The notes below the pieces were generated by a model. The model had not been told where the DNA came from. It worked only from the letters and a program-made list of their open reading frames with translations, and searched no databases. DNA of 64,000 bases, from NCBI RefSeq assembly GCF_006345805.1, contig NC_043005.1, positions 64,232,001 to 64,296,000 on the forward strand, given 5' to 3'. This document shows positions 1-64,000 of the stretch, piece after piece (position 1 is the first letter of the stretch; the number at the start of each line of letters is the position of its first letter). Source of the stretch: Octopus sinensis. Taxonomy: Eukaryota. Both the position numbers and the translations under genes were made by a program.

Positions 1-1476
1 ATTCATACAATTTTTAATGATTACATATTTAAGAATCTACTGTTTTGATTAGTGCTGGTCCGTCATAATTGATAACTTTTTCTACAACATCGCAATTATA
101 TTAGAATGATCTACTTTTATAAAGTGATATCTATCAGAAATGCTTATTTAGATATCTGTAGACCTTTCATATTTCATCATTTATAATTTTCTTGACTGAG
201 ATAAGTCAAAAGCTTTTATTTTTGATAACCATTAACGTGTTAGGAATTGCTGATTTATCATGACCGCATTTGTATGCAGGATTTTGGAGCATCAGAAGTC
301 CAGTCAGAATTGCTAATCAATATTACATGAAGCTGCCAGACTTTGCAAATTTTCTCATTGCGGATATGTCAAAATGTTCGGCTTCAAAGACCGCGTATTC
401 ATCTTAGCTTCACAATTTTCATGATCACTGATATTTCAGAAATTTAAAACTTACAGACAATCAGGCATGCCAGAGTTGATCATTTAGATGACCTCATGTG
501 TATTAGAATATATAATTTTCATGATTGCCAATATGTCACCATATTCAATGTTGATAACTGACGATATTTTAGGCATGAATTCGTTTTTGTATGAGATCGC
601 TGGATGTGTCAGAATGTTTTATAGTCAAACAGACAGGGTAGACATGATTGATAGTTCAGATAACTCTGAACTTGTGAGAATTCTTTTAGCGATTAAAAAT
701 ATGTCAGAATTTTGAATTCTATTCACCGCTGATCAATCAGAAATGATAATTTTCATGATTAACAATCTGTGTAAATTTTCTCAGAGTGAATACCAGTATT
801 CATGCAGTACCTGTAAAAATGTCCACTATTATGATTGCAATGATGGATGAATCAGATAGCGAAGCAATGTTGTTAATCGGTTAACATTCATCTCTGTCCA
901 TAGCTAACATGGTGGTAGTTATTTAGATAGAGATATTTCAACGATTTAATGTGCGCATTTAGAAATTGGAGGATATTTCATAATTATAATGCACTTAACT
1001 GAAATCAGTCAAACTTGCACACTATCGAGAGAAAACAGTGTTTCTCTCTACAATTAACAATCTTGATGATAGATTTTAACTAAGATATCTTGTCACACTT
1101 TATGATATCAAGGATATCAAGGATTTATAGTTGTCTTGCATACTCTAAGTGTGGCTCTATCTCAAAGCGATAGCAGGTGAAACGGAACAATCGCAGGAAA
1201 GTAGTGACGGTGTTCGTAGTCAAAGTCAGAAATTTGCTTAGTGAAAATATTTATCTTCGAGAAGCGTTTGTATATATTTCCTATGCTTTTGTAACGTCAA
1301 TATTTACATTTTGATCAGCGCTTAACCGATTCTCCTCGTACATACACGTAAGAAGAGTGATGATAACTATAATGATGAGTACAACGACAACAACACTGGT
1401 GACGAAAACGACGTTCAGGGTAACAATGATGATGGTGACAGCTATGATGACAACGTCGACATGACTATGTTGCTGA

Positions 1477-1788
1477 CGAGGAGGAGGAAAAGGGGGAAGG
1501 GGCGGGAGGGAGAAGGAAGGAGAGGGGAAGGAAGAGGAGGAAGAGGAAAGGTGGAAGAGGAGGAGGAAGAGGAGGAAGATGGGAAGTGGAAGTAGAGAAA
1601 GAGAAGGAAGAAGAGGGGAACAGGAAGTAGAGAAAGAGAAGAAAGAGGAAGGGGTGGCAGAGGAGGAAGACGATGTGGAAGAGGGAAGAGGGGTGGCAGA
1701 AGGGGATGAGGGGAAGAGGGGGAAGGGGAGTAGGGGAAGAGGAGAGGAAGAGAAGAGGCGGAGGAGAAGGGGAGGAAGGGAGAAAAAA
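1477..1788. repeat. Polypurine (GGA/GAA/AGG) low-complexity tract
   Basis: Almost pure G/A on + strand; explains spurious ORFs 1465-1800 and 1579-1797. Confidence 0.9.
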
Positions 1789-1874
1789 GTTTCCTAACAA
1801 GAAAACTAAACTAAGAATTCTGAGACACCTTCATGAAACGATGTCAGGCAGGCATAGCTGTGAAGTTAAAAAGC

Positions 1875-2210
1875 TCACACGGATTCGGGTTCAGTCTTGC
1901 TGCGCGGCACCTAGGGCAAACGTCTTCTACTATAGCTCCGAGCTGACCAATGCTTTTGGCTGATGGAAACTGTGTAGATGTGCATGTATGTATGTGTGCG
2001 TGTGTGTGTGTGTGTGTGTGTGCTTGTTTGTGTGAGGCCTCGCTGCCTGACAACCGGTTTTGGTTTATTTACGTCTCCGTAAAGTAGCGTTTTGGCATAA
2101 GAATAAGTATGTAAGTACTGGAATATATTTGTTTGACTACCGTTTTCAATGCGGTACCCCAGTATGGCTGCAGTTCAATGACTGAAACAAGTAAAAGTTA
2201 AAAAGATAAA
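1875..2210 (+). mobile_element. Degenerate tRNA-derived SINE, family B (internal TG/TA microsatellite, GTAAAA-repeat tail)
   Basis: Similar to 40417-40837: cgggttcagtc, gggcaaacgtcttctactatagc, (TG)n, tgactgaaacaagtaaaag. Confidence 0.75.
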
Positions 2211-3071
2211 ATATAAGAATCTTATCATTAAAAGTATAAGTGATGTGTTCAACAGTGCGTTTGGCCACATGTTGACACTAGAAGAAAAATGATCAGATTC
2301 GAAGTTAGAAAGCAAAGCCATGCAACAAAATACCATATAGCAATGAGTTCAGCTATCTTTTGTTTCTAATATACAACCGTCCAAACGAAAAATATTTTGA
2401 TTTTAGCTGTATATTATTTTTCATTTTCGTTTTTTTTTTTTCGTTCTTTCTCTTCCATATTCGTGTCTGTTGTGCCTGAAAATAGTAATTTTTAATTAAA
2501 GTCTACAGAATTGGGTCATTAGATATTCTGATTGTTGTTAATTAGCTGCTGTAGTTTTCAATCTTATGATAATTAAATAATGTTGTTTATTGTGATTAGA
2601 TGTTTATAGTTGTTTGTTAATCAATGATATGCTTTAATGGTTGTAAAATTATCTGCTGGTTATTTCGAGTGATTATTTCGAGTGGTTGGGTAATTTGCAC
2701 TATGGTGACTACGCTAGTATTAAAATGTATATTTACGCTTGCGTATGCGAGAAAATGATTGTGCATACGAGAGAGCGAGCGTTTCAGTGTAAGCACAAAA
2801 GTACTAAAGTGGTTTATCATCGCACCAGGTTTGCAGTGTCGGTTCGAATTTCCGGTTGTCATTTATTTTAGTATTTCACCAACCTAAACTTTTCTGAAGC
2901 AGGAAGATCGATATCAAGATGAGGTACAAGTATAAGTTGAATTTGAAAGATAATAGTGGAATATATGGAGTATAATAATTAATAGTGGAATAAGTGTAGA
3001 AATACATATAGCGTATTAAATAAATATAAAATGATGTCACCTAGCGTTTGGATGTCACTAAGTTTAATCTA

Positions 3072-4363
3072 CGAGGGACGTTCAATAAGTAATGCCCCTA
3101 ACCCACTTGCAATTGCTTGATCTAGCTGAAATGTTGCATGTGCAATTATTTATATATCTATAGATTAAGTGGCAAATTACAGCTCTGAACTAATTGTGGT
3201 TTTTGATTTACAGGTGTTTGAACAGAGTCAGGTGTGAAATGGAGCCTGTTGAGTATCGAGCAGTGATCCGGTTTTTGTATTTGAAAGGACGCACACCACG
3301 GGAGACTTTTGATGAAATGAAACTAACTTATGGTGATGATGCCCTATCATATGACCTTGTAAAACGCTGGCATCGTGAATTCAAACATGGACGGAACTCT
3401 GTGGAAACAGCTCCCAGATCTGGTCGCCCCCTTCTGTCATTGATGAGGCAGCTGTCCGTGAATTTGAGGCTGCCATTTTGGAAGATCGACGCATAAATAT
3501 TCGCCAAATAGCCCATGAGCTCAAGATTAGTATCAGGTCTGTGGAAACTATCATTCATGACCATTTGCATATGCAAAAGGTGTCTGCCAGATGGATTCCC
3601 AGGTTGCTCACACCTTTCCAGAAGCAAGAACGCGTCGAGTGCTCGAGGAGGAATTTGGAGATGTGCCAAGAAGATGAGTCAAACTTTTTCAAAAGACTGA
3701 TTACACAGGATGAAACCTAGGTCCATCACTATGATCCAGAGACCAAAGCCCAGTCAATGCAGTGGAAGCGCCGTGACTCACCTCCTCCAAAGAAGGCAAG
3801 GGTGCAGCCCTCCGCTGGCAAGGTCATGCACACAATCTTCCGGGACCAGGACGACGTAGTGATGACAGATTTCCTGGCAAAGGGTACCACAATTACAGGA
3901 GTCTCTTATGCTTCACTTTTGAGGAAATTAAGAGAAGCTATCAAAATCAGGAGGTGGGGCAAGATCAGCAAAGGCATCCTCCTCCTGCAGGACAACGCTC
4001 CGGTCCACAACTCGCGTGTCACCAGATCAGGAGCACAGGCGTGCGGCTATGGACTCCTCCCCCATCCCCCTACTCTCCCGACCTTGCACCCTCTGATTTT
4101 CACCTCTTGCCAGCCATGAAGTTGTTTTTTGAAAGGAAAGCGTTTCCCAGATGATGCAGCCTTGATTTCTGAAGTCAGGTCGTGGTTGGAGGACCAAGCT
4201 GGGGTCTTCTACAAAAACGGTCTCCAAAGCTGCATCAAACGATAGGAGAAATGCGTAACTCTGGGTGCTTCCTATGTAGAAAAAGGCTAATAACTGTGCC
4301 AAGTTTCGTTGCTCTACTGCTATGGGAGGTGGGTCAAGGGCATTACTTATTGAACGCCCCTCG
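3072..4363 (+). mobile_element. Full-length mariner (Tc1/mariner, D,D34D) DNA transposon
   Basis: Left TIR CGAGGGACGTTCAATAAGTAATGCCC matches the reverse complement of the right end (GGGCATTACTTATTGAACGCCCCTCG); TA flanks at 3070-3071 and 4364-4365; 1292 bp. Confidence 0.97.
3239..4290 (+). pseudogene. Disrupted mariner transposase
   Basis: MEPVEYRAVIRFLYLKG, RSGRP, WIPRLL, ITQDET* (TAG at 3718-3720 where W is expected), LLQDNAPVH, YSPDLAPSDF; several frameshifts. Confidence 0.95.
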
Positions 4364-5847
4364 TATAACGTTCAGTTCAACAAAATCTATTTTGTTAAAC
4401 GCGTTTATGTGTGCGTGCCTGTAGGTGTGTGTAAGTGTGTGTGTGAATGTGCATGTGTGCGTGTGTGTAAATAAACGCGCTTTTGACACTTTCCTATACG
4501 ATCAAACGGAGTTATCATCAACGTTACTATACTTCGGCCTCATTCTCCTATACAAACGCACAAACACTCACTGGTATATCTCCAACCAATTTGCTGGTGA
4601 TAGCGGATTCCAATTTTAAGAGTTATCTTCCTTACTTCTGAGAATAATTGATAACTCTAATGGTTATCTTCTCACTGAGATAACTTAATTAATTAAGAAA
4701 TTACTTCCGGCTCACCACCTCACTAATGGTTTTTCACACTTAACTATATGTTTATCATGCAGAAGCCAGGCTTAGAATATTTTCATTTTCGCAATCAGCG
4801 AATGTTCTTTACACTGAGAGCAATTTCCACTAGCCGTACTGACATTGGGTGGAATATTATTCGTAAGAAGCTCTGGTAAGACGGAAATATATGAAAAGTA
4901 GAGCAAGTTTATTTGTGCGTCAAATTATACATTATATACATTGAAACTTTGAGTCTGAAGAAATCAGTTTTAACTTTAGATTCACATTTCTTTAACACAT
5001 TTATTAATGGAATCTCTTGCCTAGATATTCCAGGTCTGTCTCCGACACAGGAGTATTCAGAAAACTGTTGTAAGTCATGACAGAACAAAACAAAGTTGAT
5101 CTCATTAATTATCTCTAATAGTTTAAAATTGTTTAACAAGTAAAAATGAACTCCTGCAGGCCTAATCTGGATGATAGCAGCATCGTAGTAGTTTTGGCTG
5201 CCAAGAATAACGGCTACTGTATTTATGAAAGAGAACAAATATGCTGCTAAACTAAATTAACACGATAATAGAGGATAACAATGGAATGGTTAACGAAATT
5301 CCTTATCTTAACACAACACATGTGATCACGTCAACTAAAAAATAAGAATATGAATCAACTTATCATATTAGTATCGCTTCTATCACCCCTTTCAGTGCCA
5401 GTTTCAAAGAGTATTGTAATAGTATTATCATTCATACTGTTGATCTGAAATTATCAGATTGTCCGCCACGCTTTTCAACCGAATTTGAAAGAGAGGGAGA
5501 GAAAACGGTTAAAGCTATTCTCCTATAACTTGCTACAACAGATATCTTTTCCTCTTCTTTTCTTTTTCAGCTATGACCAAAGGAAAAATATTATCTTGAC
5601 CAGTGGTTCTCATTTTTTTCTTTTTTATTCGTGGCAAGGTGGTGATCGGAAAAAAAATATTCACGATGCACTTTTCATGGAAAGTTAAAAATTGGCGCAC
5701 TTCGATTGGAAAGTTTCCAGAGTACAATAAAAACTGTTTTAAAAATCAACTTTTAAAAAATAACATAAATCAACTGCTTACCGTTTATTATTTGTACATA
5801 ATTCTATCTACTATATGTACAGGGCCTGGAATTTTAAGGGATGGGTA

Positions 5848-6053
5848 TAATCGACCCAGAGGTTCGCTGGTACTTACTTATCGACCACGGTACTTATCTT
5901 ATCGACCAGAGGTTCGCTGGTACGTTTCTTATCGACCACGAAAGGTTGTAAAACAAAGTTAACGTTCGGCGGAATTTCAGCTCAAAACTTAAAATCGGAA
6001 TACCGCGAAGTATTTTGTCCGGCGTGCTAACGATTCTACCACCTCCCTGTCTT
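5848..6053 (-). mobile_element. Degenerate SINE family A (Deu/Nin-like core)
   Basis: ggtacttat..atcgacc, cggcggaatttcagctc, ccggcgtgctaacgattct match the reverse complement of 35086-35260. Confidence 0.7.
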
Positions 6054-6059
6054 AAAAGT

Positions 6060-6277
6060 TTCCCGTGATCACATGACCGACCAGGCTATCAAATGTTGTT
6101 ACACATCGCTGGTCACAATGCATTTTGCACTGTTCCAGTCTTCAAATGACACCAACCCGCTGGCTAGAAGGGCAGGCCAACATTCCCACCCGAAAGGGGG
6201 ACTGGAACAACGTGAAATAACCCATGACCTAGCGATCGTGAGCGCAACAGCCTAGCCACTAGGTCACGCGTTTTCAC
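6060..6277 (-). mobile_element. tRNA-derived SINE remnant, family C-related
   Basis: actggaacaacgtgaaataa and cctagccactaggtcacgcg resemble the head of 43056-43390. Confidence 0.55.
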
Positions 6278-6791
6278 GTCTTATATATGTGCATAATAAA
6301 ATTATGAATAATAACGTTTATCAAGACTTTCAAGCGTTAGCATAAATTTTATAGCGCTTTAAATTTTATTATTTTATAAATCCACACACTCCTAGATACC
6401 TCTGCGTACCTGTGCACCGTTTAAGAACGACTGATCTTCATAAAATAACAGCAGTAAATATATTAACCTAATTGACTCCGTCATATTGTTCTTTCGGATT
6501 TATTAGTATGATATGCTTCTATTCCCAAAGTGCTTCGATTTATTAGTTGACTAGCCACCCTTTGATTCCACTACGACAGAGCAATCAAGTATAAAACAGA
6601 CTTCGATTTACTGATACATAATCAAACAATTTCCTACCGAAATGACCTGATATATTTACACATTTTTGCCTACAGCGAGAATTTGTCTCCATAACAAAAT
6701 GCAGTGAATAGCCTTTTCGCGGGTTCGAATATATTTAACATATTTGAATTGGCAACAAGATTGTGTGTGTGTGTGTCTGTGTGCGTGCATC

Positions 6792-6831
<40 letters not shown>

Positions 6832-7931
6832 GTGGAATAGGGGGGCTACATATATACATACATGTTGGTATATGGGGTCCACATAATCACCAGATGTTGG
6901 TTGGGTGAGCACCATACTGGGCTAAACCTTCCAAAGAGTGATGCAAACTCCATGTCCTACTTCGACCTCTTCATGGTACCACCTGGATCTAAACCAACAG
7001 GAGATGACGACTGCGGGTGTCTGATGCTGTATAACCAGGCCGCTCCGAGCAGACGGGGCTCGTTTGGAATGATCGGCAGCCTCTCTAGAAGGACATTCCG
7101 ATATAAAACCTATGACTTGATGACCTCTCTGTCATCGTCCCTGCTTGCTGGACCACAGTAGATGAACCCCGGGTATATAGGGCGGGTCCAGTTCTGCGCG
7201 GACTGCACTTCACCTTAAAACTCCATTGCACAGGCCGAAGGACCTGTATACGTCCATGACCATGATCTAACTCCCCAAGCCCTGTAACAAAACATTGTGC
7301 TCTGTCGTAGTAGAATCAGAATCAAAGGGTGGCTGGACAACTAATAATTACACTGTGCAAAAACAAAGGGGAAAGTCAGACTACTCAAACTACCGCGGGA
7401 TCACTCTGCTTTCCGCAGCAGGAAAAGAACTTGAATATCGGAGGCAGAGTAATATGCTTTATTATTAAAGCTGCAAAATATCACACAAATCTGCTAATCG
7501 GAGCTTCACATTCCCGTTCTTCGAGCAATTGTGATTAAGAATGAAATAAATATTGTGATTATATGTATAATGTATATTTTGATATGATTCAAATTGACAG
7601 ATACACATTTGAACTTGATTGGTTGATTTCACTAATGATCTTTTGGAAGTATGCAATTTGAGACAGTAAGTATAAAATAGAAAATAAAAATACCTGACTA
7701 TCGTGTGGTTTAAATTTATAAAACAAACTTACATTTCTATTGATTAATTAGTCATTTATTTAGCATTAAGTTATCTATTGTGGGCCTGTATGATTTCTTT
7801 TTGACTAATTTCAAGGATTTCTTTCATTATATATGTGATATTTTTGTGATGTCTTTGCAACAGACATACAGACAAGCAGGCAGACAAACTGACAGACAGA
7901 CAAACTGACAGACAGGCAGGCAGTCAGGCTT

Positions 7932-8069
<138 letters not shown>

Positions 8070-8357
8070 GTCTCCAATGGTCTCTAATGGTTTCACTGTT
8101 TATGTTTAACGGTGTTGTATAGAGTTACATATTTTTGTATTGAAAATCTAACTTTGAGATTCGATTAATAATAATCGATAAAATAAATGCCAGGTTGAAA
8201 AAAGTGCTAAAAATTATATGATAGGCTAATAAAACTTTCAGAATTTGGTATCCAGCATAAAATAAACGAATGTGTTTTAGCTGGCTCGGATATATGATAA
8301 TCTGACCCGAATAGAGGATTTCACCTCTCTTAATCACTTATGGATTTGTGTTTAGAG

Positions 8358-8521
8358 AAATGTTTCCTAACCTGGGGTGCAAAAATTTGTTTCAGGGGTG
8401 AAAATTTAAATTAAACATCGTTTGTATTTGAATACCACTTGAAAGGAGTTAAAGAGGAGTGCCAGCCGATGTGATTTGACATCAATGGAGCGTTAGTGTG
8501 ACAAAACTTTGGTAAACACCG
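8358..8521. mobile_element. Possible degenerate hAT-type MITE
   Basis: Left tgtttcctaacctgggg and right aaaactttggtaaacaccg resemble hAT ends; flanks gtttagag and gtgtagaa are an imperfect 8-bp duplication. Confidence 0.35.
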
Positions 8522-10142
8522 GTGTAGAACATAATAACTTAAGAAAGTAGAACTTGTGAATTACAAAGTATTCTCATATTCATTCAAGATCGTGGTAGGC
8601 AATAGAATTTATTGAATTCTCCTATTGAATAATTGTATGTCTTGCACAGACCACAATCAGTTTCCTTAGATTGTGATTTTACTTTATGGACATGTAAGCA
8701 TAATTCATCTGAATATGACTGACGATTGGACTTGACGATAGCTGTAAGACGAAGCCTTTAAGCAGTAAATGTAAAGCTAGAAGTCGAAAAACGGCGCGAT
8801 TCGAATGCCAGTATTTACTTTTCTTCCGAACTTGGCTTGCTTTGCCAATGTTATTTACTTGGTGAGTGGTTGTTTAAGCGAAACCCTACTTGAATAGACG
8901 TTTCGTAAAGTAAAAGTACCCTAACATCAATATGTTTGGGATTTAGTCTTTTTCATTCGCAAAATGAGCCCCCTTTAATTTTTCTCTGATTGCTTTCAAT
9001 TTCGTTGTATCGATGCAACTCTGGATTTTGATTACGATCAACCAGTTATTTTATCTGATGTTATTTGGTATTCATGTTGGAAAATTTGGGTAATTTTAGC
9101 CAATTAACAGACAGAGAGGAATTAACAACTTGTAACCATGACAACCACACATTGTGTTGTGTTCCACCTGCATGTTGTGTTGATTCTTCATACAACGAGA
9201 CTTATTTCAACGGCGTGTTTTGTTTTAATAAAAATTTATATTTATCAATTAGAATTTTATTATAGATATTTTTCGTCAATTGTAATATTTTACATATTTT
9301 TCATTTATAACAAAAGTTGTTAGCGATGTTTATACAGTTTCTAGGCAATATGAAGGTGAATGGAATATGTGAACTTAGTACAGATAATTTGACATTATTT
9401 TTGAAATTTTGCATGCAAAAACATATAAGATACAGGTATTCCTTTTCTTGAGACAAATTCTATTTTGACCAGTGTTATTCTTATCGTAGTTTATAAATCC
9501 AAGCATGAAAACGTTACTCAACTTTGAAGTTTTGGACACACACACACACACACGAACACATGCACATTAATGATGTAAACAAATACATGATAGGTGATCA
9601 TAATACTGAAATAAGCGCAAACACATGCAACAAATATGTTTATATTACACATTTTTTTTAAATAATAAAAATATACAATCAATGAAGAGGCAAAAGAAAC
9701 AGTAGGATGGTACATATTGATTTTATTGAGTATTTCTGTTTATTTTTAAACCTACAATGAAGAGGTCATTTCACAGGCGCTAAACGATAAATTTCACAGG
9801 GTACAACCTTAAAGTTGATACCGCTCCACTAAACGCAGAAAATTTGTCTCGCTATTGGCTATAAATACACGCTTTTTTCGATTTTTAAACCTCTGGAACG
9901 TTTTCCTCCAACTTTTTTCTCCACAACATCAAACCTTCATAGCAATTAGACTGGAAAACTAAATTATTATAGCCGATTTTCAGATTTTTTACTGTCTTTT
10001 TTAAAAAATGCATATTTTGCGAATAAAAAAAACTATATCCGATGTTTGTACTAAAATGGACACGTTTGTACTAAAAAAGACGCGTGAGATAGAGAGTTGT
10101 TGATGAGATCAAAGGAAGAAAAAGCTTTGACAAAGAGACTAA

Positions 10143-10237
<95 letters not shown>

Positions 10238-10290
10238 TAATAATAATAATAATAATAATAATATAATAATAATAATAATAATAATAATAA
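10143..10290. repeat. (TAA)n microsatellite with no insertion
   Basis: Long trinucleotide run. Confidence 0.98.
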
Positions 10291-10610
10291 AGCTGAAGTG
10301 AAGGCCAAATACATAGTGCGTGTGCTTTATTGGCAAAATACTACAATTCACAAGTATAACAATATCTACAAAAATCTATGCAGCAATCTTGTCATAAACA
10401 TTTTGACAATTAAAACAATATTGATCCACATAATCAAGTTTTCCCAGGAATTGTTTTAAACAACATTGAGATTTTCAATGTATAATACTGTTTTTATAAT
10501 ATTAAATAATTATGGAATTTCAAGACCATTTATTTTAAGAGTGACTTTTTAACACTTCACATAAAAGTAAGCTTAAAACTGTTGGTTGGCAGATTCGAAG
10601 GAGCAACGAT

Positions 10611-10641
<31 letters not shown>

Positions 10642-10642
10642 G

Positions 10643-10685
<43 letters not shown>

Positions 10686-11104
10686 TCAAATCTGGCTAAT
10701 GTTTGCTTGCCTTTCATCTTTTTGGGTTTATAAGTAAAATACTTGTCCAAAAGTGTGTCACACTAGTCCAGCCTAAGAATTGCATTAAAAGAACTCGTAT
10801 CTGTGGGAATTCTTATCTACTTACACTTCCATTTAGAATAAGAACTCAAGTCTGGATATCGGTATGTTTAATCCATAACTGTGAGTTCAATAAAATCTAT
10901 TTTGCCAGACTCGCGGTTGCTTATGTGTACGAGTGTCGAATATCTGAATGCTCATCGTCGACAACACGACAACGACGGACAAACTCCCAAATGCAAATGT
11001 ATAAATCGAAATTTCAATTTATGACCTTGAAATTCATTGTACTCATATATTCTTCTATCCAAAACCGCGTATACCTGAACTGATGCAAATATGGTAAAGG
11101 GTAA

Positions 11105-11408
11105 AAACTTCCTTTGGTCACGAATGACCATGAGATTGCACCTAGAATGTTCCCCTCTGAGGGGACAAGCCTGAACAAGGTTGTTTATGGAAGACCAGCA
11201 ATCGCCCTTGCATACCATCCTCCCCTCTCCACGCCACCGATGTTATCAAAGGGAAAGGCAAAAAATGATACAGCTTGGTATCAGTGACGTCGCAAAATGA
11301 AATAAAGTGTCTTGCTCATGAACACAACACAAAGCTCGGTCCGGTAATCGAACTCACTACCTCATGAGTGTGAGCCCGACGATCTAACCACTGAGCCATG
11401 CGCCTTCA
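11105..11408 (-). mobile_element. tRNA-derived SINE family C
   Basis: Collinear with 43056-43390 and the reverse complement of 54976-55312; B-box-like gagttcgatt on - strand. Confidence 0.85.
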
Positions 11409-14151
11409 CAAATGCACGACAAGATAATATATATCAAATTACTCATACTAAATTGTGACTGCAACCAAGACGCTTAATCCTTTAAAGTCCCTGTCAAATC
11501 CCAATGTAAACAAATGTTGTAAAGCCAAGTAACAATTATAACTCTGGTAAAATATGTCTTAAAAAATGCAATGTGGGTACGTGAGGAAAAGAGAGAGAAC
11601 GAGAGAGAGAGACAGATAGAAAGAAACCAGTTGAGAATTAAATCTCACTTGTCTCTTCTAGAAGTAACTGAGTTAATCACCCATTTATGAATACTTGTCA
11701 TGAATAGTGTCAGGAATGGATCAAATTAGAAAATAAATTATTCACTTCGCAACGTTTGCCTACTTGTTCCTGTTTGATCTGTATAGGTGGTTCGATATTT
11801 CAGGTGCCTTGTGTTACCTTTGTCACATGAGTTAATCTTTGCGTATGTATTTGCAGTTATATGTCTGTGAGTCCTTATTCGCTGATACTACACTCTGCTC
11901 TCTTCTTATCCTATTCTGATATATTTCTGCCTGCCATCTCTCATAGTAACCACTTCTCTCTCACATCTCCCCTCCCCTCCCATTCAATACTTCTCTTACC
12001 TCTCCTTCCACACGTTATTCACTGAAATTATTTCTTCGTCCGCTTTCTATTTATGCCTGACGAAATATTCAAGTCCGACGGGCACTATTGGAACACACTA
12101 GTCCCTATACACAGATGAAGCAGAAACAAATAAATTTGAATTTATTAAAACATTTAAATACAAAGAAACTGGGGACGGGTGGGGGAGATAAGAAAGGAAA
12201 AGAAATAAAAGAAAAAAGTGAGGAGGTAAAACAGCATAAGATCGAGAGGAGGGGACGATAGGTTACATACCCCAGAACAAATGGTGTACTTAACCGCGTC
12301 CTGCTGTAATGATTGTGGTGGCGTTGCCGCAGAGAACAGCCAGCGACGCTCGCTGTAGAAGCTACTACATATCACGGGGTTCGTTTCTCAGACGGGCCGC
12401 GGTTAACTTTATTTTGCGGAGGAAATTGGTAGTACAAGATCTTAGGACACCTGACGTCTCGACGGCGACCGTCACAAACTAATAGCGGCAGGCCAATCCC
12501 CTGTATGTGTTGGTTTTTCTCTCCTCTACGTTACCTGTAACGACACCTGGGTTTGCGGCCGATGCTGTAAGGTTAAACATCAGATCTTTCCCCGCTAATC
12601 ATGACAGCCAAACGTTTCTGATACACAACAAACTCTCTTTTCGATTTGTAGATTAAAATTACTATAGCTGTGGTGGTGACATATACTAGGCAACTGACCG
12701 CCAGGTTTGAAATTCAAACGTTGCTTCAATCATTGTGCAATGTACTTCTGAATATGATACATAGTTCAGCTTCCTTCGGTATGCATGACATGATAAAACG
12801 AAATTCGATTCCTCATTTCCGGTTGAGTGGTTAGCAGTATGAAGTGCATCCGTCTGTGAAAGCTCTTGCTTCACCACCCAAAAAAAAAACTGATTTCACC
12901 CATGCTACAGTTTTGAAAATTGGAAGTGACGCAGTTAAAAAAAAATGATAGTTTCATGCCAATATAATATTTTAATGTCATAAACCAACAGAGTTGATAA
13001 GACTGAAATGGAAGCTAATCAACTCTTTTAATGTATACGCAACATTAAGCATTCCGCATATAACATTTTGGATATTTTATGAATATTTTCTACAAAATGT
13101 TTTTGATGTTTTATTTGTTTTTCTTTTGTGTGTTTTTTTGTTTATTTGCCTGCTGTTGCTTGTTTTATGTTTGATGATGGTGGTGGGGGGATGGTTGCTA
13201 AGTAATTATGATCTTACTCTCTGACTCATAAACGATGATTTCAAAACTTCATGCAGATGTCGAAATATCTGACTTACCATGGTTACTGATACCGGATATG
13301 CTAAACATTATAATAACATAAAGCTGAAATGTCGTTATGTAAAAGAAATATTTCATTCTCTCAATGTAAATACACTATAGCCATCAATAGAGCAAAAACT
13401 ACAAAGTAAAAAATTATTAATATTCCTATGTATGCCTTTATGTATGTGCGCGTGTCTCTGTGTCCGTATGAGAGTGTATGCGTGCGCGTGCTTGTGTCGA
13501 TACTGAAAATAAAGTGAATCGTGCAAATATAAAGAGTACATTTATGAGAGATAGCATTAAAAATCTCACGTTTTTATTCTCTCTCATATATGTATTCCTT
13601 ATATTCCCCATGTTCTGCTTTGTTTAAATGGTAAACATATAATATATTCGTCATTCAATCCAAGGTATATATATATATATTCTGTTTGCCAAACTGTGCC
13701 AAAAGTTCGAGCTTATTCTGTAGAAAATCGAGCAGTTTTTGCAACATTGTATGACGAAGACTTTTTTATCTTTGAATCAGTTAGTCATATGATACTATGC
13801 TAACGGAAAAAGTTGTGAAAGGTCTGTGATAAATACACGTATAAGGTATTTCCATAAATATGTTTGCTGCTAATAGAAGATATTTGACAAATATGAGACA
13901 GAAAAACAAACTATCTAAGCTTCTTAGCTGAGGAATTTTTCAGCATCTTCTCAACGTTTGTCACAAAGATTTGAAAATATTCCGAAGTTTTAGATGCTAT
14001 TATTCGTTATCCATTGACTGAACATGACTGGCTATTCCCAATTCTAAAATAAGCTCAATGTTTCCTACAGTTAATATAAATATGAAACACACACAAATGT
14101 ATTTAGATGACCCCGTCGCCATGTGTTTATTGAAGTAGTTTTGTTGTCTGT

Positions 14152-14534
14152 GGAGGCACAATGGCCCACTGGTTAGGTCAGCGGACTCGCGGTCGTAGGA
14201 TCGCGGTTTCGATTTCCAGACCGGGCGTTGTGAGTGTTTATTGAGCGAAAACACCTAAAGCTCCACGAGGCTCCGGCAGGGATGGTGGTGATCCCTGCTG
14301 TACTCTTTCACCACAACTTTCTCTCACCCTTACTTCCTGTTTCTGTTGTACCTGTATTTCAAAGGGCCGGCCTTGTCACTCTCTGTGTCACGCTGAATAT
14401 CCCCGAGAACTACGTTAAGGGTACACGTGTCTGTGGAGTGCTCAGCCACTTACACGTTAATTTCACGAGCAGGCTGTTCCGTTGATCGGATCAACCGGAA
14501 CCCTCGTCGTCGTAACCGACGGAATGCTTCCACC
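14152..14534 (+). mobile_element. tRNA-derived SINE with 15-bp TSD
   Basis: A-box-like tggcccactggtt, B-box-like ggtttcgatttcc; TSD agttttgttgtctgt at 14137-14151 and 14535-14549. Confidence 0.9.
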
Positions 14535-14802
14535 AGTTTTGTTGTCTGTCGAAGAAAATGGTGGAACTTTTTTTGATGCAATGACCCTGACGCCGTGGGT
14601 TTCTTGAAGTAGCTCTGTTGTCTGTCGAAGGAAATGGCGGGACTCTTTTCGGTGCATTGGATCGAGCCCCTCTGCGACTTTAGTCCATGCTGTGCAATAT
14701 GTGCAATATGTGCCATATGCGTAGCTTATATGTTCACTGAAATTTGCCTGGCAGGCGATGGCTGGCTGCACGGTATTACTGAGATATTCAGATGTACTAG
14801 TA

Positions 14803-15175
14803 TGAAGGCGGCGAGCTGGCAGAAACGTTCTGAGTTCAAATTCCGCCGAGGTCGACTTTGCCTTTCATCTTTTCGGGGTCGATTAAATAAGTACCAGTTA
14901 CGCACTGGGGTCGATATAATCAACTTAATCCGTTTGTCTGTCCTTGTTTGTCGTTTCTGTGATTAGCCCCTTGTGGGTAGTAAAGAGATAGGTATTGCGT
15001 CTGCCACTACGTTCTGGGTTCAAATTCCGCCGAGGTCGACTTTGCCTTTCATCCTTTCGGGGTCGATCAAATAAGTACCAGTTACACACTGGGGTCGATG
15101 TAATCGACTTAATCCGTTTGTCTGTCTTTGTTTGTCCCCTCTGTGTTTAGCCCCTTGTGGGTTGTAAAGAAATAG
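14803..15175 (+). mobile_element. SINE family A dimer with 16-bp TSD
   Basis: Two units carrying gcctttcatc[c/t]tttcggggtcgat..aagtaccag; TSD ttcagatgtactagta at 14787-14802 and 15176-15191. Confidence 0.9.
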
Positions 15176-15925
15176 TTCAGATGTACTAGTAAGTGATTAG
15201 ATGTTCCAACTTAATTGAAAAAGTCTCAATGATATGTAAAATAAAATAGCTTATGTTATTCTGGCATGAGTAGAAAATGACTGCTCTTGGTGTCATTCTT
15301 GTTGTTTAGCTCCAGGTCATTTTTGGTTGAGCACACTTACAGCCATACATATTTCAGCCTTCAAGTCCCTCCCTTCTCTCGAACACTGAGTATATAGAAC
15401 TGCATTACAAAAGTATTCTCTTTTCAAAGTGGTAACGTAAATTTTGAGGGATATTTGATTGCTATTCTTGGCATCTCTAGTGATTACGTAAAATCTTTCT
15501 CAGCACTTTCTTGAAGTGGCTATTTGATGCATTTATTTGTCGATAGAGCTTCAGTCAGCTCATAGCAAAATCTCTACTGATTCAGGAACATCTGTATAAT
15601 CCAACTGGTAAAATTTTCAAGAGAAACCGCCCCAATTCTGAAATGATTAGGTTGAAATTCCTGAATTAACAGATCTAATATAATTATATGGTTTCACACT
15701 CATTCACTCACTCAAATATACACAAGCACACATATACACACACACGCACACACTCTCAAATGCACACACGCATTCTCACACGCACACGTACTCATACACG
15801 AATATACATATACATACATATATGTCAATATCATATGAAAATTTTTTTGTAACACTGAACACTGAAACAATATATTCATTACAGAAAATAATCCTTAGTA
15901 GCTATCACTCAAGTTTGCTTTGCAT

Positions 15926-15927
<2 letters not shown>

Positions 15928-15984
<57 letters not shown>
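15928..15984. repeat. (TAA)n tract, 5' flank of the LINE
   Basis: Perfect run abutting the element. Confidence 0.95.
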
Positions 15985-15985
<1 letters not shown>

Positions 15986-18900
15986 GAGCCAATCAAAGCT
16001 AAAAAATAAACGAGCCAATCAAAGCTAAAAAATGATAACATTATCGTAGCACCAAAATGTTTTTGGAAACTAAAAGGAAAACTAAATCAGTATACCAAAT
16101 CGCTTGTCCTATGGTTAATCTGGAAGCGCGTCCCCCAGGGAAGAGCCAGCCTGGGATCGAAAAGTCATCAACTGGCACAAACTCTTCTACGAATACGGAC
16201 ATGGATGGTCACTTGAACAGGAAATCCCCCAACTCGAGCCCTCCAAGTTCACCACCACAACCACCACAGAAAGAAAAATGTAAGCGGAACAAATGGACCC
16301 GAGAAGAGTATAAAGAAGTAATATACGCTTATTACTATGCATTAGGTAGGCCATCTCAAGAGAGACACACCGCAAACTCTTACAGTATATGGAGAACACG
16401 GAATCAAGACAGTAGGCCCTATTTGGACGAGAACAAATTAGCAAATGTGAGGAGGGATATCTTTAGAAATAACAGACTCACAGACAGTGAAATAAGTGCG
16501 ATCAAGCACGCAACGGAAAATGACATAAATATAAGACACAAAGGAATTGAAGAATCAGATGAACAGTATAGCCCGCAACGAGGCTTAATTGAAAGACTGC
16601 CATCTGACCAAAGTACGCAAAGGCCTGAAGATACAAGAAATTCTATTGTACCTGTTAAAGATAGCCAGGAAAACGAAAAAACAACAGTAACTGAAGATCT
16701 CGCATTTGCTGAAGAACACAGAGAGTCTATGGCAGAAATGAGGCAGAAAATCCTGAATACGCTTGAAGTTGTAAGACATACAAGTATGAATGATAGAGAA
16801 CCGCTTCATAAACTCTCAAATACAAACCAAAATAAAAACAAATCCAAATTGGCAACTATGTAACAAATGAAATAATACGAGAATTAAAACCTGATTTTAC
16901 TGAGTTAAATGAAATTATTTACGCTTCTGCTAGTGCAATTGAAACCAGCTGTATGCCCCCGAAAAAACAAAGAAAACAAAACCTGGGAAGAAATCAAACC
17001 TGGAGAAGTAAAATTGAAAAAGAGATTGAATTTATGAGAGGGGAAATATCAATATTAAATGAACTAATATGTGGAAATGATGTAAGATCCAGAACAGGAA
17101 GAAAGATGAAGAGAAAATTTGGATCCTCACCAAGAGAAGAACTGATATCAATAAAAGAAACGCTGAAACAAAAAGTCCAAGCAAAAGCCCAAAGAATACG
17201 AAGATTTGAGAGAGAGAAACAAGTTTTACAAGCAAAATAAGCTGTTCACATCCAATGCCAAAACATTCTACACAGAGAAATAGGGAAGGAGAAAGTAACC
17301 GTTAAAGACCCCCCCCTCCCATGGAAGAAGTTCAAAACTTTTGGGAAAGGATTTGGAGTGACAAGAAGACGTACAACATAAATGCAGACTGGATTATACA
17401 AACTGAAGGATCCTACCAAAATTTACAACAAGCATGGGAAGACATCACAATAGCAGACCTAAGAAAGGCACTCACGAAGGCCCATAATTGGAAATCCCCC
17501 GGTAAAGATAGGGTGCCGAATTTCTGGCTCGCATCGCTCCCGTGCGCACACGGTAAGCTAGTTCAGCTGCTCAATGGAATTTTGAGAGACCCAAAGAAAA
17601 CACCTGAATGGTTAGCAAGTGGCATTACTTACCTACTCCCAAAGAATAACGAAACCAACCTTCCAAAAAACTATCGGCCTATAACCTGTCTATCCACCAC
17701 GTATAAAATCCTAACATCTATCCTGGCGAAGAAAACATATGCATTCATGGAGAAGAACGATATTTTCCCCATTGAACAAAAAGGGTGCCGCCGAGGCTCT
17801 TACGGATGCAAAGATCAACTGCTAATCAATCGTATGATCCTTGAGAACTGTCACAACAAGCGCAGAAATCTCAGCACCGCATGGATTGACTATAAAAAGG
17901 CCTTCGACAGTATACCGCATCCATGGATCTTGAGATCGCTGGACATCTTTAAAATTTCCCCTGTGATTTCAAACTTCCTGAAGCACAATATGTCGTTGTG
18001 GAATACGAATCTCCAATTATACCACTCTAATGGAGTACTTGTCTCAGAAAATATAAACATCAACTGTGGATTTTTCAAGGTGACTCACTTTCACCTTTAA
18101 TATTCTGCATAGCCCTAATACCCCTTACAAGTGAATTAAACAGAAAAGGGTATGGGTATAAAATTGCCAATAAAAAATAGCCATCTATTTTATATGGATG
18201 ACTTAAAACTTTATGGTAAAGACAATAATGAACTTGAAGGCCTATTGCGCACCGTGAAAGCATTCAGCGATGACATCGGGATGGAGTTTGGACTGAGAAG
18301 TGTGCCAAGGCCACTTTCCAGAAAGGGAAAGTGAAGACCACAAATTCAGTCGTGTTAGATGTTAACACAGTCATAAGAGAGCTTGAGCAAGAACAGACAT
18401 ACAAATATTTAGGGATAAATGAAGGCTCTGGTATTCAGCATGCAAGCATGAAAGAGAAAATCAGGAAGGAATGTTATAGGAGAGTTCGTGCAGTCCTGAA
18501 ATCTGAACTAAATGCACGTAACAAGGTGTTAGCTATAAATTCCTTAGCAGTTCCAGTTGTTACTTATAGCTACAATGTGTTGAACTGGAATATGAGTGAA
18601 GTAAAGAATATAGATAGAAAAATACGCAAGCTGCTGAGTTGTAATAGGATGCACCACCCAAAGGCAGACGTAGATCGCCTTTACCTTCCCAGAGCCCAAG
18701 GAGGTCGAGGCCTGATCCAATTTGAACTAGCTTACAAAACAACCACAATTGGACTGGCCAAATATCTCGAAATATCGAATGACTGGAAGCTAAAGCTCGT
18801 GGAAAATCACGAGAGACGAAAGAAGCTTCATTCTATCATCAAGGAAAGCAAAATATTTGCTATTGATCTCGTGCAGGATACCCAAACTGAACAACCCGAG

Positions 18901-19904
18901 GGAAGTACGGCAACCCTAAAATGATTGGCAATGAAAAAGCGCACGAGCAATTGGCTGATAGGTGGGAGGAGAAACCTCTGCACGGCAAATATGTGACCCG
19001 CAGCAAACAAGCTGATGTTGACCAGAAGCAAACCCATCAGTGGCTGCGGAGCTCAGGGCTAAAAGCAGAGAGCGAAGGTTTCATCCTGGCTGCTCAAGAC
19101 CAAAGCCTATTAACCCGGAACTACCAGGCCAATGTGATGAAAAATGGAGCAGACCCAAAATGCCGATTCTGCAACGACATGATTGAAACAGTGGACCACC
19201 TAATCTCTGGATGTAAAGTCTTAGCACCAGTGGAGTATAAATTAAGACATGACAGAGTTGGCCAATATCTCCACTGGCTAATAAGTCGGCATTACAATAT
19301 CAAAACTGCCGACAAGTGGTATAATCACCACCCTGAGGCTGTAACTGAAGGAGAAATGTAACCATTCTGTGGGACTTTCCAGTACATACAGACCGAACCA
19401 TCAAGGCCAGTAAACCAGATATTGTTGTGAAAGACCAAAACAATAAAGTTTGCTTATTGATCGACATGAGCATCCCCTGTGATCATAATATCTTAGCGAA
19501 AGAGTTTGACAAGCTCAGAAAATATAAAGACCTACTCATTGAAATTGAGAAAATGTGGCATCTCAAGGCGGTTACAATACCAGTGATCGTAGGAGCACTA
19601 GGAATGATCAAGAAGGGAACCGAAAATTATATGAGAATGATCCCTGGCTTACCATCCCTGCAAGAAGTGCAAAAGATTGTCTTAACTGGTACATCACACG
19701 TATTGAGAAGAGCATTGTCGATGTGAGAACTGTTGCTGCTCATGTATTTTAATTTAACTTTAAAAAAAAAAAAATAAAAAAAATGAACGAACTACTGAGT
19801 TTGGTTTAATGGCCTACCAATATACACTATGAGTTTCTTTGCCCTAGGAGTCGGGAAGACACTCGGCAAGAAATGGAAGAAAATTTGAAAGAAGAAAAAA
19901 AAAG
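15985..19904 (+). mobile_element. R4-clade (Dong-like) site-specific non-LTR retrotransposon in (TAA)n
   Basis: Single long RT-CCHC-RLE frame, short UTRs, A-rich 3' end, (TAA)n on both sides. Confidence 0.92.
16057..19726 (+). pseudogene. Frameshifted ~1200-aa ORF: Myb-like N-terminus, reverse transcriptase, CCHC knuckle, restriction-like endonuclease
   Basis: RNKWTREE, KSPGKD, YRPITCL, EQKG, WIDYKKAFDS, FQGDS, YMDDLKLY, YKYLG, CRFC..ETVDHLISGC, RHD, KPDIVV, LLIDMSIP, KLRKY; spread over successive frames. Confidence 0.93.
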
Positions 19905-19963
19905 TAATAATAATAATAATATAATAATAATAATAATAACAACAACAACAATAATAATAATAA
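19905..19963. repeat. (TAA)n/(CAA)n tract between the LINE and the 550-bp element
   Basis: Seen directly. Confidence 0.95.
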
Positions 19964-20501
19964 TTCCCTGATGCAGTACCAGGCAGTGGCTCTCGTGGCT
20001 TTTGATCTTAACTGATTGGAAGTGTTATTATCTACATTGCTTTGTCTTGGTATAAAAGATGAGCTACAGCAAATATTCTGCTCAATACCACAGATTTGCT
20101 TGTCAGTTGTTTGACCTTAACCAGTTGAGTATGTCCCTTAGTGGCTGACTATATGTGCATCTCTGATCATGAGCAGAAATAGTGGGGGAGTATCATAGCT
20201 ATGTGTTGAGAGGGATTCTTTGGAGTTTGAATAATTCACTTTTGGAAACATGGGCGATTCGTTCATCATCCTTAAACAACCGTTATTCGGGGACCTTTTG
20301 AGTGAAGAAAATTCTAACTGGGCCCCTACTTACAAGGTCACGCGTTGTTTGTCTTGATATGAGATCACCATGTCGCGCACATATGATTGTGATTAATGTG
20401 CCTGATTTACCCTTATCAGACGGGTAGTCATGAGGGGTATATTGAGCTTCGTATATTTGTATCCCAGTGTCACTTTGATGGCATGCGCTGCTCTCTCACT
20501 C
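19964..20501. mobile_element. ~540-bp non-coding interspersed element flanked by TAA-type repeats (copy 1)
   Basis: Collinear with 47816-48367; starts ccctgatgcagtaccaggcagtggctc and ends gctctctcactc. Confidence 0.85.
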
Positions 20502-20537
20502 ATTACTACTACTAATAATATTAATATCAATGATAAT

Positions 20538-20563
20538 AAGTAGTAGTAGTAGTAGTAGTAGTT

Positions 20564-20602
<39 letters not shown>

Positions 20603-20651
20603 AACCGTCCAGTTCATACCAGAATGGGAAAGGGGACATTAAATGATGACA

Positions 20652-20729
<78 letters not shown>
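20538..20729. repeat. (TAG)n and (GAC)n(GAT)n microsatellites
   Basis: Seen directly. Confidence 0.95.
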
Positions 20730-22526
20730 GGTGTATATGTGCGTTTGTACATCTGAGTATATGTGTTTGTTTATATGTCCATATGTCCATATTTATCGGT
20801 GTAAGCCTGTGCTGCACCCCTTTGCATCTAAATAAGGATAGAAATCTATAAAATAAGCAACTGTCTGAAATAAACATGTGTGATAGTTATAATCAACCAA
20901 ATAAAAATACGAAATGCAGTTATATCTAGCATGAATCTCACTGCAATGACTGGAAACATTCAAAACAATAAAATGTCTTCTTTACGCACAGATATCTCAA
21001 ATTTTTAAAGCGATGTACATTAAATGAAATTGCTTACGCGTTTCTACGGTATTAGCATTATTGGCCATTGCTTTCGAGTATGTCGATTGTACACCTCTTT
21101 CATAACGTCACACATCACAAAATTTCCATTACCTATTAACACTTATATATATTAGTCCATCTCCAAATTTTTTGCAGTCAGTTGAATTGATTCCAAGTAC
21201 ATTACTGTTGCTTTTTAATAATTCTAAAACGATGAAGATATAACTGATAACTGAATTTGGTTACTTTTGAATTCGGAAATAAGAAAAGGAATCAAAATAT
21301 AGTGAACTAACGTTTTACAATTTAAGTTAGTTCCATCATTTTTCTGCCTCTGATTAGCACTACCATTATTTCGGGTTTTTTCACTCAAGAATTCCGCCAT
21401 CTTGAGCTCCAACCATCTTCATTACCTCGGACTTCCAACCAGCTCTTCCGTCATCACAGGTCTCCAACTAACTTTATTATATCTGGCCTCCGACTAGCTC
21501 CTCCATCAAATCAATCCCCTCACCAGTTCCTTCATCATCAAGAGTCTCCAATTATTTCATCTCGGATTGCCAACCAGCACCTCCGTCTTTTTTAGCTACC
21601 TACTAGATCCATCGTATTGGGCCTCTAACGAGCTCCTCCAGCTCGAGCCTATGACCTTCTCAATCATCATATCAGCTTTTCTATCATCTATGTCATCACG
21701 GGCCCAGATCAGCTGCGTCCTTTTCTTCTTCCAACCTGCTCCTCCCATCTACGGCCCCCAACCAATTCTATAATTCCGTGTCTCCGCTAAATGCGTATTT
21801 TGATCAGTTATCAAAGCATTTGGGGGAGGTGGGGTTGTTGATCGTAAAGAAAAATTACATAAAAACTTCACATTTCTTCGTAAAGCCTTCATAACCTCCT
21901 TTATAAATTGCGTTAGTCTCTTTGATCTTGAACCTACTATATTTACATATTCTTCATTTCTTTTTCACCAGGCTGAGTGACAGTTTCATTGCAATTCTTG
22001 TCACATTTTCAATGCAACGTTAATTCGTTTCATTTCCAAGAAAGATATCTCATCAAAAGATCTCATTTGTCTCCTCGGTTTTTTTTTCCTGCGGAAACTT
22101 GTATCAGCTATGTATATATATAATTAGCGCATACATGAATAATTATAATGCTGTCAAACTTATGGGACCAATTTCTCCAGCATTTCCCATATTAATATTA
22201 TTCATAGCTAGTACAGTGAATTGATAGAATTGACAGAAACTTTGCCATATTGGATTAAATGCGTTATAGTGTTTAATTTTCTCCTATGTTCTTAGTTCAA
22301 ATATAGACTGATGTCTGTTTCAAAGTCATTATATAGCCTCTTCTAATAAATTTATCTTTAAATTAGCCTTGAGTGTTATGAATAAACAAAACATATCTCC
22401 GTCAATAAGAGGGTAATAATCAGCCAGGCGAATTAGATTACATTATTTTGATTCCATTTCTCTGTATTCTTAATAGAAATCCCGCAAAGGCCAACTTCCT
22501 TTTGTAACTTTATCGACGTTTATTCG

Positions 22527-22943
22527 TATTTCTTTATTGCCCACGAGGGGCTACACACAGAGGGGACAAACAAGGACAGACAAATGGATTAAGTCGATTA
22601 TATCGACCCCAGTGCGTAACTGGTACTTATTTAATCGACCCCGAAAGGATGAAAGGTAAAGTCGACATCGGCGGAATTTGAACTCAGAACGTAGCGCGAG
22701 ACGAAATACCTGTTTCTTTACTACCCACAAGGGGCTAAACACAAAGAGGACAAACAAGGACAGACAAACGGATTAATTCGATTATATCGACTCCAGTGCG
22801 AAACTGGTACTTATTTAATCGACCCGAAACGATGAAAGGCAAAGTCGACCTCGGCGGAATTTGAACTCAGAACGTAGCGGCTGACGAAATACCGCTAAGC
22901 ATTTCGCCCGGCATGCTAACGTCTCTGCCAGCTCGCCGCCTTA
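22527..22943 (-). mobile_element. SINE family A dimer
   Basis: Reverse complement of the family A head plus a second unit; TSD acgtttattc at ~22516-22525 and ~22945-22954. Confidence 0.9.
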
Positions 22944-22972
22944 ACGTTTATTCTAATATAATCGACACCCCT

Positions 22973-23190
22973 AAGGGGACGAGCTGCCAGAATCGTTAGC
23001 ACGCCGGACAAGATGCTTTACGGTATTCTCCCGTCTTTACGTTCTGCGTTCAATTTCCACCGAGGCCAACTTTGCCTTTCATCCTTTCGGGGGTGAATAA
23101 AATAAGTACCAATTGCGTACTGGGGTCGATGCAATTGACTTATCCCCACTCCGAAATCGGTGATTTTATGCCAAAATTTGAAATCAATAT
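22973..23190 (+). mobile_element. SINE family A monomer, older variant
   Basis: gagctgccagaatcgttagcacgccgg, gcctttcatcctttcgggg, aagtacc. Confidence 0.85.
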
Positions 23191-23817
23191 AATCGTTACG
23201 CTTGCGAGAACATCCATTCGTAATAATATTTTTAATAATGAATTAGTGAAGGTGCATGGCCTGATGTCTAGGCTCTTCGTCTCATGATTATAAAGTCATG
23301 TGTGGGTGCTTGTGCGAGTGTGAGCGTCTCTGTGCGTGTGTGCGCTCGCTCGTGCATGTGCGTATCTTTGTATATACTGATGCATAATACTGCAACCAGT
23401 CATGTCCGTTTCGAGTCTAAGGAAGTTAACTTAGCTGTTCGATAATTTAAGACATCGATAAATTTATACCAAACTGAAATAAATAATTTGGTGAAACTAT
23501 GATTTGGTAAACAAAACAAAATTAAAACGTGGTTCTCCAATCCTGCCACAATGAAACCAGTAACAGGTGGAGTCTCATATAACAGTAGAAATGTGTTGTG
23601 AAAGAAGGCAGCAAAGGAGCGTTGAATGCGTTGGTATGAAGAGCATATCTAGTGTAGATGTTTGGTAAAACACGATAGTAATGGAAACAGTTTCCCTTAC
23701 AACACCAAAATAAAGCGGAGAAATATAAAAATTCTTGAGCAAGGTATAGATCTTGAACAATAGTTTATCTCCAAAAGCGCATTCTTTAGGAAACAGCTGC
23801 TACAAAATTATATTTCC

Positions 23818-25970
<2,153 letters not shown>

Positions 25971-28510
25971 ACGCATTACTCTAGAGGCATGCATACGTAG
26001 TTACAATGCAGAAATGCAAACAGCTACGTCGCATCGTATCAAGAGTATCTACTAACAAACGAGCATCGAAGTGCATCTTCCTTAGATCAAGCTTGCGTAT
26101 ATGAAGCAAACGGCGATATAAAATTTAGAAACACACTTCCATACCTACCAAACAACTATAACTTCATATATGTTTAGAGACACACGCCAAAAGAGACCAA
26201 AAGTCCTCCCGTAATAGAGCAACAAAAACATAGCTATGTTATCAGAAAACTTCAGAGTGACTGTATCATTGATACTAATAACAGGATGGTATGGAACTAA
26301 TCGTAATAAGAAAATGCCTGGTGCAAGAAAGGAACACAGTTGTATGCAAGACACCCAAATTGGATAACCGATAGATACTCGATGGAATAAACAGATGCAT
26401 TTGTCCGAAAATGTCATCACCATATTTACTGCCTATGGTGCACGATGTAAAGACCAAAATACTTTCCAATGAAGTCCATAGAAAAGATTTTCCTGAAGAT
26501 CAGAATAAATGAAGTTACAGTGATATAGGAAGGTATGCAGACTCATAACAAAAAAGAATGCTAGGGGAAAGTATCTTAGAGCTTTTGGCAGATACTAAAA
26601 AGCTAGACACAATTATTTGGAACGGTGAAAAGAAAGTTTGTAAAGCAACAGAAATCAGTTGTTCTGTAGAGGTCAACATAATGATGAAAATAAAAGAAAA
26701 AATAGTATATGTACTGATTTAATGAGAAATCTGCAGATACTGATGCTCCAGCATGACCACAGTCCAGTGACTGAAACTAGTAAAAGGATAAAAGGATAGT
26801 GCACCCGGAAGAAAACTTTATAATGACGTCTGCTATTATCGGGCTATTTGGCTGTGTGTGACTTCTTCAGCTCTGACAAGCTGCGGGGGTTGAGACTTCA
26901 CAATGCAAGAGAACCCTTTCTGGGTTCTTGAAGGTTATTAATGGAATTCAAAGCCATTAATGGGTGGAATAGTGAGAATCTTTGAAAAACAGTATTCTAG
27001 AAGCTTAGCTTGTTGTAGGTACATGGAGAGACATACAAACATATACGTATATAAAATACGTAAGCCAAAACATACACTTATGCATGCAAATGACATGCAT
27101 GGATTCACATATACGTACATGTGCAGATACATATAAACATACATTTATATATACATATATATTTGTATATTTAAATATGTACGTATGTTTTAATTGATTC
27201 TCCATTCTCTAGGAAGAACTCACATAAATTTCAACTAAAAACATACATAAGCACACACACACACACTACATACATACATACATACATGCATACATACATA
27301 CATACGTATGTGTATATGTGTGTGTGTATGTAGTATGTGTGTAGTGTGTGTCTTTTAAATTCGTTTATGGTAACGTTAAGTGTATACAAATAAAGCTCGT
27401 ATAATGTTACTGACTAGTGAGTCAATTTTTCGAGGATGCATCATGGTTATACCGATATAATGTAGGATAAATAGCGTAGGATAAATACCGGGTACCCACA
27501 GATAATACGGACTATATTGTACTCATACCAAGGATACGGACTCTGATGTTAAAGTTATGTGACTTATGGAAACGCGCGTAGTGATGTGTTTAAATATTTA
27601 TAGATTCCATCCTAGAATTATTGTTATTATTATATGTATATATATATATATACATATATGTATACATGTGTATAGACACACACACACACACACACACAAA
27701 CACACACAAACACACACACACATAATTAAATATAAGTTTTGCCGTACACAACAAAATCACTTTACAGTTACGTCAGAAAATATCAAGTAAAAATCGTAAC
27801 ACAAAATAAATTCGTTTGTTTTTTTTTTTCTTTTCAGTATCAAATGTACTTTATTTTTTATTTCGTTCGTTAATCATGTCACTTGAAGTGTGAAAACTTG
27901 CTTGGATGTTTTCTTCTAGCTTTTACAAGAATTATTATACTATTCCGATCTAATTTTACATATACAAGAAGACTATATAGTTTTTTTATGTTTGAGTAAG
28001 ATAAGAGGAGAAGTACTTGGTTATCGATTGTGTGGTAGACTAAGTATTATAGAAAAAAATGTTCACATTTCTATGATAATCGCATTACCGAATATTTGGT
28101 CTTTAAATTCATTTGTACTTTATACATTGCAATGGGGACGTCTTTAATAATTTAAACGGTGTGCAATAATGGTATTGAGATTGAGAGATGTCAACTGTCA
28201 TGAACAAATATAATTACTATGTTCCACTACAGCAGTATATTATTACGTTTTATTGTATCGCCATTACTATAAAAGACATTGGAACTCTCTCAACACATAT
28301 ATGTACACATACACACAAATATACGCACACACACACACGCACACACTCACATACACACATACATATATGAATATGAATACATACAATTATATATATATAT
28401 ATACATACTATGAATCCATCTACATATATATTATATTCACGTATATGTATGTATATTTGTATGTGTGAGTGTGTGCATGTGTGTGTATGTGTATACAGAT
28501 TCTCTCTTCA

Positions 28511-28911
28511 CTCTCTTTTACTCTTTTACTTGTTTCAGTCATTTGACTGCGGCCATGCTGGAGCACCGCCTTTAGTCGAGCAAATCGACCCCGGGACTTA
28601 TTCTTTGTAAGCCCAGTACTTATTCTATCAGTCTCTTTTGCCGAACCGCTAAGTGACGGGGACGTAAACACACGAGCATCGGTTGTCAAGCAATGCTAGG
28701 GCGACAAATACAAACACACAAACATACACACACACATACATATACATATATACGACAGTCTTCTTTCAGTTTCCGTCTACCAAATCCACTCACAAGGCAC
28801 TGGTCGGCCCGGGGCTATAGCAGAAGACACTTGCTCAAGATGCCACGCAGTGTAAATGAACCCGGAACCATGCGGTTGGTAAGCAAGCTACTTACCACAC
28901 AGCCACTCCTG
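28511..28911 (-). mobile_element. Full-length SINE family B
   Basis: tRNA-like head caggagtggctgtgtggtaag..gggttca on - strand, internal (CA)/(TA) tract, GAGTAAAA-repeat tail. Confidence 0.9.
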
Positions 28912-29499
28912 TATTTGTATTATATTCACTGACTTCGAGATGTTTTCATACGGAGCTGAATATCTTTGATAAATCTAAATTAACATACATACATTCCTTT
29001 TTCTTACTGAGAAAATAAAGCATCAGAACATAGGACCTGGTGCCAGTCCTACTTCTCCTCAGTTCAAAGATTTGAGCAAAGTCGATTCCAAACTGCCGCT
29101 TCTCTAATTGAAAATTTTACTCGTCATTGTAGTTTTGTGCAGCCGAGAAAGCAGGCTTTGTCGTCCACTCAAGAAAACACGTAATATATTATCTACAAGC
29201 ACTCGTGCAAACTAAGTCATCAACTTTTTCCATTTGCCAAAAAGTTTGCAAGGCACCGGCTGGTCTCAAGAGACACATGCGTGTCCACAGAACATGATTG
29301 CCAGTTTATTTAACTGAACCCTCATTTGTCATTCACAACGACAGAATCCATTATTTTGAAGGATTTTTTACATTCTGCATTAACGCAGGCATGTAAGTAA
29401 TTTATTTATAATATAAATTACATGTTTTAAAGTTACAAAACAATTTATCGTGAAATAGAGATTTCTTTATTGTTAAATAAAATTTCATCAAACTATTTC

Positions 29500-30110
29500 T
29501 GTCATTGTCTTCTTCCCCTGTCGTTTTCTATGTCATCCATTTTCCAATTCCTTTTTTCTCTCCTTCAACGTTTTCTATCTGCCTCCCTCTCTCTCGCTTT
29601 CTCCTTTACTCTCTTTCAGGCTGCTTACACGTGACCATCGTCCATCTTTCTTTTCCTCACATGATCATCTTCCTTTTCTTTCAGGGCTGTCCTAAAGACT
29701 AGATGTATCTTATATCTCTCTTTTCTATCTTTTCTCTTGTCATAGAAAATACTTCTCCAGCGTTTGCTATTTTACCCTCGTGTTGGTCTAACAACACTCC
29801 ATTTTGTTTTCGTTCGGTTTCCTTGTATGCCTCCACTGTCCTGATTTTCTTCCCAAATTTGACCCTCCATAAATCACAAATTTTATTGTGGTGCTTATAG
29901 GAGCAACTGTCTTCGACACATATTGTCGTCCAATGCTCGAAATGAGGAGCAGATAGACAGCCGACAACTGATGATGGGTCGTTCTTTATGTTACTCGTCC
30001 TGTTTTCCATTTGTTTCTCTCGTTGTTTGTGCATTGAACTCATTTGTTTTCGCATTTCATGTTGTTTACTGTTGGTGACGTCCTGTACCCATATATGCAT
30101 ATATATATTA
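29500..30110 (+). mobile_element. Unclassified interspersed repeat, related to 43775-44520
   Basis: Shared segments gttttcgttcggtttccttg, gagcaactgtc, ctcgaaatgag, gacaactgatga, cgcatttcat. Confidence 0.7.
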
Positions 30111-30529
30111 ACGTTTGTGTGTCTATATGTGTGTGTGTGATGAATGAACAACCATAGGAAGTGAAACAACGAGAGGGACAAATTTTACCAGAAGTGTTAT
30201 TAGATTAACTCTTGAAAGGAAAGGAAAAGGATGTTTAAGGTTTCGAGTGCAATCCCTTCATGAGAATTAAGAAAAAAGGGAGGAGAGGTGGGGGAGAGGA
30301 GAAAATATTTAGGCGACCGGGTGAGAATGTAGTTCTAATAGGTCGGATGTTGTGCTCATGTATAAAAGAGTACCTTGGAGGTAGATGGGCTTAAGTAGAA
30401 GAATGTGATGTGTGGGTGGTTATCCCATGCATGCACACACACATACATAAACACACATTTATATACATACGCACACACTCATTCATACACATATAACGAT
30501 GCATGTTCATATATTTAAAAGCATGAAAA

Positions 30530-30693
30530 TCTTTATATATAAAAGTGAAGTTGTGTGTGTCTCCTACGATTTACCATCATTTTTTCCCATTTTTAATGCA
30601 TTTTTTGCTATTATATAAGGGAAGTAACTCTCTAAAAATGCTTATATAGTTATTTCCCTTACAAACCCGAGCAACGCTGGGCGATACTGCTAG
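30530..30693 (+). mobile_element. Minimal non-autonomous Helitron (164 bp)
   Basis: A|TC start, CTAG|T end, subterminal hairpin cccgagcaacgctggg; ends shared with 44537-45049. Confidence 0.85.
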
Positions 30694-30764
30694 TTGTAAA
30701 TAAAATATAATTGAGTGTTTGTTTGATTTTGTATGGCGTATAAATGTATGGCGTATATATGTTA

Positions 30765-30955
30765 GGAAGCCGGGCGAGATGCTTAGCAGCATTTCTTCTG
30801 TCTTAATGTTCTGGGCCCAAATTCCACTGAGATTGATTTTGCCTTTTATCCTTTCAAGGTCAATAAAATTAGTATCGGTTGAGCACTGGGATTGATGTAA
30901 TCAACCTAACTCTCTCCCAAAATTACTAAATTTGTACCAAAATTTGAAACCAATG
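30765..30955 (+). mobile_element. Degenerate SINE family A monomer
   Basis: gccgggcgagatgcttagc, ttttgccttttatcctttc. Confidence 0.7.
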
Positions 30956-31787
30956 TTATGCAATATACATGCATACAAACTTATTAATATTTGTGAATTT
31001 GTGGGAGCATAGTTATGCAGTGTGCACTTCTTATTTGACTAAGTTTATCAATACTTCTATTTAATATACCATAATGTATGAGCGTCACTGTATCACATTT
31101 ACTTTAATTCCACTTTCTCAAGTATTTTCGAATAACTGCTAATTTCCCACTCTTTCCACCCTTCGCTTTTAACCGAACATTTTAAACTGATTTTCAACCT
31201 TCTACCTACTCCATGATTAAATAGTTGTTGTTTTGTTTTTTTTAAATCTAATTAATTTTGCCATAAAACATGGATTTACACTTAATGTAAACATTAACAT
31301 GTTTGCTCATAAATTTAAACTACGAACCTTGACCAAATACTTTCCCGTTAATTCCTGTAATTTTCTGTTCCAAATGAATAATTTCATTAAATAAAGGCAA
31401 ACTTGATTTTAGAAGAATTCATTTCTTACCAAGAGGCTTGTCGGATGAAAGCAACTCAACACTCAATCAATAGCTTTGAAAGTTGTTTTATTGCATTAAG
31501 ATTTCGTCGGTCAATCTGATATTTACTAGGAATATTTCTGAAAATACTTCCGGCGCCAGTCTCTCGCCTTTTCTCCAATATACATAGCGTTAACGTCGTT
31601 ATATAACCGCTTTTCAACCAACTCAAAATTGCTGACTCTGTTTTCTTTACATTTATCCCCTTTAAGAGAAGCGCATACAGATATGTGTTGCGCTTTCACA
31701 CACACACACAAATATATTCGTACACGTATACACGCGTTCAGATGTATTTGTACGCGTTTGCGTGTGTATGCGCGTGCATGCATGCGT

Positions 31788-31833
<46 letters not shown>

Positions 31834-31994
31834 AAGCGGTTCTTGCAATGAAAGCTGCTTGTGACAGTCCTTTCCTGTTTGAATCAAGTCACTTCCATCT
31901 TTTTCATGTATAGATAAACACACGCGCATGCACACACACACGAGACGTCCACGCACGCACATACACGTACACACAGGCACACGCGCGCACACAC

Positions 31995-32050
<56 letters not shown>

Positions 32051-32155
32051 CACACATACATATATACAGATATATACATATATCCGTTCATTGTTGATTG
32101 TCGGAAGAAAAAGAACTTGATATCAGAGTCGGGATAAATAAGATATTTTGGTTGA

Positions 32156-32553
32156 AAGGCAGCGAACTGGCAGAATCGTTAGCACGCGGGGCGAAATGCT
32201 TAGCGGTATTTCGTCTGCCGTTACGTTCTGAGTTCAAATTCCGCCGAGGTCGATTTTGCCTTTCATCCTCTCGGGGTCGATTAAATAAGCACCAGTTTCG
32301 CACTGGGGTCGATATAATCGACTTAATCAGTTTCTCTGTCCTTGTTTGTCCTCTCTGTGTTTAGCCCCTTGTGGGTAGTAAAGAAATAGGTATTTCGTCT
32401 GTCTTTACGTTCTGAGTTCAAATTCTGCCAAGGCCAACTTTGCCTTTCATCCTTTCGGGGTCGCTAAATTAAGTACCAGTTGCGTACTGGGGTCGATCTA
32501 ATTGACTGGCTCCTCCCCAAAAATTTTGAGCCTTGTGCCTATAGTAGAAAAGA
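32156..32553 (+). mobile_element. SINE family A dimer (long unit plus short-tail unit)
   Basis: Head ggcagcgaactggcagaatcgttagc; second unit from ~32389; flanks share tttggttga. Confidence 0.9.
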
Positions 32554-32903
32554 ATATAATTTGGTTGAGTAAGACTTGTGTGTTTCGCTTGTGCGTACTC
32601 AGAGCCATTCGTTTCACTAAGAGAGTAAAAATGTATGTATGTATGTATGTATGTACGTACGTATGTATGCAAGTACGTAGGTAAGTACGTAGGTAAGTAC
32701 GTAGGTAAGTATGTATGTACGTAAGTAGGTATCTATGTATGTATGTATGTATATATGTATGTATGTATGTACGTATGCATGTATGTATGTACGTACGCAG
32801 GCATGTATGTATGTATGTACGTATGCATGTATCTACGTACGTATGTATGTATGTATGCATGCATGCATGTATATATGCCTATATGTCTGTTTGTGTAGCC
32901 TTT

Positions 32904-33320
32904 TTCTCTTTTGGGTGGCTTTAGCCATGAGATTGCGGCCATGCTGGGACACCGACTTAAGGGAAGTTGAGCGGATTAAAACTACCTCAGTACTTATTCT
33001 TTATGTTTGGGACTCATTCTATCGGATCCTCTTTGCTGAACTGCTAGATAACTGAAACGTAAAGAAACCAACTCAGGTCGCCAAGCAACGAGAGTCAATC
33101 GCAAATATACACACACGCACGCACACGTCTCTCTCTCTCCCTCTCTCGCTCTAGGTATATATATACTCTTACGTATATATGTATGTGTACCTGATGGTGA
33201 CGAGTTTTCACACATTTTCCTTCTAACAATTTCGTTCACAAGTTATTGGTTAGCACAGCACTGCAGTGCAGGACACTTGCTCAAAATGTCTAGCAGTAGA
33301 ACTGAACCCAAATGCACTTG
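32904..33320 (-). mobile_element. Highly degenerate SINE family B
   Basis: tgcggccatgctgggacaccg, ctctttgctgaactgcta, gacacttgctcaa. Confidence 0.6.
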
Positions 33321-34233
33321 GTAACCCATATTCCATCAGCCTTCCATTTCTAGACATACTACTACACATCTAACAGTAAAAGTCTCCAAGTTATTCTCTC
33401 CCTACTACGAGGTACAGGTCTGGAATTGATTTGTGGTTTGGGGATGTATATCCATAATGATCTGATATTGTTAAAGGTTCCCCACCTTCTGTGCATATTG
33501 TGTCATACAAGTGACAATTTACGCGAGACCAACATTATCGCGAATGTCTTTCACTGTGACCTCCGTATTCCCTGTCTATATATTGTTAGACTAACCTATG
33601 AGCAGATGTGTAATACGCTACTTCAGCGTACCTCCCCACACTCGGTGTTAAATATGAAACATATGTTCTTCAAACGATAAACAGTTATCTTTAATTGTTA
33701 TTCTAAGAAAACAACGAAGCAAAGAAAGCCACATAGGTTTGAAAATGCATAAGTACTTCCTCCTGTTTCATACTTGTGTAATGATTTCAGGCAAAGATAT
33801 GCTCGTTTTGCTTACATAATAATGCCAGATACTTGGCTTTTTTCAGCATGATATCTAAAAAGTTGGCCTTTAATTGTTAGCCTTTTAAAAGGATGAGAGT
33901 GGAGTTCGACTTTTGTTGGTAACATTTAAAATACTTGAAGTGTTTTCAAAACATGTCCTTGTGTGAGAGTGTTGTCGTTGATGCTGTTGTTGCTCTGGTT
34001 CGATGTATCACTACTCACTTAAGTTTTGTTTTGTTTAGAAATGCTATTATTACTTTTAATTTTGAAGTAAATATTTTGCTGTAAAGCATGTTCTTCATTT
34101 TCGGAGGGTTTTTTTCTTCTTCTTTTGCAAAAAAAAAATGAAATGCCATTGACGTTTAAGTTGATAAAATCGAGAACGTAAAAAGCGACATGAAAAATAC
34201 GTCTGAACAAGTCAACAGCCAATAATAATACTG

Positions 34234-34253
34234 ATGGTGATGATGGGGCTGCT

Positions 34254-34323
<70 letters not shown>

Positions 34324-34448
34324 ATGATGATGATGATGACGACGACGACGACGACGACGACGACGATGATGATGATGATGATGATGAAGATGATGAAGAT
34401 GATGACGACGACGACGACGACGATGACGACGAAGACGATGATGATGAC

Positions 34449-34481
<33 letters not shown>

Positions 34482-34592
34482 AATTAATGTTGTTGCTGTT
34501 GTTGTTGTTCCGCGAAGCAGAAACTATTGAATATGTTCCCTATTTCTGAAGAAGGTTTTGGGGTTTTTTGTTTGTTTGTTTCTTTCATTTTT

Positions 34593-34657
<65 letters not shown>
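34234..34657. repeat. (GAT)n/(GAC)n and (CT)n microsatellites
   Basis: Explains the poly-M/T and poly-SL ORFs. Confidence 0.95.
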
Positions 34658-34663
<6 letters not shown>

Positions 34664-35085
34664 CTCTCTCTCTCTCTTGCTATTATTTTATCATTCTCAG
34701 ATTAGAATCAACAATTCAACAAAGAATTTCTCAAACAATGACTTTGCTTTATATGTGAACATTTATAGTCTATCGTTTTTTTTTTATTATTTCCATGTGA
34801 TTCATTTGAGGAGCATCATTTGCGAAGCCATATTTTTGTATATCGGAACTACTTTAAAACTGTACACGTAAATTGTATTTTATGAGACATCATATCTTTA
34901 ATATAAAAGTGAGCAAATAGATAAATTGATAAGCTATTTTCTTTGATTCTAAATTTAGTTTGTCCTTTTTCTTCTTTCTGTCTCTTGTTTATTGTTGGAA
35001 TTGAAATAGTCTATTAAAAAACTGTTCAGTTTATAGAACAAACATGGAACGTATTTTGGATTTAGACTTTCAATATATTTAACAT

Positions 35086-35660
35086 GAAGGTGGCGAGCTG
35101 GCAGAAATGTTAGCACGCCGGGCGAAATGCGTAGCCGTATTTCGTTTGCCGTTACGTTCTGAGTTCAAATTCCACCAAGGTCGACTTTGCCTTTCATCCT
35201 TTCGGGGTCGATAAATTAAGAACCAGTAACGCACTGGGGTCAATGTAATCGACTTAATCCGTTTGTCTGTCCTTGTTTGTCCCCGCTGTGTTTAGCCCCT
35301 TGTGGGTAGTAAAGAAATAGGTATTTCGTCTGCCGTTACGTTCTGAGTTCAAATTCCGCCGAGGTCGACTTTGCCTTTCATCCTTTCAGGGTCGATTAAA
35401 TAAGTACCAGTTACGCACTGGAGTCGATATAATCGACTTAATCCGTTTGTCTGTCCTTGTTTGTCCCTTCTGTGTTTAGCCCTTTGTGCGTAGTAAAGAA
35501 ATAGATATTTCGTCTGTCTTTATGTTCTGAGTTCAAATTCCGCTGGCGTTGACGCTGCTTTTCATCCTTTCAGAGTCGATAAATTAAGTACAAGTTCCGT
35601 ATTAGGATCGATCTAATCGACTGGCACCTCCCAAAAAATTTTGGGCTTTGAGTAGAAAAG
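35086..35660 (+). mobile_element. SINE family A trimer with 14-bp TSD
   Basis: One head and three core units; TSD aatatatttaacat at 35072-35085 and 35661-35674. Confidence 0.92.
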
Positions 35661-36540
35661 AATATATTTAACATTCATGAATACTAAGTAGTCGAAAAAT
35701 ATAAAATAAGGGATTAGGTGCCGGTTTCGATGTATTTGAATATTTTGTCTCTGCGTTCCAATGTTGATAAAATACCAGTTATACATGAGGGACAGGGATC
35801 AGTTGATTATAACTCATTCCAACAAATATGTTTCTGATTTCTTAAAAGCAGGGATTTCGCAAAAATCATAATCTCTTAAATAAATATTTTTAAATTCATT
35901 TCCTATCCCCCTAAATTAATATATATGTATATGTTTTCATCCAAAATGGAAAGGAATACCATCTTTCCATGGGATAAGGTTGAATAATTGTAATGATATT
36001 AAGATATTTTCTTAACATGAAACCAATGGTAGACTTAATACACAAATAAAGAAATTTTATCCACCAATGTTCGACATGTGCGTGTGTGTGTGTATGTCTG
36101 TGTGTGTGTGTGTGTGTGTGTGTATGTCTCTCTCTGTGTGTGTGTGTGTGTGTGTGTATGTGTGTGTGTGTGTGTGTGTTGTGTGTGTGTTCGTGCGTGT
36201 GTTCGTGTGTGTGTAGTGTTTCCCAGATTCCTTCAAAATACCGTTGGTTATATGGCTCTTTGTTGTCCTGTATTATCACATTTACCAGACTTCACCACTA
36301 TACACAGATATTACTGCATCTGCTTGCTCACATAATGTCCGGTTTATTGCTTAATGCGAACCACACTTGAATACTGCTCTTACAGTGTCTCTGCTACGCA
36401 CATAGGCACATCGCAAGCAGCATTCAAAAAATGGTCACTAATCTGATTAGCTTGAAATCACCCACTAAAACACCATAGTCTCTACTCCAACAACGTTCAG
36501 TAATTGCATACTACACGTATATATATATTTATGTTTATAC

Positions 36541-36596
<56 letters not shown>

Positions 36597-37120
36597 TGGT
36601 GTGTTGGGTGTGTGTGTGTATAAAGCCCTCGATCGAATAACACCGTTTACAAGATTCTATGCTTGGAATGACCAATTATAAACACCATTGGAACTCACAC
36701 ACAAGCTATAGGAAACTTATATATACACCATTCTGCTTAAATAATGGAACTGCAAATACAATATCCTTACGTATCTCACGTCTGTTTTCATTCCTCCACT
36801 TCACTCTATATTTCATGTCTTCTCTAAAATAACTATTACTTAAACATTTTCTTGCATCGTCTCTGATAAAAGGATATTTAAAATATCCCGGGAACAGCTG
36901 TAAGACCTCTTTATAAATGTTCTGAAAACTATTCACAGCCTTGGATTTTTTTTATCTCATTCTGTTAATTTTCATATATATGCTTGCTAATACACGACCT
37001 ACGTTGGACACCTCTTTCATATCATTATCGAACCTGGAGCTTAACTATAGTCTTCAATAGCACTTGCTCAGCATTACCTGATACCTTTGGGTCTTCTTAA
37101 CACCAATACTTCTCATATCC

Positions 37121-37167
<47 letters not shown>

Positions 37168-37191
37168 CACACACACACACACATATATATA

Positions 37192-37240
<49 letters not shown>

Positions 37241-37662
37241 ATATATATAATAATCAGTATATGACGTAACTTATTAAACAAAGTTCATTAAATTCATTCA
37301 TATTTATGTAATGAAGGAGATTGGATGTTAAAATGGATTATAGTTTTTATTTTTCATATTGCTATACAATTGATTCATACAAATGGACTCAGATATTCAT
37401 GAATGAAAAATCTTAAAACTAAAAAGGCGTTCAAAGTACATAGGTTTTTTTTCTTGGAAATTTTATGGGATTTATAAATTCGCTTTTCCAGTCACGTTTA
37501 ATTGAATCTACACTAAAAATATAGGAAGCGGCTGCTAATATAAGCAATATTAAATCTGACATCCTCTCTATGAAATCCAATGTTATCTCTGTTTAAAACC
37601 TCCTTAATTTTTTTTTTACTGATGAAGCTATATTTGTATGTACGTTCTGAATTACCATACTA

Positions 37663-37876
37663 TTTACTCTTTTACTCTTTTACTTGTTTCAGTCATTTGA
37701 CTGCGGCCATGCTGGAGCACCACCTTTTAGTCGAGCAAATCGACCCCGGGACTTATTCTTTGTAAGCCCAGTACTTATTCTATCGGTCTCTTTTGCCGAA
37801 CCACTAAGTGACGGGGATGTAAACACACCAGCATCGGTTGTCAAGCAATGCTAGGGGGACAAACACAGACACACAA

Positions 37877-37907
<31 letters not shown>

Positions 37908-38081
37908 CATATATACGACGGGCTTCTTTTTCAGTTTCCGTCTACCAAATCCACTCACAAGGCATTGGTCGGCCCAGGGCTATAGCAGAAGACACTTGCC
38001 CAAGATGCCACGCAGTGGGACTGAACCCGGAACCATGTGGTTAGTTAGCAAGCTACTTACCACACAGCCACTCCTGCGCCT
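37663..38081 (-). mobile_element. Full-length SINE family B
   Basis: Very similar to 28511-28911; head aggcgcaggagtggctgtgtggtaag on - strand. Confidence 0.92.
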
Positions 38082-38353
38082 ATGTATATGTATATGTATA
38101 TGTTTTTCAAATTTATATTTAATTTTTACCATATGTATATGTTTTTCAAATTTATATTTAACTTTTACTTTACCTTCAATTCTCCTTCCGACTTAAGATT
38201 GTTAGTAAATTGGTGGTTAGTACTAGTATTTGGGAATAATTTCTAGTTTATAAAATTTTTTATTTTGTAATTTTGTAAATAATAGACAAAAACAGATATT
38301 ATAAAAATTCCAATTAAAGGATGAACATACATTCATCCGATAATATATATATA

Positions 38354-38403
<50 letters not shown>

Positions 38404-38722
38404 TATATATATAATATATATATATAAATGCAAATATGAATAAATGCAGCTCGATGTATACAGACGAAATCTGTATATATTCTTAATATATTCTTAATGC
38501 GCCTGATGTTAAAACACCTGAAAGTAAATCATTGGCAAGCGAGACAACTCACATTAGATCCCATTTCGGAGCGACAGACATCGGTGTTTTGACATTGCTG
38601 TGACTTTTCAATGCTGCGTACCGAACGAGGTCCGCTGCAACCCATATCGCCAACTATTACTATATGCTAAATGGTTTGAAAACCATCTGCTGGAATGTCA
38701 AAACGTTTCATGAGTCTTTGGA

Positions 38723-39064
38723 ATACGGCCATGCTGGGGCTCTACATTAAAATGTTTAGTTGGACAAATCGACATCAGTATTCATTTTAAAGCCTGGTAC
38801 TTATTCTATTAGTCTGTTTTGCTGAATCGCTATGATAAACAAACCAACACCGGCGGTCAAGGAATAGTGGAAACAAACGTACACACATAGGTAAGTGGAT
38901 TTGGTAGCTGGAAGCTGAAATAAACCCATCATATATAGAGAGACATGACGGGCTTCTTTCAGCTTCTATCTACCTAATCAACCCACAAGGCCTGAGACTA
39001 TAGTAGAAGACACTTGTGAAGATGCTGCGCGGTGGGACTGAACCAAAGACCAAATATTTGGGAA
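38723..39064 (-). mobile_element. Degenerate SINE family B
   Basis: cggccatgctgg, ggtacttattctat, gacgggcttctttcag, gtgggactgaacc. Confidence 0.7.
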
Positions 39065-39423
39065 GGTTCTTGCATTCAGGACATTACCTTTTAACGTAAT
39101 TATCCAAATGAATGGTATAGTAAAAAAAAGTTGAAAAGGACGTTTTATTAAACAAATGAGACACGTGTTATATTATGTGTGTATGGGTGAGTGGGTGTGT
39201 GAATGGGTGAGTGAGCGGTTGAGTGAGTGGATGTGTGAGTGGGTGAGTGAGTGGGTGAGTGAGTGAGTGACGGAGGGAGGGAGGGAGGGAGTGAGTGTTT
39301 GCATAGGTGATATACATATAGCATAGAAATTATTAGACAGTCGATGTTTATAATGGACTCATAGTTACACAGACAAACAGACAGACCTATAGACAGATAT
39401 GTAGATAGAGAGAGGGGGAGGGA

Positions 39424-39652
<229 letters not shown>

Positions 39653-40296
39653 AGAATATATTATGCAGAATAATGAAAATAACAATAGGAACAATTCTTA
39701 AACATGATGTTACGACAGTATAAAAGGTTAGTATTTGCATCAGAATATTGTCTGTGGAAAACAGCTTTAAGAATATATGTTTTTATAAACGGTGAATATG
39801 CCATTGTTATATAAGAATAAATATCTGTTTAGATAAGATAATGCATAATACAAGAACAAGGTAGAAACAGCTTCAATTCAACGTAAATAACAACTACAAT
39901 GAAGAGAATACACAAGACTAAATTGCATTAAATGAGATACAATAGGATATCAGCTCAGATATGTATATATACTTAAGCTGAGATATATAGATGTAATGTG
40001 TCGCATTGCATAGCCTCTTATGGTGCGTGTGCGTGACCAAGTACGTGTATAAATATGTGTGTGCGCGCGTTATGTGTGTGTGTGTAATATTGCTTGTGAG
40101 TGTCTGCGTATGCATATGCATAATTTGTTTTTCATCCAATGACTGCTTGCTTTTTAGGAGGGACAAATGCATGTGAGTGATTACATACATATATATTAAT
40201 ATATATATATGAAGATATATATATATATATATATGGATGTGTATACGTATGCACGTGTATGCATGAATGTGTATCTGGATGTGTATATATTTGTAA

Positions 40297-40331
<35 letters not shown>

Positions 40332-40416
40332 TCTGATCTTCACTTTGAGATATTTACCACTTCTTTACCAAGAAAAACCTGTAAGATGGGATGGGAGTTT
40401 AAAGGAAATTTACCAT

Positions 40417-40837
40417 AGGTGCAGGAGTAGCTGTGTGGTAAATACCTTGCTTACCAACCACATGGTTCCGGGTTCATTCACACTGTGTGGCACCTTGGGC
40501 AAGTGTCTTCTACTATAGCCTCGGGCCGACCAAAGCCTTGTGAGTGGATTTGGTAGACGGAAACTGAAAGAAGCCCGTCGTATAAATGTATACATACATA
40601 TGTATGTGTGTGTATATGTTTGTGTGTTTGTCTTTGTCCTCCCAACATCGCTTGACAACCGATGTTGGTGTGTTTACGTCCCTGTATCTTAGCGGTTCAG
40701 CAAAAGAGACTAATAGAATAAATACTAGGCTCACAAAGAATAAGTCCTGGGGGCGATTTGCTCAGCTAAAGGCGGTGCTCCAGCATGGCCGCAGTCAAAT
40801 GACTGAAACAAATAAAAGAGTAAAGAGTAAAAAGAGT
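40417..40837 (+). mobile_element. Full-length SINE family B
   Basis: aggtgcaggagtagctgtgtggtaa..ccgggttca; internal TA/TG tract; tail aaaagagtaaagagtaaaaagag. Confidence 0.92.
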
Positions 40838-40978
40838 ATAAAACGCACCATATGAAGGAACCAGCCTTAACATCTTAAATAGAGAAATTCGGAATCTGCC
40901 TTGATATCATATCCCTCCTCTTACTATATATATATATATAACAAAAGATGGGGTGTATTTCCAGGAAGGAAAAAGATA

Positions 40979-41822
40979 TAGGAAAATTTGTGGTTGAAAA
41001 TGCACCTGAATTTGAAAAATTTGTAATTGTTTTTAAATAAAATTATTTATTATTTATGTACATACCAGACTAGTTTCAACGATATCTTTTGTTTATCAAT
41101 GGTAAAAATTTAAAATAGCGAGGTAGAAAAATATGCTTGAAAGTTTCAATGTTTACAAGATTCAATAATATCAAATATGATTTAAAAGTTCTCAACATCC
41201 AATAAGATATAAAATGTTGATCATCTTGTTTAAATGCACAAAATTCAATAGTGTTAGAAGTGATCGATAAGAAATGTGGATCACCAAAGGTTTGGTCATA
41301 CTTAGTTAAGAGGGAGAAAAACAAGGGAGAAATGAAGATAGTACTTTAACAAATCAAAAATCAGATCCGTTCGTGGAAAAATATTATAAATACACTGGAT
41401 TCAAAAAATGCCGTTACGAGCGAAGATCTTTGCACACGACGGAAAAAAAATCTCAGAAACTGTAACAAAACCCTTTATTTTTTACTGTCTTCATTTCTCC
41501 CTTGTTTTTCTCTCTCTTGACTCAGTATGACCGAACCTTTGGTGATCCGCATTTCTTATTAAATATTGTGCATTTAAACAAGATGATACGCATTTTTTAC
41601 TTTATTGAATGTTGTGAACATTTAAATAATATGTGATATTAAATATTGTAAACATTGAATTTTTTAAAGATGTTTTTCTGCCTCGCTATTTTAAATTTAT
41701 ACCATTGATAAACAAAAAATATTGTTGAAACTAGTTTGGTATGTATGTAAATAAATTTATTTAAAAACTATTACATGTTTTCAAATTCAGGTGCATTTCA
41801 TTTTCAACAACAAATTTTCTAT
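40979..41822. mobile_element. Foldback or large MITE-like element with ~350-bp imperfect inverted arms
   Basis: aaaatgcacctgaatttgaaaa pairs with ttttcaaattcaggtgcattt; atttaaaatagcgagg with cctcgctattttaaat; gagaaaaacaagggagaaatgaaga with tcttcatttctcccttgtttttctc. Confidence 0.85.
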
Positions 41823-41859
41823 ATTGAATATATTATATATTATCTATATATATTATAGA

Positions 41860-41909
41860 TGATATATATATATATATATATATATATATGGTATATATAT
41901 ATATATATA

Positions 41910-41950
<41 letters not shown>

Positions 41951-42036
41951 TATATATTATATATATATATATATATATGTGTGTGTGGTGTGGTATATAT
42001 ATATATATATATGTATGTATTATATATATATGTATG

Positions 42037-42080
<44 letters not shown>

Positions 42081-42171
42081 TATATGTATATATATACAAA
42101 TATATATATATATGTATTATATATATGTATATGTATGTATGTATTATATATATATATATGTATATATACAC

Positions 42172-42217
<46 letters not shown>
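41860..42217. repeat. (TA)n-rich microsatellite
   Basis: Seen directly. Confidence 0.95.
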
Positions 42218-42918
42218 ACATAGGATGGATATTGTATAAACACGCACAGAGGTGTGTATTATGGAGTATGTATACTAAATATATAATCAAGAATTGTTAT
42301 ACGCATATGTGGATAAAATTTCATGATTTATGTATGTTTATATATTACGCGTATAAGTATGGCTCTGTGTATATGGAAGTACGGTAGTATTTTTCTATGT
42401 TTGTACATGTGTGTGTGCGTGCGCGTATGCGTTTGTGTATGTGCATTGCATGTGCTTGCACTTGCTGAAAGAAAATGTCTTCATAAAATATAAAAGTAGG
42501 ACCTGGTGACATTTTTATCTGCACATGATTCGACATGTATAAATACATTTACGAATTGCTCTTTGCTGTTAAGAAATAACGATGTATGAATGCCTACATG
42601 TATGCATGCTATCATCTTTCACCTTTGCTACATGTAAGCTATTATCTTTCACCATTGTTATCACCTTCATGATATTCATTATATTACCGACAAAACTCGA
42701 CGAAAAATGCCATAGAATTCAAACTCTTCGAGCTGTAAAAGCACCAAAACTGACCTTGTAGCCTGGTCTTCATAAGAGATGAGAAGATGTCCATATTATA
42801 TGTCCTTTATCCATTTCCGTTAATCGTTTGCATGTTCCATTTTAATTGTTCATAAATAAACATAAGCGTATGTTTTCATGTGTGAATATGTCAATCTGCA
42901 TTTGTGTATGTACGTGTA

Positions 42919-42950
<32 letters not shown>

Positions 42951-43055
42951 TGCGTGTGATGACATATACGTATGGAAGTCGTACAAATCATATCAAGCAA
43001 AAAACGTATGAATATACCTATTTACCTCTGGAACAGCTCCTATTTCTATGAAGTG

Positions 43056-43390
43056 GTGGTGGTGGTGGGTTTGCACCCAGAGACTTACCCTCTGAGGCAC
43101 AAGTCTGGGCAAGGTTGTTTTTTTTGGTTTTTTTTAAGGAAGACCAGCAGTCGCCCATGCATACCGGCCTCCCCTCTCCACGTCACCGATGTTATCCAAG
43201 GGAAAGGTAAAGGCCGATACAGCTTGGCACATGTGACGTCGCAACTCATTTCTACAGCTGAGTGAACTGGAGCAACGTGAAATAAAATGTCTTGCTCTAG
43301 AACACAACACGCAGCCCGGTCCGGGATTCGAGCTCATAAACCTCACGATCGTAAGCTCGACGCTCTAACCACTGAGCCACGCGCCTGCAC
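43056..43390 (-). mobile_element. SINE family C with (CCA)n tail and 11-bp TSD
   Basis: Head ggcgcgtggctcagtggttagagcg..cgaatccc on - strand; TSD tctatgaagtg at 43045-43055 and 43391-43401. Confidence 0.92.
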
Positions 43391-43708
43391 TCTATGAAGT
43401 GAACTCAAGATATATTTGGTCAGATAGCTTCCACGAACGATACAGTAGCAATGCACGATGCATCTTCGCAAGTAAAAAGCAGCTTTTCTTTGGTTAACAT
43501 TTTGAATGAATGAATGAAAAATTGTTTCCGCACGTGTTAATTTCTTTTTAAGGCAATAATATCTCCAGAGAACTTAACTACGTGTAAGAAAATCTTTCAT
43601 ACTATATTTAATATTAGATTTACATATATAAATAGTATTATACGTACTTTCAGATGGACGTGCTTTATACTGTACTCTACTATGTTCTTAACAGAATATA
43701 CCACGACG

Positions 43709-43764
<56 letters not shown>

Positions 43765-43774
43765 ACATATGCAT

Positions 43775-44520
43775 GTATAGGTACAGGACATCACCAACAG
43801 TGCAAATAATATGAAATGCGTAAACAAACGAGCGAAAAACGAGTGAAATACGTAAACGACGAGAAAAACTGGAAAACAGGACAAGTAAGCACAGAGAAAG
43901 GGCCCTTCTCTTGTCGTTGAACACTCGAAATGAGTAGAAAGACAGCTGACAACTGATGAAGGGCCCTTTCTCTGTGCTTACTTGTCCTGTTTTCCAGTTT
44001 TTCTCGTCGTTTACGTATTTCACTCGTTTTTCGCTCGTTTGTTTACGCATTTCATACTTGTCCTTCAACGACAGTTGCTCCCATAAATTCTAAAATAAAA
44101 TCTAGGATTTAGGATTAATGGAGAGTCAAAGTTGGGAACAAAAAAATGACAGTGCAAATATGCAAGGAAACCGAACGAAAACAAACATGGAGGATCGTTA
44201 GAGCAGAACGAGAGCAAAATAATGGACGCTGGTAGAAACATTCATTTTTTTCTGAAAAGAGAGAAAAGATAGAAGAGAGAGAAAAAACACTTCGTTCTTT
44301 CAAACATCTGTACTGGAAAAGAAAGCTGGTCACCTGAGGAAAAGAAAGATGGACGAGAGAGAGAAAAAATAGAAAGAGGGGAGAGAGAGACAGATAGAAA
44401 ACGGTGAAGGAAGGAGGTGGAGAAAATGGGAATTAGAGACGGATGGAGAAGAAAACAGTATAGAGTAGAGTCGCATCAAAAAAGTGAAGATAAACATACT
44501 TCGAAATCGATGCGTCGCGT
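43775..44520 (-). mobile_element. Unclassified repeat (family of 29500-30110) with an internal 99-bp inverted duplication
   Basis: Flanking parts match the reverse complement of 29500-30110; arms 43810-43908 and 43958-44056. Confidence 0.75.
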
Positions 44521-44536
44521 TCAATTAAATACTAAA

Positions 44537-45049
44537 TCTATATATATAAAACTGTAGTTGTGTGAGTGTCTGTCCCCTTCGATTTAGATTCCTAACTACT
44601 CCCACATTTTGCGGTGCAGTTTAACCAAATTCGGGTATCTTATAGTCGTGATTCATATCGAGCCCGTCTGTGTATTAGCGCGCGTCTACAATGAGTCTAC
44701 GATTTTAAAAATAATTTAACATCATTTTTTATTCCATTTTAATGCATAATTTTTCGTGTGTCGATGGCGGCGGAGTTGGCGTCCATGGTCACACCTGCAC
44801 CTGTTTGCTTCTCCCCTTTCTTCCCTCCCTCGTGAAGCTGTGGGGAAGGGAGTGTAAGGAAATCAACGTCGTAAAGCGTTGTCAAGGAGACCAGCATTCT
44901 TTTAGAACAACGACTTCATGGCTTGAAGACACCAAAACAGAAATGGCTAAGAAAGCCCGAATTGGCATCTATAAGGGAGGTAACTCTCTAAAAATGCTTA
45001 TATAGTTATTTCCCTTACAAACCCGAGCAACGCCGGGCGATACTGCTAG
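44537..45049 (+). mobile_element. Non-autonomous Helitron (513 bp)
   Basis: A|TCTATATATATAAAA start, hairpin cccgagcaacgccggg, CTAG|T end, no TSD. Confidence 0.9.
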
Positions 45050-45069
45050 TAATATATAAAGAGGGACAA

Positions 45070-45677
45070 ACATTCAAAACCAAATCTGACTTTGCTTGTG
45101 CCTCGGAAGACCTGATTTATGTTATAAGATGCTCGGGCTGCCACCAAAACTACACAGGGTCCACGAGATTATCGCTCGGACGCAGATGCACTCTGCACCG
45201 ATAGCAGATTGCATTCACAGAATACAGAATGATACCCTTTAATGAACACAAAATCATATGCGCTAAACAACTGCTACCACAATTTGTAATCTTTCCATTT
45301 TATCAATGTGCTATTGGAACACCAACACAAGTTAGATTAAATAAGGAAACCTACTTCATTGAAACATATAAGCCAAATCTTGACCATTTCTAGAATTTTT
45401 AAATAAGGAAACTTACTTCATTGAAATATATAAACCAAAACTTAACCATTTCTAACATTTTATTCTATCAAAACCAAATCATGTTAAACTAACAAAATCT
45501 TATCATTCCCAACATTTTTATTATCTCCCTTATAACGAAAAATCCGTCTACCTCCCCCTGTTTCCAACTCTTCTACAGGGGGAGGTAGACGGATTTTTTC
45601 GTTATAGGGGAGATAATAAAAAATGTTGGGAATGATAAGATCTTGTTAGTTTAACATGATTTGGTTTTGATAGAATA
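45070..45677 (+). mobile_element. Penelope-like element 3' remnant (GIY-YIG) with inverted terminal segment
   Basis: DFACASEDLIYVIRCSGCHQNYTG and FPFYQC..RLNKETYFIETYKPNL; followed by a ~100-bp hairpin. Confidence 0.8.
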
Positions 45678-45871
45678 GATAACACAACAACGGTAAAGAA
45701 ATTTGAATAGAAAATGCGAAACCGGTTATTTCTCCAAAAACAATGTCGGTATACAAAAACATTTTTAGAACATTTTCCTAATGACGATTTTAATATATTT
45801 TTTAACCATATAATACAAATCTTCTATAGTTTTTTTTATTCTATTTTGTTTTATATAATATATATATGGGG

Positions 45872-46170
45872 GCGTCTGACTGACAAATCGCACTCCGTCA
45901 GTTACGACGTCCAAGCCTGCTGGTGAAATTAACTTGCAAGTTACTTAGCACTCCACAGACACGGGTAACCTTAACCTACTTTTCAGCGTGTCAAGAATGT
46001 GACAAGGTTGGCCCTCTGAAATACAGGTACAACCCATTTTCGCCAGCTGAGTTGACTGGAGCAGCGTGAAATAAAGTGTCTTACTCAAAAGCACAACACG
46101 CCGCCGGAAATCGAACTCAGGACCTTATGGCCGTGAGTCGAATACCCTAAAAAGTTAGCAACGCGCCTTC
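45872..46170 (-). mobile_element. tRNA-derived SINE, family C-like head
   Basis: gccagctgagttgactggagcagcgtgaaataaagtgtctt, atcgaactc. Confidence 0.7.
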
Positions 46171-47499
46171 TGACTGATAAGACGCATATCGAAACAACGG
46201 TGTCCCAGAATCCTTTATACTTATGAATACAGTGTTCTATAAACACATATTCGTCATAAAGGAACTGTTCTCCTCTGACGAATACACCACCGATTTGCAT
46301 ATCCGCGTTCGAATCTGCTAATACGTATTAAGAATAAATATGCAAGTCTTGTAGTATATACATATATATGTATACCTCTGTGTGTATGTGTGTGTATATG
46401 TGTGCGGGTGTATCTATCTATTTATCTATCTATGTCTAAAGCTCTAATATAATTTAATATTTCATGAAGTAGAGTTATAACTCTTATTAGGTTACTATTT
46501 CGCAGAATTGATTCCGTTCCGCTTTCTAGAATCTGGTGTAAACTGCTATAACATCAAATAAAGAAAAGCTTACATATTCTTGCAGGAATATACAATGGCA
46601 TATTGTACAGCTCACTGATAATATAACATAATGGAGAAAGAATGTTTTATCTATTCTGCCTTTGACAATCTTGTAAATGGATATTCTTTTACCCAGTTGT
46701 GTTTAGTCAGCAGGAACAGACCCTATCCTTCTACAGTGTCTTGCAGATCAGCAGACAGGAATGGAAAAGTCAAGAATTCTACAATCTCTCCCTAATTTCA
46801 TCACTCATACAATCACGTACTCACGCAATATTTTGTTAAAAGTTCCAGGAGTAATGTTGTTTGGAATGTCTATAGAATGACATCACTACACCTGGAACAT
46901 TTTAATAAAATCATTTACATAATCCAAAAACCACACATTCTACTCACTCTAAATGCAGTTTTATAAATTTTCCAAATCCTATACTCGTGGATAAGAAGTA
47001 GACTTCAGCAATTTTTCAGCTATAATATTTATTGACAATCCAAAGGAACTAACTTAAGTTTATGTAAATTTGTGTTACAACCGCTACCGAAATATATTTA
47101 CATTTAATCCATGATTTCTCATGCATTACGCCAGTCACTTTATAGTGTGCTTTAAATCAGATTGATGTTTAAGCCTTCAGAACATACACCGGTCGTATCC
47201 AGCCAAAATAACCTAGCTGTTTTATCTTCAAACTAACCAGACCTAGGCTCTCATATTTACCCTGTAATATTATTCTAAAAATAAGCAATAACATCATTGA
47301 AATTTCAAAGCTGCAAGATAATGCTTGACAAATTGAAATCAATGTGAATAAATTAGCATTAGATTTGACAGAGAAATCTGAATGCTCAAAGGAGGTAAAG
47401 AAACACTGGTTTAACCCAAACAAGGTCAAATATCTTCTTTTGTGCATTATTTACATTATTTACATTCAACAGATAGTTGTCCTCATCTTGCTTATTGTT

Positions 47500-47545
47500 A
47501 TCACAACGTTTCGGTTGATATACCCTCCAGCCTTCTTCAGGTGTC
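47500..47545 (-). ncRNA. Minimal type-I hammerhead ribozyme motif with mismatches in stems I and II
   Basis: GACAC CUGAAGA A GGCUG..CAACC GAAAC GUU GUGAU on - strand. Confidence 0.6.
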
Positions 47546-47815
47546 TTGGGGAAATTCCGAACCTGGGTTCTCATTCCTAAGGTATTTTTCGATGATGTTC
47601 TTGTTCTTGTTGTTGTTGTTGTTGTTGTTGTTCAGGTCACTGCTTGGAATCGAACTCGGAATCTTGGGATTAGTAGCCCGCGCTCTTAACCCCAAGATTC
47701 CGAGTTCGAATCCAAGCAGTGACCTGAACAATAATAATAATTATGATGATGGTGATGATGATGATGATGATAATAATAATAATAATAATAATAATATAAT
47801 AATAATAATAATAAA

Positions 47816-48367
47816 TGCCCTGATGCAGTACCAGGCAGTGGCTCCCATGGCTTCTGATCTTAACTGATTGGAAGTGTTATCGTGTACATTGTTTTATCTT
47901 GGTACAAAAGATGGGCTACAGCAAATATTCTGCTCAATACCACAGATTTGCTTGTCAGTTGTTTGACCTTAACCAGTTGAGTATGTCCCTTAGTGGCTGA
48001 CGATATGTGCATCTCTGATCACGAGTAGAAGTAGTGGGGGAGCATCATAGCCATGTGTTGAGAGGAATTCTTTGGGGTTTGAATAATTCACACTTAGAAA
48101 TATGAGTGTTTCGTTCAACATCCTTAAACAACCCTGTTTCAGGGACCTTTTGAGCAGGATGGGCTACTCGACCTGAAGAAAATTCTAACTGGGCCCCACC
48201 TGCAAGGTCATGTGCTGTTTATCTTGATATGAAATCATGTCGTGCCCATATGGTTGTGATGCATGTGCCTGGTACACCCTTATCAGACAGGTAGTCATGA
48301 TGGGTATGCTGGGCTTCGTATATTTTACCCCAGTGTCACTTTGATGGTATGCACTGCTCTCTCACTC
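47816..48367. mobile_element. ~550-bp non-coding element in (TAA)n (copy 2)
   Basis: Collinear with 19964-20501; (TAA)n on both sides. Confidence 0.88.
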
Positions 48368-48427
48368 AATAATAACAATAATAATAATAACATCGAAAAA
48401 TACCTTAGTATTTCGAAATTTCCCCAA

Positions 48428-48473
48428 GACACCTGAAGAAGGCTGGAGGGTATATCAGCCGAAACGTTGTGTT
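48428..48473 (+). ncRNA. Minimal type-I hammerhead ribozyme motif
   Basis: Stem I GACAC/GUGUU, core CUGAAGA, stem II GGCUG/CAGCC, GAAAC, palindromic ACGU, GUU cleavage triplet. Confidence 0.72.
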
Positions 48474-48874
48474 AACAACTAACAAGATGAGGACAAATAT
48501 CCGTCGAATGTAAATAATGTAAATAAGGTAAATAATGCACATAATTCCTCAACTCTTAAATATAGAACTGTCTTTTCTATTGTGCATGAAACTTGAGTTA
48601 CTGTCAGAAACCATAGAATTTACATTTTATAAAATCTGTATTAAATAATAGCTGATATAAATGTTTGATGGCTGGCTGATTGATTGATTTCTCTAGTCAC
48701 GCTTTACATAGTACCGAGAGAGAGCAAAACAGTAATAGAGGTGAGAGAATAAAAGAGAGAGTTAACATAAAAGGTGCAGGATGAGTACACATACTAGGTT
48801 TGATGGCAGGCAGTGAGTAAAGGAAAGCTACATACACTCACACACTGTGAGAAAGAACTATAAAGACGGTGTAG

Positions 48875-49147
48875 GAGAAGGGGTGGAGGGGAAGGGGAGG
48901 AAGACGGGGCGAGGCTAGAGGAGGAGGCGAGAAGGATGAGAGCGGAGACAGGAGACGGAAGAGGAGGTAGAGGAGTAAGCGGGGATGAGGAGGAGGCAGG
49001 AGAAGAAGAAAAAGAAAAAGAAGGAGAAGGGGAATAGGAAGAGAAGGAAGAAGAAGAGGAGGTAGAGGAGAGGAAGAAGAGAAGGAGAAGGATGACGTGG
49101 TGGAGGAGGTAGAGGAGGAAGAGGAGGAGGGAGAAGAGGAGGAAAGA
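48875..49147. repeat. Polypurine low-complexity tract
   Basis: GAG/GAA-rich; explains S/P/L-rich minus-strand ORFs. Confidence 0.9.
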
Positions 49148-49381
49148 GCAAATAACAGCATACAAAGATAACATCGTAGAAATAAAGCACTTGTTATAAA
49201 AAGAGAAAAAGACATAAAAATAATTACTATTTGGTAATTTATTCCGAATTTCGTTTTCGCAAATTTTCAATAATGTTTTTGTTTACATTTTGAAATGAGC
49301 TGTCAATTTACAAATCGCTTTTATATGTATCTTGTATGTGTGCGTGTGTGTGTGTATGTGTATGTATATTTATGTACGCAT

Positions 49382-49445
<64 letters not shown>

Positions 49446-50089
49446 GTATATGTGTATGCAGGCATGTATGTAGAGCGAGGGAGAGGTATAGGTCCAGTCT
49501 GATGTCTCACCACCAGTTTTGATTCTCATAACTTTCTGAAAAGTGCACTTTTTTAACGAAATTTTTACAAAAGCTAGCTTTTCGATAGAGTAGGTTGCAA
49601 TTATGTGATTAAATTGACAAGATGTAGAAAAATAACAACATATTTATTACAAATATAAAAACAAGAAATTTGTTTTATTTAATTTATTTAAGATAGTAAA
49701 TACTTCTCTTTCGAAAATTAGTATTCGCATCGTCATTTTGTAATCACAAAATGATAAAATTTTGTAATTTTGTAAATGTTAAATTATGTATAATTATTTT
49801 AAGCATGCCATATATACTGATATTGCCGATGGTGACAAAAGTGTACTTCAAAAGTTACTTGTAGTATGATGGACAACACTTTTGTAAATTCACAATTCTC
49901 AAAAGAACTAAGAGGTTGTTGCTGAACTTATCAACAAGCTAACCATATGTGTGTGAATGTGTGTGTACATGTATATACATATGTATGTATATGTATATAT
50001 GTATATATGTGTGTGTACATACATATATATATACATACAGATGTATATGTATATACATATACATATATGTATATATACATACACATTCT

Positions 50090-50285
50090 AAATGTGACCG
50101 CGTGTGTGCCGTTGGCGATTTTTTCCTCCGTCTTCCCTTTGGATCTTTCCTTTTCCTATGTTTCTGACGAAGAGCTCCGCTCGAAACGTTAAACCCCTTC
50201 TTTCCTGAGCCTCCAATAATACTATACTTGTTCCACGTCCTCGCGTTGTGTTTTCTCTTTGTGTTTTTATGTTTGGATTAACGTT
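50090..50285 (+). mobile_element. ~200-bp PLE pseudo-LTR-like or retrozyme-like fragment between TA-rich repeats
   Basis: Pyrimidine-rich segment around an intact hammerhead motif. Confidence 0.6.
50160..50194 (+). ncRNA. Minimal type-I hammerhead ribozyme motif
   Basis: GUUU CUGACGA A GAGC ucc GCUC GAAAC GUU AAAC; stems I and II fully paired. Confidence 0.8.
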
Positions 50286-50300
50286 ATATGTGTATATATA

Positions 50301-50364
<64 letters not shown>

Positions 50365-50369
<5 letters not shown>

Positions 50370-51105
50370 TTGTCGACTCCTTATGCAGTCTGATCGCCGC
50401 TTGTACTTAACCCTTAGATCCATCATGGCGTCTGATGTGGCTTTTTAAACCTGACACTGTATTGAAAAAACACCCATATTGATTGCGTATCTGTTTTGGA
50501 CCACCAAGAGCTACAGTTAAGTTCTGAGCTTTATGGATCTTAAAATGTATTTTTGAGGCCTCTGTTATATTTGCAGACCTTATAACATACACAGCATTGA
50601 AAGGTTTGCACAGATATATAAGCAGAGTAGTTGGTGTAGGTTCGTTTTTCCTGAGTCCACAAATAAGATTTGAGCCGAGCAAAAGAAAGGCATGGTCTGT
50701 CACAAACTGTGCACACAAAAAGGTCGCTGAGATTCACCTTCTCGATCGCAACATACTTCTGTAAGTTTCTCTTGAGTCTTGCATGTGTTATCTTGGCCTC
50801 CCCAAAAGCTTTCACTCCACTCCACATTTTTATTCGCCATCCAACTCGATCCGAAGCAATGGTTTCTATGGCATTTGGATCCATTCAAAGTGACTTCATG
50901 GTAGTCCTTATGTCGCCCTTAAACCTTTTTTAAGTTTACACCGATTGCGTTTCCCCTCTGCCAGCTCACCATAAAATAGTCGTTTGAGTGTGCGTTCTTC
51001 CGCCGTTCAAACAATATGGCCCGACCATCTCATTTGGTTTTTCAGAATTATTGATCTAATCGAAGTGATTCCTACAGACGCAAAGACATCTGTGTCTGGA
51101 GTAAA
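50365..51105 (-). mobile_element. 5'-truncated RTE-clade LINE (3' end)
   Basis: NQMRWSGHIV, LKRLFYGELAEGKR, ETIASDRVGWR, CTVCDRPC, SGLKSHIRRH; ends against (TA)n. Confidence 0.85.
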
Positions 51106-51110
51106 AAATC

Positions 51111-51640
51111 ATTACATGCTTAAGGTGTGATAATAATTATATTGGCCAAACAGGAATATCACCCGGTCGAAGAACAACTCTCCACAAACAACAAATCCGC
51201 CACCCACAATACAGACAGATACAGGTTAGTGAACACATAGAAAGGTATGCTAGGAATCTTAATCCTAATTTCCTAAGTGTCCCCTTCTATCAATGTTCAC
51301 AGAACACCTCAGCACAATAAAGAATGAATAAAGAGGCAACTTATATCAAAAGATATCTTCCCCAACTCAATGTGAACACATAACATAATACAGAACACTA
51401 CTAACCTTTTAATACCACTAACCCCCATACATCCCATACACCATTCAAATTATAGATCTATATCTACCCTAACAGTACCAAATCCAGAACTACTTACCTC
51501 CCTTACACATAATCTTTTTACTCAGGGGCTAATAGACCTGACACTGTTCATTAATCGATGTGCATTCAGAGCAATGATTAATAAATTTAGGAAACCGGTA
51601 TGCTTTTAACTCTCTTTAACAATTCACAATAATGACTTTT
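51111..51640 (+). mobile_element. Penelope-like element 3' remnant (GIY-YIG endonuclease plus pseudo-LTR)
   Basis: ITCLRCDNNYIGQTG, HKQQIRHPQYRQ, VSEHIE, PFYQC, KE..YIKRYLPQLN; decayed hammerhead at 51571-51603. Confidence 0.85.
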
Positions 51641-51744
51641 ATTACTTTTATTCCTACCTCAGTTCATCTAATTGTATATATAATTGTATATATATTTCCA
51701 ATGTGCATTTTGGTTTATTTTTCTTCTTACTTCCCCCCTGTATG

Positions 51745-51805
<61 letters not shown>

Positions 51806-52752
51806 GTATGTATGATGTATGTATGTATGTATGTATGTATGTATGTATGTATATATATGTATGTATGAAAGAGAGACAGACAGACATATATAGAAGTTTA
51901 AATTATATACATATGTGCGTGTAAATATATATTAGTTAGTATGCTGAAAAACATTGATTACTGAGTAAACTAAACGAACGTTTCATCTTGAGATTTGTTA
52001 AAATAAAATACTCGTAAAATAGTTATTAATGGATTGATCTAGCAGATATGTAAGGAATATAAAAAGGGAAATAAGGCAGAGATATACGATTTTTAAATAA
52101 AAGAATATATATAATCTGAGATTGCTGATCTAGGTTAGAAAACTCGAGAGAAATTACAAGTATATTGAACAAATTTCCTTATTTAGAAAGAAAGGAAGCA
52201 CGTTTCCAAAATAGTCCAATGAAAATATAGGATGTGTTGTGTTACAAATATACGATATACAACGTTGAATAGAGATTAGAAGTCATTGAAAGAAACCTTA
52301 TAAATTTAGAGATGCTGAAGGCAAAGTCAAAGAACAGAAAATATATTATAGTTGAACCGTAAATAACAATTCTTTAATGATTTCGGTTTTATATTGGTAA
52401 TAAAAAAAATCTGTCAACTTTGTAAAATTAAAATCTTTGAAATATACTTTTCGATTTTCTGGATGTGTTTATTCTCGTCCCTAGAACGTTTAAATCGTTA
52501 CAACTTTGTAAATCTTTGATCTACCCTAACAGTTAAATATCAAACACAGTAAATAAGTGTATAACTCATATAACTGTCACACTTATCCTTCACCCCGTGT
52601 AAATTTAGTATAGTTCTTCATAACATTTCTACGTTAACATCTAAATTATTGGATTTATACTTCTATAGTTCAAGTAGATAGACAGATACATATGTGTGTG
52701 TAAGGGGGAGAGAGAGAAAGTGTGTGTGTGTGCGCGCGCATGTTTGTATATA

Positions 52753-52950
52753 CCTTTTATCTTTTACTTGTTTCAGTCATTAGACTGCGGCTATACTGGG
52801 GTACCGTCTTGAAGAATTTTCAGATGAATGAATCAAGCTCAGTACTTATTTTTTCTTAAGCGTGGTACTTATTGTATCGGCCTCTTTTGCCAAACTGCTA
52901 GTTTACGGGGACGTAAACACACCAACACCGGTTGTCAAGCGGTGGTGGGG
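52753..52950 (-). mobile_element. 3' half of SINE family B
   Basis: cttttacttgtttcagtcattagactgcggc, acggggacgtaaacacacc. Confidence 0.8.
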
Positions 52951-53002
52951 AGCAAAGTTGCTGCCAGGTATTCTGTGGCGTATATATTCCGCCACTCCAC
53001 AT

Positions 53003-53044
<42 letters not shown>

Positions 53045-53104
53045 CACACACACACACACACACACACATGCACACATACACGCACACATGCACACAGATA
53101 GACA

Positions 53105-53278
53105 CTGGGCAGGAACGCCAGTCTATCACATTTTTACTCATTTTTGCTAACTGAATGAGCTGGAGTAACGTAATATGAAGTGTTTTGCTCAAGAGCACAG
53201 CGTATTCGTCCGGTCTAGGAATCGAAACCACAATCTTACGATCATGAGTGCAACACTAACACTAAGGTACACCCCTCC
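53105..53278 (-). mobile_element. 5' part of a family C-related SINE
   Basis: Parallel to 56075-56249: aagtgttttgctcaag, ggaatcgaaaccacaatcttacgatcatga. Confidence 0.7.
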
Positions 53279-53405
53279 ACATATACAAATCATATATATA
53301 CACACACATACGCACATATATACACACATATATATATATATATCGATCGATAGATGATAGATAGATAGATAGATACATACATACATACATACATACATAC
53401 ATACA

Positions 53406-53436
<31 letters not shown>

Positions 53437-54344
53437 GTGTGTTTGTGTAGTTATATAAGAGAATATCCTGGCATATCTATATATTTCATAATTATGAAGT
53501 ATATTTATCTATTTTTATATATTCTTGTATTTTTTAATACATAGTTCAGATATTTTCGAGTATTATTTTTTTACAAACTCCATCATTTATATTTTAATAT
53601 TTGTTTTCAATTTTAATCTATTTACTTCATATGTCTATTTATGTGAACATATATAATTATCCATTCCAATATTTTCTATTATAATTCTTTAATAGTTATC
53701 AATTTATTTCATATAAGATACCATACTACCTAGTTATTACCAATTTTCAACACATTCCTCTCTGGTATACGAACGTTAATTTAAAATGCAACCATATTTC
53801 ATACGCCACTCTTATTCTTTATAATTTTAGGTTATTTATTCTGAATTTATCAGATAATATTTGACTTACGTTTATAACTCTGAAATCATTCTGTCTCATT
53901 TCAATTCGATATCCCATTCACACACAACTCCTATTAACATTCATTCGTCGCTATCACACAAATACTACCTAACTATCGTTTACCACTGTAGTCACTTAAG
54001 TATAAATAGCAACCACAAATGGTTAGATTATGTCTACAATTTCAATATCCGTTTTTACTTTTCGTTTCATATGTACTTTTATATAAAAATTGGTTCTATT
54101 TAGTTTTGCACCGTTTAATAAAAATATATACTTCCTTCAAATAGTTAATCAAATTTTTGAAAACATTCCATTTAACCATCCAACTACGCTGCCCACTATT
54201 CCTGGAAGGATCGTGGTGGTAGAGACCTCAGGCACCTCTTCCGAAGGGTCCTATCAGAAGCAATAGTCACTATACTTTCCGGCTAGACTCCTAAGCGGGA
54301 CCGAGACTATGGATATTATACAGCCATCACGTTCTTCATCTACC

Positions 54345-54646
54345 CAGGGGTTCTTAAAGTGGGCGGTACTGCCCTTCTGTGAGCGGTGGAAAGATCAAGA
54401 GGGGCGTTGAAGAACAGTGGGGCAATAATAGAGTGACCAAAAGAGGTGGTGATAGATGTAAACCCCCTCACCACACCCTCTAAAAATAATGGATTAATTA
54501 TGTGAAGTTTTATTTGTGAAATACTGTTGTTTTGAATTTGCTGCAGAAAGTGGTCTACGTTTGTGGTGCTGGATGAAGATGGTTGCGCTAGGAATGTGGC
54601 TCGAGTGTCAAGTGGGCGGCAGCCCGAAAACGTTTGGGAATCACTG
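54345..54646. mobile_element. hAT-type MITE with 8-bp TSD
   Basis: Imperfect TIRs CAGGGGTTCTTAAA and TTTGGGAATCACTG; ATCTACCC at 54338-54345 and 54647-54654. Confidence 0.8.
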
Positions 54647-54678
54647 ATCTACCCCTACATCGGCTGCCGGTTGGTCCA

Positions 54679-54939
54679 TTAAATAAGTACCAGTTACGCA
54701 CTGGGGTCGATGTAATCGACTTAATCCGTTCGTCTGTTTGTTCCCTCTGTGTTTAGCCCCTTGTGGATAGAAAAGAAACAGGTATTTCGTCTGCCGCTAC
54801 GTTCTGAGTTCAAATTCCGCCGAGGTCGACTTTACCTTTCATCCTTTTGGAGTCGATAAAATAAGTACCAGTTTCGTTCGAACTAATCGACTGGCCCCCT
54901 CCCAAAAAAAATTGGGCCTTTTGCCTAGAGTAGAAAAGT
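54679..54939 (+). mobile_element. 5'-truncated SINE family A dimer
   Basis: Tail of a long unit followed by a short-tail unit ending cctagagtagaaaag. Confidence 0.85.
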
Positions 54940-54975
54940 ATATTATATTATATTTATAATGTATAATACATAAAA

Positions 54976-55312
54976 GACGGATTGCTCAGTAGTTAGGTCG
55001 TCGGGCAAACAATCATGAGGTAATGAGTTCGATTCCCGTACCAGGCAGCTGTGTTGTGTTCTTGAGCAAGACACTTTATTTCACGTTGCTTCAGTTCACT
55101 CATCTGTACAAATGAGTTGCGACATCACTGATGCCAATCTATATTGGCTTTGCTTTTTCCCTCCGATAGCATCAGTGGCGTGGAAAGAGGAGGCTGGTAG
55201 GCATGGGCAACTACTGCTCTTCCATAAACAATCTTGTCCGGACTTGTGCCTAAGAGAGGAACTCTCTAGGAGCAATCCTATGGTCATTCATGACCGAAGG
55301 CGGTCTTTACCT
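54976..55312 (+). mobile_element. SINE family C
   Basis: tgctcagtagttagg, gagttcgattccc; body matches the reverse complement of 11105-11408. Confidence 0.85.
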
Positions 55313-56004
55313 TTTTTTAAATATAATATATATTATATATGCTTTTTGTACTAACTTTACATTTTCTCCAATGTACTTTCCCCAAAATCATAGAAAATAT
55401 TTAAAATATCAAGCAACTATTATTTCACATTAATATAATCTCTTTCTTAACACCCATATTTAACCATTTCCAGTATGTTTTCTTCTGTAGCAGTTCTGTT
55501 TTGCTTCTTGTAATGGTATATCCTTTGTAAGAAAACAACCATCTTACCAAATATGTATTTCTCGTTTCGTTTTTATTTTTGCAACCAAATAGTCATATAT
55601 TTGCTTATATCATTTCCTACATCTATTACTTCTATCTTCACATCTCAGAGAGCAATTTGTTCTACAAACGATTAAACAGATAAAGGTATCAGATAGAGCC
55701 ACTTGTTACTATTCGAAAAAGCAGGGGTTTTTCTAACATTCGAAATTTTCATCTTACAATATAGATATATATTGTTGTCATCATAAGAATATATAGACTT
55801 CAAAAGAAAAACAAGAAATAATTATTTTGGGGGAATGTTGGATCTTGAAGCAGATAAGCAGTAAAAAATAGTGTGTAAATATTTTGTTAAAACCCCTCTT
55901 TTGAACAGAAAAAGTCAAAATCTGCCCATAGGATTCGAACTCACATTTCTAGTATATATATAAGAGTCATTCTACGATTGGACTAAAAGAAATAATAAAT
56001 GCGC

Positions 56005-56249
56005 CCTTTTTAAAGCCTAGTCAAACTCATGAGCCTGATTTTCCGGTTTCTATGGCGTATGTTTTCCACAGCTGGGCGGGACGCCAGTCCATCGCAGCAC
56101 TACTCATTTTTGCCAGCTGAGTGAACTGGGGCAACGTGAAATGAAGTGTTGTGCTCAAGAACACAACGCGTCGCTCGGTCCAGGAATCAAAACCACAATC
56201 TTACGATCATGATGCTGACACCATAACCACTAAGCCACGCGCCTCCACA
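56005..56249 (-). mobile_element. tRNA-derived SINE with family C-like head and a different tail
   Basis: ggaggcgcgtggcttagtggtt on - strand; gccagctgagtgaactgg core. Confidence 0.8.
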
Positions 56250-56396
56250 CGATTGGACTAACCATTCCTTTATTCTTTCAAGCAAGAATTGTACCTTGTT
56301 GACGTCATAAGAATTTATAAACTTTAAGAGAATATGAAATAATTCTGTTGTGGAAGGTTGGATGATGAAGCAGATAAGCTGCACATTATATAGCTA

Positions 56397-56845
56397 TACA
56401 AGCGTAGGTAAGTAAAAATTATATTCATTCTTGTTTCTGTAATTTGTTAAAACAAAATCAAGGCTTGAACAATTGCATCATTTTTCGACATATGCACTTC
56501 TTCCAGTGACCCATGAACTTGTTTATTCTATCGGAGAAGGTTTTTGGCAGGCCGCGCTGCCATTTCTGCACCGCTTCGTCTGTAGCAAATAGTCGGCTTC
56601 ATAAAGTATGTCTGGGCAGTCCAAAAGGTATGTCTGGACAGTCCAAAAAGGTGATGGTCGAAAGAGTCGAGAGCTGGACTCTATGCAGCGTTCCAGCGAC
56701 TCGAAACCCAATTTCTCAAAGATTCCAATGGTGAGAGTAACTGTATATGGGCATGCGTTGTCGTGCAACAATAACGCTTGCTTTGACAATAGACCTTAAC
56801 GTTTGGTGCGAATTGCTGGTTTCAATTCGTTGGTCAGCATTTTAC
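56397..56845 (-). mobile_element. Mariner 3' fragment, degenerate
   Basis: LLLHDNACPYT..LGFESLE resembles LLLHDNARPH..LGWEVL; followed by a decayed SPDLAPSD-like region. Confidence 0.75.
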
Positions 56846-56874
56846 TGTAGCCTACACTGGTGGCTAAGAATGAT

Positions 56875-57046
56875 ATGCTTAGCGGTACGGAGCCTGCCGC
56901 TATGTTCTGAGTTCAAATTCTACCGAATTCTACCAAATTCATTTGTCCGGGGCCGGTTAAATAAGTACCAGTTACGCACTGGGGTCGATGTAATCGACTT
57001 ACCCCTCCCCCAAAATTTCAGGACTTGAGCCTTTTAATAAAAAAGA
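56875..57046 (+). mobile_element. SINE family A fragment
   Basis: gttctgagttcaaattc, ttaaataagtaccagttacgcactggggtcg. Confidence 0.8.
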
Positions 57047-57914
57047 TTATTTTTTATTATTATTATACACAACCACTCGCAAACACAAAAAATAAATAGA
57101 GAGAGAGAGGAGGTAAGAAAGAAAGAATGAAAGAGAGAGAAAGAGAGAAAGAGTCTGCGTGTGTGTGAGTGGAGGGAGGGAGAAGATAGGCGGAGAGATA
57201 GTGAATAAATTTTCTCTCGTTGGTTTACGAAGTATACTGTGTTCTTGTTTACTTTTCGCCATTGAGCTGATCTTTGATCAAAGATATTCTAAACGAGAAA
57301 AGCTCGTCCAAAACAACATTATTCAATAAGCCCTTCGTTTTTCAGATAGTAATATTTAAAATAAAGACAATCTTGCTGGTATTTCTTGCACGATAGGCCA
57401 CCGAACAGAAGCCTCTCGCTGATTTGTAATCTGCATTGGGTGTATTGTGAAGTTTGGAGTGGTACTTGGAGTGATTCTAATATATTCATATTTCATCTGG
57501 ATTGTTAGTTTATGCTTCTCATGCTAAAACTCATTTGAATATTGCTATATTTCGATAGTAACTGTAGTCAGTTGTAGCCAGTAGGACTAAGGAATGCAAA
57601 ATAAACATCAAACAGTTTCCAATATAAATAGAATATTAGATTTTTAGCTCTCAGGCATAAACTATCATTCTCTTGAAGCATGAATAGAATGAATATATGG
57701 AAATATGGAAAAACTTACACCACTTACTTGAACAGACACACATTTACACAAACTCACAGACAAGCACGCATATGTACTCATACACTCAGACACACACACA
57801 AAGACACCGCATGCATATACACACAACACAAACTAGAAGTGTTTTTCAGAGCATGATTTTAATATTTCATACACGTGTGTGTATGAATATACGTATAAGT
57901 ATAGATATATATAC

Positions 57915-57990
<76 letters not shown>

Positions 57991-58037
57991 AATAAAAACA
58001 TTTTTTTCAACGTGCCGTACTGAATGCACGGCAATTC

Positions 58038-58210
58038 TTTTACCCGTTTCAGTCATTTGACTACGGCCATGCTACCCCACGACTTGTTCTTTGTAATCAT
58101 AGTATTTATTCTATCGGGCTCTTTTGCCGAACCGCTAAGTTACGAGGACGTAAACACACCAACATCGGTTGTTAAGCGATGGGATGAGGGACAAACACGC
58201 ACACACACAG

Positions 58211-58270
<60 letters not shown>

Positions 58271-58638
58271 ATATATATATACATACATGGTTTCTCTCCT
58301 TGTTTTTTCTGTGTACCTTTCTGAAGAAGAGCGTAGGCTCGAAAAGTAAAAAAATTTTTTCTATTCCTATATATATATATATAGGGTGGTGCTATTAAGT
58401 TAGACATGGCCTGGACCAATTTTGGTCGAAACATTTCTAAGTTTATCTAAGTTTATATATATATATATATATACGACGGGCTTCTTTCAGTTTTTGTCTA
58501 CCAAATCCACTCACAAGGCTTTGGTCGACCCGAGGCTGTAGTACAAGACAGTTGCCGAGGGTGCCACGCAGTGAGACTGAACCCGGAACCATATGGGTGA
58601 GAATCAAGCTTCTTACCACACAGCCACTTCTGCGCCTA
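58038..58638 (-). mobile_element. SINE family B with insertions in its internal (TA)n
   Basis: 3' half at 58038-58200 and 5' half at 58474-58638. Confidence 0.85.
58317..58352 (+). ncRNA. Slightly mutated minimal hammerhead motif
   Basis: CUUU CUGAAGA A GAGC guag GCUC GAAA(a) GUA AAAA. Confidence 0.5.
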
Positions 58639-58699
58639 TGTTCTAAAAAAATGTTTATAACATTCTAGTATCTTCGTGTTATAATTCATTTTTACAAAC

Positions 58700-59500
58700 G
58701 CGACGTGTGTATGTTGTATGCTGAATGTAGCGTTGTGTAGCGATATGATTATTGCTTCCAGTCAATCGTCTGTTTCTTTTAGGAATTCTATATGGTATGG
58801 AAGTAATTGCTATTAATGTTTCCCTATCTAGCTTTGCTTTATGATGTCTTATTTATTTTGAAATGTTTTAAAATGCCAGTGTAACAGTTGTAATTAGGAA
58901 TTTTGTAACTTTCTCTTTCACAGTCAGATTTGCAAATGAAATAGACCATTCTTAGTTTGCTCTGACTTTTACATACCTGTCAGGAATTGTGAATAAGTAG
59001 CTTGTTTGTTTTTTAATCTTATTGTCTTGTAATATATTACTAATGCCATAATATGATGCATTATGCAGTTTGTTCTACGTGATGTTTGATTATGTGTTCG
59101 TCTCTTCTATACCTGGTATGCTTTTAATTTATGTAATGCACTTTTTGTGTCATTAAATAGGGCACTGTCTAATGTATTTATTACATTATATTTCTGCCTA
59201 CACTCATTAGATGTTTGGTCTACAAGTCGATTTGAAATCTGTTGTTAGTACTGTTTTATTCTGTGGATTTCTTTATCTAGTGCTTCATCGGTAAGAAATA
59301 ATCTGAATGCTCTCCTAAGTAATTATTTTACCACAGGCATTTCGTACTTTTATAAGCATTCGCTATATCAGTGTACGTTGAGCATTAGTTTGTGTATTTC
59401 GTATGAACTGATGTTTTGTATGTACTGTTTTTATTCTGAATGTTTACGTCTAAAAAGGAAGAAGTTTTAGTATTTTTTTATGTTAAATTATAGTAATTAT
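58700..59500 (-). mobile_element. Decayed Penelope-like RT and linker fragment
   Basis: On - strand: SFLDVNIQNKNSTYKTSVHTK (FLD motif plus a T.VY.K-like motif) and RAFR..DEALDKEIHRIKQ. Confidence 0.6.
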
Positions 59501-59785
59501 CCTCATTTAATTTCTCAGCTACTAAAACTTGGAAAATTTGGGGAATAAAAACATTAAAACATTGATGATAAACTTCGAGACCTGTCTTATGATGAGTGCA
59601 ATAAAAATAAATACTGACAAAAGTATAACCAAATACTCATAAGGAGACTCAAGTTAGCCGTATACGACTTTCACCATAATGACCAAGTAAAAATGTACAC
59701 AGTCTGTTCGTAGACAGACAATGCACAAATCAACAATTAAAGGCAAAAACAAGTTTACAAAGATTCAAATGATAACACCAAGTAA

Positions 59786-59885
59786 NNNNNNNNNNNNNNN
59801 NNNNNNNNNNNNNNNNNNNNNNNNNNNNNNNNNNNNNNNNNNNNNNNNNNNNNNNNNNNNNNNNNNNNNNNNNNNNNNNNNNNNN
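59786..59885. other. Assembly gap (100 N)
   Basis: Run of n. Confidence 1.
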
Positions 59886-60447
59886 GGGGCCGATTCGTCC
59901 GATTATAAATTTCAAAGATTGTGCCCCAGCCTGGACGCACGTTAACGAGCAGAACAAGCAAATTATTACATACATCTGTGTGTGTGCGCGCGCACGGACA
60001 TGTACACACACATTTACATGTTCTTACGTACATTCCTACAAACCACATTCATACACATGCGCATAGATACATACACACGCACACACACACACATAGAAGT
60101 ATGTGCATGGATAGGAACTTTGAGCAAGTGTCTTCCTACTCTATCCCACGGCTGATCAAAGTCCTGTTTGTAGACTTTGAAAACTGAAAGTGAAAGAAGT
60201 CCACTATATGTAAGCATTATGTATGTATATATGTATGTTTGTATATAAGTATTTATGCATGTATGTATATGTGTATGTGTGCATGTATGTATGTGTGTAT
60301 GTAAGTATGTATGTATGCGCATTTGTATGAATGTGAGTATGTATGAATGTAAATACGTATACATGTATATACATGTGTGTGTATGTGTGTGTGTATGTGT
60401 ATCCATTTTTGCATACACACGCACACGCACGCACACAGACACACACA

Positions 60448-61697
60448 CAGAAAGGTGAACGAAAAAGTTAATAAGCCTAGTATGAAGCAATGAAACTAGA
60501 GCTGTGAAATCTTGCCTGTCTTGTATTAGAACTCCACTTATTCACAACTGTATTGTTTCTTTCCAGGTAAACTGACATCTGACTGTTCAAAAAAGATTTC
60601 AAAAGTAACTAACAGCGACCTCTCTTGGCAATGGATAAAATTTGGTATCGCGGTATTACCTGCAGGAAAAGGGTTTATCCCAATGAAATTTCATGCTGAC
60701 ATGGTTCCTACATTAGTGCATGGGCACTTAATTTAGGAGTGAAGTAGATCTTGTATTTTTGTAGGTTACCCACGGTCTGGACGTCCCACAACTGCCTCCA
60801 CCGAAGAAAACATCTATTATGTTCATCACATGGTGATGGATGACAGGTGATTGACTATAAATCAAATAGCCACAGCGATTAACATTACTGAGAGATCTGA
60901 GAATATTGAACTTGCCATGTTAAAGGTTTCTTCTCGGTGGTTGCCATGTTACCTGACACCTGAGCAAAGGCACCCCAGGCTGGTCACATCACAGGAAAAT
61001 CTAACATTGTTTGAGGTCGCTCCAGCTGGTTTCCTTGAACTTTACCTAACCTAAGATAAAGGTTGGCTTCATCACTTTGAGCCAGAGACAATGAAATAAT
61101 CCATGCGTGGAAACACTCCTCCTGACCCGCTCTGAAGACGGTCGAGATTGTTTCATCTTCAGGGAGGGAGATGGCCTCAGTTTTTTGGAATGCAAGAGAC
61201 ATTGAGTTTATTGACTATCTTCAAAAGGGGCACACTACCAATGGAGAGTACTATGCGAAGTTGCTGAGGCAGTTACGAAAGGCTATCAAGACCAAACGCC
61301 CAGGAAAACTGATGTAAGTGGATCTATTTCATCAGGACAATGCCTCAGTATACAAGTCCTTGGTTCCAATTGCTGCAGTGCATGACTATGGATTTCAACT
61401 GGTCGATCATTCTCCTTATCCTCTTGCTTTCGTCCCATCTGATTATCATCTGTTGGGAACCAGTATTGTGGGCAATAAAGAAATAAGTATTGCATTGGAG
61501 TGACATCATATCTGTTGTTGATGAACTTTTCGACCAACAGACTGAAAGCCTCTTCACCAATGGGATCCAAGCACTGCAACACCGATGGAAGAAGTATGTG
61601 GACTGCAAGGGGATCTATGTTTAAAAATAAACCTCATTTGGTTACATTCTACGACAATATCTTGATCAGCCTATTAACTTTTCAGTCGATTCTTGTA
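60448..61697 (+). mobile_element. Old, near-full-length mariner remnant
   Basis: Degenerate TIRs gaaaaagttaataagc and gcctattaacttttc; MDKIWYRG, RSGRP, KVSSRWLP, FHQDNA, HSPYP..PSDYHL with many stops. Confidence 0.85.
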
Positions 61698-61882
61698 TCT
61701 GTTTATCTGTTAATCTATCAATCTATCTATTTATCTGTGTATGTGTGTATGTATATATATATAAGTATATATGCATATGCACATATGAGTTTATATATGT
61801 ATATGTATAGGTATCTTCGTAGATATATACATATATATATACATGTATATACGTGTGTGTATATATATATTTATATATAGAT

Positions 61883-61921
<39 letters not shown>

Positions 61922-63688
61922 TATGTGGCCGTTACAACTGTATCTGTTGAAGTGTTTCAATTCTCTGTATGTATTTAAATATATTTACTTGATTGCTGAC
62001 ATTTATCAATGGTTTCTTCCCATTGCTTTTGATGTGCAATTTCTTATCATTAATAGAACTGTCAGTACTTTTGATGACACGGGAATGCTAGTAGTATTCA
62101 TCATCATATATATATATATATATATATATAGTGGAGAGGCGGAGTGAACATTATTACTGCTACCACTATTAGATTTTCATGCCCTCTAATGCGATACTTG
62201 AAATCAGATAGGTGATTCAAAACTTATTCAAATATATTTCTCAAGTTTAGACTTTAAATCTCCAAATAAATACAATACTGTATGGACACCGTTTTAAATA
62301 ATTTAGAGTTTCCGAGCTATATGCCACTCTTTCGATTTGTTTTATTTCCGATCCTCCTTATGCACCCTCCTCTTGAATATATACATTTTTCTCGAGCTTT
62401 CATTCGATTTAAAACTTGTGTCCTTAAAGCAGAAATCTGAGTTCAAATCTGACCTAAAGATATATATGTAGTCTGTATTTTCTTCATTTAAAAACATTAG
62501 AGGGTGTATACAAAAAACAGTTGAGTTTGCACAAAACTTAGAGGGTGATTTTTAATAGTACATTATATTGAAATAATTAAGGCAATAAATTCTCCTAATT
62601 GTTTTATCCTTGACGTTGATGCCATAGTTTTTATTGTATTTACGCTATTGTTATTCTTACCGTTGATGTTTCACTTTTCTGCTGAATTAGATAGTTGCAG
62701 ATTTACTTATTGTTGCTTTTGTTTTAGTCGCTTTTGTTACCACTTTTATTCGCAGTTGTTGATCAGTTTATTGCTTGGGTTACTTCACTTATCGTGGAGA
62801 ACATTATTTCAATTGTTATTGGTTCAGTTGCTCGTTTACTACTGTTCCGGTTTTTGCCGTTGCGATTGTCGTTGCTGTCATTACCCCCTAATTTTAACAT
62901 TGATGGTACAGTTGAGAGAATAGAGAGGCATTACAAATGTAGATATTGTTTTTTCAACTTGGATTGTTTTCTGTAACTGGGCCTTCACAGCTGCGTAAGG
63001 AGATTAGAATGCAAGGAAACAAAGTGAGAGGTAATAATAGAACATGAGAAAGAGAGAAAGAGAAGTAGGTTAAAAAACTTAAGAAGGCGGAGTTGTGAGT
63101 AGAACTGGAAAGATTTTTATTCTATTTGTGTTTTATAACATATTCAAACAATGTCAACACTAGTGTTTTCATTTTTCTTGAGAAGGAGTTACCTAAACAT
63201 CCCTATCTCATTATTTTATTCACTCTCCACCTTCCACCATTCTCCTTTTAATCGTCCCCTTTTTGTACTTGAGGATTGCTTCTGTGTATATGTGTGAGTA
63301 TGTGTGTGTATGTGAGTGTGAGTATGTGTGTGTACCTCTGTGTGTGTGTACAAGCAAATACTTTATGCTTAATTCGGGGTGTGTATATGTGCATATATTT
63401 GTATGCTTAACGTTCATGTTTATTGATTTGGGAATAGATATACACTCTGTATAATAATAGATGGTGAAATTAATTTACTGCTTGAAAGCCTTAAACAATT
63501 GCCCGGTTTAACACGACAACATGGTCCTTGAATACCTTTAGCAGAGTTCTCTCTGTTCTGAGAATTCATGCCAAATTTCATTTCTTCTACAATCGAGGCC
63601 TTCTAGAAAGTGATGGGCATTAACATCTTCACGTTTCTTCTCACTAAGCAGTAAAAAAGGCATATGCAAGGATATATGCACATTTATG

Positions 63689-63727
<39 letters not shown>

Positions 63728-63867
63728 CAGCACACAAGTCAACAATAAATGCATATGTGTATGTGAGTGACTGCATCTTAAGTATTTTACTGGTAACGGG
63801 TTAAAATGGAACCTAGTATATTACTGGAACAAATGTGGTACCTGAATTAGTCAACGATAAAAAATCA

Positions 63868-64000
63868 TTTCTGTTCTAGGCACAAGGCCCGAAACTTTTG
63901 AGGAGGGGGCCAGTCGATTACATCGATCCCAGTACGCAACTGATACTTAATTTATCGACCCCGGAAGGATGAAAGGCAAAGTCGACCTCGGCAGAATTTG
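63868..64000 (-). mobile_element. SINE family A running off the window end
   Basis: atcgaccccggaaggatgaaaggcaaagtcgacctcggc. Confidence 0.85.

What the first reader, a model, noticed from the sequence alone, without database searches (positions are those of the whole stretch)
47440..48570. Top candidate: tRNA-headed, hammerhead-tailed palindromic retroelement
The unit reads as a tRNA-like head (gttaagagcgcgggctactaatcccaagattccGAGTTCGATTCC, B-box), then an (AAC/AAT)n spacer, then a ~150-180 bp tail with a minimal hammerhead. Two units point outward from a central 22-nt loop, so each strand encodes one ribozyme. Minimal hammerheads with palindromic stem III, and inverted partial copies, are established PLE features; schistosome Sm-alpha repeats set a precedent for Pol III promoter plus hammerhead. 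Inference: this is a Pol III SINE or retrozyme that self-cleaves and is mobilised by Penelope machinery. I cannot confirm from sequence alone that it is undescribed.
Basis: partly seen in the sequence, partly recalled or inferred. Interest (0 to 1): 0.8.

Follow-up and report, generated by a model that had tools for sequence, protein, structure and literature searches.

The report
Penelope retrotransposon with tRNA-derived promoter cassette
This is a decayed back-to-back pair of end fragments from a Penelope-type jumping gene whose terminal repeat unusually carries a tRNA-like piece, likely an RNA polymerase III promoter, in front of a predicted self-cutting hammerhead RNA.

Summary
Head, (AAT/AAC)n spacer, minimal hammerhead and tail together are the terminal repeat (pLTR) of an autonomous Penelope/Poseidon-type element. 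The head follows the GIY-YIG ORF end in 27 of 30 loci picked by ORF DNA, and full pLTR-ORF layouts exist.

The window holds an ordinary inverted double insertion. It has a 13-bp target duplication, the known 30-40-nt PLE 'tail' on one arm, a central deletion that removed both A boxes (the '22-nt loop'), a damaged left ribozyme, and a 554-bp foreign insert.

The unusual part is the tRNA-derived A/B-box cassette inside the pLTR. Copies start just upstream of it (26 of 30). The element's sense strand lacks TTTT terminators over 2.6 kb (p about 0.03). Related PLEs lack the cassette (0 of 26).

Pol III transcription of the pLTR is likely, and of the whole coding element possible. Neither is shown at RNA level. 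I found no report in ten literature searches; Repbase and Dfam could not be checked.

The parts
47435..47447 (+). left target-site duplication (13 bp, overlaps the left arm's end by microhomology)
   Evidence: 13 nt with 1 mismatch to 48575-48587; family-wide 25 of 40 long/short pairs have >=10 nt, against 2.2% in the null
47441..47690 (-). left arm: 5'-truncated inverted pLTR copy, short 3' end (no tail)
47500..47545 (-). left minimal hammerhead, damaged (one mismatch each in stems I and II)
47596..47632 (-). left (AAC)n spacer
47633..47690 (-). left tRNA-like head remnant; B box at 47646-47657, A box deleted
47687..47691 (.). 5-bp microhomology at the central deletion that removed both A boxes and the palindrome centre
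   Evidence: comparison with intact loci such as L005
47687..47729 (+). right tRNA-like head remnant; B box at 47702-47713, A box deleted
47730..47814 (+). right (AAT/GAT)n spacer, first part
47815..48368 (.). unrelated 554-bp repeat inserted later into the spacer
   Evidence: second copy 19963-20502, 86%; also beside the spacer in L011, L097, L120
48369..48427 (+). rest of the spacer and pLTR middle segment; 12-bp deletion relative to the left arm
48428..48473 (+). intact minimal type-I hammerhead: stem I 48428-32/48469-73, core 48433-39, bulged A 48440, stem II 48441-60, loopless palindromic stem III, predicted cut after 48468
   Evidence: cleavage not tested
48540..48570 (+). PLE 'tail' extension, present on this arm only; in tandem copies it is read in frame with the RT ORF
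48575..48587 (+). right target-site duplication

Best explanation
The locus is a dead inverted double insertion of the terminal repeat (pLTR) of an autonomous Penelope/Poseidon-type retrotransposon whose pLTR contains a tRNA-derived A/B-box cassette that likely works as an internal RNA polymerase III promoter. Shown: the layout is ORF(RT, GIY-YIG), stop, about 35 nt, tRNA-like head, (AAT/AAC)n, min-hammerhead, tail, next ORF start. Inferred mechanism: (1) Pol III would start about 6 nt upstream of the head and run through spacer, uncleaved hammerhead and tail, and in tandem copies possibly on through the TTTT-free ORF. (2) The PLE RT/endonuclease nicks both target strands 9-16 bp apart and primes on RNA at two internal sites 30-40 nt apart (shown in vitro for the anole Poseidon element, PMC11167929). 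This gives one long and one short arm, often from two different RNA molecules. (3) cDNAs that reach the RNA 5' end finish in a self-complementary 10-mer and join head to head or snap back, which builds the palindrome. (4) Here the centre was later deleted and another repeat jumped into the spacer. The hammerhead is predicted to cleave only as a dimer or with protein help, and only occasionally.
For: PLE origin: the head lies downstream of the GIY-YIG ORF end in 27 of 30 ORF-picked loci, 24 of 27 after merging four near-identical loci. The tandem junction ORF-head-HHR-tail-ORF is seen in L139/L161, and head-HHR-tail-ORF in L164, L168 and L170. L153 is a near-full-length degenerate copy. Protein relatives are RVT_1-bearing, 51-66% identical at best. 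PLE insertion signature: 59 head-to-head pairs and 0 tail-to-tail among 203 arms; 40 of 59 pairs are long/short; target duplications >=10 nt in 25 of 40, null 2.2%. Pol III cassette: head aligns to genomic tRNAs above all 500 shuffles; A box matches in 59 and B box in 46 of 85 heads. 5' ends: 26 of 30 head-picked copies start at -12..0 although longer copies match the query equally. In one search, 32 arms start at -7..-2 and none between -198 and -25. No TTTT in 2621 nt of L153 (trinucleotide shuffles expect 4.3, 0/300), against 9-13 runs in Neptune ORFs of like base composition. 16 runs in 45.9 kb of 68 copy segments, none shared by more than 2 copies, as expected for neutral decay of a TTTT-free founder. 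The cassette is absent between ORF and hammerhead in 0 of 26 related PLE loci. Two templates: the core N7 variant differs between arms in 10 of 44 pairs. Ribozyme: N7, the one free core position, is the only common non-CpG variant (A103/T73). Stem I pairs (>=3 bp) with different letters in 18 of 23 hammerhead variants across families.
Against: There is no direct evidence of Pol III transcription or of an RNA 5' end. The TTTT deficit is modest: synonymous-codon shuffles give 13/400 for L153, the copies share one ancestor, and 4 of 41 related PLE segments >=1 kb without the cassette also have none. The 5'-end pile-up coincides with a small self-complementary motif that could itself favour joining. 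The head no longer folds as a tRNA and has no Rfam match. An uncapped Pol III transcript needs an unexplained route to translation. The excess of copies starting at the hammerhead cut site (11 of 59) drops to 7 after removing two microhomology deletions and one palindromic junction counted twice. Only 11 of 173 arms keep a strictly intact ribozyme.
Confidence: 0.7

Rival explanations
1. The tRNA-like piece is a passenger: an old SINE or tRNA fragment that landed in the PLE 3' UTR. The element is made by Pol II like other PLEs, and copies break at the head because of the small palindrome there.
For: D. virilis Penelope uses a TATA-less, LINE-like internal promoter with an intron (PMC2377424). 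The head is degenerate. TTTT depletion is only p about 0.03.
Against: The pile-up is sharp, with a common boundary at -6, a purine after a pyrimidine, 13 nt before the A box. It holds also where the upstream partner is flank or a non-head part of the other arm. A 4-bp hairpin is a weak RT block (inference). A and B boxes are kept while tRNA stems are lost. No GT-AG joint was among the 15 of 55 joints shown.
Confidence: 0.2
2. One reading: an independent tRNA-headed SINE or retrozyme family that took the PLE tail and amplifies in trans.
For: Most head-bearing copies lack ORF sequence (26 of 30), so the short copies do look like SINEs. Schistosome hammerhead SINEs are a precedent (review PMC6765202).
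Against: The head is part of the autonomous element. There is no fixed diagnostic site between 65 short and 20 ORF-linked copies; both N7 subfamilies occur in both classes; the between-class distance of 0.110 lies between the within-class 0.103 and 0.116. No head-to-tail arrays of the headed unit were seen in the loci examined.
Confidence: 0.08
3. The palindrome arises purely by snap-back of one cDNA, so the two arms are copies of a single RNA.
For: Arms agree at N7 more than chance: 34 of 44, Fisher p 6e-4. Short inverted head pieces sit at many junctions.
Against: 10 of 44 pairs differ at N7, an A/T transversion. Within-pair distance (0.090) is close to between-pair distance (0.096). The fixed long/short asymmetry fits two priming sites (PMC11167929).
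Confidence: 0.15

Closest known systems
Penelope/Poseidon-clade PLEs (D. virilis Penelope; Anolis PAc, PMC11167929)
   Same: Single RT + C-terminal GIY-YIG ORF without the Neptune zinc-knuckle linker; pLTR with min-HHR; reading frame overlapping the hammerhead region; 30-40-nt tail on one end; inverted 5'-truncated upstream copy; partial tandems.
   Different: A tRNA-derived A/B-box cassette at the start of the pLTR, copies starting at it, and a TTTT-free sense strand. The only characterised PLE promoter I read about is LINE-like with an intron (PMC2377424).
TRIMp3 elements: Cassandra, Helenus, Ajax (PMC10886601)
   Same: Small-RNA-derived, presumed Pol III promoter inside a terminal repeat.
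   Different: Those are short non-autonomous LTR derivatives with PBS/PPT. The author states that their autonomous partners must use Pol II. Here the cassette is in the autonomous, non-LTR-type element itself.
Schistosome Sm-alpha/Sj-alpha hammerhead SINE-like repeats (seen through review PMC6765202 only)
   Same: Pol III-type promoter followed by a hammerhead.
   Different: Described as non-coding tandem or multimeric repeats. Here the unit is the pLTR of a coding PLE and is arranged head to head.
Animal non-LTR retrozymes (bioRxiv 10.64898/2026.07.22.740005)
   Same: Non-coding derivatives of PLE pLTRs with hammerheads.
   Different: Head-to-tail arrays. That paper has no occurrence of tRNA, Pol III or promoter. 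A headless tandem mini-derivative of this family fits that class better (L185, L188-L190).

Membership tests
Penelope/Poseidon PLE | RT followed by C-terminal GIY-YIG endonuclease in one ORF | tested here: met
   Frameshifted ORF in L153 matches an 858-aa relative along residues 46-844 at 39-57%. Endonuclease motif read by eye. The Pfam scan of the C-terminal fragments gave no significant hit.
Penelope/Poseidon PLE | No zinc-knuckle between RT and EN (separates it from Neptune/Nematis) | tested here: met
   Absent in alignment A1; present in the genome's Neptune-type ORFs.
Penelope/Poseidon PLE | pLTR with minimal hammerhead, formed by partial tandem | tested here: met
Penelope/Poseidon PLE | Inverted 5'-truncated copy and 30-40-bp tail on one end only | tested here: met
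   59 head-to-head pairs, 0 tail-to-tail; 40 of 59 long/short; features as
Penelope/Poseidon PLE | Placement in an RT phylogeny | not tested
   No tree built.
Penelope/Poseidon PLE | Intron in the pLTR (some members) | tested here: inconclusive
   No GT-AG joint among the 15 of 55 joints shown.
tRNA-derived SINE | tRNA-related head with A and B boxes | tested here: met
   for the family; the A box is deleted in the window copy. Parent isotype unresolved (Gln and Arg tie, Cys close, among 12 anticodon types sampled).
tRNA-derived SINE | Non-autonomous family with its own lineage, distinct from the partner element | tested here: not met
tRNA-derived SINE | Transcribed by RNA polymerase III | not testable with these tools
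   Indirect only.
non-LTR retrozyme | Head-to-tail tandem monomers, one hammerhead each | tested here: not met
   The window unit and its family are head to head.
non-LTR retrozyme | Circular RNA intermediate | not testable with these tools
   No suitable RNA data.
minimal type-I hammerhead of PLEs | Conserved core, stems I and II, bulged base before stem II, loopless palindromic stem III | tested here: met
   Right arm; description in PMC4209133; left arm damaged.
minimal type-I hammerhead of PLEs | Covariation in stems | tested here: met
   Across families only: stem I >=3 bp in 18 of 23 variants; stem II >=3 bp was a filter. No compensatory change was sought or expected within this roughly 10%-diverged family.
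minimal type-I hammerhead of PLEs | Self-cleavage as a dimer | not testable with these tools
   Weak genomic hint: 7 unexplained 5' ends at cut+1..+5.

The most novel reading that the evidence does not exclude
An autonomous, protein-coding retrotransposon of about 2.8 kb that is transcribed end to end by RNA polymerase III from a captured tRNA promoter in its pLTR, kept free of TTTT terminators by selection, translated without a cap, and shedding SINE-like short copies from the same promoter.
Probability: 0.35. Interest if true: 0.85.

Novelty: new variant of a known kind. Interest (0 to 1): 0.6.

Why it matters
How PLEs are transcribed is known from very few elements. A pLTR with a tRNA-derived promoter would show a PLE making SINE-like RNAs from its own end, a direct route by which tRNA-head-plus-hammerhead repeats could arise. 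If Pol III also transcribes the ORF, it contradicts the stated expectation that autonomous elements must use Pol II (PMC10886601) and raises a testable question about translating an uncapped Pol III mRNA. The family's many two-armed insertions also give genomic support for two-strand, two-template priming in PLE integration. The window copy itself is a dead relic of no likely function.

Tried and rejected
1. Rfam and ARAGORN: no tRNA or hammerhead hit in the window or on an intact head.
2. The GIY-YIG family search returned mostly Neptune-type PLEs with no match to this tail; I used them as controls. The PLE RT upstream of the tail in L023 belongs to a different family.
3. Expression: no RNA holder listed. 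Raw RNA-seq reads from three runs mapped in equal numbers to both strands, 87-89% ran on into unlike flanks, and no start or end pile-up appeared. This is uninformative for Pol III starts or cleavage. Contig depths were not used as copy numbers.
4. A TATA-like element about 25-30 nt upstream of the inferred start cannot be told from the AT-rich background of real tRNA flanks, so it was dropped.
5. Parent tRNA is unresolved.
6. MFE co-folding did not produce the double-hammerhead dimer; this is not informative for a loopless stem III.
7. Earlier scan notes: nothing found.
8. Literature: searches listed no paper whose title or abstract start describes a tRNA/Pol III cassette in a PLE pLTR; most listed papers were seen only as listings. 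The 1994 octopus SINE paper (PMID 7932738) and the hammerhead-dimer paper (PMC5785218) are not held, and Repbase/Dfam are not searchable here. The short form may therefore already be catalogued as a SINE or PLE entry. No supplements were read.
9. Rows dropped: four near-identical loci of one insertion (L132-L134, L154, and in some scripts L137 or L153); 5 of 80 metagenome loci (L240, L260, L263, L264, L281); one search kept the 52 of 80 with >=900 aligned nt.

Full report
Observation. The window has inverted arms at 47438-47561/48412-48535 and 47619-47677/47682-47740. The minus strand reads tRNA-like head, (AAC)n, middle segment, hammerhead. The plus strand reads the same, but a 554-bp unrelated repeat is inserted at 47815-48368, with a second copy at 19963-20502. 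The right hammerhead is an intact minimal type-I motif with the predicted cut after 48468. The left one has a mismatch in each stem and does not fold. Rfam and ARAGORN see neither head nor ribozyme. The genome is 2.72 Gb in 13,516 contigs; its repeats look octopus-like, which is my inference and comes from no call.

The unit is a dispersed family. A search with it gave 3845 first-look candidates, of which 40 were scored. Intact loci show a longer head with an A box and, in inverted pairs, a near-perfect palindrome around a 2-nt centre. The window copy lost this centre between two TAACC repeats, so the '22-nt loop' is a deletion scar and both A boxes are gone. The head aligns to this genome's tRNA genes with score 58 (Gln and Arg tie, Cys 57), against a null of 34.4 +/- 4.0, max 51 in 500 shuffles.

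It is the end of an autonomous Penelope-like element. A tail-only search found a locus where a GIY-YIG ORF runs into the tail, and another where the ORF end is followed directly by the head. Searching with that ORF DNA (2338 candidates, 40 scored, 30 fetched), the head lay about 135 nt past the query, some 35-40 nt after the stop codon, in 27 of 30 loci, or 24 of 27 after merging near-identical loci. L139/L161 shows ORF-head-hammerhead-tail-ORF start; L164, L168 and L170 show head-hammerhead-tail-ORF; L153 is a near-full-length decayed copy. The frame runs through the hammerhead region and tail into the ORF, as in an 847-aa relative. There is no zinc-knuckle linker, so it is Penelope/Poseidon-type rather than Neptune; no tree was built. 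Contigs from runs labelled as two other organisms bridge the ORF end and the head (X16 records 6 and 8, X18 record 23).

The palindrome is standard PLE integration. Among 203 unique arms there are 59 head-to-head pairs and no tail-to-tail pair. 40 of 59 pairs have one long arm with a tail of about 30 nt and one short arm, and 25 of these 40 have a target duplication of 10 nt or more against 2.2% in mismatched pairs. The window copy has a 13-bp duplication with one mismatch. Inverted truncated copies and a one-sided 30-40-bp tail are described PLE features (bioRxiv 10.1101/2021.04.23.441226, passages). Opposite-strand minimal hammerheads 100-700 bp apart were noted in PMC4209133 (passages and part 1 of 4 of the text). 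PMC11167929 (passages and second half of the main text) shows in vitro that a Poseidon protein nicks and extends both strands, starts RT at two internal RNA sites that bound the tail, uses mostly uncleaved RNA, and that its hammerhead needs the protein. Here the arms differ at core position N7 in 10 of 44 pairs while agreeing more than chance (p 6e-4), so at least some insertions used two RNA templates.

It is not an independent SINE. 65 head-starting and 20 ORF-linked copies show no fixed diagnostic difference. The six columns at p<0.05 are minor-allele differences, and part of the short set was chosen by head similarity. Both N7 subfamilies occur in both classes.

What is unusual. First, the tRNA-derived cassette sits in the pLTR of the coding element. 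Of 75 related PLE segments from metagenome contigs, 26 had a hammerhead downstream of the ORF and none had an A+B box pair before it. Second, 5' ends pile up just upstream of the head: 26 of 30 head-picked copies start at -12..0, and 32 arms start at -7..-2 with none between -198 and -25. The commonest boundary, -6, is a purine after a pyrimidine, 13 nt before the A box, as expected for a Pol III start (general knowledge, recalled). Third, the sense strand lacks TTTT. L153 has 0 runs in 2621 nt (trinucleotide shuffles expect 4.3, 0/300; dinucleotide 3.5, 4/300), against 9-13 in four Neptune ORFs and 8 in the window's LINE. 68 copy segments have 16 runs in 45.9 kb, none shared by more than two copies, matching simulated decay of a TTTT-free founder. 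Against this, codon-aware shuffles give only 13/400, two partial copies each had one run, the copies are one lineage, and 4 of 41 cassette-less relatives of 1 kb or more also have none. The point is suggestive, not proven.

Ribozyme. N7, the free core position, is the only common non-CpG variant in the 135 columns examined. Across 23 hammerhead variants from this and other families the same layout holds with different stem letters, stem I pairing in 18. 11 of 59 truncated arms start 1-5 nt after the cut site, 7 after removing microhomology artefacts: a weak hint of occasional cleavage. Most copies are decayed, with 11 of 173 strictly intact. In the window the two motifs are on opposite strands, so one transcript cannot form a cis dimer.

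Comparison and verdict. The element is a member of Penelope/Poseidon PLEs on the structural tests run. It works like TRIMp3 elements and schistosome hammerhead SINEs in pairing a Pol III-type cassette with a mobile end, but is a member of neither. PMC10886601 (abstract and discussion) expects autonomous partners to use Pol II. PMC2377424 (passages) found a LINE-like promoter in Penelope. The 2026 retrozyme preprint (abstract and term search) does not mention tRNA or Pol III. PMC6765202 and PMC6962438 were seen as passages. Ten searches listed no report of this cassette, but repeat databases and the 1994 octopus SINE paper could not be checked. My estimates: PLE pLTR identity about 0.95; Pol III-driven pLTR transcripts about 0.7; Pol III transcription of the whole coding element about 0.35. 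New variant of a known kind; interest 0.6.

Noticed in passing
window 50157-50197 (+): A second minimal hammerhead from another family, with the same layout but different stems; its region matches DNA near a Neptune-type GIY-YIG fragment in L069.
   Followed up: partly
window 47815-48368 and 19963-20502: A 554-bp non-coding repeat sitting in (AAT)n tracts, also in or beside the spacer of other copies (L011, L097, L120). The second copy lies just 3' of the LINE below, so it may be a microsatellite-targeting partner of it.
   Followed up: partly
window 16039-19726 (+): Frameshifted LINE with RT (PF00078) and a C-terminal region resembling restriction-like endonuclease LINEs (label recalled), followed by (TAA)n.
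   Followed up: partly
L185, L188-L190 (G000:C27) and other hits covering only query 1-120: A headless internal-deletion derivative (hammerhead, tail, first ~120 nt of ORF, back to the middle segment; about 290 nt) repeated at several loci, partly in tandem: a retrozyme-like mini-element of this PLE.
   Followed up: partly
L155-L158 and many hits: An abundant, young Neptune-type PLE family with open frames of 780-883 aa.
   Followed up: partly
window 14825-15175, 35137-35622, 22823-23091: A 184-bp repeat in tandem, and an inverted pair of the same repeat forming a long hairpin; likely a common SINE.
   Followed up: no
window 45337-45677: 62-bp tandem duplication next to a 59-bp, 98% inverted repeat with a 99-nt spacer.
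   Followed up: no
window 3721-4154 (+): Mariner-type transposase fragment (PF01359).
   Followed up: no
proteins P0001-P0008, cluster 5: The closest protein relatives are 51-66% identical, and one cluster has barnacle-annotated members; whether those elements carry the tRNA cassette could not be seen.
   Followed up: partly
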